In this document: one piece after another, positions 1-64,000 of the stretch
Position numbering within the stretch: position 1 is the first letter of the stretch
Layout: each line of letters opens with the position of its first letter
Source: a virus
Taxonomy: Duplodnaviria > Caudoviricetes
Reading direction: 5' to 3' (one strand)
DNA length: 64,000 nucleotides
Virus record (IMG/VR): IMGVR_UViG_3300048672_000282
Coordinates: 810 to 64,809 of that record
Notes under the pieces: model-generated
What the model was told of the DNA's origin: nothing
Databases searched by the model: none
What the model saw: the letters and a program-made list of their open reading frames with translations, nothing else
Translations under genes and position numbers: made by a program

Positions 1-359
1 TTTTCGTGCAGTGCTTTGGGGCGTTCCATCAGTATCATACCGTGTACGCCTACTACATCCATGCCGTTAAAGTCTACGTGCATAACATATTGTCCTTTCG
101 GGATAGTAGACATTGGCCTAGGCCGCCAGCCACGATTAAACTTTTTCTGAACATTGGCTTGGTCTTCAATACCTTTTACTGATGTACGAACCCACCTTTG
201 CACATAGCCATCTCTAGGCGGTATGTTGCTAGTGTTAAGTAGCGTATCATCTTCCCATGTGGCATAGTCCTCATGTACATCATCAGCTACGCGCAATTCC
301 TGTTCACGGGATTCTCTTGTGGCTCTAGCCAGTCTTTCTTCGTTTGATATTCCAGCCAT
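1..359 (-). CDS. Conserved phage head-module protein, partial (runs off the left end)
   Basis: ATG at 359 overlaps the scaffold stop; reads MAGISNEERLARATRESREQELR...PPRDGYVQRWVRTSV...GWRPR...GMILMERPK, a pattern typical of the gene following the scaffold in podovirus-like phages. Confidence 0.7.
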   Translation of the reverse strand, partial: MAGISNEERLARATRESREQELRVADDVHEDYATWEDDTLLNTSNIPPRDGYVQRWVRTSVKGIEDQANVQKKFNRGWRPRPMSTIPKGQYVMHVDFNGMDVVGVHGMILMERPKALHE

Positions 360-1165
360 TACGCTTTGCTCCGGTTCTTAATCCACTCAGCCCTGTGTTT
401 AGCGTTATCGGGATCAAGGCCCCAATCGCGCATAAGCTGCTTATCTTTTGCTGTAAATTGAGTATCTTTACTGCCACCTGACAATTGCCCTCTATCTGGT
501 GCGCCCGTTGGAGGCGGGATAATTCGCTGCTTTGTCAGTCGCCTATCAAGTTCTGCATACGTATCTGGATCGTCAAGTTCATAACCATCCAGTCTTAATA
601 CCTCTAATAAAGCATTAGCCTTATCAACTTTTTCTTTATTAGACTGCTCATAAACCCATTGGTTTTTTGCTTCCCAATCAGCCATAGCTTTTGGGATAAT
701 AGGTTGTGGTTGTTGCTGAACTTCTGGCTTACCATATTTACCATTTTCATCAAAACTTGGTTGTTTTTGCGTTTTTAAATCAATTAATTTTTCATCTAAA
801 TCAACAACAGCATCATAGTCACCTACTTCTAAAGCATCTTTCTTTTTCTGCAATAGTTCTTTACGCTGTGCGTCAATTTCCTGTGCAGTTTGAGCAACAA
901 CCTCTTTCTCCCTGTGCCGCTTAAGTTCTTCTATCTCGGCCTCAAGTTTTGCTACTCGATCACGCTCTATATTACGTTCATACGCAAGTAAATCTATACG
1001 CTTTTGTACGCGCTTGCTATATGACTCTTTCGATTCTCTTTCTTCTTCTTTCGGTTCCTGAACAGGTGAAGTGTTATCTTCATCGTCTTCCGGCGTTTCG
1101 TGATCAGAAACATCTTCCAGTATCGGAGTATCGCTTTCTAAAAATTCATTATAGTCTTCTGACAT
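359..1165 (-). CDS. Probable capsid scaffolding protein
   Basis: 268 aa, acidic and coiled-coil, with YSKRVQKRI and W...N.W motifs; lies between portal/GroES and the capsid genes. Confidence 0.7.
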   Translation of the reverse strand: MSEDYNEFLESDTPILEDVSDHETPEDDEDNTSPVQEPKEEERESKESYSKRVQKRIDLLAYERNIERDRVAKLEAEIEELKRHREKEVVAQTAQEIDAQRKELLQKKKDALEVGDYDAVVDLDEKLIDLKTQKQPSFDENGKYGKPEVQQQPQPIIPKAMADWEAKNQWVYEQSNKEKVDKANALLEVLRLDGYELDDPDTYAELDRRLTKQRIIPPPTGAPDRGQLSGGSKDTQFTAKDKQLMRDWGLDPDNAKHRAEWIKNRSKA

Positions 1166-1232
1166 ATAAAGTCCCCGTTTAATGCCGGTAAATCTCTCGA
1201 CCAGCGGCTAATGTTCGTAGCACTGGCTACGT

Positions 1233-1628
1233 CTAAACGAAATTTAAAATGGATAAATCAGTAATTGTGCTTATTACCTCATCATCATTTATAATTTTCA
1301 GTTTATGTTCTTTACCGTCGAATTTAATCACGGTATCAGCGCCGGTGTATGCGCTATATTGAATAACATCGCCTACCTTACACCAAGGCACAGGCTCATG
1401 TTGCTCAATGGAAATGCCACCTTGAAACTTTGGATGCTTATAGCACTCAGAACCCATCGCTACAACTTTGGCAATATTGCGGAAATATTCCTGGCTTTTA
1501 ACGCTTTCTGCTATTAAAGCGATACCGCCTTTGGTTACTTCCTCGATTTTTACAGGAGCTATTAATAGTCGCCATCCTGCCGGTTTCGGCAAACTATCTG
1601 CCGGTACATCTTCTGCTTCAAATTTCAT
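1233..1628 (-). CDS. groES: GroES/Cpn10-like co-chaperonin
   Basis: LPKPAGWRLLIAP..EEVTKGGI, KVVAMG, WCKVGD, KIINDDEV match the Cpn10 pattern. Confidence 0.85.
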   Translation of the reverse strand: MKFEAEDVPADSLPKPAGWRLLIAPVKIEEVTKGGIALIAESVKSQEYFRNIAKVVAMGSECYKHPKFQGGISIEQHEPVPWCKVGDVIQYSAYTGADTVIKFDGKEHKLKIINDDEVISTITDLSILNFV

Positions 1629-1690
1629 TAGTTTCCTAAAGTTATGTTATAATATAACGTGTATATTGTATGCACATTTATTGTTAAAAA

Positions 1691-1897
1691 TCAAGAGTCA
1701 TCATCATTTGTGTATGTTTCTATCGATTCATTCAATAATTCCAATGCGCTTTTTAATCCTATTACTTCACCACAAGTACGCTTATACTGCTCATGAGTCA
1801 ATGCGCCTTTGGCAATAATATCAATTAAATCGTTCATACGCTGGACTATCGCATTATTGAAATGCTGGATAAGTGGATCGCTGTATAAGCTATTCAT
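1691..1897 (-). CDS. Small conserved head-module hypothetical protein
   Basis: 68 aa with EQYKRTCGEVIGL motif, typical of the gene between portal and GroES. Confidence 0.65.
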   Translation of the reverse strand: MNSLYSDPLIQHFNNAIVQRMNDLIDIIAKGALTHEQYKRTCGEVIGLKSALELLNESIETYTNDDDS

Positions 1898-1927
1898 TCT
1901 CTTGTGTCAATTCAAATACTTTATTTA

Positions 1928-2005
1928 AATAAGTGCCTGAATTCAGGCACTTATCGCCAGAAGCCGCGTCATTACTGAATGTATCAGCGAGAAGTGTCAA
2001 ACTGC
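1928..2005 (+). pseudogene. Relic fragment of a ParB-like HTH gene carrying a 26-bp perfect palindrome (1929-1954)
   Basis: ATAAGTGCCTGAATTCAGGCACTTAT; translates NKCLNSGT then, after a 1-nt shift, EAASLLNVSARSV, matching NKCLNSGT...QAASLLNVSRDSV in the ParB-like gene. Confidence 0.75.
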
Positions 2006-2022
2006 AACACAATTTCTTGCCC

Positions 2023-4278
2023 TCATTGCAACATGCCATTATCTGTCATAGTTTGCGTCTCGATACCTGCATTGTTACCGACTTCTGGTGACATAGGCAT
2101 AGTCTGTTCAGGCATAGGCTGTTGTGGCATAGGCTCATTTCCTGTTGCCGGGAATCCTGGCGAGGTGTTTTGTTCAGGTGAAGGCAGTTGTTGTTGTATT
2201 GCTGGCTGTTGAGCTAACGGCAATTGGTTTGCATCTTTGCCCCCAGCAGATAGATAAATACTGTCTGCTACCGGCGTTATGCTTGGCGTAGTAACTACCA
2301 TTCCAGCCGATTGCATAGCACTAAATATGCCTCTTAATGCACTTTCTGTCTTCTCTGCGTCTAATTTTTCTTTTTCAGCTTGAAGCTTTGCTATTTGCGC
2401 TTGTTTTACTTCAACGTCTAGCTGCAAACTTTGCTGTTGTAATTGCGCCATAGCTCCGTCTACCTTCATCAACTCGTCAATGTTTGGTATTCGTATAGCT
2501 TCCAGCATAGACCTTAACGCCTCAGTCATATTAATTTGATCTGGATGCTTTTCAGCCAAGTCCATGATGGCTTGAGCTTGAACAATACGCTGTGTGCTGG
2601 ATGTAATCGCAGGATCGCTGACTGGAATAATGTCGATGCGCTGATCAAAGTCAGCTGGCATTATCATCCTGTCGCCTTTGTTCGTATAGTACGGATAGCC
2701 GTTTTCTGGCAAGTAGCGGCTATTCATACGCGCCAATATCCTAAATTCCTGCCGGTGCGCAACATGAATCCGTCTATGAATTGCGCCAAACTTCTTGCTG
2801 CCCTGCTCAATCAAGGCTAGTGTAGTGCCTACCGGCGCATTAGCACTTGCTGTGTCGCCTTGCATTACATCTGTAGTGCCAACAAAGCGCTGGCCTCTTT
2901 CATCCAGGTAGCCTAACAGTTTAAAAAGTGTCTCGCTTGGCTCTTTGTAGGGAAGCGGGAAGAAAGCCTTTGCTAACTCTTCTGAACTTGAATCGACTTC
3001 TACCCACTCGCCTGGCGCTGGTGTGCGTAAATCACCCCTGATACGTGACTCTCTGGTTCTAAATCCACCCTGTAGATTGTAAAATGCCGCTGAATCCATG
3101 AGTGCGTTAAGAGCGCCTGTCGAACTTTTTGACAACCCGCCTATTAAATGTAGTAATCCGTATCCATAAAAGCCCAATCCAGGCATAAATCGATAATGCG
3201 TAAAGCATATCTCAGGCTGTTTCTTGTCGTCTTCTGGATTCCAGTTACGCTGAATCCGCATAACTTCGTGATCATCCCGATTTACCCACACAATATAAGG
3301 TAATGCTACGCCTGTAGGTTGTCCGGCTTCGTCTAAATCTTCCTGGCCTTTTAACTCTAAATCAACATACATTTCAAGTATTGTGTGCCGCTGATCCTCA
3401 CCTAGTCCTGTCGCTTGTCTTCCTTCCGTATGATCAATCTCGTCTTTAACTACCGGATAGTCGTAGTGCTCATTGTTTGGCTCTGAAAGTTTTTGTGGTT
3501 TTGAGTAATAGCCTGATGCTATCTTTTTGAGTACCGTATTGTGCATTTCACGGTATCTGTGAGTATATCTGTGTGCGGATTCCAGGTCTGTTGCTGAAAA
3601 TGGTACGATAAAATCAGCAGGTTCTATCATTCTTGAACAAAGCTTGTCTGAAAGCGGATCGTAGTAAATCTTTTTAAAAACTGATCCCGATAGCGGAAGT
3701 CTAAAAAGAAGTTGGTCTTCCTCACAAAACGCTCCTGGCATATCTTCCGTGTACTGAAAATTCATGTACTGCTGCACTCTATCAGCCTGTTGCAGTCTTT
3801 CAGGTGTGCTGTCGCCCAATATTTGAGTTTTTACCGGGCCCTCTGGTGGCCATATCTCAGGCATTATACGGGAATGAAAATCTACTACGGCTTCGGCTAA
3901 AAGTGGATGAACAATAGCACTTGCACCTTCAAATAATGCTTTATTCAGCTTTCTATCTGATACACCTAAAAGCCTGATGCCTTCTGACTCGCGCCGTGAC
4001 CAATCGTCCCTGGTGTCTTCATCCCACTGCACCCAGTTGATAATGTCCTGAGCAAGCATGTTAAGCTCGCTTCTATCCAGAACTGGCACAAGGTTATCGT
4101 AATGTTCTGACACTTCCTTTCTGTCATTCTCGATAAACTCTTGATACGCCTCTAACTCGATAGGATCAAGTACCTGCTCTGCACTCAGGCCGTTTGACTC
4201 ACCAACAGTTACAAACTTAATAATTGCATCTATGTCCGCAGGTTGTCGTTCCTGCTCTAGTTCATATTCGTTTTCCAT
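2023..4278 (-). CDS. Portal protein
   Basis: 751 aa directly after terL; HPLLAEAVVDF, LFRLPLSGSVFKKIYYD, PGLGFYGYGL, PLPYKEPS, APVGTTLALIEQGSK motifs of P22/podovirus-type portals. Confidence 0.92.
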   Translation of the reverse strand: MENEYELEQERQPADIDAIIKFVTVGESNGLSAEQVLDPIELEAYQEFIENDRKEVSEHYDNLVPVLDRSELNMLAQDIINWVQWDEDTRDDWSRRESEGIRLLGVSDRKLNKALFEGASAIVHPLLAEAVVDFHSRIMPEIWPPEGPVKTQILGDSTPERLQQADRVQQYMNFQYTEDMPGAFCEEDQLLFRLPLSGSVFKKIYYDPLSDKLCSRMIEPADFIVPFSATDLESAHRYTHRYREMHNTVLKKIASGYYSKPQKLSEPNNEHYDYPVVKDEIDHTEGRQATGLGEDQRHTILEMYVDLELKGQEDLDEAGQPTGVALPYIVWVNRDDHEVMRIQRNWNPEDDKKQPEICFTHYRFMPGLGFYGYGLLHLIGGLSKSSTGALNALMDSAAFYNLQGGFRTRESRIRGDLRTPAPGEWVEVDSSSEELAKAFFPLPYKEPSETLFKLLGYLDERGQRFVGTTDVMQGDTASANAPVGTTLALIEQGSKKFGAIHRRIHVAHRQEFRILARMNSRYLPENGYPYYTNKGDRMIMPADFDQRIDIIPVSDPAITSSTQRIVQAQAIMDLAEKHPDQINMTEALRSMLEAIRIPNIDELMKVDGAMAQLQQQSLQLDVEVKQAQIAKLQAEKEKLDAEKTESALRGIFSAMQSAGMVVTTPSITPVADSIYLSAGGKDANQLPLAQQPAIQQQLPSPEQNTSPGFPATGNEPMPQQPMPEQTMPMSPEVGNNAGIETQTMTDNGMLQ

Positions 4279-4293
4279 GATTGCCTCCCGGCA

Positions 4294-5922
4294 TTATGTA
4301 TAGTAACCACGTCTTTGCGGCTGCATGTCCTCTATATCTTCTTCGCTTTTCATCCTTGAGTCAAATTGTTCTTCTTTGTCATCGTCGTGATCACCAGACC
4401 AATGCCCTGCGCGTAGATAGATAAGAGCTGCTGTAACGGTGTCTGTTAAGTCAGCACTTGGTGGCGCACCTGCTGGAAATGAGGCAACATAGTCTATCAG
4501 ACCTAACTTGTCTTTGCCATTTCCTAGCGCCCATTCTTTATTCGGTATATAAACCTGCCCTGATTCAAGCATAGGACTAACACTGTGTGCGCGGCTAATT
4601 TTGTCCTCGCCTTTACCGGGTGAATAGGACTTAACCCTACCTGGCACTGCACGTTTCATATCCTGCACTAGCGTTATACCAGTAGCTTTCTTCTCAATGA
4701 GTAAAATATCCGGCTTATGCTTTTTATCCATTTCCTGAACTATCCTTCTCAGTTTATCATAGCCTACACGCGCAAACCACATGCCCAATGCAAGTATGCA
4801 ATATCTATCACGCTGCTCATGCCAAAATATACCCCATCGAGTACACGCACTAAAAGCCGCATTTTTACTGTCAGCCTCACTAAAAGCTGTGTCGAAGGAT
4901 ATAAAAATGTGATCGCATATAGGAAGTGGAATATCATCAGGCCACACGCGCCACCAATGTTTTTTAATAATTCCACCTCCTAGTGGTGACGGCCTCTGTT
5001 GTCCCTGCCCTGCAAAACCGTACTCACCTAAGTCTTCTTTCAGCGCCTCAACAGAATTTAGCGTAAACCGTTGCGGAAATAGTAACTCACCTTTTTTAGT
5101 CCTAGGATCAACTAAATCCTTCCTTCCAATATCTCTACCAGCATCAAATGTAGACTGGCCTTCGTAAAGCATAGGTATCTTTAAGTGACACCAGTCTGTT
5201 TTTGACTTCTTAAGCAAATGCCCTGTTAAATCTGACTCATGAAGTCTTTGCTGGATTAATATAATACCAGAATGTACCGGATCGTTAACACGTGTTGTTA
5301 TAGACTGATCGTAAGTATCGTTGACTGACTGCCGTATAACGTCTGAAAATGCTTGCTTTGCATCGTTAGGATCATCGATTAAAAGTAATGTACCACGCTT
5401 GCCTGTGACCGCTGCCGATATACCAACACCTTGCCTAAATCCAGTTTTAGTATTGGTGAAATGTGTCTTTTCGTTTTGTGATGAATCGAGTGCTAAAGGC
5501 CAGTATCGCTGATACCATTGGCTTGTTACTATCTGTTTCATTTTCAGGTTGTCGCGTATAGCTAACGATTGCTCGGCGCTAAAAGCCAATATCCTTTCTT
5601 CTGGTTTACTTATCCACACCCAGGCAGGATAAAATACGGACACCATTAATGATTTTGCTGTGCCGGGAGGGATATTAATTATCAACCGCTTGTGCTTTAG
5701 CTTTCCTTCATGAAACGCTTGTAAATAACCAGCAATTACGTCCAAATGCCAGTTCCAAGTCAACTTCCCCCCAGGCTCCACTATTTTCCACGCACGCTTT
5801 ACAAACTCTACCAGACTTTTCTCGCACAGTTCTTTTTCTCTCAACTCTAGCAGATACAATGCTTCTAGCTGTTCTGCGTCAGTCATTGTGCGAAAACGTG
5901 CTAAAATCGTGTCAAAGTCCAC
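4294..5922 (-). CDS. terL: Terminase large subunit
   Basis: Walker A INIPPGTAKS, Walker B LLLIDDP, nuclease motifs SFDTAF, IEKKATG and DLTDT. Confidence 0.95.
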   Translation of the reverse strand: MDFDTILARFRTMTDAEQLEALYLLELREKELCEKSLVEFVKRAWKIVEPGGKLTWNWHLDVIAGYLQAFHEGKLKHKRLIINIPPGTAKSLMVSVFYPAWVWISKPEERILAFSAEQSLAIRDNLKMKQIVTSQWYQRYWPLALDSSQNEKTHFTNTKTGFRQGVGISAAVTGKRGTLLLIDDPNDAKQAFSDVIRQSVNDTYDQSITTRVNDPVHSGIILIQQRLHESDLTGHLLKKSKTDWCHLKIPMLYEGQSTFDAGRDIGRKDLVDPRTKKGELLFPQRFTLNSVEALKEDLGEYGFAGQGQQRPSPLGGGIIKKHWWRVWPDDIPLPICDHIFISFDTAFSEADSKNAAFSACTRWGIFWHEQRDRYCILALGMWFARVGYDKLRRIVQEMDKKHKPDILLIEKKATGITLVQDMKRAVPGRVKSYSPGKGEDKISRAHSVSPMLESGQVYIPNKEWALGNGKDKLGLIDYVASFPAGAPPSADLTDTVTAALIYLRAGHWSGDHDDDKEEQFDSRMKSEEDIEDMQPQRRGYYT

Positions 5923-6439
5923 CGAACAACTCTTTCAGTCTATTTTCGCGCTCTTCAAGGCTTACGCTAACACCCACGTTATTCTGTATGTTGGTACTCG
6001 GCGCATTTTGGAAAAACGGCTGCAATCCTTCTACTTGCATGGCTCCTTTAAGGCCATCGATGACTGGTTTCATCATATATGCGGTTGGCTCCTTTTTATA
6101 TTCTTCAACTCCCGCCTTAACAACTTCACGCGCTGTAGTCTGATAAAAGTCTAGTCCCGCCAGCTTTTCATTAACTAATTCGTTAATAACATCCCTCTCT
6201 TCAACACTTAATTTTGCTTTTTGTTCCTTTATGTCCTTGAAGCTTTGTTTTGTCTGAACTTCAATATTTACAAGCTGTTGCTTTTCTGTTCCTTTTTTCC
6301 ATCCTTCTCTAGCTGCCTTCCTGCTTATTTGAGATTTAGCTTTTATTCTGACTTCTTTTCTATCGACTATTTCAGCCAATGTCAAGCCACACTCATAATA
6401 AGCTTTAACGACATTCCACTCTTCAATACTGTATGCCAT
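5912..6439 (-). CDS. terS: Probable terminase small subunit
   Basis: N-terminal HTH (YYECGLTLAEI...ISRKAAREGW), immediately upstream of and overlapping terL. Confidence 0.75.
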   Translation of the reverse strand: MAYSIEEWNVVKAYYECGLTLAEIVDRKEVRIKAKSQISRKAAREGWKKGTEKQQLVNIEVQTKQSFKDIKEQKAKLSVEERDVINELVNEKLAGLDFYQTTAREVVKAGVEEYKKEPTAYMMKPVIDGLKGAMQVEGLQPFFQNAPSTNIQNNVGVSVSLEERENRLKELFGGL

Positions 6440-6574
6440 TTACCCACGTCTCTGACTTCCAAACGGAAACTTGAAATTCTCACGCCGTCCTTGCTCTACT
6501 ATGTAGTCCTCTGCACCTGTCTTTATACTGAATCCATGCAGCCAGTCATATATACATTCAGCTAATAGCCTCAT
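6440..6574 (-). CDS. Hypothetical protein, 44 aa (not in ORF track)
   Basis: ATGA overlap with the upstream gene; stop abuts the terS ATG. Confidence 0.45.
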   Translation of the reverse strand: MRLLAECIYDWLHGFSIKTGAEDYIVEQGRRENFKFPFGSQRRG

Positions 6575-6729
6575 TTTTTTATCGCCTTGCATACCCACCG
6601 ATATGACTCTCTAAGAGCCTCTAGTGCCTGAGCGATACACTTACCATCGCTGACTTCTGTTGCTATGAAGTCTTCCAGTGCTTTGAATTTCATATCGACT
6701 AAAAGTTGCATGTCTTCTTTATCGCTCAT
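6571..6729 (-). CDS. 52-aa protein with an Acb2/Tad1-like helical-hairpin pattern (not in ORF track)
   Basis: MSDKEDMQLLVDMKFKALEDFIATEVSDGKCIAQALEALRESYRWVCKAIKK; coupled by ATGA overlaps at both ends. Confidence 0.5.
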   Translation of the reverse strand: MSDKEDMQLLVDMKFKALEDFIATEVSDGKCIAQALEALRESYRWVCKAIKK

Positions 6730-7424
6730 TTTAGCCCTTTGCTATGCAGATACAGTTCCAGCTTTTTGCTTGGCAACAACAAGCTATTACCTCGTCCATT
6801 CATCCCGGCAAGGAAGGCTTCGCTTATAGCCTCTACACAATCATGTTGTTTATCCCCAATTCCGGCAAGTGCTATTTCTACCGCTTCCTCAATAGCTTCA
6901 CTTAGTTCTTCTTCTGTATATTTGCCTTTAAAATTAGGAGAGTCTAAATATTCATTTATTACATTGATTCTGTCTATTTCTCTGATTTCGTCTAATTGCT
7001 GCTGGTTATATATGCCTGAAAATAAACCATCTTTCATCCCTTGTATTTCTTTTTCCTTATTTTCTATAGTAATACTAAGCGCTATCTTTTCTTGATTTAA
7101 ACTTTCACACGCTTGATCTACGGCCTCTTTTAATTGAGTGCGTGTGTACATTTCATTTTTCGCCTTAGAAACGTACTTATGAACATCATCAATTGTATAA
7201 AGCCTTTGTTTTGCGCCTTCATACGTCAAAAAACGTCCTTTCTCATCGCGCTTTTGCAGCTTCCACACTTTTTTGTTTTGCTTGCGGACTTCCCTTACCA
7301 GGTTTACAGCATCATTTAAAACAGATTCATTTATTTCCTGCATAGGTTCTGCTTTCACATAGCCTGATGCAGCGCAAATGCTTTCAATCTTGTTGATCAA
7401 CAATTCTTCTTTATCACTAAACAT
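6726..7424 (-). CDS. Hypothetical protein with imperfect Y(T/N)xxxL repeats
   Basis: 232-aa ORF in the operon; RDEKGRF motif; YTIDDV, YTRTQL, YNQQQL, YTEEEL repeats. Confidence 0.6.
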   Translation of the reverse strand: MFSDKEELLINKIESICAASGYVKAEPMQEINESVLNDAVNLVREVRKQNKKVWKLQKRDEKGRFLTYEGAKQRLYTIDDVHKYVSKAKNEMYTRTQLKEAVDQACESLNQEKIALSITIENKEKEIQGMKDGLFSGIYNQQQLDEIREIDRINVINEYLDSPNFKGKYTEEELSEAIEEAVEIALAGIGDKQHDCVEAISEAFLAGMNGRGNSLLLPSKKLELYLHSKGLK

Positions 7425-7427
7425 AAT

Positions 7428-7622
7428 TTATTTTTTCTTTGCCTTATACTTTCCTGCTTTTTTATCGGCATCTACGAATTCCTGAGCCACATCCTGTGGA
7501 ATTCCTACTTTTTTGGCAAACTTTTCGCTATGTGCTGCGGCCTGCATGGTATCGTGCTGTTTTTTACTTTTCGATGGCATCTTAAACCTCTTATACATTT
7601 CGACAAGTCTATCACTCATCAT
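7428..7622 (-). CDS. Small basic conserved phage protein (true start probably 7580, MPSKSKKQH)
   Basis: MPSKSKKQHDTMQAAAHSEKFAKKVGIPQDVAQEF resembles a small protein common in podovirus-like phages. Confidence 0.65.
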   Translation of the reverse strand: MMSDRLVEMYKRFKMPSKSKKQHDTMQAAAHSEKFAKKVGIPQDVAQEFVDADKKAGKYKAKKK

Positions 7623-7893
7623 CTTTCACTTTAAATTTTATCTCTCCTGACATGATACCGCTTCCCTTCATAAAACTGTTTAATGATGGCATCACTTGAA
7701 TTGATATAGGTAATTTCCCTTGCAGGAAGGTAATAGTCATCTCTTTTTTATCCACATCAGCCATAAAAGCAATACCATCAAACGGTGCTATCGCCCCGCC
7801 GGGAACATCTTTGTCTGGATAAAACTTTGCTCGTCCTTGAAGCAATGCTGCTTTAAACTCCTTTGTTAATGCCATATCTATATCCAATAACAC
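7612..7893 (-). CDS. Hypothetical protein
   Basis: ORF tiles the operon. Confidence 0.5.
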   Translation of the reverse strand: MLLDIDMALTKEFKAALLQGRAKFYPDKDVPGGAIAPFDGIAFMADVDKKEMTITFLQGKLPISIQVMPSLNSFMKGSGIMSGEIKFKVKDDE

Positions 7894-8228
7894 ACCATAT
7901 TCAAGTGCTTCATTACGCCTTTCTGCACCAAATCCATGCTACCATGCAGTGTATTGTCCTGCGCTATGCCAAACGCAAATTGTGTTCCTGACATTGTTTG
8001 TCCAGTTAAGTTTTTACCTGTTGCATCCCACTGGCCTGAACCGTATCCATAGTATTTTGATACCGGATCAACAGCCAAAAAACCCCATCGCGTTGAAAAT
8101 CCCCACGGGTCAGCAACAATCACAATATGTGCAGTATCCACGTTATTAACTGTGCATTGATACACTGCATCATTGGCATTAACCATGCCTGATATTAACA
8201 ACAAGCCTGTAAATAATAATTTTTTCAT
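7878..8228 (-). CDS. Secreted hypothetical protein
   Basis: Signal peptide MKKLLFTGLLLISGMVNA followed by a beta-rich domain. Confidence 0.65.
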   Translation of the reverse strand: MKKLLFTGLLLISGMVNANDAVYQCTVNNVDTAHIVIVADPWGFSTRWGFLAVDPVSKYYGYGSGQWDATGKNLTGQTMSGTQFAFGIAQDNTLHGSMDLVQKGVMKHLNMVCYWI

Positions 8229-8383
8229 GACTGTAATGATTCAAGAGAGTTTATGGCATCGACAACATCTTTAATGTTGTTTTTCTGTTCTGGTTTAATA
8301 TCGTCATCCTTAAAGCTATCATCAAGCTTTTTCGACAGTTCTTTAAGTTCTTTTACCTTTGCTGCAATTAGTTTTAATTTCAT
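8225..8383 (-). CDS. 52-aa coiled-coil protein, paralogous to the C-terminus of 8492-8782 (not in ORF track)
   Basis: GAGG RBS; MKLKLIAAKVKELKELSKKLDDSFKDDDIKPEQKNNIKDVVDAINSLESLQS; ATGA overlap with the next gene. Confidence 0.6.
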   Translation of the reverse strand: MKLKLIAAKVKELKELSKKLDDSFKDDDIKPEQKNNIKDVVDAINSLESLQS

Positions 8384-8491
8384 ACTTTTCCTCTAAATTT
8401 GTTAACGGACTGACATTCTAGTGCTGCTTCTTTACCTGTCAACCCATAAGCATGATGCTATCTCTGGCACAATAGGGCGCTAACAAAACTC

Positions 8492-8782
8492 TTATGCGTC
8501 TGGAACAATATTGTCCAGCGCGTTAACCCCATCAACGACAGCCTGAACGCTTGCTGCTTGGGCTTCTGTCAAAGGTGCATCGGCAAGTTGAGTCTGCAAG
8601 TCAGTAATGGCTTGTTGCAATTCTGCAAGCTTCGCAACAATTTCAGTTTCAACCTTTGATAATTGCCCTGCAAGTGATGTATTTACTGCAAGTAAATCTG
8701 ATAATAACATTTCTATCCTCTCTATTTTATGTAAAAAATACGATTTCATAATATATTTTCTAAAGCTTTTCACTGGTTTCAC
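8492..8782 (-). CDS. Coiled-coil hypothetical protein
   Basis: Heptad-rich; ends LDNIVPDA. Confidence 0.6.
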   Translation of the reverse strand: MKPVKSFRKYIMKSYFLHKIERIEMLLSDLLAVNTSLAGQLSKVETEIVAKLAELQQAITDLQTQLADAPLTEAQAASVQAVVDGVNALDNIVPDA

Positions 8783-8802
8783 GGATATTTCACCTAATGT
8801 GT

Positions 8803-8831
8803 ATTATACTTTTTATCTCAATTATTTACAA
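8803..8831 (-). promoter_or_regulatory. Putative sigma70 promoter
   Basis: TTGTAA-17 nt-TATAAT on the minus strand, upstream of 8782. Confidence 0.5.
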
Positions 8832-9064
8832 GCAAAAAGTAATTTATTGGCATGAGTTATACACTTGTTTTTATCAATTGATCCCCAATTTACCCGTTTT
8901 TTGCATGACTTTAAATAGCCTTCCAAAATCTCTCGCTTAGTAAACTTAAATCTACCTTTTTCAATATAGCTTCCGATATTATCCAGCCATATTAATTCAC
9001 TTATGGTATTCCATCCTACGCCTGACATTCTGTTTAACATTTTTAATCCTCCACCCTGCGCCAA
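8822..9064 (-). CDS. Hypothetical protein
   Basis: ORF tiles the operon. Confidence 0.5.
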   Translation of the reverse strand: MAQGGGLKMLNRMSGVGWNTISELIWLDNIGSYIEKGRFKFTKREILEGYLKSCKKRVNWGSIDKNKCITHANKLLFACK

Positions 9065-9387
9065 CCTTGTGGTGTATATTCTCTTTGCCGCCTGAGTTCA
9101 TAAATTCCTGGAGGGATTAATATTGTTTCGTGCGTGTCAAAATCACGCAAATGTTTAAGCTGTGCACCTATAATATTTTTTACCTCAATATAGGCTTTCA
9201 TCATATCCTTAGAATTTACATAATAGTCAACATCATCATCTTCTATTACATGATGATGCTGAGTTTCACTGTGGGCCACAATATGGTTTCCATTATCACT
9301 TTGTTTTTTACAAAATCCATTTGGGATTAAATCTACTTTTAAAATAAACAGATCGCCTTGTGCAGCAAATTTTTCAAACGTTCTCAT
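9043..9387 (-). CDS. His-rich small protein, usual partner of DUF6745-like genes
   Basis: QGDL, VAHSETQHHH, H.TI.IPPGIYELRRQREY motifs. Confidence 0.65.
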   Translation of the reverse strand: MRTFEKFAAQGDLFILKVDLIPNGFCKKQSDNGNHIVAHSETQHHHVIEDDDVDYYVNSKDMMKAYIEVKNIIGAQLKHLRDFDTHETILIPPGIYELRRQREYTPQGWRRVED

Positions 9388-10652
9388 GTTCTAATCTCTG
9401 GTATGTTAAATTCATTTTTATTAAAACCATAACTCCAAGCTTGAGCATCTAAAGCCGTTTTACAAGAAGGTTCTACAGGTAACACAAAAAAACGACCAGT
9501 ACCACACCTTACTTTCAAAAATCTCTCTTTACCGCTATTAGGCAAATTAATCTCTATCAACTCGCCTATTTCTTCATTACTATTTTTATCTATCGTTTTA
9601 GCATCCAATTCATATAGTAACTTATCCCAACCTATCAACTCAAAACCACAACGCCTTTGCTCTATATTTTCCCATTCTAAAAGCTCTTTAGCGGTTGGTT
9701 TTCTATCTACTATCCATTCGTTTGGTATTCTTATACCTTTCCACATTGCAATACCCCATCCATCTCGCCATTGTATAGCCAGTCTAGTTGATGAATGTAA
9801 TTGTCCATTTTCAATATATATATGTTCTGGTCTATCGCAAACCATTACAAAATCTTTTGCAGGAAACCACCATCCGCTAGACATTTGTGCATTTCTATAA
9901 CTTTTTGCTCTTTCAGATAAATCCCCTTCAAGTTTAAGGCCACATATTTCATTAAAAAATGATTCGTATGCTTGCCATGAAACCCAAAATTGCCCACCAA
10001 AATAATTGGAATAATTATTTATAATATATTTTTTCATGTCAACTAAGCTACCAACTGAGCTATCAACTGCGCTACCAACTTCGCTACCAACTGCTCTATA
10101 AACTGCTCTATCAACTGCTCTAAAAACTAAGCTATCAACTAAGCTATCAACTGCGCTATCAATTGCGCTACCAACTTCGCTACCAACTGCTCTATAAACT
10201 GCTCTATAAACTTCGCTACCAACTGCTCTATAAACTGCTCTATCAACTGCTCTAAAAACTAAGCTATCAACTAAGCTATCAACTGCGCTATCAATTGCGC
10301 TACCAACTTCGCTACCAACTGCTCTATAAACTTCGCTACCAACTGCGCTATCAACTGAGCTAGTAACTGCTCTATCAACTGCTCTATAAACTGAGCTATC
10401 AACTGCTCTAGTAACTGAGTTACTAATAATAAAATTTGCTATTGGTGCAGCTAAAGATAAAATGTAAGGTGATTTAACTCTAATATACGATTTTGGTTGA
10501 TCTAAACCTGCAAAAAAATAACATTCACGTATGCTTTTTTCAGACAATTCCCAGTCCGCTTCTTCGCAAGATAGCCCTATCTTTATCCACTTTTCAACCC
10601 AAGACTTCATCATGGCTTTTTGTTCTTCTGTTAATTCTGTTATTTTTTTCAT
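9384..10652 (-). CDS. DUF6745-like protein with internal tetrapeptide repeats
   Basis: N-terminal LTEEQKA..W..KW..IGLS; C-terminal GWWFP..FVMVCDRP, LH.....AIQW.DGW, NIEQRR, V.CGTGR.F.L.V.P. Confidence 0.7.
   Translation of the reverse strand: MKKITELTEEQKAMMKSWVEKWIKIGLSCEEADWELSEKSIRECYFFAGLDQPKSYIRVKSPYILSLAAPIANFIISNSVTRAVDSSVYRAVDRAVTSSVDSAVGSEVYRAVGSEVGSAIDSAVDSLVDSLVFRAVDRAVYRAVGSEVYRAVYRAVGSEVGSAIDSAVDSLVDSLVFRAVDRAVYRAVGSEVGSAVDSSVGSLVDMKKYIINNYSNYFGGQFWVSWQAYESFFNEICGLKLEGDLSERAKSYRNAQMSSGWWFPAKDFVMVCDRPEHIYIENGQLHSSTRLAIQWRDGWGIAMWKGIRIPNEWIVDRKPTAKELLEWENIEQRRCGFELIGWDKLLYELDAKTIDKNSNEEIGELIEINLPNSGKERFLKVRCGTGRFFVLPVEPSCKTALDAQAWSYGFNKNEFNIPEIRT
10040..10420. repeat. 12-bp degenerate tandem array (V-x-x-x codons) containing a 132-bp-period exact duplication
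   Basis: Units such as aactgctctata, aactgcgctatc, aacttcgctacc; about 10078-10200 repeats at about 10210-10332. Confidence 0.9.
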
Positions 10653-10665
10653 TTTTTATCCTCGT

Positions 10666-11118
10666 TTATGTAAATTTTAATAATTCATCGACTACCCTAT
10701 CTATATCATCCCTTGTATAGTTCGTTAGTACCTTTTCCATAATTACCGTGATTACAGATTGATACAGCTTTTCAAAATCTTCTTCTTTCATTGATTCAAA
10801 TGCTATGCTTTTTGATTCAAGTCTTACATCTCCTTTCAAGTTTACAGTTGCTTCATAATACCCGGCAAGGATTTGAATATCTTTTCTAAATCGTTCTTTA
10901 TTTTTCTTTACCTCCTTACCTTTATACTGCTTTGTTTCAGGTTCCCAGCATTCGTAAGCATGATTGATAAGTGCAAAATACTTACGTAAAAACTTTATGT
11001 TTCTTACCCGCTTTATCGTACAAGTAAAGCTGTCACCAACCTTGTATTTTGCTAACTTCTCGGCTGACTTTTGATCTGTCGGTACGAATCCATGTGCGGT
11101 TTTTTGCAGGATAATCAT
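10666..11118 (-). CDS. DUF1367-like protein
   Basis: RNIKFLRKYFAL, FRKDIQILAGYY, SIAFESM.EEDFEKLY motifs. Confidence 0.75.
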   Translation of the reverse strand: MIILQKTAHGFVPTDQKSAEKLAKYKVGDSFTCTIKRVRNIKFLRKYFALINHAYECWEPETKQYKGKEVKKNKERFRKDIQILAGYYEATVNLKGDVRLESKSIAFESMKEEDFEKLYQSVITVIMEKVLTNYTRDDIDRVVDELLKFT

Positions 11119-11158
11119 TATTAAAATGTAATTTCTTCTGAGTCAGGAACTCTGGCTA

Positions 11159-11930
11159 TTATATTTGACAAATCGCACACCCTGAGAAAATATCACTTTG
11201 ATCTTTATTGTTTCTAATAAGACCACCTTTACTTGTAAAAATAGAACGCCCTATTTTATTTTCTATTTCTGACACAATTACTCTTTGTTCCCTTCCAAAA
11301 TCATCATGATTAAAAGCTTTTTCCTTGCACCTGTCTCCGCTAGCTAGCTAAACAAGGAAAGCATCCAACTCTATCAAAGCCTTGAGAATAAAGTGTATTT
11401 TCTTCTCCGTTAAGAAATGAATAAACTTCTAATAAAGTCCAATCCAAAATTGGAAGCCTAAACGTAACCCCTAGCTTAGTATAAAGATACTTGGGATATT
11501 TTTTTAAAACCTCATTTGGTGGATATACTTCATTGTTTATTTTATCTGCGTAACGAATAGCACGCTCATTACTTTCCCCGCCTCTCATCCCATACCAAAC
11601 CTGAAAGCCGCCTTGATCCTTAGCAAATTCGATATAATATTTCTTGCTTGGAATTATTTTTAAATCGCCGGTGCAATGTCTTTTCCCTCCGCCAGGGAAT
11701 CTTCCATATTTTAAGCAATTTTCAGGAACAGAACCTGCTGTAATAGTATCAATTTTAACTCCATACATTTCCCTCATTTTATCAATATGGTTATATGTTA
11801 TTGGATGTTCAAATTTTGTATCACAAAAAAGTCCTAAAACTTCTTCTTTTTCATAAGATTCTAAAGCCAATTTTAAGCATGCTTGGCTATCTTTTCCGCC
11901 AGAAACTGGAACAATTATTTTAATTTTCAT
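11159..11930 (-). pseudogene. PAPS-reductase-family protein frameshifted by a 4-bp duplication at 11339-11348
   Basis: PP-loop VSGGKDS, CDTKFEHP, GMRGGES, RVGCFPC; removing one TAGC restores a 255-aa frame ending GCAICQI. Confidence 0.8.
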
Positions 11931-11931
11931 A

Positions 11932-12315
11932 TTAAAACGGAATGGTAGGGGAAATATCTGGTTTATAATCTTTTACCTGCTGTTTTACTTCCTGTTTTTG
12001 TCCACCACCAACAAAGTCAACCTTCAACACTCTCCCGGTTAGCTTTGATTTTGTTTGGCCTTGGCTTTCATAAGTCTGTATTGCTACATCTTCAAGTGTT
12101 AGCAATACTTGAGTTCCCCTTACAAGGTATTGAGCTAGTGATTCAGCCTGCTTACCAAACATAACGCAATCCAGCCATTGCGTTTTACGACTACCATCCT
12201 GTTGTTTCTGTCCATAGTTATAAGCCGCTGCAAGGTTTAAAACTGCTGCGCCTGACGGCAAATACTTAAGTTCTGCATCCCTTCCTAATCTTGTTAAAAC
12301 TGTCATTACACACAT
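11932..12315 (-). CDS. ssb: Single-stranded DNA-binding protein
   Basis: RLGRDAELKY, TQWLDCVMFGKQAE.LAQYL.RG; C-terminal IPF. Confidence 0.9.
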   Translation of the reverse strand: MCVMTVLTRLGRDAELKYLPSGAAVLNLAAAYNYGQKQQDGSRKTQWLDCVMFGKQAESLAQYLVRGTQVLLTLEDVAIQTYESQGQTKSKLTGRVLKVDFVGGGQKQEVKQQVKDYKPDISPTIPF

Positions 12316-12608
12316 TTTTCAGCTCCATATACAGCTAATTGCCAAACGTCTTTCTCAATGCCGTACTTTCCAGATTTTAGAAGTTTTCTTGCATAGATTA
12401 CTGGATTAGATGAACGCTTACTTGCGTGTATTTGTGTAATCAAATATTTTTCATCAGAAGAATCGACATGACCGTTAATTTTAACTAAATCACCTACAGA
12501 AAAACCACAATTTTTTATAGCAATTTTATCTTTTAATGATTTCAATTCAGTTTGCAATTTCAATATTTGTTCCTTAATTTCTTCAATCCTTTCTAATTTT
12601 TCGCACAT
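12306..12608 (-). CDS. Hypothetical protein
   Basis: ORF tiles the operon. Confidence 0.55.
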   Translation of the reverse strand: MCEKLERIEEIKEQILKLQTELKSLKDKIAIKNCGFSVGDLVKINGHVDSSDEKYLITQIHASKRSSNPVIYARKLLKSGKYGIEKDVWQLAVYGAEKCV

Positions 12609-12616
12609 AAATTTTC

Positions 12617-12898
12617 CTATTTAATTTCAATGTAACCGTTATCCAACCAAAATTTCTGGGTTCTTTCTACGCCTTGTCTGTGATCTAATTCATACTCTTT
12701 ACTTGAATCAACCTTAGCATGACATGAACTACACGCAAACGCACCAAACAAGTCACTTTTTTTCATTCCCATGCCGCCGCCGTTAAGGTGTGCCAAAACT
12801 GTTGTAGAGTTATCAAAATTGCATATCCCCGGCAGTCGAATCATACATTCTTGCCCGTTTGCTGAGTTTCTAAGCTTTCTATTCGTTATTATTTTCAT
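12617..12898 (-). CDS. DUF1364/YbcO-like Zn-binding nuclease
   Basis: LR.SA.GQEC.IRLPGIC...TTVLAH...GMGMK.SD..GAFACSSCH. Confidence 0.85.
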   Translation of the reverse strand: MKIITNRKLRNSANGQECMIRLPGICNFDNSTTVLAHLNGGGMGMKKSDLFGAFACSSCHAKVDSSKEYELDHRQGVERTQKFWLDNGYIEIK

Positions 12899-13068
12899 AT
12901 CTGCTCAATAAATTCGTTATCGTATAAGTCAATAGGCGCTGTTGAATCGGTAATATCAATAATTTCCAACAACCCATCTCTGCAATTTTGCAGATCATCT
13001 TCAGGTATTTCATCCATCGATCCATGACGAATTGTTCCATCTTCAAAAATAAATATAAATTGTCTCAT
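12895..13068 (-). CDS. Acidic hypothetical protein, 57 aa (not in ORF track)
   Basis: MRQFIFIFEDGTIRHG...; ATGA overlap with the next gene. Confidence 0.5.
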   Translation of the reverse strand: MRQFIFIFEDGTIRHGSMDEIPEDDLQNCRDGLLEIIDITDSTAPIDLYDNEFIEQI

Positions 13069-13071
13069 TTT

Positions 13072-13503
13072 TTATTTCTCGTTTAATAATTCTTCAAAAG
13101 CTGCCTTTAAATCTGGCTGCCGGCGAAGCCAAATTGCCATTCTAACCACACCTGCAACATCTCCACTCCCGTTCATTAAATCCTTTCCTCCGTGAGTTTT
13201 AATGTATGTTTTTCTTCCTAATGTTGGAAAAATCCAATTCACTTTATCATCAAGTGCTACGCCAAGCCTAACATAATAGCCTCTATTCTTTCTGTGATGC
13301 TTTGATTCTGAATCTATAAGCATATCGCCAAATTCAAGCTCTAAGTCTGCCCCTTTTTTTAGATAAGGTGCGGGTATTCTATCATCATCCAGGCTAATAT
13401 TTTCTGGAAGAACCATCGACCACCATGAACATCTGCTGTCGTCCGGGTTGGCAATATAAGTGATGGTTTCTTGTTTTATTTCGGAATTTAATTGTGCGTT
13501 CAT
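13072..13503 (-). CDS. Hypothetical protein
   Basis: 143-aa ORF with GAGG RBS, downstream of a TTGCCA-16-TAAACT promoter-like sequence near 13571-13598. Confidence 0.65.
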   Translation of the reverse strand: MNAQLNSEIKQETITYIANPDDSRCSWWSMVLPENISLDDDRIPAPYLKKGADLELEFGDMLIDSESKHHRKNRGYYVRLGVALDDKVNWIFPTLGRKTYIKTHGGKDLMNGSGDVAGVVRMAIWLRRQPDLKAAFEELLNEK

Positions 13504-13619
13504 TTTATTATCCTCGGTATGCCCTCTAATCGCTGAGGTCTTAGCGTCACTTCTTTTTGAAGTTGTATATAGTTTAACACTTTTTTATCAATTGGCAACT
13601 TTTATTTTTTAAAAAGGAA

Positions 13620-13752
13620 TAAGTATATGGCATGTGCAGGACTTGATACCTGCTGCGGAAGCTATTCCCGGCTATCTTCTTTTTAAAAAAGTTGACAACT
13701 CTTTCCCGTCTGGTTTGTGCGTGTCCATCCACGCCGACATGCCATATACTTA
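13620..13752 (-). ncRNA. tRNA-like structured element closed by a 16-bp perfect inverted repeat
   Basis: TAAGTATATGGCATGT/ACATGCCATATACTTA; D-like arm GCGU-GGAUGGAC-ACGC; T-like arm GCAGG-UAUCAAGU-CCUGC. Confidence 0.6.
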
Positions 13753-13767
13753 TGATTTTTAGGTTAC

Positions 13768-13938
13768 TTATTTTCCCTTTGCAGATTTGGATTGCTCCTC
13801 ATAAAACCCTTTGTCATACCATCCTTTTAAACACTGCGTAGATGCTGTATTAAATGGGTTATTGTATTTATTTTCTTTAGCTGCTTTTTTTCCAGCTTCA
13901 TAAGCTTTGTAAGCTTTTGTATATGGTTCAATATTCAT
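13768..13938 (-). CDS. 56-aa Rmf/CrpP-like small protein (not in ORF track)
   Basis: AYEAGKKAAKE....NPF.......W.DKGF pattern. Confidence 0.5.
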   Translation of the reverse strand: MNIEPYTKAYKAYEAGKKAAKENKYNNPFNTASTQCLKGWYDKGFYEEQSKSAKGK

Positions 13939-14349
13939 AATTCTAAACCTGCTAAGGGAAATTTCATCAACCTACATTTCGTCAAGCAAAGCAAGATCAG
14001 AGAGCGTGAACTCAATAATATTATTTTTTAGCGATAGTAGTTGTTATTTTTCATTTATACCGCGCCTCATACTTCCGGTGGAAAATATGAATTCAGGTTC
14101 TTACCTGATTGCTAGCGTTTATCGCGCGGGTTAGGAAACGGACAGTGTCGCCTTGACGTTTCCGAGGCTGCTCTCTTTTCAAGTTTCAATTTTACCATTT
14201 AAGGCTTGCATTTTCCGCAGGGCTTAGGCGCTGGCGTTGTCTTGCACAGTCTTTTTATTGCCATTTCCACATTTCCCCGTGAGCAACACGGTTCCGCAGA
14301 TTCGTTAATTGAAGTGAAGTTTTAGCCTTTCTTGACAACTTTTTAGGCC

Positions 14350-14500
14350 AAAAAAAAGGCCCTAATACCATTTAAGATAATAGAGCCTTCGCTTTGATTC
14401 GTGCGATAGCGTCCAAATTATCTCCGATATACCAACCCAAGTTTGTACAAGATAATTTAGATTGTGTTATCGCGATTCGGGGCATGACTTCCGAACCTGA
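14350..14500 (-). ncRNA. Putative 150-nt structured sRNA or attenuator ending in an intrinsic terminator
   Basis: Promoter TTGCCA-16-TATTCT near 14507-14534; two stems; AAGGCTCTATTATC...GGTATTAGGGCCTTTTTTTT terminator. Confidence 0.5.
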
Positions 14501-14520
14501 GACTATAGAATACCAAAAAT

Positions 14521-14784
14521 TTAAACCTTGGCAACTATTTTTTTAATTTTACACCAATGTTTTCCACAAACTCTTCTATATCCACTTTCAGTTGGGGTTC
14601 CGCATGTAGCAATTTCTTTACATCCTGGGTCATCACATAAATTCATTATACAGTCCACACCTGTGCAGTTTGGACACCCAATCAAAATATCATCTGTATT
14701 GAAAGGATTAGGAGCTTTAAGCAAGTCATAATACATCCCAATCCATCCGCAATCATTGCATTTTACTTTATCTTTTTCTATCAT
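14521..14784 (-). CDS. Cys-rich zinc-finger protein
   Basis: CNDCGW, CPNC, C..PGC...ATCG, CGKH. Confidence 0.65.
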   Translation of the reverse strand: MIEKDKVKCNDCGWIGMYYDLLKAPNPFNTDDILIGCPNCTGVDCIMNLCDDPGCKEIATCGTPTESGYRRVCGKHWCKIKKIVAKV

Positions 14785-15764
14785 TTTTTTTCCCTATTAT
14801 AATAATCTAAAATATCCATATCACATCCTGAATCATAATAATCAATGAATTTAGCCTGGCTATCATCAACTTTACTTTGCAAATTAATGATATTAACCAC
14901 TCTAACTTGAATATCCTTTGCCCGTAATTTCCTCGCCAGTTCATATGCTGCTGCCTGCCCTACAAAATTAGTATCACTGTCAGCCAGGATATAAACACAT
15001 TTTATATTATCCGGCAACTCAATTGTTTTCATAGCTTGGGCATTACCCGCACACCAAACCGGATAGCCCTCTTTTTCGTAAAACATCAATCCACTCTCAA
15101 TCCCCTCACAAACAGCTAAAATATCTTCTGAAATTTCGCCTATACGGTAAGAACCACCAATCATAGGTAGAATTGGTGGCATATCCTTTTTTTGTGGCGT
15201 ATGCGCGATTTTTGAGCCATCCTCATTAAGATATATAATCTTGTAAGTAATAGTTTTCCCGTTTATATCCTGCATCCGGCAAACCATTGCGGGGTATTTT
15301 CCTAAGCTCGCGCCATCGTTCCAATAATCAATGCCTGGATGATAGAAAAACTCTTTGGGTATTATCGTTATGCCTCTGCTTTTGAGATACAAATTTACCG
15401 GGTCTCCTTCTGTAATTTTTTTAAGTCCTGAATGAATTTTCTTTAATCTGTCTTCATTTTTCTTTATGTCTGGCTGTTTTATTTCTTCCACTTTACATCC
15501 TCCAATTATTTTTCTTATTTCATCTGCCACTTCTTTAAAGTTCATGTTTAGCTTATCCATGGCTAAATCGAATAAATCATGTGTGCCACATTGAGAACAG
15601 TAATACCACTCTTTTTCAGGCCACCATCTAGCTCTATCTTTCCCTCCTTTGCAAAGGGCTATACAGGCACCATGTTTTCCGGATAATGAAGACTCAGGGA
15701 AGCCGAGCGCAATGAGAATTGAACGCGCCCGTCCTTTGGTTTGCTGAGTTATATCTCTTACCAT
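14781..15764 (-). CDS. DNA primase (Zn-ribbon plus TOPRIM)
   Basis: KHGAC..C.GGKDR...YCSQCG; YL.SRGI; AVCEGIESG; ILADSD. Confidence 0.85.
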   Translation of the reverse strand: MVRDITQQTKGRARSILIALGFPESSLSGKHGACIALCKGGKDRARWWPEKEWYYCSQCGTHDLFDLAMDKLNMNFKEVADEIRKIIGGCKVEEIKQPDIKKNEDRLKKIHSGLKKITEGDPVNLYLKSRGITIIPKEFFYHPGIDYWNDGASLGKYPAMVCRMQDINGKTITYKIIYLNEDGSKIAHTPQKKDMPPILPMIGGSYRIGEISEDILAVCEGIESGLMFYEKEGYPVWCAGNAQAMKTIELPDNIKCVYILADSDTNFVGQAAAYELARKLRAKDIQVRVVNIINLQSKVDDSQAKFIDYYDSGCDMDILDYYNREKK

Positions 15765-15937
15765 CCCGCTATCTTCTCAAGTTTTTCCAGCTGCGCCTCG
15801 CTGACAAACATCTCATCATTGTACTGATCGTATCTATCGCGCATATCATTTACAAAATCCATTTCCCAATTACTTGATGCTTGGCTTTCTGCATCGTCTA
15901 AAAGTTCGTCAAAATTATCTATTTCGTGTGCTTTCAT
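15758..15937 (-). CDS. Acidic hypothetical protein, 59 aa (not in ORF track)
   Basis: MKAHEIDNFDELLDDAESQASSNWEMDFV...LEKIAGW; overlaps the helicase stop and the primase start. Confidence 0.6.
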   Translation of the reverse strand: MKAHEIDNFDELLDDAESQASSNWEMDFVNDMRDRYDQYNDEMFVSEAQLEKLEKIAGW

Positions 15938-17427
15938 TGTGTTGCCTCTTTATTTTTACCTTTTGACCATGCGATATGAGACGCTTTGATTTTTCCAGAA
16001 ACCGCCTTTGATACGCTGACCGTTGGTGCTAAATGATAGTTATAATTAGGCCATTCGCCAGTTATATTTTTATATGTTATCGCAGTGTAACCTGCTTTTT
16101 TTTCTTCTCTGGTTCGCCCCTTCCTAATATAAGACGCTATCTGGTTATAAAGGTCGCGGGTATTTTCTGCTTTGTATTTCTTACATAATTCTATTTCTTT
16201 CATTTCCCCTGGCAAGTGTTCGATAGTTGACATTGCTCTTTTTTCATAGCCACAACTCATACACCTTTTAAAGAATGGCGTATTTCCACACTTGGGGCAA
16301 CACGACTTTTCTTTTTCATCGCTATCTTTGCGTATTGACTTATCCAGTTTTTCTCCGCTATCCAATGCGCTTAGTCCATTGAAATAAATCTCGGTAAAAT
16401 CCTCTTGAAACCGGATTATATTTCCAGAAAAATCCAATAGTCTGCACTCAGTTTTGCCGGGATGCGATCTTAACCCACGGCCCCACATTTGTATCGCAGT
16501 TGATAGACTTTTTCTAAGCGGTCTGCAATCAGCTATACAGCCAATGTCCGGCACATCAAAACCTTTGCTTAGGGCTTCAACCGACAATAAAACTCTGATT
16601 TTTGAGTCCGGCTTTCTAAATTCATCCAGTATAATTTTTCGGTCTTCTGGCTTGGTATCTGAGGTAAAAACGGCTGCGTTAATACTAGCGTTATTAAACT
16701 GTCTCGCCATGTCTTCACAATGTTTGATGGTCGCGCCGAATATAATAGTTTTCTCATTATTGCCGAATTTCTGCCAATCTAATACCACATTCCCAATTAT
16801 ATCCATACCTCGCTCTTCTGCTGCATGAGCCGACCATTCACCGCCTATTGTCGCTGCGCCCTTCATATCGATACGCGTGCATGAAAAAACTTTCATTGGC
16901 ACTAGCACGCCCTGCTCAACAAGGTCGTGCATTGTCGCCGCGTTAATCAAGTTCGAAAAAAGAAGCCCTAAACCCTTAGCAAAAGGTGTTGCAGATAAGC
17001 CTATACAAAAAGCGTTACAGGTTTTTATATATTCAGTCCAAACAGTGTGCTGAGTATGGCATTCATCAATAACAATAACGTCATACTCTTCCTGCCCCCA
17101 ACCCCTAGCAGCTAAAGTCTGAGCACTTGCTATCTGAAATGGTAATTTGGGATTAGTCAGATAATGGTCAGCTTGAATAACGCCAAACTCTGGCATTCCG
17201 TACTTATAAGCTACAGTTCCGGTTTGATCGATAAGTGTTATACGGTCACAAATAAAGATAGCGCGTTTTCCCCGCTTTAATGCTTCATTTATGATGCGTA
17301 AAGCTAAATAAGTTTTACCGGCCCCAGTTGGAGCCATGATAACCTGCCGCCGGTGTTCTTTTGCTGAGACTTGTAAATTTTTGTGCGCTTCGTGTTGAAA
17401 CTTACGTGGTTCTGGAAATGCTTGCAT
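15934..17427 (-). CDS. Superfamily 2 DEAD/H-box helicase with C-terminal zinc finger
   Basis: APTGAGKT, DECH, LSATP, GFDVP, QMWGRGLR, CPKC...CMSC. Confidence 0.92.
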   Translation of the reverse strand: MQAFPEPRKFQHEAHKNLQVSAKEHRRQVIMAPTGAGKTYLALRIINEALKRGKRAIFICDRITLIDQTGTVAYKYGMPEFGVIQADHYLTNPKLPFQIASAQTLAARGWGQEEYDVIVIDECHTQHTVWTEYIKTCNAFCIGLSATPFAKGLGLLFSNLINAATMHDLVEQGVLVPMKVFSCTRIDMKGAATIGGEWSAHAAEERGMDIIGNVVLDWQKFGNNEKTIIFGATIKHCEDMARQFNNASINAAVFTSDTKPEDRKIILDEFRKPDSKIRVLLSVEALSKGFDVPDIGCIADCRPLRKSLSTAIQMWGRGLRSHPGKTECRLLDFSGNIIRFQEDFTEIYFNGLSALDSGEKLDKSIRKDSDEKEKSCCPKCGNTPFFKRCMSCGYEKRAMSTIEHLPGEMKEIELCKKYKAENTRDLYNQIASYIRKGRTREEKKAGYTAITYKNITGEWPNYNYHLAPTVSVSKAVSGKIKASHIAWSKGKNKEATQ

Positions 17428-17519
17428 ATATAACCTCTTGTCTGGTGCAGTGAGGAATGCGGCAACTTACTGAAGGTTTTGTCGATAAGGTAATTAAGCT
17501 TATCCAAGCCGCGAAAGTA

Positions 17520-18443
17520 TTATATCTTGTTTCTCTTTATGGCATCAAGTTCGTATTTAAGTTTCCCGGCCTCTTTTTTCCAGTAATTGTGTGATTTTTT
17601 ATGTTCGTTTAAGTCGATCTGAATATCATTTAAAATCAGCATTTGATTGTTAAATTTATTGTGCCAAGATTGCGCTTCATTAAGTGCCGCCGTTAACTGA
17701 TCGTTACTTAAAAAAATTGATTCAAGTTCTTTGTTTCTTTCTTCAAGTTCTTTGTTTCTTTCTTCAAGTTCTGTGATTCTTTTTCTTAATTCTGCCTCTG
17801 TTTGCCTAAGTTCTTTTATCTCGAATAACAGCGTTTCTTCATTTGACGGCATGTTGACAGTTTCTTTTTTAATGTCAGGTTTACTAGGTTTTGCTGCCGC
17901 CTCTTTTATTGCCTCATTGCCTTTTTTTACGATGGTTTTTTGTTCGGCTTCCGGTAGTTTTGAAACTTTACTGGCAGCGTTTAAACTTATTTCTCCATCT
18001 CTCAACTTTTCTACTACTTCGGGTATTGCATTTTCTTGAACTTTTTTAGCTTTTTGAACAGAATCACGACTTACATTTAGCAATGACGCGGCCTGAGCCT
18101 GAGAAGTGCCTGAATTCAGGCACTTATTTTCTACAGGTCTATATGCAGGTAATTGAGCCATATTTGATGCTACTAAAGCTCGTTGACCGGCGTCCAAATG
18201 CCGTCTAAAAAGATTTAAACTCAATACATACTGGATAGGATCGTCGCCATCATATTCGACAAATTCAGCCTTAATATCTGCCGCTATACATGCCGAATAT
18301 CTATTTCTCCCGTCCAGTATTTTGTCCTGAAATAAGACTATCGGCTCAAGCAAGCCATTTTTTTTAATGTCAGCGGTTAAATCTTTTAACTCTTCCCCTG
18401 ACATTTTTGGGAATATGTTGGCTATCTCATGGCTTTGATACAT
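17520..18443 (-). CDS. parB: ParB/Spo0J-like protein (ParB N-terminal domain, HTH, coiled coil)
   Basis: DIKKNGLLEPI, ILDGRNRY, SLNLFRRHL; HTH SQAQAASLLNVSRDSVQKA. Confidence 0.85.
   Translation of the reverse strand: MYQSHEIANIFPKMSGEELKDLTADIKKNGLLEPIVLFQDKILDGRNRYSACIAADIKAEFVEYDGDDPIQYVLSLNLFRRHLDAGQRALVASNMAQLPAYRPVENKCLNSGTSQAQAASLLNVSRDSVQKAKKVQENAIPEVVEKLRDGEISLNAASKVSKLPEAEQKTIVKKGNEAIKEAAAKPSKPDIKKETVNMPSNEETLLFEIKELRQTEAELRKRITELEERNKELEERNKELESIFLSNDQLTAALNEAQSWHNKFNNQMLILNDIQIDLNEHKKSHNYWKKEAGKLKYELDAIKRNKI
18104..18127. repeat. 22-bp perfect palindrome inside parB; 24 bp identical to 1931-1954 (candidate parS-like site)
   Basis: AAGTGCCTGAATTCAGGCACTT(AT) read directly. Confidence 0.9.
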
Positions 18444-18798
18444 TCTCTATCTCCTCTTTGTTATCACCCATTAAAGCTTCTATATCATCGATATACACAT
18501 CAAGGCCATCGGCGTAACTTACCCACGCACCTATCGTTTGATTCGGCAAACTTTTCATTGTTTCCTCCAGTGATTCAAGCCCTTCACCGCATAGCCCTTT
18601 ACCATGCCACAAGCCAGTCGTTTCATCAATCACAATGCCGTTTTTATAAACAAAGTCTTGTTGACTACAGGGGTGTAATACTTCACCATCATCTAAAAAG
18701 TAGTCTATCGGGATAAGTGTAAGCTCGCCTCGAAAGCATTTAGCGACCGCTAGTGCTGGGTTTTTGTTTTTCAATGTTTTTAATTTTCCCACTTCCAA
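18427..18798 (-). CDS. Hypothetical protein
   Basis: ORF tiles the operon. Confidence 0.5.
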   Translation of the reverse strand: MEVGKLKTLKNKNPALAVAKCFRGELTLIPIDYFLDDGEVLHPCSQQDFVYKNGIVIDETTGLWHGKGLCGEGLESLEETMKSLPNQTIGAWVSYADGLDVYIDDIEALMGDNKEEIENVSKP

Positions 18799-19082
18799 CC
18801 CCCGCTTTGACTTTTAAAATTTCTGCAATAAACTCGTTTAAAATATCTCTGCCCATCAAGTTCGTAGGAAATGATCTGCTGTTTACTATTTCTGATTGCT
18901 CTTCAATCGTTTTCATCGCTTTCTATCTCCTCTTTAATATCTAAAATCGCATGACAAAATTCAATCGCGTATTTTGGGTTAAGACTGATAAATGCGCTGG
19001 TTCCTTGCTTAATGAAAATCTGTCCATCGAATTCATAGACAGTAATTTTTTGCTTTTCAATTTCTTTCATTGTCTTCATTAC

Positions 19083-19328
19083 TCAATTTTCACCTCTCAA
19101 AAATTCTTTACCTGCATAAGTTAAACCCTCCCTATCCCACAACAACACAATATCTCTACAATGAGGTGATGATAAAATATCATTATATAACGTCCAATAA
19201 ACTGCATGTGTTGTATTGCCATAATCATTTGTGTATTGCCAAATTGTATATGCTTGCGGATCACCAGGATAAACCCCGTCATTTTTCAGCATTGTTGTGA
19301 TTATTTCTTTTGAATCAATAGTGCTCAT
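19083..19328 (-). CDS. Hypothetical protein
   Basis: 81-aa ORF; NDGVYPGDPQ motif. Confidence 0.6.
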   Translation of the reverse strand: MSTIDSKEIITTMLKNDGVYPGDPQAYTIWQYTNDYGNTTHAVYWTLYNDILSSPHCRDIVLLWDREGLTYAGKEFLRGEN

Positions 19329-19331
19329 TTT

Positions 19332-19739
19332 TTACCCCTTACAGATTGATAATGCCAACATAGCAGCGTCACGCTCATGCTGGTTTGATTTTCCTTTCCA
19401 GCCGGTTATACATTTAAATTCATCGGCATTTATCTTGCCAAGCGGCTTTTGAATAACATAATCACGGTTTTTTTTATGCAGATACTTAATAATCAGTTCT
19501 GCTTCCCGCAAACAACTACCAACACGAATACCTGTGCTACCAATAGCTGCTCTGCTAACTGACTTTGTATGCCAAATGTGCCGGGTATCTGGAAGTTCAA
19601 CAACAACAATTGCATCAGGATAACTATCAATGTTGTAAATAGCATCCCAAAAATCGACGGTGCATAATACTATTAGATTTCCGTCTTCTGCTATAGCAAA
19701 GCCAGTTGAACTTCCCGGGTCGATTCCTAGAGAGATCAT
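19332..19739 (-). CDS. RuvC-like Holliday junction resolvase
   Basis: LGIDPGSSTGFA, VVVE, ITGW.G.SNQH.RDAA. Confidence 0.8.
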   Translation of the reverse strand: MISLGIDPGSSTGFAIAEDGNLIVLCTVDFWDAIYNIDSYPDAIVVVELPDTRHIWHTKSVSRAAIGSTGIRVGSCLREAELIIKYLHKKNRDYVIQKPLGKINADEFKCITGWKGKSNQHERDAAMLALSICKG

Positions 19740-19924
19740 AATTTAAAAAACTCCGCTAATTTTTCTAATGTTTCTTCTTGAGGGTAGGTAGTACGCCCTG
19801 AGCACAGAAAATACAGCGTATGACCATGTAAACCTGTTTTCCTAGCAACATACTTTAGTCGACGACTCTTTTTTACAGCCCTTAATTGCTCAATTATTTT
19901 ATTCGCTATTTCATCACTTATCAT
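19736..19924 (-). CDS. Cro-like HTH regulator
   Basis: 62 aa, LKYVARKTGLHGHTLY...P..ETLEKLAEFF; first gene of the leftward operon. Confidence 0.75.
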   Translation of the reverse strand: MISDEIANKIIEQLRAVKKSRRLKYVARKTGLHGHTLYFLCSGRTTYPQEETLEKLAEFFKL

Positions 19925-19951
19925 TTTTTTATATCCTTTTTAAAATATTTA

Positions 19952-19988
19952 TTGACAATCATTATACCATCTATATAATTTTTATCAA
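19952..19988. promoter_or_regulatory. Overlapping divergent sigma70 promoters
   Basis: Plus strand TTGACA(19952)-16-TATAAT(19974); minus strand TTGATA(19988)-16-TATAAT(19966); located at the strand switch. Confidence 0.75.
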
Positions 19989-20084
19989 GCCAAACTACTC
20001 TTAGACGTGGTAATCAGGCTTAAAAAGATTGTAGAACGTCCAAGCTGGTGCGATGCCAGCATCACTAACTAACGAGGATAAAAA

Positions 20085-20342
20085 ATGAAATATAAATTTA
20101 GACAATATAAAATTTCTGCGGAGATGGTTGATGCTATAAAAAGGTATACAGACAACAAAGTACAGCCAGGCGAATTTTTAACTCATATAATCTGTAATGA
20201 TCCCATTCGAGATTGTATTGAATCTGCTGACTCACAAAACATGGCTAATCTTCCCGCATTTTTAGCCTATTTTGTTAATGAAGCTCCCAGTCAATGTTGG
20301 GGAAGCCGTGAGAAAATGGAGGCATGGTTAAGTGAAAAATAA
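20085..20342 (+). CDS. Conserved phage hypothetical protein
   Basis: PG.FL....CND, ..N.AP.QCWGS.EK..AW motif; GAGG RBS. Confidence 0.7.
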   Translation: MKYKFRQYKISAEMVDAIKRYTDNKVQPGEFLTHIICNDPIRDCIESADSQNMANLPAFLAYFVNEAPSQCWGSREKMEAWLSEK

Positions 20343-20405
20343 AAATATAACAAAACGATACCACAAAATATATAGGATAATGTATCAATTAAACGAGGTG
20401 AAATC

Positions 20406-21080
20406 ATGCAAGTATATGAGTCTATAGCAGCAGTAACCGGCGAGTTGGCTAAAGTTGGGATCGCTAAAACAAAAAAAAATGAAACTTATGGCGCAAGCTA
20501 TATGTTCAGAGGCATTGATGATGTGTATAACGCGCTGTCCAAGCTCCTGTCAGAACATAAGTTATGTATCCTGCCAAGGGTACTTAAAAGAGACGTAAAT
20601 GAGCGTATTACAGCAAAGGGAAATCCTATTTTTTATGTTGTCCTCGATGTTGAATACGATCTTGTAAGTGCGATAGATGGTTCAAAACATACAATTGCAG
20701 TAATTGGCGAAGCAATGGATATGAGCGACAAAGCAACAAATAAGGCAATGTCGGCGGCTTATAAGTATATGGCTTTGCAAGTATTTTGCATACCAGTTAA
20801 GGGAGAAAACTTTGATACTGATTTTGAAACTCATAAAGTTAAATCAAATAAAGTACAAAAAACAATCGATTCATCATTGCTAGAAGAATACGAATATGCA
20901 ATTAAAAACTCACTTGGATTGAAAGAATTAAGTGCATTATGGCTAACTATTCCAAGACAATATCATATATTACTGAAACAAGTTAAAGATGACATGAAAC
21001 TTAAATTTTCTTATCCTGCTACTAATATGCCTGATGACGATGTTCAGGATTATCCTTCAAATTTTAACGAGGAAAAATAA
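20406..21080 (+). CDS. erf: ERF-family single-strand annealing protein
   Basis: FRGIDDVYNAL, GEAMD.SDKATNKAMSAAYKY...Q.FCIP. Confidence 0.88.
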   Translation: MQVYESIAAVTGELAKVGIAKTKKNETYGASYMFRGIDDVYNALSKLLSEHKLCILPRVLKRDVNERITAKGNPIFYVVLDVEYDLVSAIDGSKHTIAVIGEAMDMSDKATNKAMSAAYKYMALQVFCIPVKGENFDTDFETHKVKSNKVQKTIDSSLLEEYEYAIKNSLGLKELSALWLTIPRQYHILLKQVKDDMKLKFSYPATNMPDDDVQDYPSNFNEEK

Positions 21081-21081
21081 A

Positions 21082-21771
21082 ATGGTTAGCATAGTATTCG
21101 ATATTGAAACAATACCAACACAAGACACGCAGGTAATTAACGCTATTTACGATAGCATTAAGCCACCTGCAAACTACTCAAAACCTGAAACAATAGCAAA
21201 ATGGTATGATGAAAATAAAGAAGCAGAATTTGAAAAGGTTTATCGTAAAACGGCATTAGATGGGTTATATGGCGAGATAATTTCTCTCTCTTGGAAGATA
21301 GACGATGAAGAAACACAAGTTGTTTATAGGCCGCAATATGAAGACGAATATCTGTTAATAAGTGCGTTTTTAAATAAAATTTCCAACTTAACTGATAAAT
21401 ACGGTCAGCGTACTACAATATCAACCTGGATAGGGCATAATGTTTTTTGGGACTTACGATTTTTGTGGCAAAGGTGCATAATGAATAATATTAAACCATC
21501 TATTCATATACCTGTCGATGTTCGCCCGTGGGAAACAGATAAAGTTTTTGATACTATGATTACTTGGGCAGGTAACAGCAGTCAGTATTCAGGAAAAAAA
21601 GGTTTAGATGATTTGTGTACTCAAATGGGCATAGGCGGTAAAGGCGATATAGACGGATCAAAAGTACATGACTATTGGCTTAATAAACGCTATGAGGAAA
21701 TAAGTTTATACAATAAACAGGATGTGGAAATGACTTACAAATTATATCAAAAACTAACCTTTAAAGACTAG
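21082..21771 (+). CDS. DEDD 3'-5' exonuclease (PolB-exonuclease-like)
   Basis: VFDIETIP, GHN..WDL, DTM, YN.QDV; GAGG RBS before ATG 21082. Confidence 0.85.
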   Translation: MVSIVFDIETIPTQDTQVINAIYDSIKPPANYSKPETIAKWYDENKEAEFEKVYRKTALDGLYGEIISLSWKIDDEETQVVYRPQYEDEYLLISAFLNKISNLTDKYGQRTTISTWIGHNVFWDLRFLWQRCIMNNIKPSIHIPVDVRPWETDKVFDTMITWAGNSSQYSGKKGLDDLCTQMGIGGKGDIDGSKVHDYWLNKRYEEISLYNKQDVEMTYKLYQKLTFKD

Positions 21772-21861
21772 CCATGAAAACACTATTACTTTTCGTATGC
21801 TTTTTTGTAGTTGCATTTGTAATTGCTTATGCAATGACTGGATTTACAACAGGATTATGAT

Positions 21862-22149
21862 ATGGAAATAATATGGTTAGAAGAAAAGAATGAAAAATCT
21901 GCAATTAGACAGTGGCCCACTGGTTTTTTATTGAATGGTAAACAAAAAATCCCTAAAGTTTTAGTTCATTGTATTACTGAGTACGTCCCCTGGAAAGCAA
22001 TGTGCGTTGATCACAAGCCTCTGAAAATATCAATTTATGATTATTCTAACGAAAAACCATTGTTAAGAACAATCAATAGAGAGTTTGAATCCCTATTAGA
22101 TATTAGGCTTTGGTGTAATGAATTTTTTAAGGATTTATTACGCAATTAG
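21862..22149 (+). CDS. Hypothetical protein
   Basis: Last ORF of the rightward operon. Confidence 0.5.
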   Translation: MEIIWLEEKNEKSAIRQWPTGFLLNGKQKIPKVLVHCITEYVPWKAMCVDHKPLKISIYDYSNEKPLLRTINREFESLLDIRLWCNEFFKDLLRN

Positions 22150-23707
22150 AAGTAGTTAGTGTGTTGCCAGAATAGGTATTTCCTCCGCTATCACCATAAA
22201 CAGGTGTAGGAGCACAAATTCTATTATTGGTAACACTATTTCCATTAGAACTGCCTCCATAAGATAAACCAACATAATTAGTTCCTACGGTATTGTTAGT
22301 AATAGTATGGTTTGACGTATAATTTATTCCTATACCATAACCCCCCACGCCACCATATATTCTATTCCCGCTTATAGTTACATTAGTTAGTTTGTCTGCT
22401 GTTACAGCCGCACCAAATAATTCTAATGCAACTACATAATTATTTATAAAATCATTATTTAATATCTGAATATTATTAGTTGATGTATCTACATCAGGTT
22501 CAACATCTATTCCAACTTGCGGTGAAGTGCCGTTAGTATTTTTGAAAACTGAATCTTTAATAACTATACCATTTCCATGAATGAGTCCTAATCCTGCCCT
22601 GCGGTTATTATCAGCTACTACATGATCGAATGTGACATTTGTTGGTTGTGTACCCCCAGCATTACCTATATAAAACCCATCCCCCCAGCAATCCTTTGCA
22701 GTAACAGTGTCTACATAGACATTGCTGGAACTCAAAACGCTCAAACACATGCCCCATTCCCCACCTATTCCGGTATGTGTTGAACGGTCTCCTTGTATTG
22801 TGCCTCCAATAATAGTTATATTGTTTATATTAGATGCTTTTACAATATTGTATCCTTGTTGATTATTTGTTATAGCTTTAAGAATAGCGTTGCTTGTCAT
22901 TTTAAAAGTCATATTGCTTTTTAAATTTAACGAAGTTAACGCATCAATCATATATGTACCATCAGGGATTAATACAGTTTTTCCAGTTCCTCCTGCTTGG
23001 TTGATAGTTGCTTGAATTGCCGCTGTATCGTTAGCTACTCCATTACCAATAGCACCATAATTTTTTACATTTAATTCAGAAGGTGCTGGTGATGGCGTAG
23101 GAATTGACAAGGTTATAAATGTTTTATCTTCTGATATGGCCTCTACACCAGCCTGATTTATAGAATGTGCTCGATAATGATATGTGCTTTCAGCAACCAA
23201 TCCAGTTAATTGCTGCAAATGAGCACTATAATTAAAACTGGTTTCTTTTGCGCCCCATATTCCATACTGATTAGTTAAACCATATTCTACTTGTCCTGTA
23301 GCATATTGATTTAATGACCATGATATTTTTGCTGTTGTTTGTGTAATTGATGACGATGTTAATGCGCTTATTGTTAACCCAGGAATCGGTGTAGGCGTTG
23401 GTGTAGGCGTTGGTGTAGGCGTTGGTGTAGGCGTTGGTGTAACTGTGGGGGTTGCCGTAGGAATCGGTAACATCTGTGATATTGATACTGATGATGTTGG
23501 AACCAAAATATGTGATCTTCCTGAACCCGATATATAATAATATCCAGCTATTGAAGCCTTTTCCCCTTTTTGAAGATTAATAGTATCTGCATTTGAAACA
23601 CTCATTAAAAATATAAAAAGAACACATAAAAATACTGTTATCCATAAAAATATACCAGCTCCATCTGATTCATTATAGCTATCATAACCACGTTTATCAT
23701 TTTTCAT
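22127..23707 (-). CDS. Membrane-anchored or secreted protein: TM/signal, Pro-Thr linker, Fn3-like domain, pectate-lyase-like right-handed beta-helix
   Basis: Hydrophobic N-terminus; (PT)n; NVKNYGAIGNGVANDTAAIQ; DCWGDGFYIG; GIDVEPD. Confidence 0.8.
   Translation of the reverse strand: MKNDKRGYDSYNESDGAGIFLWITVFLCVLFIFLMSVSNADTINLQKGEKASIAGYYYISGSGRSHILVPTSSVSISQMLPIPTATPTVTPTPTPTPTPTPTPTPTPIPGLTISALTSSSITQTTAKISWSLNQYATGQVEYGLTNQYGIWGAKETSFNYSAHLQQLTGLVAESTYHYRAHSINQAGVEAISEDKTFITLSIPTPSPAPSELNVKNYGAIGNGVANDTAAIQATINQAGGTGKTVLIPDGTYMIDALTSLNLKSNMTFKMTSNAILKAITNNQQGYNIVKASNINNITIIGGTIQGDRSTHTGIGGEWGMCLSVLSSSNVYVDTVTAKDCWGDGFYIGNAGGTQPTNVTFDHVVADNNRRAGLGLIHGNGIVIKDSVFKNTNGTSPQVGIDVEPDVDTSTNNIQILNNDFINNYVVALELFGAAVTADKLTNVTISGNRIYGGVGGYGIGINYTSNHTITNNTVGTNYVGLSYGGSSNGNSVTNNRICAPTPVYGDSGGNTYSGNTLTTSNCVINP
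23388..23441. repeat. 12-bp tandem repeat encoding the Pro-Thr linker
   Basis: (ggtgtaggcgtt) about 4 copies. Confidence 0.9.
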
Positions 23708-24027
23708 TTTGCACCTTTTACTGCACCCTCTACTATTGATTCAACAATAGAGTTTAATTGTTTCATACCTTTGCTTTGATTCGAGTCTATTGAGCCTATA
23801 GTTACAGACCTTGATTCTGGTGTAGTAGTAGCATCAAAACTTTTAATTACCTCATCAGTTCCTATTCTCATTCCCCAAGCATCAGTTGTCGATCCGTCCG
23901 CTGCTTTGCTATGATATGATACCGTTCCACATGCTGTTAGCATCATTATCAGCAATAATATAAACAAAAACAGCCAGCAATCCTCATGTATGCCTAAAAA
24001 GCAATGCTCTTTATTTCGTACCATCAC
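23704..24027 (-). CDS. Lipoprotein (possible spanin-like lysis accessory)
   Basis: Hydrophobic stretch followed by lipobox LTAC; follows the holin-like gene. Confidence 0.6.
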   Translation of the reverse strand: MMVRNKEHCFLGIHEDCWLFLFILLLIMMLTACGTVSYHSKAADGSTTDAWGMRIGTDEVIKSFDATTTPESRSVTIGSIDSNQSKGMKQLNSIVESIVEGAVKGAK

Positions 24028-24193
24028 TCACCCCCACACCTAAACCACCAGCTACCATTCCAGTTATTGTCATAACCGCCATTGCATGTTCTTCCGTAGA
24101 AAACACGATAAAAAAAAGGGCGATTAAGCTACCAATTAGCCAAACCGCCCCTCTCAAAGTTGATGCTTCATTTAAATCAATTTCTATTTTCAT
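24011..24193 (-). CDS. Holin-like protein with two TM segments
   Basis: 60 aa, EASTLRG motif, two hydrophobic segments. Confidence 0.6.
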   Translation of the reverse strand: MKIEIDLNEASTLRGAVWLIGSLIALFFIVFSTEEHAMAVMTITGMVAGGLGVGVSDGTK

Positions 24194-24236
24194 TTGACAC
24201 CAATCCTAGTTTATAGTAAATTATTTGCTCGTTCAT
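24177..24236 (-). CDS. 19-aa leader ORF overlapping the holin start
   Basis: Strong RBS GAGGAG; MNEQIIYYKLGLVSNENRN. Confidence 0.45.
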   Translation of the reverse strand: MNEQIIYYKLGLVSNENRN

Positions 24237-24286
24237 GAATAAACTCCTCGTAGTACCTTTAGCCTCGTTAATTCGGGGCTTTTTTA
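24229..24286 (+). ncRNA. Putative cis-antisense sRNA of about 55 nt
   Basis: TTGACA(24194)-17-TAAATT promoter; contains anti-SD ACUCCUC; terminator AGCCTCG-TTAATT-CGGGGCT-TTTTT on the plus strand. Confidence 0.55.
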
Positions 24287-24982
24287 ACTTATCAATTTTG
24301 TCCGGTATTTTATACCAAATTCAATAAGTCTTTTTTTTCTATCTGCGTAATCTAATCCAGCCATAATAAAAGATTCGTTTCTTCGTCTTACCTGAGATAA
24401 AAATATAGCGTCATCATTTGACAATATCTTTTCATCTATTGCTTTAAATTCATTAGTAACAATAAAATTACATAATTTATTTTCACATATAAAATGTTTT
24501 GATTCTGTCTCTTTTTTTTGATCTTGTCTGTATTCAATTAAAGCATCCATCATCGGATGATGTGCATGTCTTTTTTCTTCCATGATTGATTTACGAGGAG
24601 GATTTGAAAAATTGTCTCGATAAAACAAATAAGCTTCAACAAGTTTTCTCTGTCCTTTATGCGCCTCCCTTCCACCAATAAAAGGCATAATAATTAGAGC
24701 TTCTCTTTCTGGCAATAAAGCTAACTCATAATTTTTACCACGCTTCTCATAAGTATCCCATTTTATGTTGCCAACTAATATTTCATCCATCCTGTCAAAT
24801 TTTTGACCGTTCCCAAATGAGCCGCCAGATTTTTGAGCAAAAACTGTTTTTATAGTTCTAATTACATTTTTATGTGGCCTTCCAAATATTTCAGCAATAG
24901 TCAAAGAAGATACCATAGGTTTACCATGATTAATTTCTATTACGTTTGCAATTTTTAAATCTGTTTTCATATTTACCACCAT
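24284..24982 (-). CDS. rha: Rha-family regulatory/antirepressor protein
   Basis: VSSLTIAEIFGRPHKNVIR; FIGG..A..Q..LV.A; start re-assigned from 25117 to the ATG after the AGGTGG RBS. Confidence 0.75.
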   Translation of the reverse strand: MVVNMKTDLKIANVIEINHGKPMVSSLTIAEIFGRPHKNVIRTIKTVFAQKSGGSFGNGQKFDRMDEILVGNIKWDTYEKRGKNYELALLPEREALIIMPFIGGREAHKGQRKLVEAYLFYRDNFSNPPRKSIMEEKRHAHHPMMDALIEYRQDQKKETESKHFICENKLCNFIVTNEFKAIDEKILSNDDAIFLSQVRRRNESFIMAGLDYADRKKRLIEFGIKYRTKLIS

Positions 24983-24990
24983 TTTAATAA

Positions 24991-25056
24991 TTCCACCTAA
25001 AAAGGATTGTGGCATGGAAGTGGTGGAACTTCCCGTGTTGCAACACGTTGCCACAA
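24991..25056 (-). promoter_or_regulatory. Three-way-junction RNA leader whose loop can pair with the rha RBS
   Basis: TTGTGGCA...TGCCACAA closing stem; loop-region TTCCACC complementary to GGTGGAA. Confidence 0.55.
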
Positions 25057-25059
25057 ATT

Positions 25060-25260
25060 CTAACCCGCATAACTGTTCTTGTGCTTTTCTGCCGCTATCA
25101 TAACATATCGATCCCAATTTCCAGGTATATCGGGATGTCTTTCTTTAATCCTATGCTTTAACGTTGACTCTGCATTTATAATTGTTGTGGCATCAATATC
25201 AATAATACCATCAATAGCCGGTGCGTCTTTATAGTAAAACTGGTAAGTGAATGTTATCAT
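25060..25260 (-). CDS. Hypothetical protein
   Basis: 66 aa; ATGA overlap with the polyvalent gene stop. Confidence 0.5.
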   Translation of the reverse strand: MITFTYQFYYKDAPAIDGIIDIDATTIINAESTLKHRIKERHPDIPGNWDRYVMIAAEKHKNSYAG

Positions 25261-28200
25261 TTCACTTTTCCAAACGCCAATAAGAAATTTTCATAAACCT
25301 GCATTTCTTTCTTCTCCATTTCTTTTAGTTGTAATCGTTTTTGCGCTAACGGCATATCGCTTATGCGAATAGAATCCTGTGCATCACGTAAAGACTTTAT
25401 CATTTTTTGCTGCTTGGTTGCGAATTTTGCCAAGGCTAATAACGGCGCATTATCTTTCATCATTTCAGCCATAGCCTCAGTATCATGTGCCGCTTTAGCT
25501 AATCTGAAAGAACCTGCTGCTTCTTTGGCTTCATCGACTGCTTTATAATATGCTTGCCTTGCATCCTGCACGCCAACTTCATGAGTAAACGCCTTTACTA
25601 CGGGTATTTCTTTTGTTTCAATTGCCGCACCTTTTGTACCTGTCATTCCAGCATTTATCGAATCAAGTGCAAATTGCCCTGCCCCACCTGTTAAGGATGT
25701 TAACCAAAACCGTAATGACTCTGGACTTACATCAACCAAACCGGCTTTATACTTGCTGCCACCCGATAAGTTATTCATTGTCTCAGCTAGTCCAGCATAC
25801 GCGCTGCCTTTTGTATTGCGCCACATGGTTTGACTGTCTGGCTTGGCCTCGTTCCACTTGTCCGGCATGATAGGCGCACCAAAGTTGTTTTCATTAACGC
25901 TTGTTGCTAATACCATTTTTGGCATTGTTGGCAATAACTGAAATGCGCCATGTTCGCTATCAATCGGATTGCCAAATGGCGAAAAATTATCAAATAATGC
26001 TGCCGTTAGTCTTATGCCAGCCTTATAGCCGCTTTCACCATGAGCAACATCGGATAGCGCATTTCCTAATGTATGAAATATACCGTATCCATAAGGCACT
26101 GGAAGCATATATTTTGTGTCACCAGAACCAAAAATAAGGTTTCTGTCCTTTAAATTCCCTGGTATCATCTTCCATTTTTCTTCATCATCATCGCCACCGC
26201 CTCGCATTGCTTCTGCCGCAAGATAAGCTGCCAATACCATAGTCCCAGCTAATGCTCTGGCTTGTTGTTTGTGTGGGCCGCTAGTTAATGCGGATAACAA
26301 TACATGCGTTCCTTGCATGTTTGGATTAAAGAAAAGGTATAGAGCGCCTAATTGTGTAGTCATCTCGCCTTTGCGATTAAAATTCATTAAGTCTTTAGCG
26401 GCTGCGGCTGCTTGTGCATTTGAATAACCGTCCGCTTTGAGCGTGTTGAAGGTGGCAAGCCTTAACGCATTTTCAGTAATTGAGTTCATGCGCTCCATTA
26501 GGTTTACAAAATGTCCTATAAATGGCGTTTTTGTAAACCCTGCCTTACCTGCCTTTGCAAGTGCATTAATACGCGCAATTGTTGGGCTTCTTCCTGCTGC
26601 TATAGCATCATTGTATGTACGGTTATAGGTATCTACTGCTCCCGCATATTCGTTGTATGCGTCCATCATATCGCGGCCTATCCTGTCTGTATCTGACATA
26701 TAAGCTGCACCTGTACTGCCGCCGCTCTTACGATAGGCATTTACTTCTTCTGATGAATTGTAATTTTTAAAGTGTTTGTACAATTCTTTCATGGCATGAG
26801 GATAAGCTGCCATAATTTTTCCAGCTTCTTTTATGCCAAACTTGCTGGTGTTAGTAATAAATCCTTGTATAGCGTCTCGGATAGGGTTTTTAATAATGAA
26901 TTGCGGCGACCATCCTGTATAAGCTTTAGACAAATATGAATTGACAATACGCGCACCTTCTATAATTTTACCAACTTCATCAATGCCAAGGTTTTTATAT
27001 GCCCTGGCAAGTAGTTCATCATTCCATTGTCCACGTATAGCTGCACCATTTTCATAGTATTGAAACTCATTGTCTGCCAGCATAGGCTTTGCCATTAAGA
27101 CGACTCTACCATCTTCAGTAGTGGTGTCTATAATAAAGTCTTTACGTACTCTCCCAAGTTTCAAGGATTCTTCATCAGCATAACGTCTGGCATCATTGAT
27201 ATTATCAAAGGCCATCACATCAGAACCGTGATATGTCACCATATAATGTTTTGCACCAGGCATGAACACTTGACGTTTAACTGGCTGTCCTATAGTGCCT
27301 ATTTCTGGATCATTAACTTCTCTGATAAAGTTTGCTGCAATGCGCCCTATCTTGTTTTTTTCAATGGCAATAATGGTTGTCTTGTAATCCTTTATAATAT
27401 TCTCGATAATACGTTCATCACGCTCACCATGCCCTAACCGGCGCTTATCCTTGGCATAGACAGACAAGCCTTTGCCTGTTCCCTGTATACCTTCATCAGC
27501 GCCTTTTACTGGCACATATAACTGAAATGTAGCGTGATAAGCGTCAGCCTGACTTTGAGGGATTATGCCTTCCTTGACTTTCATTTGCAGAATTAAATCG
27601 GTAATACTACGCCATTTATCAGCTACAGCCTTTAGCTGTGCATAGTCCGGCCTTGCTTTATACGCTGCCATTGCCGCTTGCGCTTCCGCATCTTCAACAC
27701 CGTAAGCTGTGGCTGTTGGTTGATCTGGTTTAATTTTTCTTATGCGTTTGTTGGCTTCTTCAGCATGTTGCATTTTAAGGAAGTCAGATATGTCATCAAG
27801 CGTCAAATTCGCTGCTTGCGCCTCTTTTACAAGCGGCCTTACTGTCATTTCGTCAAAGTCTTTAATTAGCTCTGTAGCTATGCCCTCGCGTATAGAATCT
27901 GCTTGATATACGTTTGTCTCATCCCTAACAGGATTAACAATGCCTTTTGCTTTCATATAAGCTCTGGCTTCGTTTATATCAGTACCAGTATAACCACCTT
28001 GTTTTGACGCTTTTAATTCCTTGTCTTCCTGTATTGTTTTGAATCGAATCATCTTGTCTTGCACTACGCGACGAGCCGCTTCCAGTTTTGTTTCTTCTGG
28101 TAAATTAGTAGATTGCTCTTCTGTTTGAGAGCGCGTGCTAAACAGGATATTATTATTCGTAGTACTGAATGCGCCGGTGTTTCCTAAATCTGTACTTACT

Positions 28201-31200
28201 GTTTCTACATTTACCAATGGATTTTTATAAAATTCTTCTGTATTTAGCTCTATAAAACTACCTGATTTTAATGCTTCATAAACATCAAAGGACATTTTTA
28301 ATTGATTAAGTATTTTTTTAAGCGCTTTATTTCTTTTTGGAAAATACCATTTATCTATAGATTCAGTAGTTTTTATAGGTGATATTACTTTAATAGTAGA
28401 TGAATTAAGTAATGGTTCTCCGTCAGAACCATAGCCAACGATTTCACCGTCTACTTTATATCCATATTTATAACCTAATACACCGTAACCTGGATGATTT
28501 GTAACAGCTATACCTTTTTCACTAAAATTATCCGCATGATTTATGGAATTTCTAATTGTTTTATTTTCTATTAATTTTGGTTCATTCTTATTAAATGTAA
28601 ATCTCCAAAATCCTTTAGTATCTTTAATTTCTTTATTTATTTTTTCAGCAATAAAATCTTGAAACCAATTTTTTAATGTATTAGTATGTTCACTCCTCGT
28701 ACCTAACGGATTATAAAACTTAATATGACCTCCTGGTAATATTTCAAGCGTATCCATTAATTTATAATCATCAGTTTTTATAATTTCAACAGGTACTCGT
28801 CTATATTCATCATTTCCTCGTTTTTCATAAATTTCAGTAGAAACTTTAAAGTAATTGTTACTTGTTTCTTGCAAATCAGTGGGCTGTTCTTCTGTTTGAG
28901 AGCGCATACTAAACAGGATATTATTATTCGTGGGACTGAATGCGCCGGTGTTGCCGATTGCAGACTTAACTTGGTTTGGATTTAATACACCTACTGTTTG
29001 AATGCCATCTTCCGTGAAATTAATAGAATCAAATTTAAATAAATTAAATAAATCACTGATCGCCTTACTGCCTTTTGTGCCAAAAAATGATGTGTTTTCC
29101 ATCCAAAAGTTATACGGAAAATAATGTGGGCCTGATTCTTCTTCTCTTGCTGATTGCTTAATAATGTCTAATAATTTTTTTACATCCTCATTATTAAACT
29201 TAATGCCATTATCTTTTGCTTGTTGCGCCATTTCTGTTACAAATGAGGCAATAGTATCGTCACCTTTAGTTAGTCTGTCGGCATCAAATGGATGTTCAGA
29301 TTTAAGAAACGCTGGTATTACATTTCCACCTGTGCCTTTGTTGTAATCGCGCATTTCTGCATATTCACTTGCAAACTTTTTATCAGCAGCAAACCATTTA
29401 ACAAATCCATTAAATTCGCTTATATCTTCTGCTGTGCCTTGAAACATTGGCTTGGGATCGCCATTTTCATCTATTACTTGGCTATTTTTAAACCACGCCT
29501 TAAACTCTGGTGTTCTCACCTGTGCATATTGAACAGCGTTAAGATTAGATGGCTTGCCATTGGGCGCAAGGCGTTGTCCTTGCTTGCTAAATAACGGCAT
29601 ACCTTCGCTGCGTACCTTTTCAGCCATTTCAGGTGTGATAATGAGTGCTGGTTGCTTTAGCGTTCCAGGTATCTGCATTCCCTTTTGCCCTGTTTCAACC
29701 CACCCTTCTATTTCAACACTACCCACCTTCCCACCAAACTTCTTGGCTATTTCCATAGCCGCCTGTGTGATCATTGCAGGTTTGCCGTTAGCATCCATGC
29801 CGTTTTCGTCGCCGTACATGGCCGCTGCCCAAGGTGCATCTATTTTTAAATCAAGACCGGAAAGCTTTTGATAACCCCTGTCATTTTTTGGTTGTTCCAG
29901 TAATTTTTTGGCGGCCTCTTTGCCTATATAGTCTTGCAATTTATCCGCATCAACTTTTATTGCACCCGATGTATCCCCATTAACCTGAACATAATAAAAA
30001 TCTTTTTTATCTTGATGATATGAAACAGCCTTTATCTGCTTACTCAAATCATAAAAATCCGATTGCTGATCACCTCGCGTCCAAGCCACGAACTTCTGGC
30101 CTTTGTCTATAGCATCGCTCAAGGTTTTCTTGAATAGCAGGGTTATGTAGGCATCGGTGGCTTTGTTTTTTGAGTCGGCTATGAAAGGTGCTGGAGGTAC
30201 TGTATTGATAGAATTTTTTAATTCTATTTCTCTAATTCTACTTAGTTCTCTGCCATTTAAAACCGTTAATGCTGCTTCTTTTGCCAACTCCTCTGTGCTT
30301 TCTTCTATCATTTTACCTGATCGAAAGCCTAACCAAAATTGATTTTTATCACCAAATGTTACTATATATGTTGGGTTTACATGCCGCTTGCTTAATTCAA
30401 CTTTGTATTCATTAGGTAGTTTGACAATGGGAACATATTTTTCAACTTTTTTTACTTTAAACCCCTTAGTCCTTCCCTCCTGCCCTCTACGGCTCTGAAA
30501 TTCATTAACCAACCTGCCCTCATTGCCATCGGCATCCACACGCTCATCCTCGCGTGTCCACATAACCTGCTTGCCTTTGCCGGTGTCGCCAAAATGGACA
30601 GCATCTGCCCCGCCCCATGCTTCGACTGCCGGGATAGTGACTATGCGCTCTATGTAATTTTTGCCGCCTGGAATGACGTAGTTGCTGTCGGCGTATTTGG
30701 TTTTTACAGGTGTTTCTCGTGTGCTTTCTAGTTCTGATAATCTGCCTGTTATTTCGCTATAACGCGCTCTATTGACAAGATGATTTGGATTTTCAGCAAG
30801 AAAACTGTTTGATGCTATTAATTCTTCACGTTCTTTTATTAATTCTTTTTCTTCTTTAGATAACCCTACATCATCACTCAGCACCACATCCTCAGTCCTA
30901 ACTGTCCCCGTATCGCGCATAAAAGCGTCCAAATCTTCGCGGGTTATCTTCTGTTTGTTGGCGGCTTTTGCATCAAGAAAATCGGTTATCCCACTCCAGT
31001 AAACCTCGTCAGCTTTAATTCCGGCCTTGCCTAAATTGCCTGGATTTTCTAGCCACTGCTTGAGTGAATTGGCATTAAGCATTGCTTGTTTGGGTATTTT
31101 GTCTGAGAGTATAGCCCTATGCAGTGCTGAGTATATGCGTTCTGGTGTGGCGCTGGCTAAATTACCATTAGCAACAGCATCAATCCTGCTACGGTAATCT

Positions 31201-34200
31201 TGATTAACTTTTTCCTGTTTAACTGCCATTCCATACTTAGAAGCCGCCCATAAATCAGCCGGTGTTAATGAACGTACAGTGCCGAAATCTACGCCATTAC
31301 GCATTAAGAACATACGCAATTGTGCAAATAGTTCTTTAAATATCTTGGCTATCTTTCCAGTTAATGATGTTGGCTCTTTGGCAAATTGCTCACCCAAGTA
31401 AGCGCGATATTCAATAGCTTGATTTTCAACAGGTGTCATAGCTGTTATGACTCGCTTGTAAGCGTCAAGCTCTTCTTTTGTGCCTATGCCTTTAGCGTTT
31501 AGATTAAATCGGTTTTGTAAGTCAGTTTCAAACCTGTTAAATACTGCTTTTATTTTAGGATCAACGTATTCTGCTCGATGAATTAGTTCATGAGTTAGAA
31601 CTATGGGAAGTGTTTTTTCTGTAATGTTATTAGCGAATAAATACATTTTATCGTTATCAGGATCATAAAGTGCTTCTGCTCCCTGTAATGATTTACTGTA
31701 TTTGTTCTTAATGGTTATATCATCGTCTGAAAAAATAACATAGTTATTTGCTGATGACTTGCCGCCTTCTGCTTTATAGCGTATGCCACGAATACCTAGT
31801 GAATGTAGGTAGTCGCTTGCTGCTTTGTCACTGCCTTTGTCTCTTGATAACTCATGATAATAGTCACTAGCGTTCATAAATAAATTAGCTTTCGATCTTA
31901 TATCTCTTGCCTCGCTAACTAATTTTATCCATTCAGGACTATCCAATTTTCCGTTTTTATCAAGTGTATCAAGTGCTTCTTGTATTTCTCTATATCTACC
32001 TATCTCTTCTAAATTCATACCCAATGCTTTTGATACCGTATCACTTTGACTAAGCATTGATTTATTCCAGTCAAGATACTCTTCTTGTTTTGGCGCTAAT
32101 TCAACATTGTAAAGTTTACCTTGTTTAAAATTTCCAGAATTTTCAAGTTCTTTTAAATACTCATTTTGATAAATACGCTCCCTTTTTTTATATCTTTCTG
32201 TTTCGTCTTTTATATTTAAATTTTCTTTATAAAAATTTATACCGGACATTCCACGCTCAGGTATATATTTAAAACCATTATGTTCAAATTCCTTTTTATA
32301 TGAAATAGCATTACCTTTTTCTATATCCCTATAATGCTCAGCTATTCCTTTTTCATCTGTAAAATAAATTCCATAACCAAAAGCTTGAGCACCTTCACCA
32401 GTTCCAATTTTATTAGAATCAAACTTTTCAAAATCATGCGGCCCACCATGCCAAGCTCCATGTAATAATGTTTCTCCTGTATTTAATACGCCTTCAGGCA
32501 ATGACTTTACCGAATCCATTACAACCAATTTACCAGCCTTCTGCATAGTCTGTATTGGCTTGCTTTGCATTGGCTGCATGGCTTGTACTTGGGCTACGGT
32601 TGAGCCTGTTGCGGGTTGTGTGGTTTTGCTGGCTAGTAAATCTGAACTATCTTTATTATCATAAATAAACTTTGCATTGATAGATCGTATTTGATTCGTG
32701 TTGAACATTACAACAGAGTTCATTGGTAACGGATCATTGACATTTAGCAAAATAGCCCCGTCCCGTCCTTCTTCTTTTGCCTTTTCAATAACCTTTGTAT
32801 AGCTTAGTTTTGTGGCTTGCATATCCTGGTTTTCATAGTCATAAACTAATGGGTTTTTAAGCCATGTATAAACGGGATAAACCACAGGCGCTGTTTCTTT
32901 CCCCGCAAATCTTGACGGTGCATAATCATCTTCATATACGTGATCATGGAATTTTGCACTTGCCCTTACTGCTGTATTATATTCATCAAGAATTCGCTGT
33001 TTGTCGTAAATGGGTTTAAATAACTGTACTATTTTTTTGGCAAAATCAAATGTTCCTTCCTTGATCAAATCTTGGTTTTTATTTTCTACCGCATCTTTTA
33101 CCTTCTCATAAAATCCGAACGGTCTATGGTATTCAGCCAGCGCAAATACTGTTTCTGTTATACCTGACCATTGATAATCTTTATGATCTTTTATTCTACT
33201 GGATTTTAATTCTTTATTTAATAATGTTTTTGCTTCTTCATGATATTTTTCTAATAACTGTTCTCTTTCACTTTCGTTAGAATCATATTTGAATATTCCC
33301 TCCCATTTCATTATTGCATCTTGAAAGGCATTAGTTTTATCCTTGTCATTCCATTTATATTGATTAACCTTCTTATTTATATCAATACCTAGCCTTGCTG
33401 CGGCATACTCCTCAGCCTGTCTTATTGTTGGTGTTGCATAATACGGATGTGATGCAGCCTTTGGGTTATCAGTAAAGAAATGCCCTTGTACGGCACTATC
33501 GGCTTTAGTGTTTATCCCTAAAACCTCATTATCGAATTTATCAAAGTCCACAAATGAACCATGATAAAGTTGCATTAATATTGGCTGTCCTGTTTTTGCC
33601 TCATTTGGATTGCTGGTTTTTTTAACACCGGCTAATCTATGCAGCCTATCCTCAGTTTTTAGTGCCTCTGAAATAGCTTTACCTTTGTCTGTGTATTTAT
33701 ATATGTTTCTTCCCGCCATTGGGCCGGGTACACTTTTTACTAGCCCTTTTTCTTCTAATGTCACCAAATCTGCTTTGTTTGGTTTTGGCGATAATCCATG
33801 TGCCTCTATGAATTTTATTGAATATTTTTCTGATTCACTTAATGATTCTGTCGTTTCAGCTTTACTAAACAACGGTTCACTGCGCTTGGTAATCGTAACC
33901 AACCGCGCATTAACACCTGTTTGTTTTATTAATGACTTATCCTGAAATGTTCCTGCTGGTAACTTCTCAACCTCAGCACCAACCTTATCCAGCCATTCCT
34001 TTGCGGCTACCGACTTTTTGTCACTGGCAAAAAACGCATGTTCGCCCATAATAGCTACAACTTTACCACCCGGCTTAACCATATCATAGGCGCGTTGTAC
34101 GTGCTCAATATCTTGGTTTTTTGAAAAAGGAGGATTCATAATTACAGAATCGTACTTCTCTGCTGGCGTGTATTCGGTAAAGTCATTGGCTACAATTGGA

Positions 34201-37200
34201 TAGCCTTTGGCTTTTAACACATCACGCAAATTACTGGATATTTCAACCGTATCAACTTTCGCGCCATTAGCCTTTGCAGCATCAGCAAGATTGCCATTAC
34301 CTGCACTTGGCTCTAAAACTCTACTACCTTCTTTAATTCCTGCGAGTTTAGCCATGCGTTCAGCTAAAGGTTTAGGCGTAGGAAAATAATCAATACCAAC
34401 ACCTTTATTGCCAACCAAAGCACGTTCGGCTTTTGTTATAGCGTCTTCTTCGCCTTTTTGTGTACGATATTTGATAAACTCTTTAGCTGCCGCTTTTAGT
34501 TCTTGGGCGTTATTAATGCCCATTGCTTTTAAGCGGCTTTGTTGTTGCGCTACTTCTTTCTTTTCCCATTCATAATTATTTTCAGATACTTTTGGATATT
34601 TAATAAATTCAACATCTTCTGTTTCTGCTGGCCTTCCTTTATGATTCTTTTGTTCTTGATAATCCCAGCGTTTTGAATCTCTAGCATACATAGCCTGATT
34701 AACCAGTGTATTTAACTGTTCAATCTGCGTCTTATTGCCTACCTTGGCAAGTGCTTTTGTTTCGCCGCGTTCATGAGCATTAGCAATGTTAAGTGTAGTT
34801 TGAGCTAATGCCTGCGCTTTTAATGATTCATCAATAGCAGAACCAGCATTCCTGGCCATTCTGGTTGTGTGCGTGTCTCTTGGTTTGTTTATTTCGGTTA
34901 ATGCTTTGTCTAAACTAGACTGTCCTATGGTACGTAGACGTGCTGCTGCTTTGAGTTGTTGTGGTGTGGCAGTAACAGGTGCGTTTGCTGTCAGTGACGG
35001 TGTTGGTTTATTTAACTGAGATTCGGAAATTACAGGAGATTCCGCTTGTGGCGCGGTCTGTGTATTTGCTTGTCTTATTGTTTGTACATTATCTGTACTT
35101 ACTGGTTTTATTATCTCTAACGCACCTTCTGCAACCGTTGGTTTTGCTATAAGTCTAAAGTCTTTTCCTTCTGATTTAACTTCAACAGGCTGGTTAAGTA
35201 TCTTTGAAAGCTTGGTTGCTGCTACTTGTGCGGCTGGTTGTGCTTTGAATAAAGTTTGGCTTTGGTTTGTATCTGCATCCCAATGTCTATCAAGGAAACG
35301 CTTGTCTTCAAATGATAGGTTTTGTGGTGTTATCGATGTTAAAGGTGTACTATATTTATCTACTATTGATTGATTAAATCCTGAGTTTGTTTCTTTATCC
35401 CTTGCAAATAGACTTTTTGCTTTTTCAATACCGATAGTATTAACTTTTGTTACAAAACTATCTATTGCTTGCTTTCTTGTTTTACCCGCATCAGAGACAA
35501 CGGTTCCTGTATCCTTATTTAATACAAAGAATGTATTTTCTTTTTTCTGATCTACTACTCTGCCAACAACAAAATTATCCTTGTCTAATTGATTAGCTAA
35601 TAATTTAGATTCTTTTGTAGATGCTACTCCATCATGCACTCTTGTTAATTCTGTATAAACAAGTCCAATATCATTAGGATTATCTTTTCCAGCTTTAGAG
35701 AATGCAATGTCTTTTGTATCAGAACGTTTCAATAAATTAGGGATAAAATCATCTGGTTTATTTCTAGCATAAGCGTTTTTCTGTATAGTTGCTATTTGTG
35801 AGTAACCTAAAATAGGCTTATTTTGTAAAACTGGAACTGACAAGTTTTGCTTGACGGTTGCTTGATTAAGTAAAGGTTCCGGCGTTAAAGTTTCCTTAGC
35901 TGTTGGCGTAGTTAAAGTTTCCTTAGCAGGTTGGTTTACGTTTCCTGCTTCCGTTCTTGACGTTTCTGGCGTGTTTTTTTCTTCTGGCGTTGTGTTCTTT
36001 TGGACAAGTGATTGCTCCGTTAGTGGTTCCTGAATTGCCTGATTCGTTGCCTCGCTTCCCTTGCGTATTGCACTTTCGTTTTGCACATTTCCTTCGCTAA
36101 TAGCCGGAATTTGTGCGCCTTGCGTCTTACTCTCTGCGTTAGTCTGTTGTGATACAGCCATTGGCGTATTGGTGGATTGCGCTTGATTGTCCAACAATTT
36201 ATTTTGTGCATTTTGCCTTAAATAACTCTCATAATCAGATAGTAATTGTTTACGCTCTGGCGTACCTTTGGTTTTTACATTGATGTAGCTTTTAGAATCT
36301 GCCTGACGCTCTTTCGGAATTGTGCCATCAACGTATTCACCCTGCGATTTTCTTGCTTCTTCTTGCGCTGCGTATTCAGCATAACGTCTGGCTGGAAGTG
36401 GTAACTTATTAAATGATTTTACGTCATATTCTTTAGATATGCCTTCATTGGACAATCCTTGATTAATCCTTTTCTGTTCTGCAATATCCTTGGCACTTGC
36501 TGTATCAGGTTTTGCTTGCGTAGCCTCAGACGTAGGTGTGCCAGTTTCCACCATTTCGGCTTGTGGCGGTATAGATGGTTGTGTTTCGCGTTGTTGTATT
36601 TCCGTTTGCGCTGTCGCAGGAATTTCGGCTGTCTGTTCGCTCGGTACTTGAGTTGTGGCCTCATTTATACGAGACGCATCACTTTTGTTTTCTTCTGCTC
36701 TAACTGCGCTTTCAGCCTCTTGGCTTCCTGTAACAGCGCCCTTTGCAGGCTGTGTCTGTACTGGAATTTCTCTACGTTCGTTAGTTGCATATTTAGCCTC
36801 TAAGTCTGGATAGTCTTTTAATACTTCTGCTGGTACTGGTTGATTTTCTTGCAGTGCTTTATCTACAATTTCTTTATGATAATTTTTGGTTTCATCTAAA
36901 TATTGGTTCCATGAATTACCATTATCAGTATTGTATTCTTTATCATAAAAAGGATTTACATTTTTATATGCTGGCTCATTAGCAAAAGTGTATGAGTCTA
37001 CCTGCCAAGGCTGCTTTACTTCTTCTTGAACAGGTTTTTTATTCTCTGCCACAGACTCGGCTTGTGGTATGTTTTCCTCAGCTCTGGATGTATCAACACT
37101 TGCTCTTTGTTGTTCTTGTTGTGCTGTATTAGCTTCTGCAATTCTTTTTGCGTCATCTTGTGTTAGCTTGGTTGCGTAGTCATCCGTCCATTCATAGCCA

Positions 37201-38777
37201 TTATTATCAAGATAAGTATTGTCACTTACTTGAATAACAGGTGTATTATCACTTAAAACATGTGTTGGAATAAATGCGGGCGCTGGTTGCTCACCCGCTG
37301 TTTGATCTAGCAGGGTTTCTTGCCTTTGCCTGGCATCGGCATTTTTCCTTTCATCGGCATTTTTGATTTTGCCATTTTGGTTCTCCGGTGGTTGAATGGC
37401 CTCTTGCGAGGGCGTTACTTGCTCAATAGGGATATTTCCCCGTTGATTGCTAATTCCAGCTTGTTCAGGCGTTCCAGTATACAACTCTGCCGGTGCTTCT
37501 GTTCTAGGTGCAACAGCCTGATATTCATTTCTTCTAGCGCCTGTGTCTGTGCTACTAATAGGCTCTCCATCGCGTCTAGTCTGCTCTCCATTAATTACCT
37601 CGTCACGCGCATTAGTAGTGACGGGTACATTAACAGGCGCGACAGGTTGTCTATTGCCTTGTTCCTGTTGAGATACCTCAGCATTAGGTATGTTGATAGC
37701 ATTGGGTATTGTTTCATTTATTTGCGCTCCTGTATTTGCTGCTTTTGTTAGTGGCCCGCTAAATTTATTATACAACACAGTTCCAGCACCAGCCAAACCA
37801 CCTGTTAATGCGGCTTGTTGCAATACTGGAACCGCTACTTCATTAAACGATTGTTTCCAATCAGAAGGCGATAACATAGAACGTTGAGACTGATCGCTAA
37901 CACCTGCATTCGATTCTATATTGTGTTGAAATTGCTGGGTAATTGTTTCAGTTGGTAATTCTTCACCAGCTATGCCAACACCAGCTTTTATTACCCTACC
38001 TGCTAAACCTTTTGCTGGGCCGCTGAATACTTTACCCAATAGTCCTGTGGCAATAGGTGTTCCAACCGCTTCCGGTATCGCTTCTGCCAATCCATGCTGC
38101 ATGGCGTAAGGTTGTAATCTTTCTTGCTCGCCTAATAATTCTTGATCTGTCGGACTTCTGCCTTTTTCTTGTTGCATTTTTTGCGAAAAAGTATCTAATC
38201 CTTGTCTCATAAACATCGCTGAATCAGCTCTATGAGCAAGAGCACCTGACGCTAATGCCTGTGCGCCATAACCGGCAACAGGATTCATGGTTATGGCACT
38301 GGTTCCAAGTCCTGCTGCACCTGCCGCCGCTAAACTTCCTAATGAAAATGGAATAGACGCTGCGGTATTAGCCCAATCCGCTTTAGTACCAAAAAGTGTT
38401 TTATCTTGTGCGTCCGGCGCTGTTTGACGCTCTTGCTGCAATTTGTTTGCTGCTTGTGACCACTCATCAAACTTGTTTTTTTCATCAAGAGGCCGTGTTC
38501 CTTCTGCTACATTGGCAATATAACCCTTAATATATGTTGGCTGATCAAGGATTGTTTGGCCTAATGCCGGTAGTGTATTAATAAATCGTTTCCCTAATCC
38601 TATTTTTGGTTGTTCAGGAAATACGTCTTTGTAATCACTAAAATGCTCTGCAAAGGTAGTTTTAGGCTTTTCATTTAATACATCATTGTAACCTTGAAAA
38701 GCATCTTTAAATGTTGCCATTATATTGGCCTTATTGAGTAGGTTGTTGTCTTTTCTTTGCGCGTTTTCTTGCTTCAA
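25257..38777 (-). CDS. Giant polyvalent (DarB-like, injected internal virion) protein: N6-adenine MTase, several ART-like domains, HExxH peptidase-like domain, LPD38-like C-terminus
   Basis: DYFPTP..LEPSAGNG..MNPPFS; LYHGS..GHFFTD; WHGG..IGTGEGAQAFGYGIYFT; THELIH; VRTPEFKAWF; NFNRKG..LYLFFN, PVPYGY. Confidence 0.85.
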   Translation of the reverse strand: MKQENAQRKDNNLLNKANIMATFKDAFQGYNDVLNEKPKTTFAEHFSDYKDVFPEQPKIGLGKRFINTLPALGQTILDQPTYIKGYIANVAEGTRPLDEKNKFDEWSQAANKLQQERQTAPDAQDKTLFGTKADWANTAASIPFSLGSLAAAGAAGLGTSAITMNPVAGYGAQALASGALAHRADSAMFMRQGLDTFSQKMQQEKGRSPTDQELLGEQERLQPYAMQHGLAEAIPEAVGTPIATGLLGKVFSGPAKGLAGRVIKAGVGIAGEELPTETITQQFQHNIESNAGVSDQSQRSMLSPSDWKQSFNEVAVPVLQQAALTGGLAGAGTVLYNKFSGPLTKAANTGAQINETIPNAINIPNAEVSQQEQGNRQPVAPVNVPVTTNARDEVINGEQTRRDGEPISSTDTGARRNEYQAVAPRTEAPAELYTGTPEQAGISNQRGNIPIEQVTPSQEAIQPPENQNGKIKNADERKNADARQRQETLLDQTAGEQPAPAFIPTHVLSDNTPVIQVSDNTYLDNNGYEWTDDYATKLTQDDAKRIAEANTAQQEQQRASVDTSRAEENIPQAESVAENKKPVQEEVKQPWQVDSYTFANEPAYKNVNPFYDKEYNTDNGNSWNQYLDETKNYHKEIVDKALQENQPVPAEVLKDYPDLEAKYATNERREIPVQTQPAKGAVTGSQEAESAVRAEENKSDASRINEATTQVPSEQTAEIPATAQTEIQQRETQPSIPPQAEMVETGTPTSEATQAKPDTASAKDIAEQKRINQGLSNEGISKEYDVKSFNKLPLPARRYAEYAAQEEARKSQGEYVDGTIPKERQADSKSYINVKTKGTPERKQLLSDYESYLRQNAQNKLLDNQAQSTNTPMAVSQQTNAESKTQGAQIPAISEGNVQNESAIRKGSEATNQAIQEPLTEQSLVQKNTTPEEKNTPETSRTEAGNVNQPAKETLTTPTAKETLTPEPLLNQATVKQNLSVPVLQNKPILGYSQIATIQKNAYARNKPDDFIPNLLKRSDTKDIAFSKAGKDNPNDIGLVYTELTRVHDGVASTKESKLLANQLDKDNFVVGRVVDQKKENTFFVLNKDTGTVVSDAGKTRKQAIDSFVTKVNTIGIEKAKSLFARDKETNSGFNQSIVDKYSTPLTSITPQNLSFEDKRFLDRHWDADTNQSQTLFKAQPAAQVAATKLSKILNQPVEVKSEGKDFRLIAKPTVAEGALEIIKPVSTDNVQTIRQANTQTAPQAESPVISESQLNKPTPSLTANAPVTATPQQLKAAARLRTIGQSSLDKALTEINKPRDTHTTRMARNAGSAIDESLKAQALAQTTLNIANAHERGETKALAKVGNKTQIEQLNTLVNQAMYARDSKRWDYQEQKNHKGRPAETEDVEFIKYPKVSENNYEWEKKEVAQQQSRLKAMGINNAQELKAAAKEFIKYRTQKGEEDAITKAERALVGNKGVGIDYFPTPKPLAERMAKLAGIKEGSRVLEPSAGNGNLADAAKANGAKVDTVEISSNLRDVLKAKGYPIVANDFTEYTPAEKYDSVIMNPPFSKNQDIEHVQRAYDMVKPGGKVVAIMGEHAFFASDKKSVAAKEWLDKVGAEVEKLPAGTFQDKSLIKQTGVNARLVTITKRSEPLFSKAETTESLSESEKYSIKFIEAHGLSPKPNKADLVTLEEKGLVKSVPGPMAGRNIYKYTDKGKAISEALKTEDRLHRLAGVKKTSNPNEAKTGQPILMQLYHGSFVDFDKFDNEVLGINTKADSAVQGHFFTDNPKAASHPYYATPTIRQAEEYAAARLGIDINKKVNQYKWNDKDKTNAFQDAIMKWEGIFKYDSNESEREQLLEKYHEEAKTLLNKELKSSRIKDHKDYQWSGITETVFALAEYHRPFGFYEKVKDAVENKNQDLIKEGTFDFAKKIVQLFKPIYDKQRILDEYNTAVRASAKFHDHVYEDDYAPSRFAGKETAPVVYPVYTWLKNPLVYDYENQDMQATKLSYTKVIEKAKEEGRDGAILLNVNDPLPMNSVVMFNTNQIRSINAKFIYDNKDSSDLLASKTTQPATGSTVAQVQAMQPMQSKPIQTMQKAGKLVVMDSVKSLPEGVLNTGETLLHGAWHGGPHDFEKFDSNKIGTGEGAQAFGYGIYFTDEKGIAEHYRDIEKGNAISYKKEFEHNGFKYIPERGMSGINFYKENLNIKDETERYKKRERIYQNEYLKELENSGNFKQGKLYNVELAPKQEEYLDWNKSMLSQSDTVSKALGMNLEEIGRYREIQEALDTLDKNGKLDSPEWIKLVSEARDIRSKANLFMNASDYYHELSRDKGSDKAASDYLHSLGIRGIRYKAEGGKSSANNYVIFSDDDITIKNKYSKSLQGAEALYDPDNDKMYLFANNITEKTLPIVLTHELIHRAEYVDPKIKAVFNRFETDLQNRFNLNAKGIGTKEELDAYKRVITAMTPVENQAIEYRAYLGEQFAKEPTSLTGKIAKIFKELFAQLRMFLMRNGVDFGTVRSLTPADLWAASKYGMAVKQEKVNQDYRSRIDAVANGNLASATPERIYSALHRAILSDKIPKQAMLNANSLKQWLENPGNLGKAGIKADEVYWSGITDFLDAKAANKQKITREDLDAFMRDTGTVRTEDVVLSDDVGLSKEEKELIKEREELIASNSFLAENPNHLVNRARYSEITGRLSELESTRETPVKTKYADSNYVIPGGKNYIERIVTIPAVEAWGGADAVHFGDTGKGKQVMWTREDERVDADGNEGRLVNEFQSRRGQEGRTKGFKVKKVEKYVPIVKLPNEYKVELSKRHVNPTYIVTFGDKNQFWLGFRSGKMIEESTEELAKEAALTVLNGRELSRIREIELKNSINTVPPAPFIADSKNKATDAYITLLFKKTLSDAIDKGQKFVAWTRGDQQSDFYDLSKQIKAVSYHQDKKDFYYVQVNGDTSGAIKVDADKLQDYIGKEAAKKLLEQPKNDRGYQKLSGLDLKIDAPWAAAMYGDENGMDANGKPAMITQAAMEIAKKFGGKVGSVEIEGWVETGQKGMQIPGTLKQPALIITPEMAEKVRSEGMPLFSKQGQRLAPNGKPSNLNAVQYAQVRTPEFKAWFKNSQVIDENGDPKPMFQGTAEDISEFNGFVKWFAADKKFASEYAEMRDYNKGTGGNVIPAFLKSEHPFDADRLTKGDDTIASFVTEMAQQAKDNGIKFNNEDVKKLLDIIKQSAREEESGPHYFPYNFWMENTSFFGTKGSKAISDLFNLFKFDSINFTEDGIQTVGVLNPNQVKSAIGNTGAFSPTNNNILFSMRSQTEEQPTDLQETSNNYFKVSTEIYEKRGNDEYRRVPVEIIKTDDYKLMDTLEILPGGHIKFYNPLGTRSEHTNTLKNWFQDFIAEKINKEIKDTKGFWRFTFNKNEPKLIENKTIRNSINHADNFSEKGIAVTNHPGYGVLGYKYGYKVDGEIVGYGSDGEPLLNSSTIKVISPIKTTESIDKWYFPKRNKALKKILNQLKMSFDVYEALKSGSFIELNTEEFYKNPLVNVETVSTDLGNTGAFSTTNNNILFSTRSQTEEQSTNLPEETKLEAARRVVQDKMIRFKTIQEDKELKASKQGGYTGTDINEARAYMKAKGIVNPVRDETNVYQADSIREGIATELIKDFDEMTVRPLVKEAQAANLTLDDISDFLKMQHAEEANKRIRKIKPDQPTATAYGVEDAEAQAAMAAYKARPDYAQLKAVADKWRSITDLILQMKVKEGIIPQSQADAYHATFQLYVPVKGADEGIQGTGKGLSVYAKDKRRLGHGERDERIIENIIKDYKTTIIAIEKNKIGRIAANFIREVNDPEIGTIGQPVKRQVFMPGAKHYMVTYHGSDVMAFDNINDARRYADEESLKLGRVRKDFIIDTTTEDGRVVLMAKPMLADNEFQYYENGAAIRGQWNDELLARAYKNLGIDEVGKIIEGARIVNSYLSKAYTGWSPQFIIKNPIRDAIQGFITNTSKFGIKEAGKIMAAYPHAMKELYKHFKNYNSSEEVNAYRKSGGSTGAAYMSDTDRIGRDMMDAYNEYAGAVDTYNRTYNDAIAAGRSPTIARINALAKAGKAGFTKTPFIGHFVNLMERMNSITENALRLATFNTLKADGYSNAQAAAAAKDLMNFNRKGEMTTQLGALYLFFNPNMQGTHVLLSALTSGPHKQQARALAGTMVLAAYLAAEAMRGGGDDDEEKWKMIPGNLKDRNLIFGSGDTKYMLPVPYGYGIFHTLGNALSDVAHGESGYKAGIRLTAALFDNFSPFGNPIDSEHGAFQLLPTMPKMVLATSVNENNFGAPIMPDKWNEAKPDSQTMWRNTKGSAYAGLAETMNNLSGGSKYKAGLVDVSPESLRFWLTSLTGGAGQFALDSINAGMTGTKGAAIETKEIPVVKAFTHEVGVQDARQAYYKAVDEAKEAAGSFRLAKAAHDTEAMAEMMKDNAPLLALAKFATKQQKMIKSLRDAQDSIRISDMPLAQKRLQLKEMEKKEMQVYENFLLAFGKVK
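28114..28955. repeat. Two roughly 70-bp direct repeats (28114-28184 and 28885-28955) flanking an AT-rich in-frame module
   Basis: ttctgtttgagagcgc..ctaaacaggatattattattcgt...actgaatgcgccggtgtt in both copies; spacing 771 bp = 257 codons. Confidence 0.9.
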
Positions 38778-40497
38778 GTATTGCCAAATATTCTGTTAAA
38801 GCAGGATTCATACTTTCGGGAACAGGTTCGTTACTGTCTTTATATTTTGCAAATAATTTATCAAGCTCTGCTGCTCTTGGCGAATTTAATAATTGACTAT
38901 CCATTGCATCTTGTTGGCCCTCATCATTCCCTAATACCTTATATTCACCTGTGCGCTTATTGTATATGGAAGGATTAGTTATAACTTGATTCCCCAAAGC
39001 ATCAATTACTTTTTGCCCCGGGCTATAAACAGTTTCAGAGTTATTTAACTCTCTTTCTTTATAGTCGATTCCATATCGGCCTATTTCATTCTGTGTTTGT
39101 GCTTGATTCATATTTGCAACAGCATTGATATATTCAGGCGTGTACATCTGCATATTACTTTCAGTCATTGGCCCTGGATCATCCCAACCAATAACTTTTC
39201 TTTTAAATCCTGGCTGCGGCCCAGGCGCATAACCACCGCTTAAATCAACTATATCAGGATTCTTAGACGGTATGTATTTACCTCCTTCAAATGATCCGTA
39301 GGGAACTCCTGCTTGCGGACTTCTTAATGGCTGTAACTGTGGTGTTTGTGCTAATTGTGGCTGCTTTGGCTGTTGTTCTGCCGCCTGTGCTATTGTTTGC
39401 CATTGTGGACTGGGGTTTGCTGGCAATAACTGTTGTGCTTGTACTTGTTGAGATGGTATTGTTTGCTGCGCTATTTTTGGTTGAGTTTGTGGCACTTGTC
39501 CATTATACCAACCCTTTTTAACATCTTCAATCATAGACGGTATTTTAGCTAAGTCGTTAATGTTATTTGGCGAATTTACTGGTTGGTAATTATAGACTGA
39601 TTTTGCCATTTCACTCAATTTTTGCATTTTGGTTTTCTCGTCTTTTGTTGACACACCCTCAGCAGCATGAACCTCCCCATTCTTAATGTCTGGAGGTGGT
39701 GGCTCTGAACCTGTTACAAATTTAACCAAGTTATTGAAATAATCTACGCCATATTGTTTAACTACTTCTGGCGCAATGATTCTTTCATTGTTAGAAACTT
39801 TAGCTTTTACGCCTACTTTTTCTTGAGTTTGGTTTGATGCAAACTGATCCCAAAATTTAGGCGGATAAGCCTTGTCAACATTCGCAGGGATAACAAAAGC
39901 TCCATTTGGCAATAGTGTACTTATACTATCACTTGTCTCTGTGCCTGGCCCTTTAACCATTCCCAGCTTTACCTTGCCTCCTTTTTTAAAAGGTAGTTCA
40001 TCATCATATTCACCAGATAAAACTCTTTGTCTATATGTTTCTGGGTATAATCGTTCCATTTCTTGCAAAGCATAACTATTTTCCCCACCATGAAATTGCA
40101 TAGCATTGGATTTTTCATTAAACAAAGCATCTTGTGGCGATTCTTCCTCAGTATCGCCTATTGTTGCCTTATTGTGCATCCAATCTCTAAAGTCTGGCTG
40201 TCCTCCGCGCTTTAATCCAACAGCGCCACCTTTTGAATATCCCGGTGCAGGAAACATTGCACCTAATTTGTCCTTGTATTGTGGATTTTTATACGGAAAT
40301 TTAGTCACAAAATCGTTTGCATTTTGCTGTACCATTTGACTATCGACTATATTTCTACCTACACCTAATGCGGCTTGTGGCACTGCGTCTCTAAGTTTTT
40401 TCGCGGCATTGTAAGCGGCACTGTTCGCAGTCATCTTAGCGCGAAGTTTACCAGTATCTATAATTGCTTGGTTTGATGGTTTTGTTAGTGCGTTCAT
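38731..40497 (-). CDS. Probable internal virion (ejection) protein
   Basis: GPGTETSDSI and VSNNERI motifs, Gln-rich; precedes the giant protein. Confidence 0.6.
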   Translation of the reverse strand: MNALTKPSNQAIIDTGKLRAKMTANSAAYNAAKKLRDAVPQAALGVGRNIVDSQMVQQNANDFVTKFPYKNPQYKDKLGAMFPAPGYSKGGAVGLKRGGQPDFRDWMHNKATIGDTEEESPQDALFNEKSNAMQFHGGENSYALQEMERLYPETYRQRVLSGEYDDELPFKKGGKVKLGMVKGPGTETSDSISTLLPNGAFVIPANVDKAYPPKFWDQFASNQTQEKVGVKAKVSNNERIIAPEVVKQYGVDYFNNLVKFVTGSEPPPPDIKNGEVHAAEGVSTKDEKTKMQKLSEMAKSVYNYQPVNSPNNINDLAKIPSMIEDVKKGWYNGQVPQTQPKIAQQTIPSQQVQAQQLLPANPSPQWQTIAQAAEQQPKQPQLAQTPQLQPLRSPQAGVPYGSFEGGKYIPSKNPDIVDLSGGYAPGPQPGFKRKVIGWDDPGPMTESNMQMYTPEYINAVANMNQAQTQNEIGRYGIDYKERELNNSETVYSPGQKVIDALGNQVITNPSIYNKRTGEYKVLGNDEGQQDAMDSQLLNSPRAAELDKLFAKYKDSNEPVPESMNPALTEYLAILEARKRAKKRQQPTQ

Positions 40498-40501
40498 TTT
40501 T

Positions 40502-40690
40502 TTACCACTTCCCTTTCGGGCATTTTGACGTAATTAATTTGTTTGATAATATCTTAAACCACAACACACAACAACATATAGAACAGCGTTTTATTCCTGC
40601 TATTGTTGTTATATACTCACAGTTGTTACAAATTTCCATTGCATTTTTTATAAATTCTTTGCCTTGTAATTTTATTGCATCATCAATCAT
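40502..40690 (-). CDS. Small Cys-rich protein (DUF6171-like)
   Basis: C..C.Y, C..C.C, CP.GKW. Confidence 0.6.
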   Translation of the reverse strand: MIDDAIKLQGKEFIKNAMEICNNCEYITTIAGIKRCSICCCVLWFKILSNKLITSKCPKGKW

Positions 40691-42396
40691 TCTGGCTGTT
40701 TAACAAAAACAATATTATTTAATAATTGTGATTGAATGGATAGTTCTTCATCAATATAAAATTGTCCTACTTTTATTTTTATTTCTGTTTTATCAATTAC
40801 TTTATCTATAGGCAATTCATAAATACCATCATTTGTATATAGTTTTATATTATAACGTCCTGTATCTTCACTTTTTATATACGCAGTAACCGTATGCTCT
40901 CCCCACTCAACATAATTATCAATGCCAAAATAATCTTGAACATTAAATTCATATCTTATATTTAAATCAGCATATCCGCCACCATTATCATTATATATAG
41001 CAGTCGGCGTTCCTTCTACAAATGCTCTAGCTACTAAATAATAATTTTCATCCGTAATAGAACTTCCATTAGCAAGGTATTTATTTTTAACTTCATCGCT
41101 CCATCTAAATTGTTCATCTTCCCCTTTGAAGGGCAACATAATCAATGATTCTTCGCCATTCCCTTCATTCCATTCAGTCAATTCAAATTTACCTTGATCA
41201 AGCAATAACCCGGTTTCAACGATAACGCCGCCATGGTCATCTGTGCGCTTATAAATAATCCCTACATTTTCATCAAACCATTCATAAACTCGATCTTCTT
41301 CAATAGGCAATAAAGCTTTTCCCGCGTCATAAGCTGCTTCCGAAAGTCCATTAGCTATAGTTCCTTTTATTTCTGCTACAACACTTCCTTGATAGGCTAC
41401 TTTTTCATCTGTATTATCAAAGGCAACCGACGCACCACTTTTCCAGCATTGTCCTAAATTATAATACCAATCCCCTGTGTACCAAACGCCAGGATAATCC
41501 ATATTTCCAGCTGACGCATATTCCGTATTTGCACCGTTTTCAGTAACTACGACTGATGTTAAAGGATAACTCCCTGCTTCCATAGTTGATGATTCCCATC
41601 TAATATCATTTCCATCAATTGTCGCACATACCCCCTCTGCATATTCGACAGAAGATGTCCATGACCAACCATCATTAGGCGTTGGCTGTCCGACTGTATC
41701 CCACGAATATAAATACGGCCCTGTAAATATATACTCACGAACATGGTTCATATCATTTGCATATACAGTTTGTATTTCTTCATCTGTTGCAGCAACAATA
41801 TATTTTGCATTATGATCAGGATACCCATCCCATGTCATATCACCTTCATATATATCATGATTTTGTAAAATCTTTTCCGATGGCGTTTTTAAATCAAAAT
41901 CAAAATAATAATAGTAAAAATCAGGATTATCAGAATAGTAAGTTACTATGTAACCAAATAAATAATGTTCCGGTATTTTTTCTTCCTTTTTCTCTGGCTC
42001 TTCTTCTTCCCATCCTTTGCGCTTAACTTCATAATCATCGTGCGCCTCAAACTCGACAACAGGCGCTTCAAATTCATGCGGAAATTCAGGCAATTCCTGA
42101 AAGCGTGTGACTCGCTTAGGCTGTGGTTTCGGCGCTACATTAATGTTAACTATATCTGTTTTTACAGTCCCATTATAGGATGATGCAAACACTGTTACCC
42201 CCGGCGCTATCTGTATTTTTCTTAACCCTGACTGCAACTCGCCAAGCTGAATCCCCTGCTTTAGCTCTCCTAAAACTTTCCTTGCTTCTCCTATATAGCG
42301 TTGTGCGGCAACAGTATCACCTGTGAAACGAAAATTGACATTATCAAGTTCCTTTCCACCTAGTTCAATACTGTCGTCTTCATCGCCTATTTTCAT
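40687..42396 (-). CDS. Acidic hypothetical (probably structural) protein
   Basis: 569 aa, coupled within the late operon. Confidence 0.6.
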   Translation of the reverse strand: MKIGDEDDSIELGGKELDNVNFRFTGDTVAAQRYIGEARKVLGELKQGIQLGELQSGLRKIQIAPGVTVFASSYNGTVKTDIVNINVAPKPQPKRVTRFQELPEFPHEFEAPVVEFEAHDDYEVKRKGWEEEEPEKKEEKIPEHYLFGYIVTYYSDNPDFYYYYFDFDLKTPSEKILQNHDIYEGDMTWDGYPDHNAKYIVAATDEEIQTVYANDMNHVREYIFTGPYLYSWDTVGQPTPNDGWSWTSSVEYAEGVCATIDGNDIRWESSTMEAGSYPLTSVVVTENGANTEYASAGNMDYPGVWYTGDWYYNLGQCWKSGASVAFDNTDEKVAYQGSVVAEIKGTIANGLSEAAYDAGKALLPIEEDRVYEWFDENVGIIYKRTDDHGGVIVETGLLLDQGKFELTEWNEGNGEESLIMLPFKGEDEQFRWSDEVKNKYLANGSSITDENYYLVARAFVEGTPTAIYNDNGGGYADLNIRYEFNVQDYFGIDNYVEWGEHTVTAYIKSEDTGRYNIKLYTNDGIYELPIDKVIDKTEIKIKVGQFYIDEELSIQSQLLNNIVFVKQPE

Positions 42397-42689
42397 CCTA
42401 TTGTTACACCGCCCGATGTATCGCGTTCTTGCGTTACTGTTTTTTCGTAATTATCAGTGTTATGTTGAACTTCTGTTTCTTGTTCAATATCTTCATCAGT
42501 TTTTATTCGATTAACAATTTCAGTTTCATTACGAATTTTACTGTTTGATGTTATATCAAGCTCATTTTCAACAGTATTTTCAATACGATTTCTGGTAATT
42601 AATTCATGTTCTATTTCATGCTCTTCACGCACAACATTAGAAAAACTACTGGTATTGGTTATTATTGTTCTATCAGTATATGTTCCCAT
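42393..42689 (-). CDS. 98-aa protein with beta-strand-like composition
   Basis: T/E/I/N/V-rich, no Pro, Gly only near the ends. Confidence 0.6.
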   Translation of the reverse strand: MGTYTDRTIITNTSSFSNVVREEHEIEHELITRNRIENTVENELDITSNSKIRNETEIVNRIKTDEDIEQETEVQHNTDNYEKTVTQERDTSGGVTIG

Positions 42690-42691
42690 AA

Positions 42692-45600
42692 TTAATCACT
42701 ATAAGTATGTATGTATTGCGTAGACGAACTAACAGAAGATGTTGATATGTTTGATGTGCTAGTATTTGTATTTGTATTGTTTGCTGTTATATTACTTGTT
42801 GAATTAGTTGTATTATTATTTGTATTGTTTGCCGTTATCGCACTTATCGCATTACTTGTTGATGTAATAGCACTGGTATTAGTATTTGTGGAAGTTGAAT
42901 TAACATCACTTGTGCTAGTATTATTACTTGTAACATTGCTTGTAGTATTGCTAATATTATCATCGGCTCCCACAGACGCGCTACCACTTAAACCCACCGT
43001 TGAACCTGAATGCACCTGTGCTGAAAAGTTAGTTGTTGATGCAAATGCAGAAACTAATTGACTCTGGACTTGTGCCATAGCCTTGTATCCCTGAGTTACC
43101 AAGTCTTTAAATGTTATCAAATTTGCAACATTCGCTTTTGCAGCCTCAATATCCAATTCAGCCTGTTTAACTAATGCTTCAATCTCATTTTTCTGTATCT
43201 GCACCTCGGCATTAATGCGTGTTCCCTCGGAATCAACCAACGTTCCAAAAGCCTGTGCATCAGTCTGATATACTCTTGATAATGCTTCAAGTTCTGAACT
43301 TTTCGCTTGAATCTGTGATTTATACACATCAACATTCGAGTTATTAATATCTACCGTTGCAGAAATACGCTTGGCTTCTGCATTAGTCTCAGTCTCGAAT
43401 AGACGAGTTAACATTTCATTGTTGCCAGTAATTGCTCTAATCCTTTCTGACTCAGCTTCTACCACTGTTTTAAAGCTATCCACCAACAATTTAGAACTAT
43501 TATTTATAGCTTGCAGACGTTGGCTCTCTGCTTCTACTTCCGTTCTATAAACACTGGCATTACCGTCATTAGTCGCAATAACAGATTTTAGTCTTTCTGC
43601 CTCAGCTTGTATCATTGTTTGAAACAAAGAAGCTATAGTTCGATTAGACTCATTTAGCGCATTAATTCTTGATGCTTCCGCATCGGTACTGGTACGATAA
43701 AGATTAACCTCGCCCTGATTTTTGTCAGTAATCGCTTTAAGCCTTTCACTCTCGCCTGTTATTTGCTTTCCATACAAGTCTATAAGCCCTGCATTAACGT
43801 CTGAAATACTTCTAAGCCTTGCGCTCTCGGCCTCTACACCTATCCGATAAAGTTCGCTAAATGTCTTGTTAACATTATTGATTGCTTCAAGTCTTGTTGC
43901 TTCTGCCTGTGTTTCAGTGCTAAATGTATCAACTTCGAGTTTTGATATTTCATTAAGTGCAGATAAGCGTTTTGTCTCGGCAGTCGTAGTAATATCATAT
44001 ACTGTAGCTTCTGTACGATTTAAATCATTCAGCGCGGTAATCCTGGCTACCTCGCTATCAACCGCTATTTTATATAAATCGGCTATAGTACGATTGCTTT
44101 CATTAAGGCTTTGCAATCTTTGTGTTTCTGCATCAGTGCTAGTCCTAAATAGTTCCACATTATTACGATTAACATCGCCAATGCTTGCAAGACGCTTGGC
44201 TTCTGCATCGATAGAGGCGCTATAAAGAGAAATATTATCCTTATTGATATTAGAAAGAGCTGAAAGTCTTGAGCCTTCTGCTTCAACATCAGTTCTATAC
44301 ATATCAGTAAATGTACGGTTAACCTCATTCAATGCTTGTAGCCTGGTGCTTTCAGCTTCCGTTTCTGTTTTAAATAACGTTATTTCCTGTGCATTTATTT
44401 CATTAAGACTGGAAATACGTTGTGTCTCAGCATCAGTGGTTATCTTGTAAACATTGGCATTTGTTTCGTTTAATGAATTTAGTGCCTGTATTCTTTGTGA
44501 TTCACTTTCGACAGCCATTTTGAACAAGTCAACAATAGTTCTGTTCGATTCATTTAAACTTTGAAGGCGTTGTGATTCTGCTGTTGTTACCGTTGCAAAT
44601 AAATCAACATTGGATTTGTTGGTTTCTATAATTGCTTGTAACCGCTTTGCTTCTGCATCTACGGATGCTGAATATAACGACACATTATCTTTATTGATGT
44701 TTGAAAGAGCTGATAACCTTGATGATTCACCATTTATACTAGCATTATAAACATCTACATTTGCGCGGTTAACCTCTGTAAGTGCATTTAATCTTGAACT
44801 TTCTGCATCGTTTGTCGTTTTATATAAATCCACTTCCATGCGGTTAATATCGTTATAACTTTGGATGCGTTTTGCTTCGGCATCCGTAGTAATCTGAAAC
44901 AAATTAGCTTCGGTATCATTTACCCTGGCAAGGGATTCAATTCTACGTGCTTCCGCTTCTACTGTTGCTCTAAACAATTCAGTCAATAAACGGTTAATAT
45001 CAGCTTCAACCTGTACTCTTGCTGATTCAGCCTGTACTCCTGTTGCATATACTTCTGCTTCGGTTTTGTTGCTAAGATTTATGCTTTCAATCCTGCGTCC
45101 TTCTGCATCAGTTTCAGTGCTGAAAACCTGTGCCTTAACCTTATTTGTTTCAGAAATAGCGGCAAGCCTTTCTTTTTCAGCCGTTACCAGAACTGAATAC
45201 AGTTCAGATATAGTTTTGTTAATGTTATTTTCGGCATCAAGACGCTGCGCTTCTGCATCAACCTGAGTTTTAAAAATATCGGCATTAACTTTATTGCTAT
45301 CAGAAATAGCCAAAAGCCGTTTGTATTCACTATCATTAGTGCTTGAAAATGCATCGACATTAGTTTTAAATGTTGTATTTAATGCTTCTATTCGGCTAGT
45401 CTCAGCCTGTACTCCAATCTGATATATTTGAGCATTGGTTTGATTAACCTGGTTTAAGGCATTTAGACGTTCACTTTCTGCCTGAATCTGTGCCTTAAAT
45501 ACCTCAACCTGTTTACCAAGAATATCTAGTGGAACATCTACATTCACTCGCACATCTGCATCCAACTTTTTAACCTTGGCATCAGTTACAGCCCCGTATG

Positions 45601-48175
45601 CAGCTACACGACTACTGAAAGCATCAACGGTTGATTTATAAATATTTGCCTTTAATTCTTCCCCGGTAAGTTCTGATTTATAGCCGTCATATTCCAGGGA
45701 TTTTGCAGATATAAGAGCGGAAAACTTGCGTATGGACGCATCAAATAATTCAAGCTTGCTTCTATCTACCTCTATTTGAACCTTAACGCCTTCCAATTCA
45801 GATTTATATAAATCGAATTGACTTACTATCGCCTGTATTTTTGCCGTATAAAGTGCAACAGCTTGAGCGTTTAAATCACCTATGATTTTTTGGCCTTCCA
45901 GTGTCGCCTTGTATAATTCAACCTTGGCAAGTTCACCTTTGATACGCTCTGAATACACTTGAGCCATTGTTTGATATAACTGGACATTAGCATTGAAGTG
46001 AGATACTTTGGCCTGGAATATAGAAATTGCGGCTTGGATAGCTGCAATAGCACAATCCAATGAACGTTGCTGTACTGCGCTGTGATACTGAATTAATTGT
46101 GCCTCTAACTGAATAGCGTTTGTAAAGGCAAACTGATAATTTTGCTGTTCTAGTAATGCTTGAGTAGTAGCTATATTACGTGACTCGGTAATATCAGCCA
46201 TCGCCTTAGCTTCTTGCGCCTGATAAATTCTCTCGGCCTGATCGCCTGTAGGCATTGTCCAGCCACTACGTGCAAAACTACGCGTAATCTGCTTAATTAG
46301 CGCGTTTGCTGCTGCGCTTGTACGTTCCCTTGCTTTATCCCAATTCGCCTGTAAAACAGCGTCTATTGGCCCTGTGCTGCGATAATTTGCTACGAGCGAT
46401 AAAAGCTGCGCCTTTAATTCATTATTGAGCATTGACTCATAATCGCTTTCTGTCCACACCAGCTCACCCGTTGGCGCATTGCCTAAAGGTTCTGGCAATA
46501 TTCCCTCAAAGGTTACATCTATCAATGTCGGCGCGGATGGTAAGGTTAATGCTTCCATTGTTGGCGCATCGGGTAATACATAATCTGGAACTTCCGGGAA
46601 TAGAAATTCAGACTCCATTACTGGCTCTTCTGGTGCAGCTGTATTGAATGGCTGCGGCGCTGGTATCTGATTTAATACTGGTTCTTGCGCTGTCAATACG
46701 GGAACATCATCCAGCGTAACGGGATCAACACTTCCTATTACTGCATCTGCTGGCGCTGTTGGGAATAATGGTGTTGTGCTTTCTGGAACCGGAGCAACAG
46801 GGAAAAATGGAACAATGTCCGGATTTTGTGGCGCACTAATGAAATTCGCTGTGGCATCCTGTAAGTCCGGTGCTATTGGAAAATCCGGTGTTGCTGGGCT
46901 AATAGCTGGCGAAGCAGGGAACGCGCCTGTCGCATCAAGCAATTCAGGACTGGCAGGAAAATCGCTAACTGGCGCTACAATACTGATTGATTCTGGAAAA
47001 TCTGTAGTAATCTCGTTCAATGAAGGAGATACCGGAAAATCTGGAACAATGTCACCCATTGCAGGTGCAGCAACAAAAGCAGGTGTTGGCGCTGTTACTG
47101 TTGGTTTTTCGTCAAACTGAGGCACAACAACATCAATTGCTGGTGCTGTTGGAAAATTAGGTGTCGCATCATTTAATACTGGTTTTGCATCAAATGAAGC
47201 AGTTGTTGAGTCCAATGTTGGAACTGCACCAAAATTAGGGCTTGGCGCTGAAATAACAGGCGCATCTGGAAAATCAGGCGTTATATCATCAATAGATGGC
47301 GCAACACCAAAATTAGGGCTTGGCGCAACAATATCAGGAGCGGCAACAAAGTCACTAACTATTGTTTCAATGCTTGGTTTTGCTGGAAAATTAGGCGTTG
47401 CATCTGAAATAGTTGGTGTTTCTGCAAAAGCAGGAGTTGCTGGATCAAGAGTAGGTGCATTACCAAAATTTGGACTTGGCGCTGATATGCTTGGCTCTGT
47501 TGGAAAATCTACAGCTATGGCGTTAATTGTTGGCGCTGTATCAAAATTCGGCGTTGGAATTGAAAGTGTTGGTGGCGTTACAAAATTTGGAGTTGAAACT
47601 TCAACACCAGGACTTTCAGGAAAACTGCTATCCGTACTTAATAGGGATGGAGCACTTGCAAAAGAGGCAATCGCATCATCAAGCGTTGGTGCAGAACTAA
47701 AACTTGGCGTTGGCGGCGTTAAATCTGGTGCAGTTTCAAAATTTCCTACTGCCGCTGTTATTGTTGGAGATACAGGAAAACTTGCTTCTGGAATTGTTAT
47801 ATCAGGCTGTACAGGAAAATCGGGAACTGCCTCAATAATATTGGGCGCTATCCCTGGGAAATTTGGCGTTATCGACTCAAGTCCTGGCGCATCTGGGAAT
47901 GTTGCATCAAGAACTGGTTTTGTAATAGGCTCTGGCGACACATAAGGTGATACTGTAGCTGCTACAGTAAAATGTGTCATTTCTACTTCTGGCGGGAATC
48001 CTGTCCCCTCAATAGTATCCGCTAATGCCCGTATAGTTTCATTAGCCAAAACAATAGCTGACTCTTCCTTTTCCAAGGCATTTTGCATACCAGCCCAGAC
48101 AGTAACATTTGCCTGTTGGCGCTCTAAATCTATTTCTTGCTCTACGCGTTGAAAGCTACTAGCTGCTTCTGTCAT
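42692..48175 (-). CDS. 1827-aa repeat rod protein (probable tail or ejection-tube component)
   Basis: About 30 x 13-aa Pro-rich repeats, about 30 x 25-aa AExxRL helical repeats, S/T/N-rich C-terminus. Confidence 0.7.
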   Translation of the reverse strand: MTEAASSFQRVEQEIDLERQQANVTVWAGMQNALEKEESAIVLANETIRALADTIEGTGFPPEVEMTHFTVAATVSPYVSPEPITKPVLDATFPDAPGLESITPNFPGIAPNIIEAVPDFPVQPDITIPEASFPVSPTITAAVGNFETAPDLTPPTPSFSSAPTLDDAIASFASAPSLLSTDSSFPESPGVEVSTPNFVTPPTLSIPTPNFDTAPTINAIAVDFPTEPSISAPSPNFGNAPTLDPATPAFAETPTISDATPNFPAKPSIETIVSDFVAAPDIVAPSPNFGVAPSIDDITPDFPDAPVISAPSPNFGAVPTLDSTTASFDAKPVLNDATPNFPTAPAIDVVVPQFDEKPTVTAPTPAFVAAPAMGDIVPDFPVSPSLNEITTDFPESISIVAPVSDFPASPELLDATGAFPASPAISPATPDFPIAPDLQDATANFISAPQNPDIVPFFPVAPVPESTTPLFPTAPADAVIGSVDPVTLDDVPVLTAQEPVLNQIPAPQPFNTAAPEEPVMESEFLFPEVPDYVLPDAPTMEALTLPSAPTLIDVTFEGILPEPLGNAPTGELVWTESDYESMLNNELKAQLLSLVANYRSTGPIDAVLQANWDKARERTSAAANALIKQITRSFARSGWTMPTGDQAERIYQAQEAKAMADITESRNIATTQALLEQQNYQFAFTNAIQLEAQLIQYHSAVQQRSLDCAIAAIQAAISIFQAKVSHFNANVQLYQTMAQVYSERIKGELAKVELYKATLEGQKIIGDLNAQAVALYTAKIQAIVSQFDLYKSELEGVKVQIEVDRSKLELFDASIRKFSALISAKSLEYDGYKSELTGEELKANIYKSTVDAFSSRVAAYGAVTDAKVKKLDADVRVNVDVPLDILGKQVEVFKAQIQAESERLNALNQVNQTNAQIYQIGVQAETSRIEALNTTFKTNVDAFSSTNDSEYKRLLAISDSNKVNADIFKTQVDAEAQRLDAENNINKTISELYSVLVTAEKERLAAISETNKVKAQVFSTETDAEGRRIESINLSNKTEAEVYATGVQAESARVQVEADINRLLTELFRATVEAEARRIESLARVNDTEANLFQITTDAEAKRIQSYNDINRMEVDLYKTTNDAESSRLNALTEVNRANVDVYNASINGESSRLSALSNINKDNVSLYSASVDAEAKRLQAIIETNKSNVDLFATVTTAESQRLQSLNESNRTIVDLFKMAVESESQRIQALNSLNETNANVYKITTDAETQRISSLNEINAQEITLFKTETEAESTRLQALNEVNRTFTDMYRTDVEAEGSRLSALSNINKDNISLYSASIDAEAKRLASIGDVNRNNVELFRTSTDAETQRLQSLNESNRTIADLYKIAVDSEVARITALNDLNRTEATVYDITTTAETKRLSALNEISKLEVDTFSTETQAEATRLEAINNVNKTFSELYRIGVEAESARLRSISDVNAGLIDLYGKQITGESERLKAITDKNQGEVNLYRTSTDAEASRINALNESNRTIASLFQTMIQAEAERLKSVIATNDGNASVYRTEVEAESQRLQAINNSSKLLVDSFKTVVEAESERIRAITGNNEMLTRLFETETNAEAKRISATVDINNSNVDVYKSQIQAKSSELEALSRVYQTDAQAFGTLVDSEGTRINAEVQIQKNEIEALVKQAELDIEAAKANVANLITFKDLVTQGYKAMAQVQSQLVSAFASTTNFSAQVHSGSTVGLSGSASVGADDNISNTTSNVTSNNTSTSDVNSTSTNTNTSAITSTSNAISAITANNTNNNTTNSTSNITANNTNTNTSTSNISTSSVSSSTQYIHTYSD

Positions 48176-48247
48176 GTTCGTTTCCTCTTCGGGAAGTGCG
48201 CTTCACAGCGCGGTTAACGTCATCTCGACGTTACATATAAATTTTAA

Positions 48248-49927
48248 CTATCCATGTCTTCTTAACAATACATTTACTTCCAGTTCAATGTTATCTACAA
48301 TAGACGCTTGCCCTAATACATTCTGTAACTTATACTGCCAGTACCGGCCTTTGCTACCGAGAGCTAAATCCACTTTAACATTTTCCATTTTTTCAGTCGT
48401 CCTTATACCATAGCCTATAGAACTATTCTCTGTCTCTACAGTCAATAATAACCTACCACCCTCCTTTGCAATATAAGCATCCGTTACTCGCTTTTGGTAA
48501 GCTCCCTGTCCTTGCGTCTCCACATTAAAATCGAGCTTTCCTGTCTGAATAATCCCAGTAATAGTAACACCGTTATCATTACTGCCAAATAAAGTATAAA
48601 TACCATTAGTGTCAGCAATGTAGCCATTTGAGATAGAATTTCCTGATAATGTACCATTGGATATTGCTCCTGTTGATAGGTTCAAATGCCATGACGAGGG
48701 CGGCTCTTGGTAGTCTTCCGTATAACTTGCGCTCTGCAAAGGATTTATAGAAAAAACATCACCTATAAAATGTAGATATTTCAATCCATCCTGTTGCGTT
48801 ACCGTCATTGATCCTGATAAATAAAAAGGTATCGCCACATTTTCATACGTTAATTCTTGTAAACCTTCCGGTGTAGCCTTTATTATTCCTCTTTCTGACA
48901 TAAAATAAGCCGCAACACCATCGGGATCATAGCACTCAGAGCCTTTAACCGTTCCACAGTCCTGTTGCTCTTCATTTATTGCAGGTTCATCGCCACCAAT
49001 ATTTGTAATTTTGTAAATAGTTGTTATAGTTCCTACATAAAGCACATTAGGGCAACTTACTATTGTCTGTATATCACTGTCGAATGTCCAATAGTTACCA
49101 GCTCTTTGCAATGAGTAATTATGCTCTTCCGTCCAGTACACAAAATTATTTATTACATAATAGATTCTGCCATAATGCGCCAAACATAATCCTACTGGTA
49201 CAGGAGGAAAACAATGTTGCGTTATTAATGGAACTGCCGGTATTTCGTCATCATTAGCCAATCGCGCTATATCCAGTGTTGTCGTATTAGTCGGATATTC
49301 GCCGTACAAATAAAGTTCTTCTGAATTTACACTCGAAACATAAACACCAATATAGGTAACGTAAAAAGGCACTGGCGGGAAGTCAGTCAGCTGGATACCC
49401 CCGCTTTCATTCACGGTCACTCTGCTGCTTATGCCAGTGCCACTCTCATCCCCGCGGGAACCTATAAAAGTAATTGCTACCCGATATTCACCTGCAAACA
49501 TGCCACCAGTATCTATTGCTGTACAGGTTGGCTGGTATAACGGGCGCTCAACTCCCCATTCACTAACCTCTGTGTAGGGCGCGACAATGCGTCCTCTGGT
49601 TGTAGCATTTGAAAAGTAAACAGTATCGCCAACAAGAGTATAAGAAACGCTATCAGAGCCAACATTAACTGTGAGGGATGTGGCGGTATTGTCATCGTTT
49701 AGAACCTGTAATATTCCGTTATCGACAAATAATTTAACAAACGGACATGAAAAGAAAGAATGACAATTACCTGAGTAAACAGAGTCTTTGCCGTATCGTG
49801 GAAATATAATTTTGTTTTGATTATCAAATAAAACGTTGTGCGCATGGCGCAATTTATCAGGTGGCAGTGCTGTTTGTGCTGCCTTGTTATTCATACCTAT
49901 ATAATTTGTCAATTTAATTGCGCTCAT
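48248..49927 (-). CDS. Tail nozzle / tubular-B-like beta-propeller protein
   Basis: GMNN...LRHAHNV N-terminus; propeller-like repeats; C-terminal G..GRYWQYKLQN. Confidence 0.6.
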   Translation of the reverse strand: MSAIKLTNYIGMNNKAAQTALPPDKLRHAHNVLFDNQNKIIFPRYGKDSVYSGNCHSFFSCPFVKLFVDNGILQVLNDDNTATSLTVNVGSDSVSYTLVGDTVYFSNATTRGRIVAPYTEVSEWGVERPLYQPTCTAIDTGGMFAGEYRVAITFIGSRGDESGTGISSRVTVNESGGIQLTDFPPVPFYVTYIGVYVSSVNSEELYLYGEYPTNTTTLDIARLANDDEIPAVPLITQHCFPPVPVGLCLAHYGRIYYVINNFVYWTEEHNYSLQRAGNYWTFDSDIQTIVSCPNVLYVGTITTIYKITNIGGDEPAINEEQQDCGTVKGSECYDPDGVAAYFMSERGIIKATPEGLQELTYENVAIPFYLSGSMTVTQQDGLKYLHFIGDVFSINPLQSASYTEDYQEPPSSWHLNLSTGAISNGTLSGNSISNGYIADTNGIYTLFGSNDNGVTITGIIQTGKLDFNVETQGQGAYQKRVTDAYIAKEGGRLLLTVETENSSIGYGIRTTEKMENVKVDLALGSKGRYWQYKLQNVLGQASIVDNIELEVNVLLRRHG

Positions 49928-49968
49928 TTTTATCCAACTTTAATTAATGAAGCATGGTTTAATTAATT

Positions 49969-50082
49969 TTAATCCTCATCAAAATCACTATGTTTGCCAA
50001 CAGAACAGAACTTCCCAAAAAATATAGCCGCAGGAATAGAAACAATAACCCATATTAGCAAAAATAAAATAATTTCTCTCAT
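49969..50082 (-). CDS. 37-aa single-TM protein (not in ORF track)
   Basis: MREIILFLLIWVIVSIPAAIFFGKFC...; TGATG overlap. Confidence 0.45.
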   Translation of the reverse strand: MREIILFLLIWVIVSIPAAIFFGKFCSVGKHSDFDED

Positions 50083-50252
50083 CACATCACCCAAAAATCC
50101 GACTTATAAGTATCGCCGTTGTAAAAAACTTCTGGCTTCTTCTCATCTTTCGTCTGAAAATCCTCAGTTGGCGAATAATCGATAAAGTCAATAACCATGC
50201 TGTCTTTAACGCCAAAGTCTTCAACATATTTTTTAAATTCACCCCAAGTCAT
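50082..50252 (-). CDS. Hypothetical protein, 56 aa (not in ORF track)
   Basis: MTWGEFKKYVEDFGVKD...; abuts its neighbours. Confidence 0.5.
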   Translation of the reverse strand: MTWGEFKKYVEDFGVKDSMVIDFIDYSPTEDFQTKDEKKPEVFYNGDTYKSDFWVM

Positions 50253-50253
50253 T

Positions 50254-50775
50254 TTATCTCTCGGCTAGTTTAAATTGTAATGTGGCATCTATAGTTTCAT
50301 CATTATCTTTAGTAGCGTGAATATGTACTTCAAACACGCCTAATGTCCGTGCTACTGCATCATCTGGTATAGCATCAATAAACCACTGGCATGTAGTATC
50401 ATTAAATGTTGTATTAGATAATGTCACACCATTAGTCGCAGTAAAATCAACATTCGTTATGGTTTCATCAACAGGCAATAGATTATAAGCTACAGTTTCC
50501 CATGTTAGCCCTAAAGTTCCATCTATTGTTTCAGATCCAATCGTTGTCCCCCATATTGGCTCTGTAGCACCTGATTTACCTGGATTCTTGACTTTATAAT
50601 AAACGCCTGTGAATTCAGTAGCAATACAAATCCCATAATTATCATCATCAGGTTTTAAATAAACTGTATTTGCTTGCCATACAAACGGACTAAAAGTAAT
50701 TCCAAACAGTCTATCGGTATCTGGATCATGTAAACCGCATTTGAATGGGCCTTTTGAACCCGCTGGATATAACAT
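50254..50775 (-). CDS. Structural protein, possibly a fibre adaptor
   Basis: WQANTVY...GKSGATEP.W..DG..TWET carbohydrate-binding-like motif; follows the fibre gene. Confidence 0.55.
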   Translation of the reverse strand: MLYPAGSKGPFKCGLHDPDTDRLFGITFSPFVWQANTVYLKPDDDNYGICIATEFTGVYYKVKNPGKSGATEPIWGTTIGSETIDGTLGLTWETVAYNLLPVDETITNVDFTATNGVTLSNTTFNDTTCQWFIDAIPDDAVARTLGVFEVHIHATKDNDETIDATLQFKLAER

Positions 50776-53700
50776 CAGTTTATAACCTCATTTGGTAAAT
50801 TTTCTGTAATAAGTTTATCAGGTATAGACTCAAATATTAAATTATTTTTTAGTGACTCAAAAATCAAATTATCCTGTTTAAATTCAACCAATAAATTACT
50901 GGATTTAAACTCAACAATAACTGTTTTTGGTACGTCTTCGAATACCAGCCATTCAACAGCATTTTGATATAATCCTTGTTTTAAAATGTAATTAACATGC
51001 CCTACATAGGTAATTATTCCATATCCAGGTTGCCTGTTATATTCAACAAACAAATTTAATTCTTTGCCTGTGTAAAATTCATTTCCAGAAAATAAATCAA
51101 CATAGTGCATCTTTCCATAATTAAACTCAATTTCATTACCTGAATACCTAATAACGCCTTCTTCCGGCTGCGTTGTCTTGTCAAGTGTCCATTGTCCTAC
51201 AGGTTCTCTGCCTCGATAAACCATACGCCCATAGCCAATATCTATGTAGAATTGCCATGTTAGTTCAGATAGTTGTCCGGCATATTCAACGACACCACTG
51301 GTAATGTCTATCCATACATGTTCAGTATAAGAAAATTCAGGAATCTCCCCAGCATAAACGATAGAGCCATTGCCTAAACTTATGCCTAAATCATTGCTTG
51401 GTGCATAACCACTATAAATGACTTGTCCTGCTTCAATTGCTATAGCTAAATCCTGAAATGGCGCATTTCCTGTATAAATTATAGAACCATTGCCAATCGA
51501 TACGGACAAATCTAATACTGGTTGTTGCCCGGTATAAACTATCGAACCTGCATCGATGGCTATGATGCTTTGATAGGTTAGTGTAGTTTGTTTTCCTGAG
51601 TATATTTCTTGTCCGTAAACAGGTTGTGTCCACTGGTTATATGTCTGGTTCTCACTATTTTGCTGTCCTGCATAGTGTTCTTCACCATAACCAGGTTGAG
51701 TAAATCTGTTGTCACTGATATTTTCTACTGGTTGCTGTCCAGAATAAACCTCATTGCCATTGCCGGTTAACGTCCAGTGGTTATCTATGAAAATTTCTGT
51801 GTTCTGTTGTCCTGAATAAACAATCGAGCCATATCCAGGTTGCGTCCTATCGCCAAGCTCATCAATACTAAGCGTTGAATTATGCCCGGTATAAAGCATA
51901 TTGCCATATAACGGCTCAACACCTGCACTGGACTCTGCATAAAATGGTGCGCCTAAGAATCCATAATTAAGTGTTTCTGTGTGTAGTGGCTTAGAATCTA
52001 CATTGCAAAATGGTTGGCCTAAATACGGATGATTAAGCGTAAACAGCTTATATTTACCATATAAAAATAACTCAGTTCCTAAGTTTGGAGCACGTCCAGT
52101 ATATATCAAACTGCCGGATGATGGCGTTACCGTTTGATGCTGTGCTTGTTCTTCTGTTGGTTGTTTTCCGGTATAGACAATGCTCCCTGCTTCAAGCAAT
52201 GCGCTGAATGTTTGTATCAGTTGTGATTGCTGTCCGGTATAAGCTTCAATTCCGTTTGTTGGTATTGTCCATTGATTGTCTTCCTGTAGTTCAATAGGCT
52301 GTTGTCCGTTATAATTTTCAATACCATTAGCAGGTAATGTCCATAAAAACTCTGTTTGAACTTCTACAGGCGAATTTCCGGTATAAACTTCTATACCATT
52401 ACCTGTTAATGTCCATTCATTATATGTCTGTTCTTCTGTCGCTTGCTGCCCGTTATAGATACAATTTCCCTGTGCAGGATTAGTAAATAGATAATCTGTT
52501 GTGACTTCTACTGGCTGTTGTCCACCATATAACACAGCGCCTTGTTGAATCGTTATCCATTGGTTTTCTGTTTGCGCTTCGGTTAATAGTTGTCCTGTGT
52601 AAGAGACAATTCCATTAATCGGCAATACGCTGAATGTTTGAATTTCTGTATTTTGGTTTCCACTATATATCTCAATACCGTTTGCAGTAAATGTCCACGT
52701 ATTCAGCGTTGTCAGTGCAGTTAAATCGTTTCCTGTATAACTTACAATACCGGAATCAGGCAATGTCCATTGATTAATAACTAATATTGATGTTAATTCT
52801 TGTCCTGTATAGGTCTCGACACCATTGTTTGTCAATGTCCATTGGTTATCTGTTTGTACCTCAACAGGCTGCTGTCCGTTATAACTTTCAATGCCATTAT
52901 TTGTTAATGTCCAAACATTTGCGGTTTGTACCTCTGTCGCTTGCTGTCCTGTATATGTTTCTATGCCATTTCCAGATAATGTCCACATATTATCTGTCTG
53001 AACTTCTGTATTTTGTTGGCCTGTATATGCCTCTGTTCCGTTACCTGGACTTGTCCATGCGTGATCGCTTACCAATGCCGTTGGTTGCTGTCCTGTACAA
53101 ATTAATTCTCCGTTAGCTGGTAATGTCGTAAAACCAAACGCTTCTATACTTAACGTTGGCTCATGTCCAGTATAGACAATATTGCCTTGTGTTGGCGCTA
53201 CACCTGCGCTGGACTCGCCATAAAACGGCAACCCAATATACGCATAATCGAGCGTTTCTGTATGAAGTGGCGTTGAATCGATAGTACAGAAAGGATTGCC
53301 AAGATAAGGATAATCCAGAGTTACAAGCTTATGCTTTCCGTATAGCCATAGTCTTTCATCTAAAGTAGATTCATGGCCTGTATAAACAATTACACCATTT
53401 GTAGGCGTTGTCCATTGGTTATCAGTTTGTACTTCGGTATTTTGTTGTCCGGTATAAAGCTCATTACCTTGTCCTGGCAGTGTTGCAACACTTTCAAACA
53501 ATGTGCTTTGTTGCCCGGTATATACTTCGCTTCCTTGCCCTGGCAATACATCGTCATCATGTACTGCAAATAACGTTTGCCCTGTTAAAACTTGTGAGCC
53601 TTGTGCTGGACTGGTAAAGTTATTATAAGTTTGCGCCTCTGTTGGCGTTTGTCCGGTTAAGACTTGTGAACCTTGCCCCGGCAAAGGAGTAATACTGTCA

Positions 53701-54392
53701 ACTTCTTCCAATGCAAAGAATACACTTGCGGTATCCGCTGCCACAATAGTTGGATCAGAAGTGTCACTGGTTCCAGTCAATACGCGATATTCACCAGCAA
53801 CAACGATGTTTGTATCTGTATTTCCTGTTGTTGTCGATACAAGGCTGGTTATTGACGTATGGCTTGCTGTCGCCGTGAATGTGGTTGTTTCTGACTCAGA
53901 CGCAATGCCACGAACAAACATGTACTCTTTTGAAGGCAATCCAGAAACAGTCATGCTGCCTGGATCAGCCGCATCATTGGCTAAGGTTTGAACGGTTCCT
54001 GCGACAACAACATTTTTACCGGCTGTCTTAGTGAAATAACGCGCTCTAGCTGCCAAGTCAGTAACGTTAGCAGACAAATTTATGGTAATTGAAGAAGGAT
54101 TTGTGAAAGCTACAGTAGTAACACTGCGCCAAACCGATACGGTAGCCCCACCAGCCGCCGCGCCTTGTCCATTGGTGAACTCAGCGCATTTTGTATAATT
54201 GTTGCCCTTGCTATCGGTTACTGAGGTAACTTCGCTAAAGTCTCCGTCCGTGGTGTTGGTATTGTCTTTTGCTATCCAGACAAGAATAAGCGTTCCTGCC
54301 GCTGGTGTGGCAGTAGTATTGATATTGACAGTGTTGGCACTTGCCGTTATTACCGCTGTGCCAAGTGCTGTCCCTGATGTGCCGAAGGCCAT
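50775..54392 (-). CDS. Long repetitive fibre-like virion protein
   Basis: Many 21-27-aa G..xYTGQQPT repeats and two copies of a 50-aa insert. Confidence 0.65.
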   Translation of the reverse strand: MAFGTSGTALGTAVITASANTVNINTTATPAAGTLILVWIAKDNTNTTDGDFSEVTSVTDSKGNNYTKCAEFTNGQGAAAGGATVSVWRSVTTVAFTNPSSITINLSANVTDLAARARYFTKTAGKNVVVAGTVQTLANDAADPGSMTVSGLPSKEYMFVRGIASESETTTFTATASHTSITSLVSTTTGNTDTNIVVAGEYRVLTGTSDTSDPTIVAADTASVFFALEEVDSITPLPGQGSQVLTGQTPTEAQTYNNFTSPAQGSQVLTGQTLFAVHDDDVLPGQGSEVYTGQQSTLFESVATLPGQGNELYTGQQNTEVQTDNQWTTPTNGVIVYTGHESTLDERLWLYGKHKLVTLDYPYLGNPFCTIDSTPLHTETLDYAYIGLPFYGESSAGVAPTQGNIVYTGHEPTLSIEAFGFTTLPANGELICTGQQPTALVSDHAWTSPGNGTEAYTGQQNTEVQTDNMWTLSGNGIETYTGQQATEVQTANVWTLTNNGIESYNGQQPVEVQTDNQWTLTNNGVETYTGQELTSILVINQWTLPDSGIVSYTGNDLTALTTLNTWTFTANGIEIYSGNQNTEIQTFSVLPINGIVSYTGQLLTEAQTENQWITIQQGAVLYGGQQPVEVTTDYLFTNPAQGNCIYNGQQATEEQTYNEWTLTGNGIEVYTGNSPVEVQTEFLWTLPANGIENYNGQQPIELQEDNQWTIPTNGIEAYTGQQSQLIQTFSALLEAGSIVYTGKQPTEEQAQHQTVTPSSGSLIYTGRAPNLGTELFLYGKYKLFTLNHPYLGQPFCNVDSKPLHTETLNYGFLGAPFYAESSAGVEPLYGNMLYTGHNSTLSIDELGDRTQPGYGSIVYSGQQNTEIFIDNHWTLTGNGNEVYSGQQPVENISDNRFTQPGYGEEHYAGQQNSENQTYNQWTQPVYGQEIYSGKQTTLTYQSIIAIDAGSIVYTGQQPVLDLSVSIGNGSIIYTGNAPFQDLAIAIEAGQVIYSGYAPSNDLGISLGNGSIVYAGEIPEFSYTEHVWIDITSGVVEYAGQLSELTWQFYIDIGYGRMVYRGREPVGQWTLDKTTQPEEGVIRYSGNEIEFNYGKMHYVDLFSGNEFYTGKELNLFVEYNRQPGYGIITYVGHVNYILKQGLYQNAVEWLVFEDVPKTVIVEFKSSNLLVEFKQDNLIFESLKNNLIFESIPDKLITENLPNEVIN

Positions 54393-54396
54393 GACA

Positions 54397-56727
54397 TTAG
54401 CCTTGAGTTACCGAAAAGTCATCCACATAAAGACTATATGTGGTTCCACCCCAGCATTCGGTACTAACCTCCATAACGCCTGTATACGTTGGCGTAAACT
54501 GAACTATAACCTGTTCCCACGTATCGGCATTAGCCGTCATGTTAGTTGAATGATCAAAAATTGTACTCGAAATAACACCATTAATTTGCAATTCCTTACA
54601 CATTAACCGAGCTGTTAAGCCAGTGTTTGTACGGCGCATATAAACACTTGCTGTAACTTGTATTCCAGCTATAACGTAAACTTGAGCAATAACCAAAAAG
54701 AAAGGATAACTTGAACTAACATAGGTTGCTGTTGTTGGCGACAACTTCCACGCTATTCCTGATGCTGTATTTCGTATTGAACTTTCGGATGCTATTGTTC
54801 CATTTTGCAATGTGTTTAATACAATACCGCTTGCATCTTGAGTATATGCACCCGGCATTTGTTGAGATACACCACGATAATGTAATGCTGATGCAGCGAC
54901 AGTTACCGGCGTAGAATCGCTTTGAGTGCAATTAATTAAAAATAACTTTCCTAATGCTGCCACAACCGCACCAGTCGTATTTCCTGACATAGACGCGCCA
55001 ATAACTGCATTATATGACGCATCAGCTTCTATACCTTGCGTACCATTAGCTTTTATATAATTTACAACAAGTCTATTATAATAGCGAAGTGATATACCGC
55101 TTGTACCATTGCCATTTAATTTTGTTGCTGAAATTGTATTTCCATCATAAACTAATAACCCATAGGTACTATTTGCATTTGCTTCGTTTAATGTTACTGT
55201 ACTATAAAATAAACTGGTAGAATCAATTCCAAAGGTAATGTTGTTATTTGCTGCACCAAAATTAATAGTATGATAATAACCTCCAATAATAGCTCCAGCA
55301 TCTCCACAATTATTACAAGCTAATATCGACAATGACCCACTATCAGCTGTAGATGTAAAATTTATGCCATTAAAATATCTAACAAATGCTAACTTTTCCA
55401 AACCTATATAATCTTTACCAGAATTATATAGCCCATATCCTAAACCATTCTGTCCATCAAACCACGTTTCCAAGGTTTGAGATGACATATCTGTTGTGTC
55501 CCAGCCACCTGAGTAAGATATTAAGCTTCCAGACGTTCCAGCTTCATTTATAATCTGAACCTGAGTAGAAGATGATGCGGCTGGACTGGTTTTTATTGTT
55601 TCTCTTTTATACGTTGTTACTGATTCTGTATTTCCAAAATAAGCGCGAGTTGGGCTTGTGGTTGGTATGCTATTACTTGATCTATCAAGCATTATGCGAG
55701 TGCTATTTATAGACTGAATCCCATAAAATGTCTCACCAGCTGTATTCTTTCCAATCAAACTTTGCAGTGATAATGAATCGTCTGATGATGAATTTTTAAC
55801 GGCGATAATATTATCGATAAGGAATGTTTGAGCGCCTCTATCAGTTACTACTTTAAACGCTACTGAATGAACTTGACTTTGTAAATTTCCACCTGTGTTT
55901 ACAGTAATTGGAACCCATTGGTTCAATGCGCCAAGTGCAGGTATAGCAAAGGTGTTAACTGTTCCAGTGCCATCGTCCTGATCAGAAAGAACCATGCTAA
56001 TATCACCAGCAACAACGACTGTTCCAGCCGTTTGTTTTATCCAAAAGCTTAATTGCTGGTATCCGCTAAAATCAACATCAGTGCCAATAGTATGATATGC
56101 AGCAACACCCGTTCCGTAACCAGCACCTATTGCAATTTGAAGACACTCGCCGCCTTCTTTGTAGTCAGTTGTTACGATGCTGGGCGTTATATTAACTGCA
56201 TCTGCTCTTGACCAATTTGTTTTAGTGCCACGATTACCTGTTAAAGAAACAGTTTTTGTGCATTCCGTAGCAAGTTTTACCCTACATGCGGTTATTTTAC
56301 GTACCGTACCTGTAGCACCACCCGTACCATTACCAACAGAATTAGTACCATCGGCATTAAGTAAGGTGAAGTCGTTACCTGAAACAGTTACATCCCAAAC
56401 ACCATTAGCTTTGGTGTTTGTTGTATGCCCATTAATAATGATAGTATCGCCTGTAACTAGGCCATGTCCGGCCTTTGTCACGACAATAGGTGTGCCGCTT
56501 GTTGAAGATGTTGGCGCAAATGTGGCTGAATACGGCCCTTCTGTCCATGTTGCAGAACCAACAGACGTAGGATTAGGACTGCCCATAATACGGACAGTAT
56601 CGCCTGGCGCTGTCGCCGCCGCAACAAGGTTGCTTATTGATTTACGGCGCGTAGCGAAACTGTCACCATTACCGGCGCTGGCATTTGAATCTGTGCCAGC
56701 GTTACTATCTACATACCACGTAGTCAT
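54397..56727 (-). CDS. Tail spike/fibre with carbohydrate-binding and beta-helix domains
   Basis: MTTWYVD..G.D...G.S; HGLVTGD; DFSGYQQLSFWIK; Asn/Gly beta-helix repeats. Confidence 0.7.
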   Translation of the reverse strand: MTTWYVDSNAGTDSNASAGNGDSFATRRKSISNLVAAATAPGDTVRIMGSPNPTSVGSATWTEGPYSATFAPTSSTSGTPIVVTKAGHGLVTGDTIIINGHTTNTKANGVWDVTVSGNDFTLLNADGTNSVGNGTGGATGTVRKITACRVKLATECTKTVSLTGNRGTKTNWSRADAVNITPSIVTTDYKEGGECLQIAIGAGYGTGVAAYHTIGTDVDFSGYQQLSFWIKQTAGTVVVAGDISMVLSDQDDGTGTVNTFAIPALGALNQWVPITVNTGGNLQSQVHSVAFKVVTDRGAQTFLIDNIIAVKNSSSDDSLSLQSLIGKNTAGETFYGIQSINSTRIMLDRSSNSIPTTSPTRAYFGNTESVTTYKRETIKTSPAASSSTQVQIINEAGTSGSLISYSGGWDTTDMSSQTLETWFDGQNGLGYGLYNSGKDYIGLEKLAFVRYFNGINFTSTADSGSLSILACNNCGDAGAIIGGYYHTINFGAANNNITFGIDSTSLFYSTVTLNEANANSTYGLLVYDGNTISATKLNGNGTSGISLRYYNRLVVNYIKANGTQGIEADASYNAVIGASMSGNTTGAVVAALGKLFLINCTQSDSTPVTVAASALHYRGVSQQMPGAYTQDASGIVLNTLQNGTIASESSIRNTASGIAWKLSPTTATYVSSSYPFFLVIAQVYVIAGIQVTASVYMRRTNTGLTARLMCKELQINGVISSTIFDHSTNMTANADTWEQVIVQFTPTYTGVMEVSTECWGGTTYSLYVDDFSVTQG

Positions 56728-56730
56728 GGC

Positions 56731-56922
56731 TTACAACAATTCTTTAAGCGCCGCGCGTTCCTCATCACTCATTGCACCAAGCTTACTCAAAGTTTGACGC
56801 TTGAATGCAGCTGCATCCATCGCTTTTTTCTTTTCTTTAGCCAGTGCTTTTAGTGCATCAATCTGATTAACCAGTTCCAACCGCTCTTCATTGAGCGTGA
56901 TTTCTTCTTGTGACAGTGCCAT
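56731..56922 (-). CDS. Small coiled-coil protein
   Basis: 63 aa in the late operon. Confidence 0.55.
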   Translation of the reverse strand: MALSQEEITLNEERLELVNQIDALKALAKEKKKAMDAAAFKRQTLSKLGAMSDEERAALKELL

Positions 56923-57015
56923 TGCTTTATTCCTATAATAATGTATAATACCAATGTGGCTAGGGATTCGAACCCGAAAACTCCTTCAGTAAGAGCGCCA
57001 CATCCATTTACTGAA
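56922..57015 (+). promoter_or_regulatory. Promoter and structured leader of the HNH cassette
   Basis: TTGCTT-16-TATAAT; ATGTGGC...GCCACAT three-way junction; loop TTCAGTAA complementary to TTACTGAA. Confidence 0.6.
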
Positions 57016-57032
57016 ACTTAACTGGAGTTATC

Positions 57033-57588
57033 ATGAAACAAAAATTATTACCCCTCTGTTGAATTTCTTAATGAGTGCTTCACTTATAATCCAGATTCAG
57101 GTGAACTATTTTGGAATTATAGGCCATTACACCACTTTTCTAATTCAGGCAGACAAACAATGTTTAATAATTTGTATGCCTATAAATCTGCCTCTACATT
57201 TTCTAATACAACTGGCTATCTTCAAATAACCATTAGTATACAAAAAAAGAAATCGCCATATAGAATACACCGTATCATTTATAAAATGATGACAGGTTTA
57301 GAACCTGATGAAATTGACCATATAAACCATATTCGTACTGATAATCGTTGGGTTAATTTAAGAAACTCATCTTCCACTCAAAATAAACAAAATAAATCGA
57401 TGCACCACAATAACGTAACTAAACGCAAAGGAGTTACATTTCATAAACTTTCCAATAAATTCATGGCTAGAATACAAGTTGATAAAAAACCAATTTATTT
57501 GGGCCTATTCAAAACTTCTGAACTTGCAGAAGAAGCTTATTTAATAGCATCCAAAAAGTATTTTGATAATTTTCACTATCGTAATTAA
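57033..57588 (+). pseudogene. Free-standing HNH-AP2 homing endonuclease with a +1 frameshift at CCCC (57051-57054)
   Basis: GGAG RBS; MKQKLLP then SVEFLNECFTYNPDSGELFW in the next frame; HRII..M, IDHINH.R.DNR..NLR, KGV...ARI....K.IYLG.F. Confidence 0.8.
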
Positions 57589-57615
57589 ATATAAAACACT
57601 AATAAAATCAACATA

Positions 57616-58053
57616 TTATGGCGAACTAGTTATAGTGAAGATACCCGCAGCGTTGTATTGATTAGTCAGGGTATTCCCCGATGTAACTGTAAACACTGAT
57701 GTACTCAACTTTGCCCACGCAATAAGCTTTCCACCTGACGCATAGATAACAGAATACATTACAGAACCAATGTTGCCACTGGATGCCGTGAATATTGAGT
57801 CCGTTGCATCAAACTTAATTTGCTTCGCTGAACCATAGGTTGTAACTAGTACGCCACCCAAAACTTTAGCGCCAGTGTACCCGCCTCCGGTTACAGGATT
57901 CGTTAACTCTGACGTGTTCGACAGAGTGTAGGTTGATGCGTTGCTTGTGCTCTTGTACAGAGCATCGTATAAAACATTTGTATCTAAATCAATCAACCCA
58001 GTGTTTAAGTATTTCTTCGCTTCATTGTAAAGCGTGTAACTTCCAGCCGCCAT
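57616..58053 (-). CDS. Conserved virion structural protein
   Basis: IDLDTN, GGGYT, GNTL....AAGIFT pattern, common next to phage fibre genes. Confidence 0.65.
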   Translation of the reverse strand: MAAGSYTLYNEAKKYLNTGLIDLDTNVLYDALYKSTSNASTYTLSNTSELTNPVTGGGYTGAKVLGGVLVTTYGSAKQIKFDATDSIFTASSGNIGSVMYSVIYASGGKLIAWAKLSTSVFTVTSGNTLTNQYNAAGIFTITSSP

Positions 58054-58155
58054 AATATGTCTCCCGACTATATGAAAAAAATTACCGCCTACATATCCGG
58101 CCAGTAATGATTACCTTTACTTCTATTTTCAAATACAGGAATAACCTGTAAATTA

Positions 58156-59556
58156 TTATGCACATGAAGTATTGAAACTTTTGTGCTTCTCTAATTGTAA
58201 ATCTGCTCCATATTTTATAGTATGTGCAATTAGCCCATCACCTTTTACATCTATTTCAACAAATTCACTAATCATACTTTGTAATTCAAGCCATTCCCAG
58301 CATTGCGTAATCATCCACCCTTCGCACTTAAATTCCCTGTCGCCGCATTTAACTCTGATAACCTCGTTGCCATCGTTCTCAGGCTGTGCGTAAGCATGGT
58401 GTTTGTCATCAATCAGGCATGAATCAAAGCCATATACCGCATACTTGCTAAAGCCTAGCATCAATAAAAGCTGAAAAGCCCTGAGCATAACAGTCATGCC
58501 GCCGTAGACAGGATACACCTCATGCTCTTTACCTGTTTGTTCTGTAAACTCTGCTACCGCTTCCTTTATCGCCTCTGCGCTGCCACAGTGCCACAGTGTT
58601 ATTTGCTCTCTCGGTATCGACTTAACCAGCTCAGGATCGCATTGCGAGGCAATCAGATAATGGCATGACGGGATAATAGGCTCAACAAAACGCTTATTAA
58701 AAGCTCTCGCATCTAAAACAATCTGTAAATCAGGCTTAATTCCGTGTTCAATAGCCCAATTATACGCGCCGTTAACTGTGACTACCGGGATTCCAAACAT
58801 CTTGTTTAATCTTATCTCATCAACATAATCGTTAATGCTTGGCCCACCAGCCAGGATAATAAGCTCTTGTGTTTGCGCCTCGAACGGATGCGCTTCCGGC
58901 AATCCTAATTCAAGGTTTTTTAATATATTGGCCTTAATCTGTTCATCTTCTGTGTTGACACTTGAACGTGCCTTAACGTCACTTCCATTTGCCCAGGCTG
59001 AAACGATAAATGTACAGAATATTTCATGCTCTACACCATCAATGATATTGCATCCAACCTGTTCAAGTTGTTCTTTCCACCATTCATAAGGTTTAACTGT
59101 AAGGTGTAGTTGTTCTCCTATGAGCTGCCCTAAACTATCTTCTTTAGTGCATATCTGGAAAAAAACATAACGCGAACTTGTGACAATATTCCTTAGCACA
59201 TCCTTAACTTTGTGCTCTGGTATATGTTCCATAACATCTGTACAAAACCCGAATTTGGCAATTTCGCCTTTAATTGGTTTAGTAATATCATGTTGCTCAA
59301 ATGACAGATTATCGCCTAAACTATTTCTTACTTCTTCATCTAAACAGTTATCGGTGAAATCCAGCATCCTAACCTTTGCATAGGCTGATAACCTTAATGC
59401 TGCCCTTCCAGTGCCACAGCCATAATCGATAATCGTATCGGATTTTCTTGGCTTGGCTTGTTTAACAAATTCATCTACACAAATATCACCAGGCGACCAA
59501 TCCCTATATTCTTGATGGTTCCAAACTTTTTGATATTTTTGAACTTCTATTTGCAT
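58156..59556 (-). CDS. Fusion of a class I SAM methyltransferase and a Maf/MptE-like (DUF115) domain
   Basis: IDYGCGTGRA, FCTDVMEHIP; IILAGGPS, TVNGAY..I.PD...LDAR, GG.TV.LRA..L..LGF....YGFDSC. Confidence 0.75.
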   Translation of the reverse strand: MQIEVQKYQKVWNHQEYRDWSPGDICVDEFVKQAKPRKSDTIIDYGCGTGRAALRLSAYAKVRMLDFTDNCLDEEVRNSLGDNLSFEQHDITKPIKGEIAKFGFCTDVMEHIPEHKVKDVLRNIVTSSRYVFFQICTKEDSLGQLIGEQLHLTVKPYEWWKEQLEQVGCNIIDGVEHEIFCTFIVSAWANGSDVKARSSVNTEDEQIKANILKNLELGLPEAHPFEAQTQELIILAGGPSINDYVDEIRLNKMFGIPVVTVNGAYNWAIEHGIKPDLQIVLDARAFNKRFVEPIIPSCHYLIASQCDPELVKSIPREQITLWHCGSAEAIKEAVAEFTEQTGKEHEVYPVYGGMTVMLRAFQLLLMLGFSKYAVYGFDSCLIDDKHHAYAQPENDGNEVIRVKCGDREFKCEGWMITQCWEWLELQSMISEFVEIDVKGDGLIAHTIKYGADLQLEKHKSFNTSCA

Positions 59557-59807
59557 ATATCTTTTCTCAATACCAAATACGCGCCTTTAATTTCATTCTG
59601 AAAACTTTCAAGCAAAGTTAATCTTTCTTCAAGTTCTGCGTGTTTTATTAAATATTCGTTATATTTTTCTGACCCACACGCTTCTGTTGTAGTCAATCTC
59701 TTATGAAAATCCTGCATTAGCCATATTAGAAGCCCAACCAGCATCCCTCCCATGATAGAAAACAACCCTATCATGAAATGGATTATATCCATGTGCGTGA
59801 CTTCCAT
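59547..59807 (-). CDS. Single-TM coiled-coil protein
   Basis: Hydrophobic N-terminus followed by heptads. Confidence 0.55.
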   Translation of the reverse strand: MEVTHMDIIHFMIGLFSIMGGMLVGLLIWLMQDFHKRLTTTEACGSEKYNEYLIKHAELEERLTLLESFQNEIKGAYLVLRKDICK

Positions 59808-60427
59808 TAGTCTACAGCTGAAACAGTACCAGACCAGAACATCCAGGTTATCTCAATAGTGCCTGTCCATGTTTGTGTGGCGTTTCCGTCCACATCGCCA
59901 GTCGTTGCGTAGGCCGAATTAAGATAAATTTTCTTTGCTGATGAAGTTCCATCCAGAACATCAATAGCATCGGCTGTTACATTATCTAATGGTGTTGGCG
60001 AAACTGCCGTACCAGCTACATTAATTGTTGCTGATGATACAAAAGCAGTTGTCGGCAACAAATCCTGCATTGTTGTAGATAATGTTGTGCTACTTGCCGT
60101 TGCTGTACCTACGCCCACTGCCCCAGTAGAAGACGCATTAAGAGTTGTATCAAGTGCACTGGTGGTTTTTTGTTGTAGCGTACCATTTACACCTATCCAG
60201 GATATTTTTCCTTTTGGCAATGTATAAAGCAATGTGCCTTGATATTCCACACCATTGACTACCGTTTGCTCAACGTTTGTTAACGTCAATGTAGTTTCAA
60301 TCAATGGCCCAATCTGCCGATGCGCTACGCTTAGTCCGGTAATTGATGCTGGCGTACCTATTTTAGAGCCTGTAACAGATACAGGATTCATCCGTCCAAC
60401 AGGCGTTTGATCGTCAAAAAAACTCAT
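59807..60427 (-). CDS. Thr-rich structural protein
   Basis: 206 aa, beta-rich, in the late operon. Confidence 0.6.
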   Translation of the reverse strand: MSFFDDQTPVGRMNPVSVTGSKIGTPASITGLSVAHRQIGPLIETTLTLTNVEQTVVNGVEYQGTLLYTLPKGKISWIGVNGTLQQKTTSALDTTLNASSTGAVGVGTATASSTTLSTTMQDLLPTTAFVSSATINVAGTAVSPTPLDNVTADAIDVLDGTSSAKKIYLNSAYATTGDVDGNATQTWTGTIEITWMFWSGTVSAVD

Positions 60428-60468
60428 GATGTTATTCCTTGTCGCCTCACGGCGAGGTTAAATAATAA

Positions 60469-61179
60469 TTACCAATCCGTATCTGTTGCAAATAACTCGC
60501 TCATTTGCGGCTTTGGCGTTAACTGTAAAACTGTTGGGCTTTCAAATTGATGCTGCCTGACTCTTGCAGATACAGGAGGACCGAATATTTGATCAAAACG
60601 CGTAAGATAATAATCTGACTTTTCCTGATTAAACGTGTCCACATCCTGCTTTTTGTAGCACTCATGCAATACCCAATAAATCAAGTCTCGATGGTTTTCT
60701 TCCGGTATTTCAAATTCTTGACTGGCTGATGTAATTTCCGAATCAGGCAAACGAAACACTTCAAGCGATACATACTTTCCTGCATCTGCCAAATCAGGCA
60801 TTGGCGTAAAGCGTATGCTTCTGCCTTGCACTACAGCATAAACCGTTTTACCTGTCATGCCTGAATCTGTGCGCCAGTCTGGATTTTCTGCATCAAGCGC
60901 ATATTTGCTGCGTTTAATTACAAAATTACCGTCAAACAATATGTTTTCGATAACCGTAAGCTTTGGATCAAGTGCATAGGTTGCTATGCCATTCCTTAGC
61001 AGGATTTGAGTATATTGCCTTGAAGAATCATCATACAAAAGATTAGCACGATTACACGCTTGTTTCTCAGCCTCGCTACATTTACGCAATAGACTGGCAT
61101 CGCTCCACAGATAAGACGCTGGGTTTGTATCTCTTAGATAGTCTTCTCTAGCTGTTGCGATAAGCGTTTTAGCTTGCAT
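60469..61179 (-). CDS. Head-tail adaptor (tubular-A-like)
   Basis: R..LRD....LWSD..L....EAE..AC, EIPE..H..L..W....Y.K.D; start re-assigned to MQAKTL. Confidence 0.7.
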   Translation of the reverse strand: MQAKTLIATAREDYLRDTNPASYLWSDASLLRKCSEAEKQACNRANLLYDDSSRQYTQILLRNGIATYALDPKLTVIENILFDGNFVIKRSKYALDAENPDWRTDSGMTGKTVYAVVQGRSIRFTPMPDLADAGKYVSLEVFRLPDSEITSASQEFEIPEENHRDLIYWVLHECYKKQDVDTFNQEKSDYYLTRFDQIFGPPVSARVRQHQFESPTVLQLTPKPQMSELFATDTDW

Positions 61180-61180
61180 A

Positions 61181-61795
61181 TCAGATACCGCTTTGCAAAA
61201 CCTTGAACACAATATCACCCGAAGTCCATGCAGTTACTTTTAATCTTACTGCCGTCATTGGCGTTGTTACGCTTGCGTAAGCGTCTGCACTTGCAGAAGC
61301 AGTTACAGTGAAAGCTAATGGTGTTATAGATGAATCCTGGACAGAATCCAATGTACCCTGAACGGTAAATGATGCTGTGCCAATATCCACTTGATAACCA
61401 TATACAAATGGATGATTATAGGTGTTTAAAGGTATCCACGGTGTTTCGCAGGTTGCGACAATACCAACCGTGATTGCACCAGCTGTTGCTGCATCGACTG
61501 AAACAGAGGTAATTTTGCTGAAATTTACTGTGCTTGTGGTTGTTCCATTATCAGCGCCAGCTTGTGTTGCTGTTAACGCATTACCTGAACCATCAAGGCC
61601 AACAATAGTAAATGTTCGCCCCGCATCTGAACCGGCACAAGTAATGGTTACATGCTGTCCTGTAGGAATTGTAACACTACCTGATGAAGCAAGTACTCCA
61701 TCAATAGTTAATGCACCAGCACCTAATGGTGTCTGAGACTCGCAAACGCCGTCAGCGTCAGTCGCCGTTATGACATACGTATTTGATGTTTTCAT
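61181..61795 (-). CDS. Virion structural/decoration protein
   Basis: DADGVC.SQT, RTFTI.G.D, F.KITSV. Confidence 0.65.
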   Translation of the reverse strand: MKTSNTYVITATDADGVCESQTPLGAGALTIDGVLASSGSVTIPTGQHVTITCAGSDAGRTFTIVGLDGSGNALTATQAGADNGTTTSTVNFSKITSVSVDAATAGAITVGIVATCETPWIPLNTYNHPFVYGYQVDIGTASFTVQGTLDSVQDSSITPLAFTVTASASADAYASVTTPMTAVRLKVTAWTSGDIVFKVLQSGI

Positions 61796-61797
61796 GG

Positions 61798-62577
61798 CTA
61801 CACACTGTATTGTGTTACGCCAAACGTAGACGGATCAAATGATGCCCAAACCTTATAAACTTTTCCACCATCTGTGGCGGCTGTTGGCAAGTAAGTTCCA
61901 CGTACATCACCAGTAGTTGCGGTTGCTGTTGCCGTATCAGCTACAGTGACAGTGCCTAAAGTCTCGATAACGTCATCAACCCAGGCATTCATAAAATCAG
62001 ACTTGCTGGTTAATTTATACGGAAGCCCTAGCACATCGCCCCAACCTAAGTTAATAGTGTTGGTAGTTGCGTTCCCGGCTGAAGTAATGACAAAGCTGTA
62101 TATGTACTTGAACGCCTTTTTACCTGCAAAGGTTTTTTGCGTAGTTCCTGCAGTAAATGTACCTGTCTCTGCCATCGGCACGCCATATACATCATAGCCA
62201 TTAATAGTTACCGTAGTGGCAACAACAGCTGAACCGTGATCGCAAACGCCTGTTACATTACGAGGCACGTCAAGAACCCAAACAAGACGGTTTTCACCAT
62301 TCAGGAACACGGTGCTTGGTGCGGCAATAGCGCCATCAAGTGGTGTGGTGTTATCTGTTGCTGTGGTATAGGTTTTAGTGCTTACATTGGGCAATTCTGT
62401 ACTTGTTGCATCAACCATAAGGCCGTTTATATCAAGTGTGACAGGTGCGCCAAGTGAAATTTTAGTAAGCGGATGAAACGGTACGCCTGGACGACCATTT
62501 GTTGCTTGCATTGCGGGATTTGTCGCATCGCCGTAGAATAACTCAGCAGCGTGCGAAAGATGGTGTTTTGAAGCCAT
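61798..62577 (-). CDS. Virion structural/decoration protein
   Basis: DVPRNV, GYDVYG.PM.E, GKKAFK, G.GDVLGLP, ATATTGDVRGTY.P; immediately downstream of the major capsid gene. Confidence 0.7.
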   Translation of the reverse strand: MASKHHLSHAAELFYGDATNPAMQATNGRPGVPFHPLTKISLGAPVTLDINGLMVDATSTELPNVSTKTYTTATDNTTPLDGAIAAPSTVFLNGENRLVWVLDVPRNVTGVCDHGSAVVATTVTINGYDVYGVPMAETGTFTAGTTQKTFAGKKAFKYIYSFVITSAGNATTNTINLGWGDVLGLPYKLTSKSDFMNAWVDDVIETLGTVTVADTATATATTGDVRGTYLPTAATDGGKVYKVWASFDPSTFGVTQYSV

Positions 62578-62702
62578 GATAAAAATCCTTCTGTCATCTC
62601 GACAGTAGAAGCTCGTTAGAGCATTTAATAGGCTGGATTAAACCAGATAGATATTATATAGCATGTTTTTACTTTTGTGTAAATTTATTTTTTACTAAAA
62701 AT

Positions 62703-62729
62703 AAAAAAGCCCACTTTAACATGGGCTTT
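62703..62729 (-). terminator. Intrinsic terminator after the major capsid gene
   Basis: AAAGCCCAT-GTTAAA-GTGGGCTTT followed by a U-tract. Confidence 0.75.
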
Positions 62730-62751
62730 AATATTTCATTAACTGGCTAAA

Positions 62752-63399
62752 CTAGGAGCCTTGAGATCCCCAGATTCCGCGAAAATCACTCCAACCGAAT
62801 GAGTAACGTTCACGCGCCTTAAAGCGGAAATTTCCAGTATTAAAGTCATCTTCCATCTTGGTATTGATCGCAACACGAGTAAATCCACGCAAAGAATCAG
62901 TTGCATCGCTCTTTACAAACCATGCGTCTGAGTCAGTTAACCGAGTTACAATAATTGGATCACGCCCAAAAATACCTTTTTTATTGATAGCATTAACATC
63001 ATTGTCCGCTGTGTTAGTACGCAATGCACTGTCAAGCAAACGACAGGTTACGAATTCCAATTCAGGAGGGATGATAACATCAACAGCTTTCAATGCTATC
63101 GGAATACCACGATTATCTTTACATTTGCGAATCTGAATCAAAATATCTTCTAAAGAAGATTCTGAAATATCCGCTGGTGTGCTCAAAATGTTACTCTGAG
63201 TTCCACCATCTAAAGGATGGTTAGTAGCCATCAATGCCACACCATCACCACCAGTATAAGAGCCAGAAAATCCGTTATTTAAAACGGATGCGGCCTTTAT
63301 TTCTTTAGTATGCTGCATACTTCTTGCCAATGCGCGTGCGTATTTACTGCCCATGCTCATGTACAGGTTGTCTTCAATCGCTTCTTGTGTAATGCTAAA
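62752..63399 (-). CDS. Major capsid protein, exon 2
   Basis: FSITQEAIEDNLY...ARALARSM.HTKE..AA.VLN, GGDGVAL....HP, DF.TGN.RFKARERYSFGWSD.RG. Confidence 0.9.
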   Translation of the reverse strand, partial: FSITQEAIEDNLYMSMGSKYARALARSMQHTKEIKAASVLNNGFSGSYTGGDGVALMATNHPLDGGTQSNILSTPADISESSLEDILIQIRKCKDNRGIPIALKAVDVIIPPELEFVTCRLLDSALRTNTADNDVNAINKKGIFGRDPIIVTRLTDSDAWFVKSDATDSLRGFTRVAINTKMEDDFNTGNFRFKARERYSFGWSDFRGIWGSQGS

Positions 63400-63650
63400 C
63401 CATGTATTCAACAAACTGCGTTAGGGTTTGCCCGGTACTTAACCAGCTAACAATTACTTGTTAGAGTAGACTATCTCTTAAACCGCTTACGGTTTCTCTG
63501 CGCTTCGGGCTACTTAGCCCTACTCCCTTTCGGGATAGTCGTTACACCTTCCTCTTTCGAGGCTTGGCACGGTATTGTCCAATTTTGGATATTCACCGTT
63601 TTCACAGAGTTTTCATTAGTGAGTTACCTCACTACGCGCCCATTGTCTTA
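63400..63650 (-). ncRNA. Group I self-splicing intron, 251 nt, IA-type core, no ORF
   Basis: 5' exon ends in U and the intron ends in G; P3 CUCUGUG/CGCAGAG, P4 ACGGUG/UACCGU, P7 GACUA/UAGUC, P7.1, P7.2, P8, P9; excision restores ETVALA-FSITQEAIED. Confidence 0.92.
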
Positions 63651-63908
63651 AGCGAGTGCAACCGTTTCGTGGTTGTAACGCGAAGTCCAGGCTTCACCTG
63701 CTTCGTCATAGGTTATTGCTGAACCTTCCGGCTTAACTACTGCCGCTCCAAAGCCATTAACCAGTTGATCTTCTTCAAACGCCTTTTTAGATGAATCCAT
63801 CTTAAAAACTTGTTTGTATTCTTCGGGGTAAGAGTTGTATTCTAGGCCCCAGACGGTATTTAAACCGTCTTGCAGTAATTTTGCAAACTGCGCTCTATTC
63901 ATAGCCAT
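63651..63908 (-). CDS. Major capsid protein, exon 1 (spliced product 301 aa)
   Basis: MAMNRAQFAKLLQDGLN..WGLEY, S.KAFEED....GFG.A.VKPEG..I.YD, RYNHETVALA. Confidence 0.9.
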
Positions 63909-63910
63909 GA

Positions 63911-64000
63911 CTAGATACCCCCTACGCCAGCGACAACACGAGACATAACATGCTCGGCTATCAACACTTCAACTACAGAATATGCCCCGGCAACATTAAC
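63911..64000 (-). CDS. C-terminus of the head protein upstream of the capsid gene, partial
   Basis: ...VNVAGAYSVVEVLIAEHVMSRVVAGVGGI-stop, ending 2 nt before the capsid ATG. Confidence 0.6.
   Translation of the reverse strand, partial: VNVAGAYSVVEVLIAEHVMSRVVAGVGGI

Follow-up and report, generated by a model that had tools for sequence, protein, structure and literature searches.

The question raised by this locus is whether the 251 nucleotides (nt) that split a phage capsid gene are a group I intron that still splices and, if so, what its presence means for the phage. The window, by which we mean the whole 64,000-nt stretch that was analysed, covers positions 810-64809 of a 64,809-bp IMG/VR record of the class direct terminal repeats. 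The first and last 127 bases of that record are identical, which is consistent with an assembly that overlaps itself on a genome of ~64.7 kb, circular or terminally redundant; the phage genome, which comes from freshwater, is complete. Nearly all long ORFs of the window lie on its minus strand, and the capsid locus sits at the right end of the window, with the upstream genes resuming at the left end of the record. The gene order is portal, a Cpn10-like gene, three small genes and capsid, the same as in relatives. Among the proteins neighbouring the capsid gene, five have no Pfam family and one is Cpn10-like.

The capsid frame first stops at an in-frame TAA, the opening codon of the insert, directly after the last residues of exon 1 (...RYNHETVALA), and it resumes 251 nt on with FSITQEAIEDNLY as the first residues of exon 2 (Table 1). 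On the minus strand the DNA reads ...CGTTACAACCACGAAACGGTTGCACTCGCT/TAAGACAATGGGCG... across the 5' boundary and, 251 nt on, ...GAATACATGG/TTTAGCATTACACAAGAAGCG... across the 3' boundary. Joining the exons restores the frame and gives a product of 301 aa. An intein, a frameshift and a simple split gene were considered and ruled out, as the length of the insert is no multiple of 3 and the insert opens with a stop codon.

Table 1. Coordinates, in the window, of the split capsid gene, the intron with its helices, and two further features
Feature	Position	Strand	Basis or remark
Capsid exon 1, 86 aa, MAMNRAQF...HETVALA	63651..63908	-	ORF; aligns to residues 1-86 of unsplit capsids
Capsid exon 2, 215 aa plus stop, FSITQEAIEDN...	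62752..63399	-	ORF; Pfam, PHROG, tblastn
Group IA intron, 251 nt, without endonuclease ORF; opens UAA in frame with exon 1, last base G	63400..63650	-	RF00028 match
P1: exon CGCU + intron UA (63654-63649) with guide UGGGCG (63642-63637)	63637..63654	-	Sequence; centroid fold
P2 hairpin UAGUGAG-GUAA-CUCACUA	63617..63634	-	Sequence, Rfam, fold
P3: 63609-63603 with 63502-63496	63496..63609	-	Rfam, fold
P7 5' strand GACUA (63540-63536), P7.1 UCCC-GAAA-GGGA (63535-63524), P7.2 GGGCU-AAGU-AGCCC (63520-63507)	63507..63540	-	Rfam alignment
P8 (63495-63480), J8/7 AAGAGA, P7 3' strand UAGUC (63473-63469), P9 (63464-63447)	63447..63495	-	Rfam, fold, family covariation
3' tail: P9.1 CUGGU-UAAGU-ACCGG, possible P9.2 (CAAAC/GUUUG, by eye), terminal G 63400	63400..63446	-	P9.1 by centroid fold
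Hairpin and T-run directly after the capsid stop, likely intrinsic terminator	62700..62745	-	By eye: AAAGCCCA...TGGGCTTTTTT
Free-standing HNH_3 + AP2 gene (AP2 weak), domain-bearing part 57160-57588	57037..57588	+	Only endonuclease match of the genome, four families searched

Exon 2 matches the Pfam family PF25209 (Phage_capsid_4) over profile positions 82-260 of 262 (E 1.4e-9), so that ~81 profile positions remain for the 86-aa exon 1. PF10124 is also among the Pfam matches of the capsid protein, and PHROG major head protein families match exon 2. Using exon 2 in a tblastn search against cultured phages we obtained 23 records, the best of which are DSL-LC04, the Roseobacter phages CRP-901 and CRP-902, the Pelagibacter phages HTVC023P and HTVC027P and the Planktothrix phage Pag-Yong1. 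A TTG frame lies ahead of exon 2, and by eye no ribosome-binding site was seen for it, which also speaks against a split gene.

Since a PDB sequence search with exon 2 gave 0 matches, we used a fold search instead. The AlphaFold model is that of the unsplit capsid protein of L007, the closest relative, built from an alignment of 20 relatives, and it is of moderate quality (mean pLDDT 68.7, pTM 0.67). Its top Foldseek matches in the PDB are the capsids of phiXacJX1, HK97, NF5 and GTA (E 2e-8 to 1e-7, TM ~0.5). Judged from the Pfam and PHROG matches and from the fold match of the L007 model, the interrupted gene is an HK97-fold major capsid gene. In that model the junction, residues 86/87, would fall in strand 79-89, just ahead of a long helix (99-127), and the capsid alignment is best conserved in the block that holds the junction.

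A sequence-only reading of this DNA had proposed a group I intron at this place and named a search with the Rfam model as a check. Rfam RF00028 matches 63447..63660 on the minus strand with 86.6 bits (gathering score 50) and E 1.1e-20, over its full length (model positions 1-253 of 253). Rfam has no other match in the window, and RF00028 has no second one anywhere in the 64,809-bp record. A tRNA-like remnant suspected at ~56950-57010 was rejected: ARAGORN gave 0 genes for the window, and Rfam gave no match even with the threshold relaxed to E 1.

The centroid fold of the intron recovers P1, P2, P3, P4, P5, P6/P6a, P7.1, P7.2, P8, P9 and the P9.1 hairpin, with a z-score of -3.76 and none of 200 shuffles (0/200) as stable. 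Within P3 lie P4-P6, P7.1, P7.2 and the 5' strand of P7. P7 (GACUA/UAGUC) forms a pseudoknot with P3 and is therefore absent from the nested fold; the Rfam alignment does show it (GACUA ... AAGAGAUAGUC) and has P7.1 and P7.2 inserted after P7 and before P3'. U63651 forms a wobble pair with G63640 at the 5' splice site. Two features of the fold count against the explanation that we prefer: P1 has only 6 bp, and the P10 pairing with exon 2 is weak by eye.

Whether these helices are kept by evolution can be read from related introns. The covariation set comprised 19 sequences, the Rfam introns of related loci and the copy in the window, with L136 left out as its score and length equal those of L160. 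RNAalifold returned 44 pairs for the 19 introns, and in 36 of the 44 both sides have changed with the pair kept in at least one sequence. These compensatory changes cover P3, P4, P5, P6, P7.1, P7.2, P8 and P9. In P3, six of the seven pairs have compensatory changes or are kept in 18/19 sequences; in P7.1 every pair has changed on both sides at least once, as have four of the five pairs of P7.2. The P7 strands are invariant columns in the family alignment and so give no covariation signal, and all family-invariant columns are kept in the window copy.

Michel and Westhof are said to have marked subgroup IA, in 1990, by extra P7.1 and P7.2 hairpins between P7 and the 3' strand of P3. Both hairpins are present here and covary, which places the capsid intron in subgroup IA. 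The subtype is likely IA2, to which the available part of PMC11835236 assigns over half of the group I introns of viruses. The sequence-only reading had arrived at subgroup IA from the same two hairpins, and its other structural claims stand as well: the capsid ORF stops after RYNHETVALA and resumes at the coordinates that it gave, all the helices that it listed are present as written (in the centroid fold or, for P7, in the Rfam alignment), the U-G pair is found at the splice site, the intron ends in G63400, and no endonuclease ORF lies within it. The longest sense-strand ORF in the intron is a GTG frame of 31 aa, the only one of at least 30 aa.

In order to place the exact boundaries we compared the locus with relatives whose capsid gene is not interrupted. 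In four cultured-phage records the capsid is a single CDS, 903-918 nt long, and the exon 2 match begins 258-261 nt into it. The 301-aa product aligns without a gap at the junction to all four of these capsids (4/4 examined), HETVALA/FSITQEAIEDN standing against HETIALAFSLTEEAVEDN and similar sequences, and so there are no extra residues between ALA and FSI, in agreement with the spliced protein that had been predicted. Among relatives in viral contigs, of which the best 80 of 301 stretches were fetched, the homologues of exon 1 and exon 2 abut with a 0-nt gap in 80/80, and blastn of the intron against these 80 loci gave 0 matches.

L007, the closest relative, has 96-98% protein identity and lacks exactly the 251 nt. 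Its DNA reads GCACTCGCT TTTAGTATT where the window reads GCACTCGCT, then the 251 nt, then TTTAGCATT. The sole other difference at the site is one synonymous base, AGT versus AGC at 63394; apart from this base, the junction GCACTCGCT-TTTAGCATT predicted for the spliced RNA is what intron-less genomes carry. The insert is thus delimited to the base, save for a one-base ambiguity, since a T occurs at each of the two boundaries. The ambiguity is settled only by the rule that a U precedes the 5' splice site and a G closes the intron, which holds for 63650..63400 alone.

With this architecture the intron would be removed by the ordinary group I pathway. The late capsid transcript would fold into the P1-P9 core, an external guanosine bound in P7 would attack after U63651 of the P1 wobble pair, and the freed exon 1 would then attack after the terminal G (63400). 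The exons would be joined as ...GCACUCGCU-UUUAGCAUU..., yielding the 301-aa capsid protein, while the in-frame UAA that opens the intron would halt ribosomes ahead of the ribozyme core. Catalysis of splicing, like any mobility of the intron, is what we infer from these features. In our view it is very probable that the insert is an intact, compact, ORF-less IA intron in an HK97-fold capsid gene, that it undergoes ordinary group I splicing and that it is a selfish passenger.

With splicing here a prediction and no endonuclease present to maintain the intron, one could suppose that the ribozyme is dead and the capsid gene broken, the record then coming from a defective phage or a non-viable variant. 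We consider this extremely unlikely. All family-invariant columns are intact in the window copy, its 86.6 bits fall in the upper part of the range of its family (50.5-94.4), the genome is complete with matching ends, and in two metagenomes the intron-bearing form stands at a depth at or above that of its flanks, which fits a replicating phage.

Ten sequencing runs hold part of the locus, none of them listed as RNA. Two of these, X1 and X2, hold nearly all of it and are freshwater and freshwater-sediment metagenomes from different studies; their kind is a guess ('DNA?'), and either is possibly the source of the IMG/VR record. In the Logan contigs of both runs the intron-bearing piece 63364-63679 is found (depth 66 in X1, 33 in X2) together with a form that skips exactly the 251 nt (22.9 in X1, 26.3 in X2), the X1 depths being rough, since the two forms sum to 89 against ~56 at the flanks. 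If X1 and X2 held RNA, the skip would be spliced RNA rather than an intron-less allele. A third study contributes run X3, with the exon 2-intron junction at depth 2.

The intron is polymorphic, present or absent at one exact site among close relatives. Such a polymorphism shows gain or loss, without indicating the mechanism. For exon 2, X2 contains a second-strain contig at depth 17.4 that has 55 differences over 481 nt, beside an identical contig at depth 27.2. The divergence of this second strain is about that of L007 over the same part, and the intron-less form probably belongs to an L007-like strain that co-occurs with the intron-bearing one. Many contigs in X1, X3 and X4 match the intron core only (~63499-63580) and then pass into unrelated sequence, which indicates that sister introns are common in these waters.

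These observations bear on the suggestion, made in the sequence-only reading, that the intron could tie capsid output to the guanosine cofactor pool. In a broader form, the intron would be a regulator whose splicing efficiency tunes capsid output, for example via the guanosine/GTP pool or the state of translation. The split ORF does mean that the capsid protein requires splicing, and the title of Sandegren and Sjoberg (2007), cited in PMC8541194, states for T4 introns that splicing in vivo needs translation and follows growth state. However, the closest relative L007 and 80/80 relatives (best 80 of 301) are intron-less, and the intron-less form co-occurs in the same runs, X1 and X2, so the intron is dispensable; moreover, the sequence contains no sensor beyond the ordinary G-binding P7. 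Cellular GTP also lies far above the cofactor affinity of group I ribozymes. A link to the guanosine pool is therefore unsupported, and we regard a regulatory role in general as highly improbable. The intron is most simply a selfish passenger, given its site in the most conserved block of the protein, its absence from a co-occurring close relative and its membership of a large phage intron family whose hosts are often capsid, portal and polymerase genes.

How an ORF-less passenger spreads is a separate matter, and the divergence around the site offers a hint. Between the capsid gene of L007 and the joined exons of the window there are 69 differences in 909 columns, of which 5 fall in columns 1-347 and 64 in columns 348-909, the junction lying after column 258. 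The low divergence around the site might be a trace of gene conversion during gain or loss of the intron, which is suggestive at best; it could also reflect selection on the conserved block or ordinary mosaic recombination. An endonuclease acting in trans, the phage's own or that of a co-infecting phage, could cut the intron-less site (collaborative homing, as cited in the available part of PMC10448857), or the intron could shield the site from such an enzyme. This reading concerns spread only and is compatible with our preferred explanation. The low-divergence tract and the presence/absence polymorphism between co-occurring strains would both fit it, as would the HNH_3, HNH, GIY-YIG or LAGLIDADG ORFs carried by relatives of the intron and the single HNH_3 + AP2 gene of this genome.

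That gene, however, is a poor candidate. Searches across the genome for HNH, GIY-YIG and LAGLIDADG_3 gave no match, HNH_3 gave this one, and no endonuclease adjoins the intron among the ORFs upstream or downstream of it. The HNH_3 + AP2 gene lies ~5.8 kb from the intron on the opposite strand, and it runs counter to the genes around it. The open frame that contains it begins at 57037 and is matched by its relatives from residue 7 onwards; the N-terminal 41 codons of this frame, up to 57160, include no start codon, the nearby ATG at 57033 being in another frame. A frameshift near the start of the gene, or an assembly error at that place, may account for this. A link between this gene and the capsid intron was rejected, as its protein is only faintly similar to the intron endonuclease of Pectobacterium phage PP90 (E 0.097) and 0/10 loci of its relatives hold an intron. 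With selection or mosaic recombination available to explain the low-divergence tract, we hold spread by an endonuclease in trans, or shielding from one, to be rather unlikely.

Our searches for related introns revealed a family defined by its core. When the locus was compared by megablast with cultured phages, the matches, from 35 records of Pectobacterium phages, were confined to 35-44 nt of the intron core. With blastn at higher sensitivity the intron matches 215 cultured-phage records of many hosts, again in its core, and no match covers 80% of the intron. A 22-nt piece of the P2 hairpin has 0 exact matches in viral contigs and metagenome contigs, and a 22-nt P8-J8/7 piece has 0 in metagenome contigs, the window's own record possibly lying outside these scans, so that the zeros do not mark the intron as unique. 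The exact 21-nt P7/P7.1 motif, on the other hand, occurs in at least 119 viral contig stretches. Rfam on the 14 loci most similar to the query gives 19 group I introns of 50.5-94.4 bits, and one of these loci, L095, holds four of them within 1.8 kb.

In order to see which genes host this family we fetched 80 of the at least 119 loci with the exact motif and took as flanking frames the longest on the intron strand that end just before or start just after it. This gave 138 frames of at least 60 aa, which were scanned against Pfam at E 1e-5. In these 138 frames from 80 of at least 119 loci, capsid families account for 21 (P22_CoatProtein 11, SU10_MCP 5, Gp10A-like 3, Phage_capsid_3 1, Phage_capsid_4 1) and portal families for 8 (Head-tail_con 4, Phage_portal 2, Portal_Mu 2). 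Frames of DNA metabolism are DNA_pol_A (10) and the ribonucleotide reductase family Ribonuc_red_lgC (2), and endonuclease frames are HNH_3 (13), GIY-YIG (5), HNH (3), LAGLIDADG_2 (2) and Endonuclease VII (1); a cluster of 14 further frames is HNH or endonuclease VII-like by PHROG only.

Clustering the frames and examining representatives puts the intron in or next to a capsid gene at ~21-22 of the 80 loci (80 of at least 119). Eleven of these are of P22 type, five of SU10 type including L095, and three of T7 type; L119 belongs to the window's own Pfam family, L120 was recognised by PHROG only, and one has a Phage_capsid_3 frame. The capsid genes adjoining family introns thereby span six different families. 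The survey is biased, in that it demanded the exact motif, covered 80 of at least 119 loci and took the frames without inspecting each intron, and some of the frames are possibly neighbouring genes rather than exons, yet despite this bias the capsid gene is an ordinary home for this P7/P7.1 intron family. With 21 capsid and 8 portal frames against 10 of DNA polymerase A, the sample suggests that this family resides in structural genes no less often than in genes of DNA metabolism. The sequence-only reading had taken a capsid intron to be out of the ordinary, on the ground that most phage introns reside in genes of DNA metabolism, a view that these counts contradict.

A wider proposal, possible in our opinion though doubtful, would make the capsid intron one of a large clade of compact IA introns with a nearly invariant P7/P7.1 core that prefer virion genes (capsids of at least six families, portals, terminase) across unrelated phage lineages. 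Their ORF-less members would persist as strain polymorphisms, either moved in trans by the endonucleases of sister introns or shielding a conserved capsid site from them during co-infection.

Published cases likewise show that capsid-gene introns are not new. RT-PCR and protein sequencing have shown that the intron in the capsid gene of mycobacteriophage LittleE splices (Pope et al. 2013, PMC3706429), and the available part of that paper also cites a capsid-gene intron of lactococcal phage Tuc2009. As far as this part of the source describes it, the LittleE intron resembles ours in being of self-splicing type and in a major capsid gene, with exon 1 ending in U and the intron in G, and in being carried by some but not all phages of a related group. 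It differs in being ~820 nt long with an endonuclease ORF and described as 'most likely group I', whereas the one here is 251 nt, ORF-less and has a clear IA core; splicing is demonstrated for LittleE and predicted from sequence here, and the LittleE host is Gram-positive with high GC. The mycobacteriophages BAKA and Optimus, according to the same part of PMC3706429, have a tail gene interrupted by an intron of 265 nt that contains no ORF; its splicing was shown for BAKA. Like ours, this intron is compact, lacks an endonuclease, sits in a virion structural gene and was delimited via an intron-less relative, but it is in a tail rather than a capsid gene of a different phage group; the comparison is one of architecture and setting.

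Closer in sequence is the intron of Pectobacterium phage PP90, in which the core lies just after the CDS of an HNH endonuclease, between two CDS annotated as 'head to tail connecting protein'. The Rfam model recognises a group I intron at this place (30.5 bits, E 6e-5); it treats the endonuclease ORF as a large insertion, to which the low RF00028 score is due. The core and the Rfam match between the two connector CDS indicate that in PP90, as in 34 records related to it, the portal gene is interrupted by a related intron that is missing from the annotation. The PP90 intron belongs to the same family as the capsid intron, with 31 nt of the P7/P7.1/P7.2 core identical, and it too is found in a virion gene, in a phage whose hosts are Gram-negative. 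The PP90 intron, however, is ~760 nt long, carries an HNH_3 ORF before P7 and sits in the portal gene, compared to 251 nt and the capsid gene for the intron in the window.

The introns of T4 td, nrdB and nrdD and those in the DNA polymerase genes of T7-like phages belong to subgroup IA. The polymerase intron cores of Yersinia T7-like phages match the window intron at 88% over 50 nt. In common with it, the T4 and T7-like introns have an IA architecture that includes P7.1 and P7.2, an in-frame stop codon near the start and phage hosts, but they reside in genes of nucleotide and DNA metabolism, mostly carry or adjoin an endonuclease gene, and are similar to it only in the core. Elsewhere, and as far as the available parts of the sources go, introns in the terminase and polymerase genes of Shewanella phage KASIA were shown to splice (PMC8541194), and for gut jumbo phages the predictions, spread over 136/139 genomes, amount to 2,513 group I introns with a length of ~206 nt, RNA reads supporting 37 of the 76 tested (PMC12880540).

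In the main text of openly readable papers, our literature search found no report of a capsid-gene intron in the relatives of HTVC023P, CRP-901 or DSL-LC04, and no survey of how often capsid genes host group I introns; the supplements of PMC12880540 and PMC11835236 may list intron host genes, which matters for the frequency of capsid-gene introns. Capsid-gene group I introns are thus already known, and what this locus adds is a well-delimited, ORF-less IA member that is polymorphic in nature.

There are several reasons why recognising the intron matters. Gene callers would report the capsid gene as two fragments of 86 aa and ~220 aa, and recognition of the intron gives the correct 301-aa capsid protein. 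The same misannotation is present in public records, where the portal of PP90 is entered as two CDS with no intron. The intron-bearing and intron-less strains form a clean natural pair, found in the same samples and one synonymous base apart near the site, that could serve the study of how an ORF-less intron spreads or persists. Furthermore, the textbook view that phage introns sit in DNA-metabolism genes was drawn from cultured phages, and our survey suggests that structural genes are a major home of this intron family in environmental phages.

One of the comparison loci, the viral contig L095, carries four group I introns on its minus strand, all in a stretch of 1.8 kb (2318-4084) and scoring 82.8-91.4 bits. 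The 210-aa segment separating two of these introns matches the capsid family SU10_MCP (E 5e-40), so that a capsid gene of L095 appears to be split into about five exons. A second viral contig, L119, carries in the region 9109-10972 (plus strand) a capsid gene of Phage_capsid_4, the Pfam family to which the window's own capsid gene also belongs. Here a group I intron (94.4 bits) is located at the extreme 3' end of the gene, and an HNH-type ORF (PHROG 2255) follows about 120 nt beyond it. This endonuclease ORF either belongs to the intron, as its 3' part, or is free-standing and adjoins it.

Endonuclease-like ORFs were also observed in introns of P22-type coat genes, where a frame in locus L145 (3952-4500) and 13 similar frames form one family of about 180 aa that stops 5 nt upstream of the P7 motif of those introns. 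The family gave no Pfam match at 1e-5; its only matches, with E from 2e-8 to 1e-13, were to PHROG families of HNH and endonuclease VII type.

Outside the capsid genes, the core of the window's intron is matched in the portal gene of Pectobacterium phage PP90 (KX278419.1, region 1918-2602), and likewise in 34 other Pectobacterium phage records. The PP90 portal gene is annotated as two CDS, each named 'head to tail connecting protein' and separated from the other by a CDS for an HNH endonuclease. A group I intron detected with Rfam (30.5 bits, E 6e-5) bridges the gap between the portal CDS. The PP90 intron core shares 31 identical nt with the window's intron; none of these records, PP90 included, has an intron annotated at the match position.

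Further genes of the window are collected in the table. The HNH_3 + AP2 endonuclease gene has no in-frame start upstream of 57160, the ATG at 57033 being in a different frame. Its relatives, however, can be aligned with the open frame from residue 7 onwards, which suggests either a frameshift close to the beginning of the gene or an error of assembly. The 'direct terminal repeat' of the record is exactly 127 bp (window 63874-64000 and record positions 1-127) and looks like an overlap that the assembler left on a circular contig, not like a physical end that was measured. In the 466-aa protein, the SAM-methyltransferase domains occupy residues 33-147 and the MptE-like domain residues 210-382 (PF01973, E 3e-18). 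The Cpn10 (GroES)-like gene has the portal gene on one side and the scaffold and capsid genes on the other.

Additional genes and long open reading frames of the window
Feature	Window position	Strand	Remark
Cpn10 (GroES)-like protein, 131 aa	1233-1628	-	PF00166, E 3e-6
Very long ORF, 4506 aa	25257-38777	-	
Very long ORF, 1827 aa	42692-48175	-	
Very long ORF, 1205 aa	50775-54392	-	
HNH_3 + AP2 endonuclease gene	57037-57588	+	single, on opposite strand, surrounded by virion genes
466-aa protein, SAM-methyltransferase domains and MptE-like domain	58156-59556	-	among virion genes
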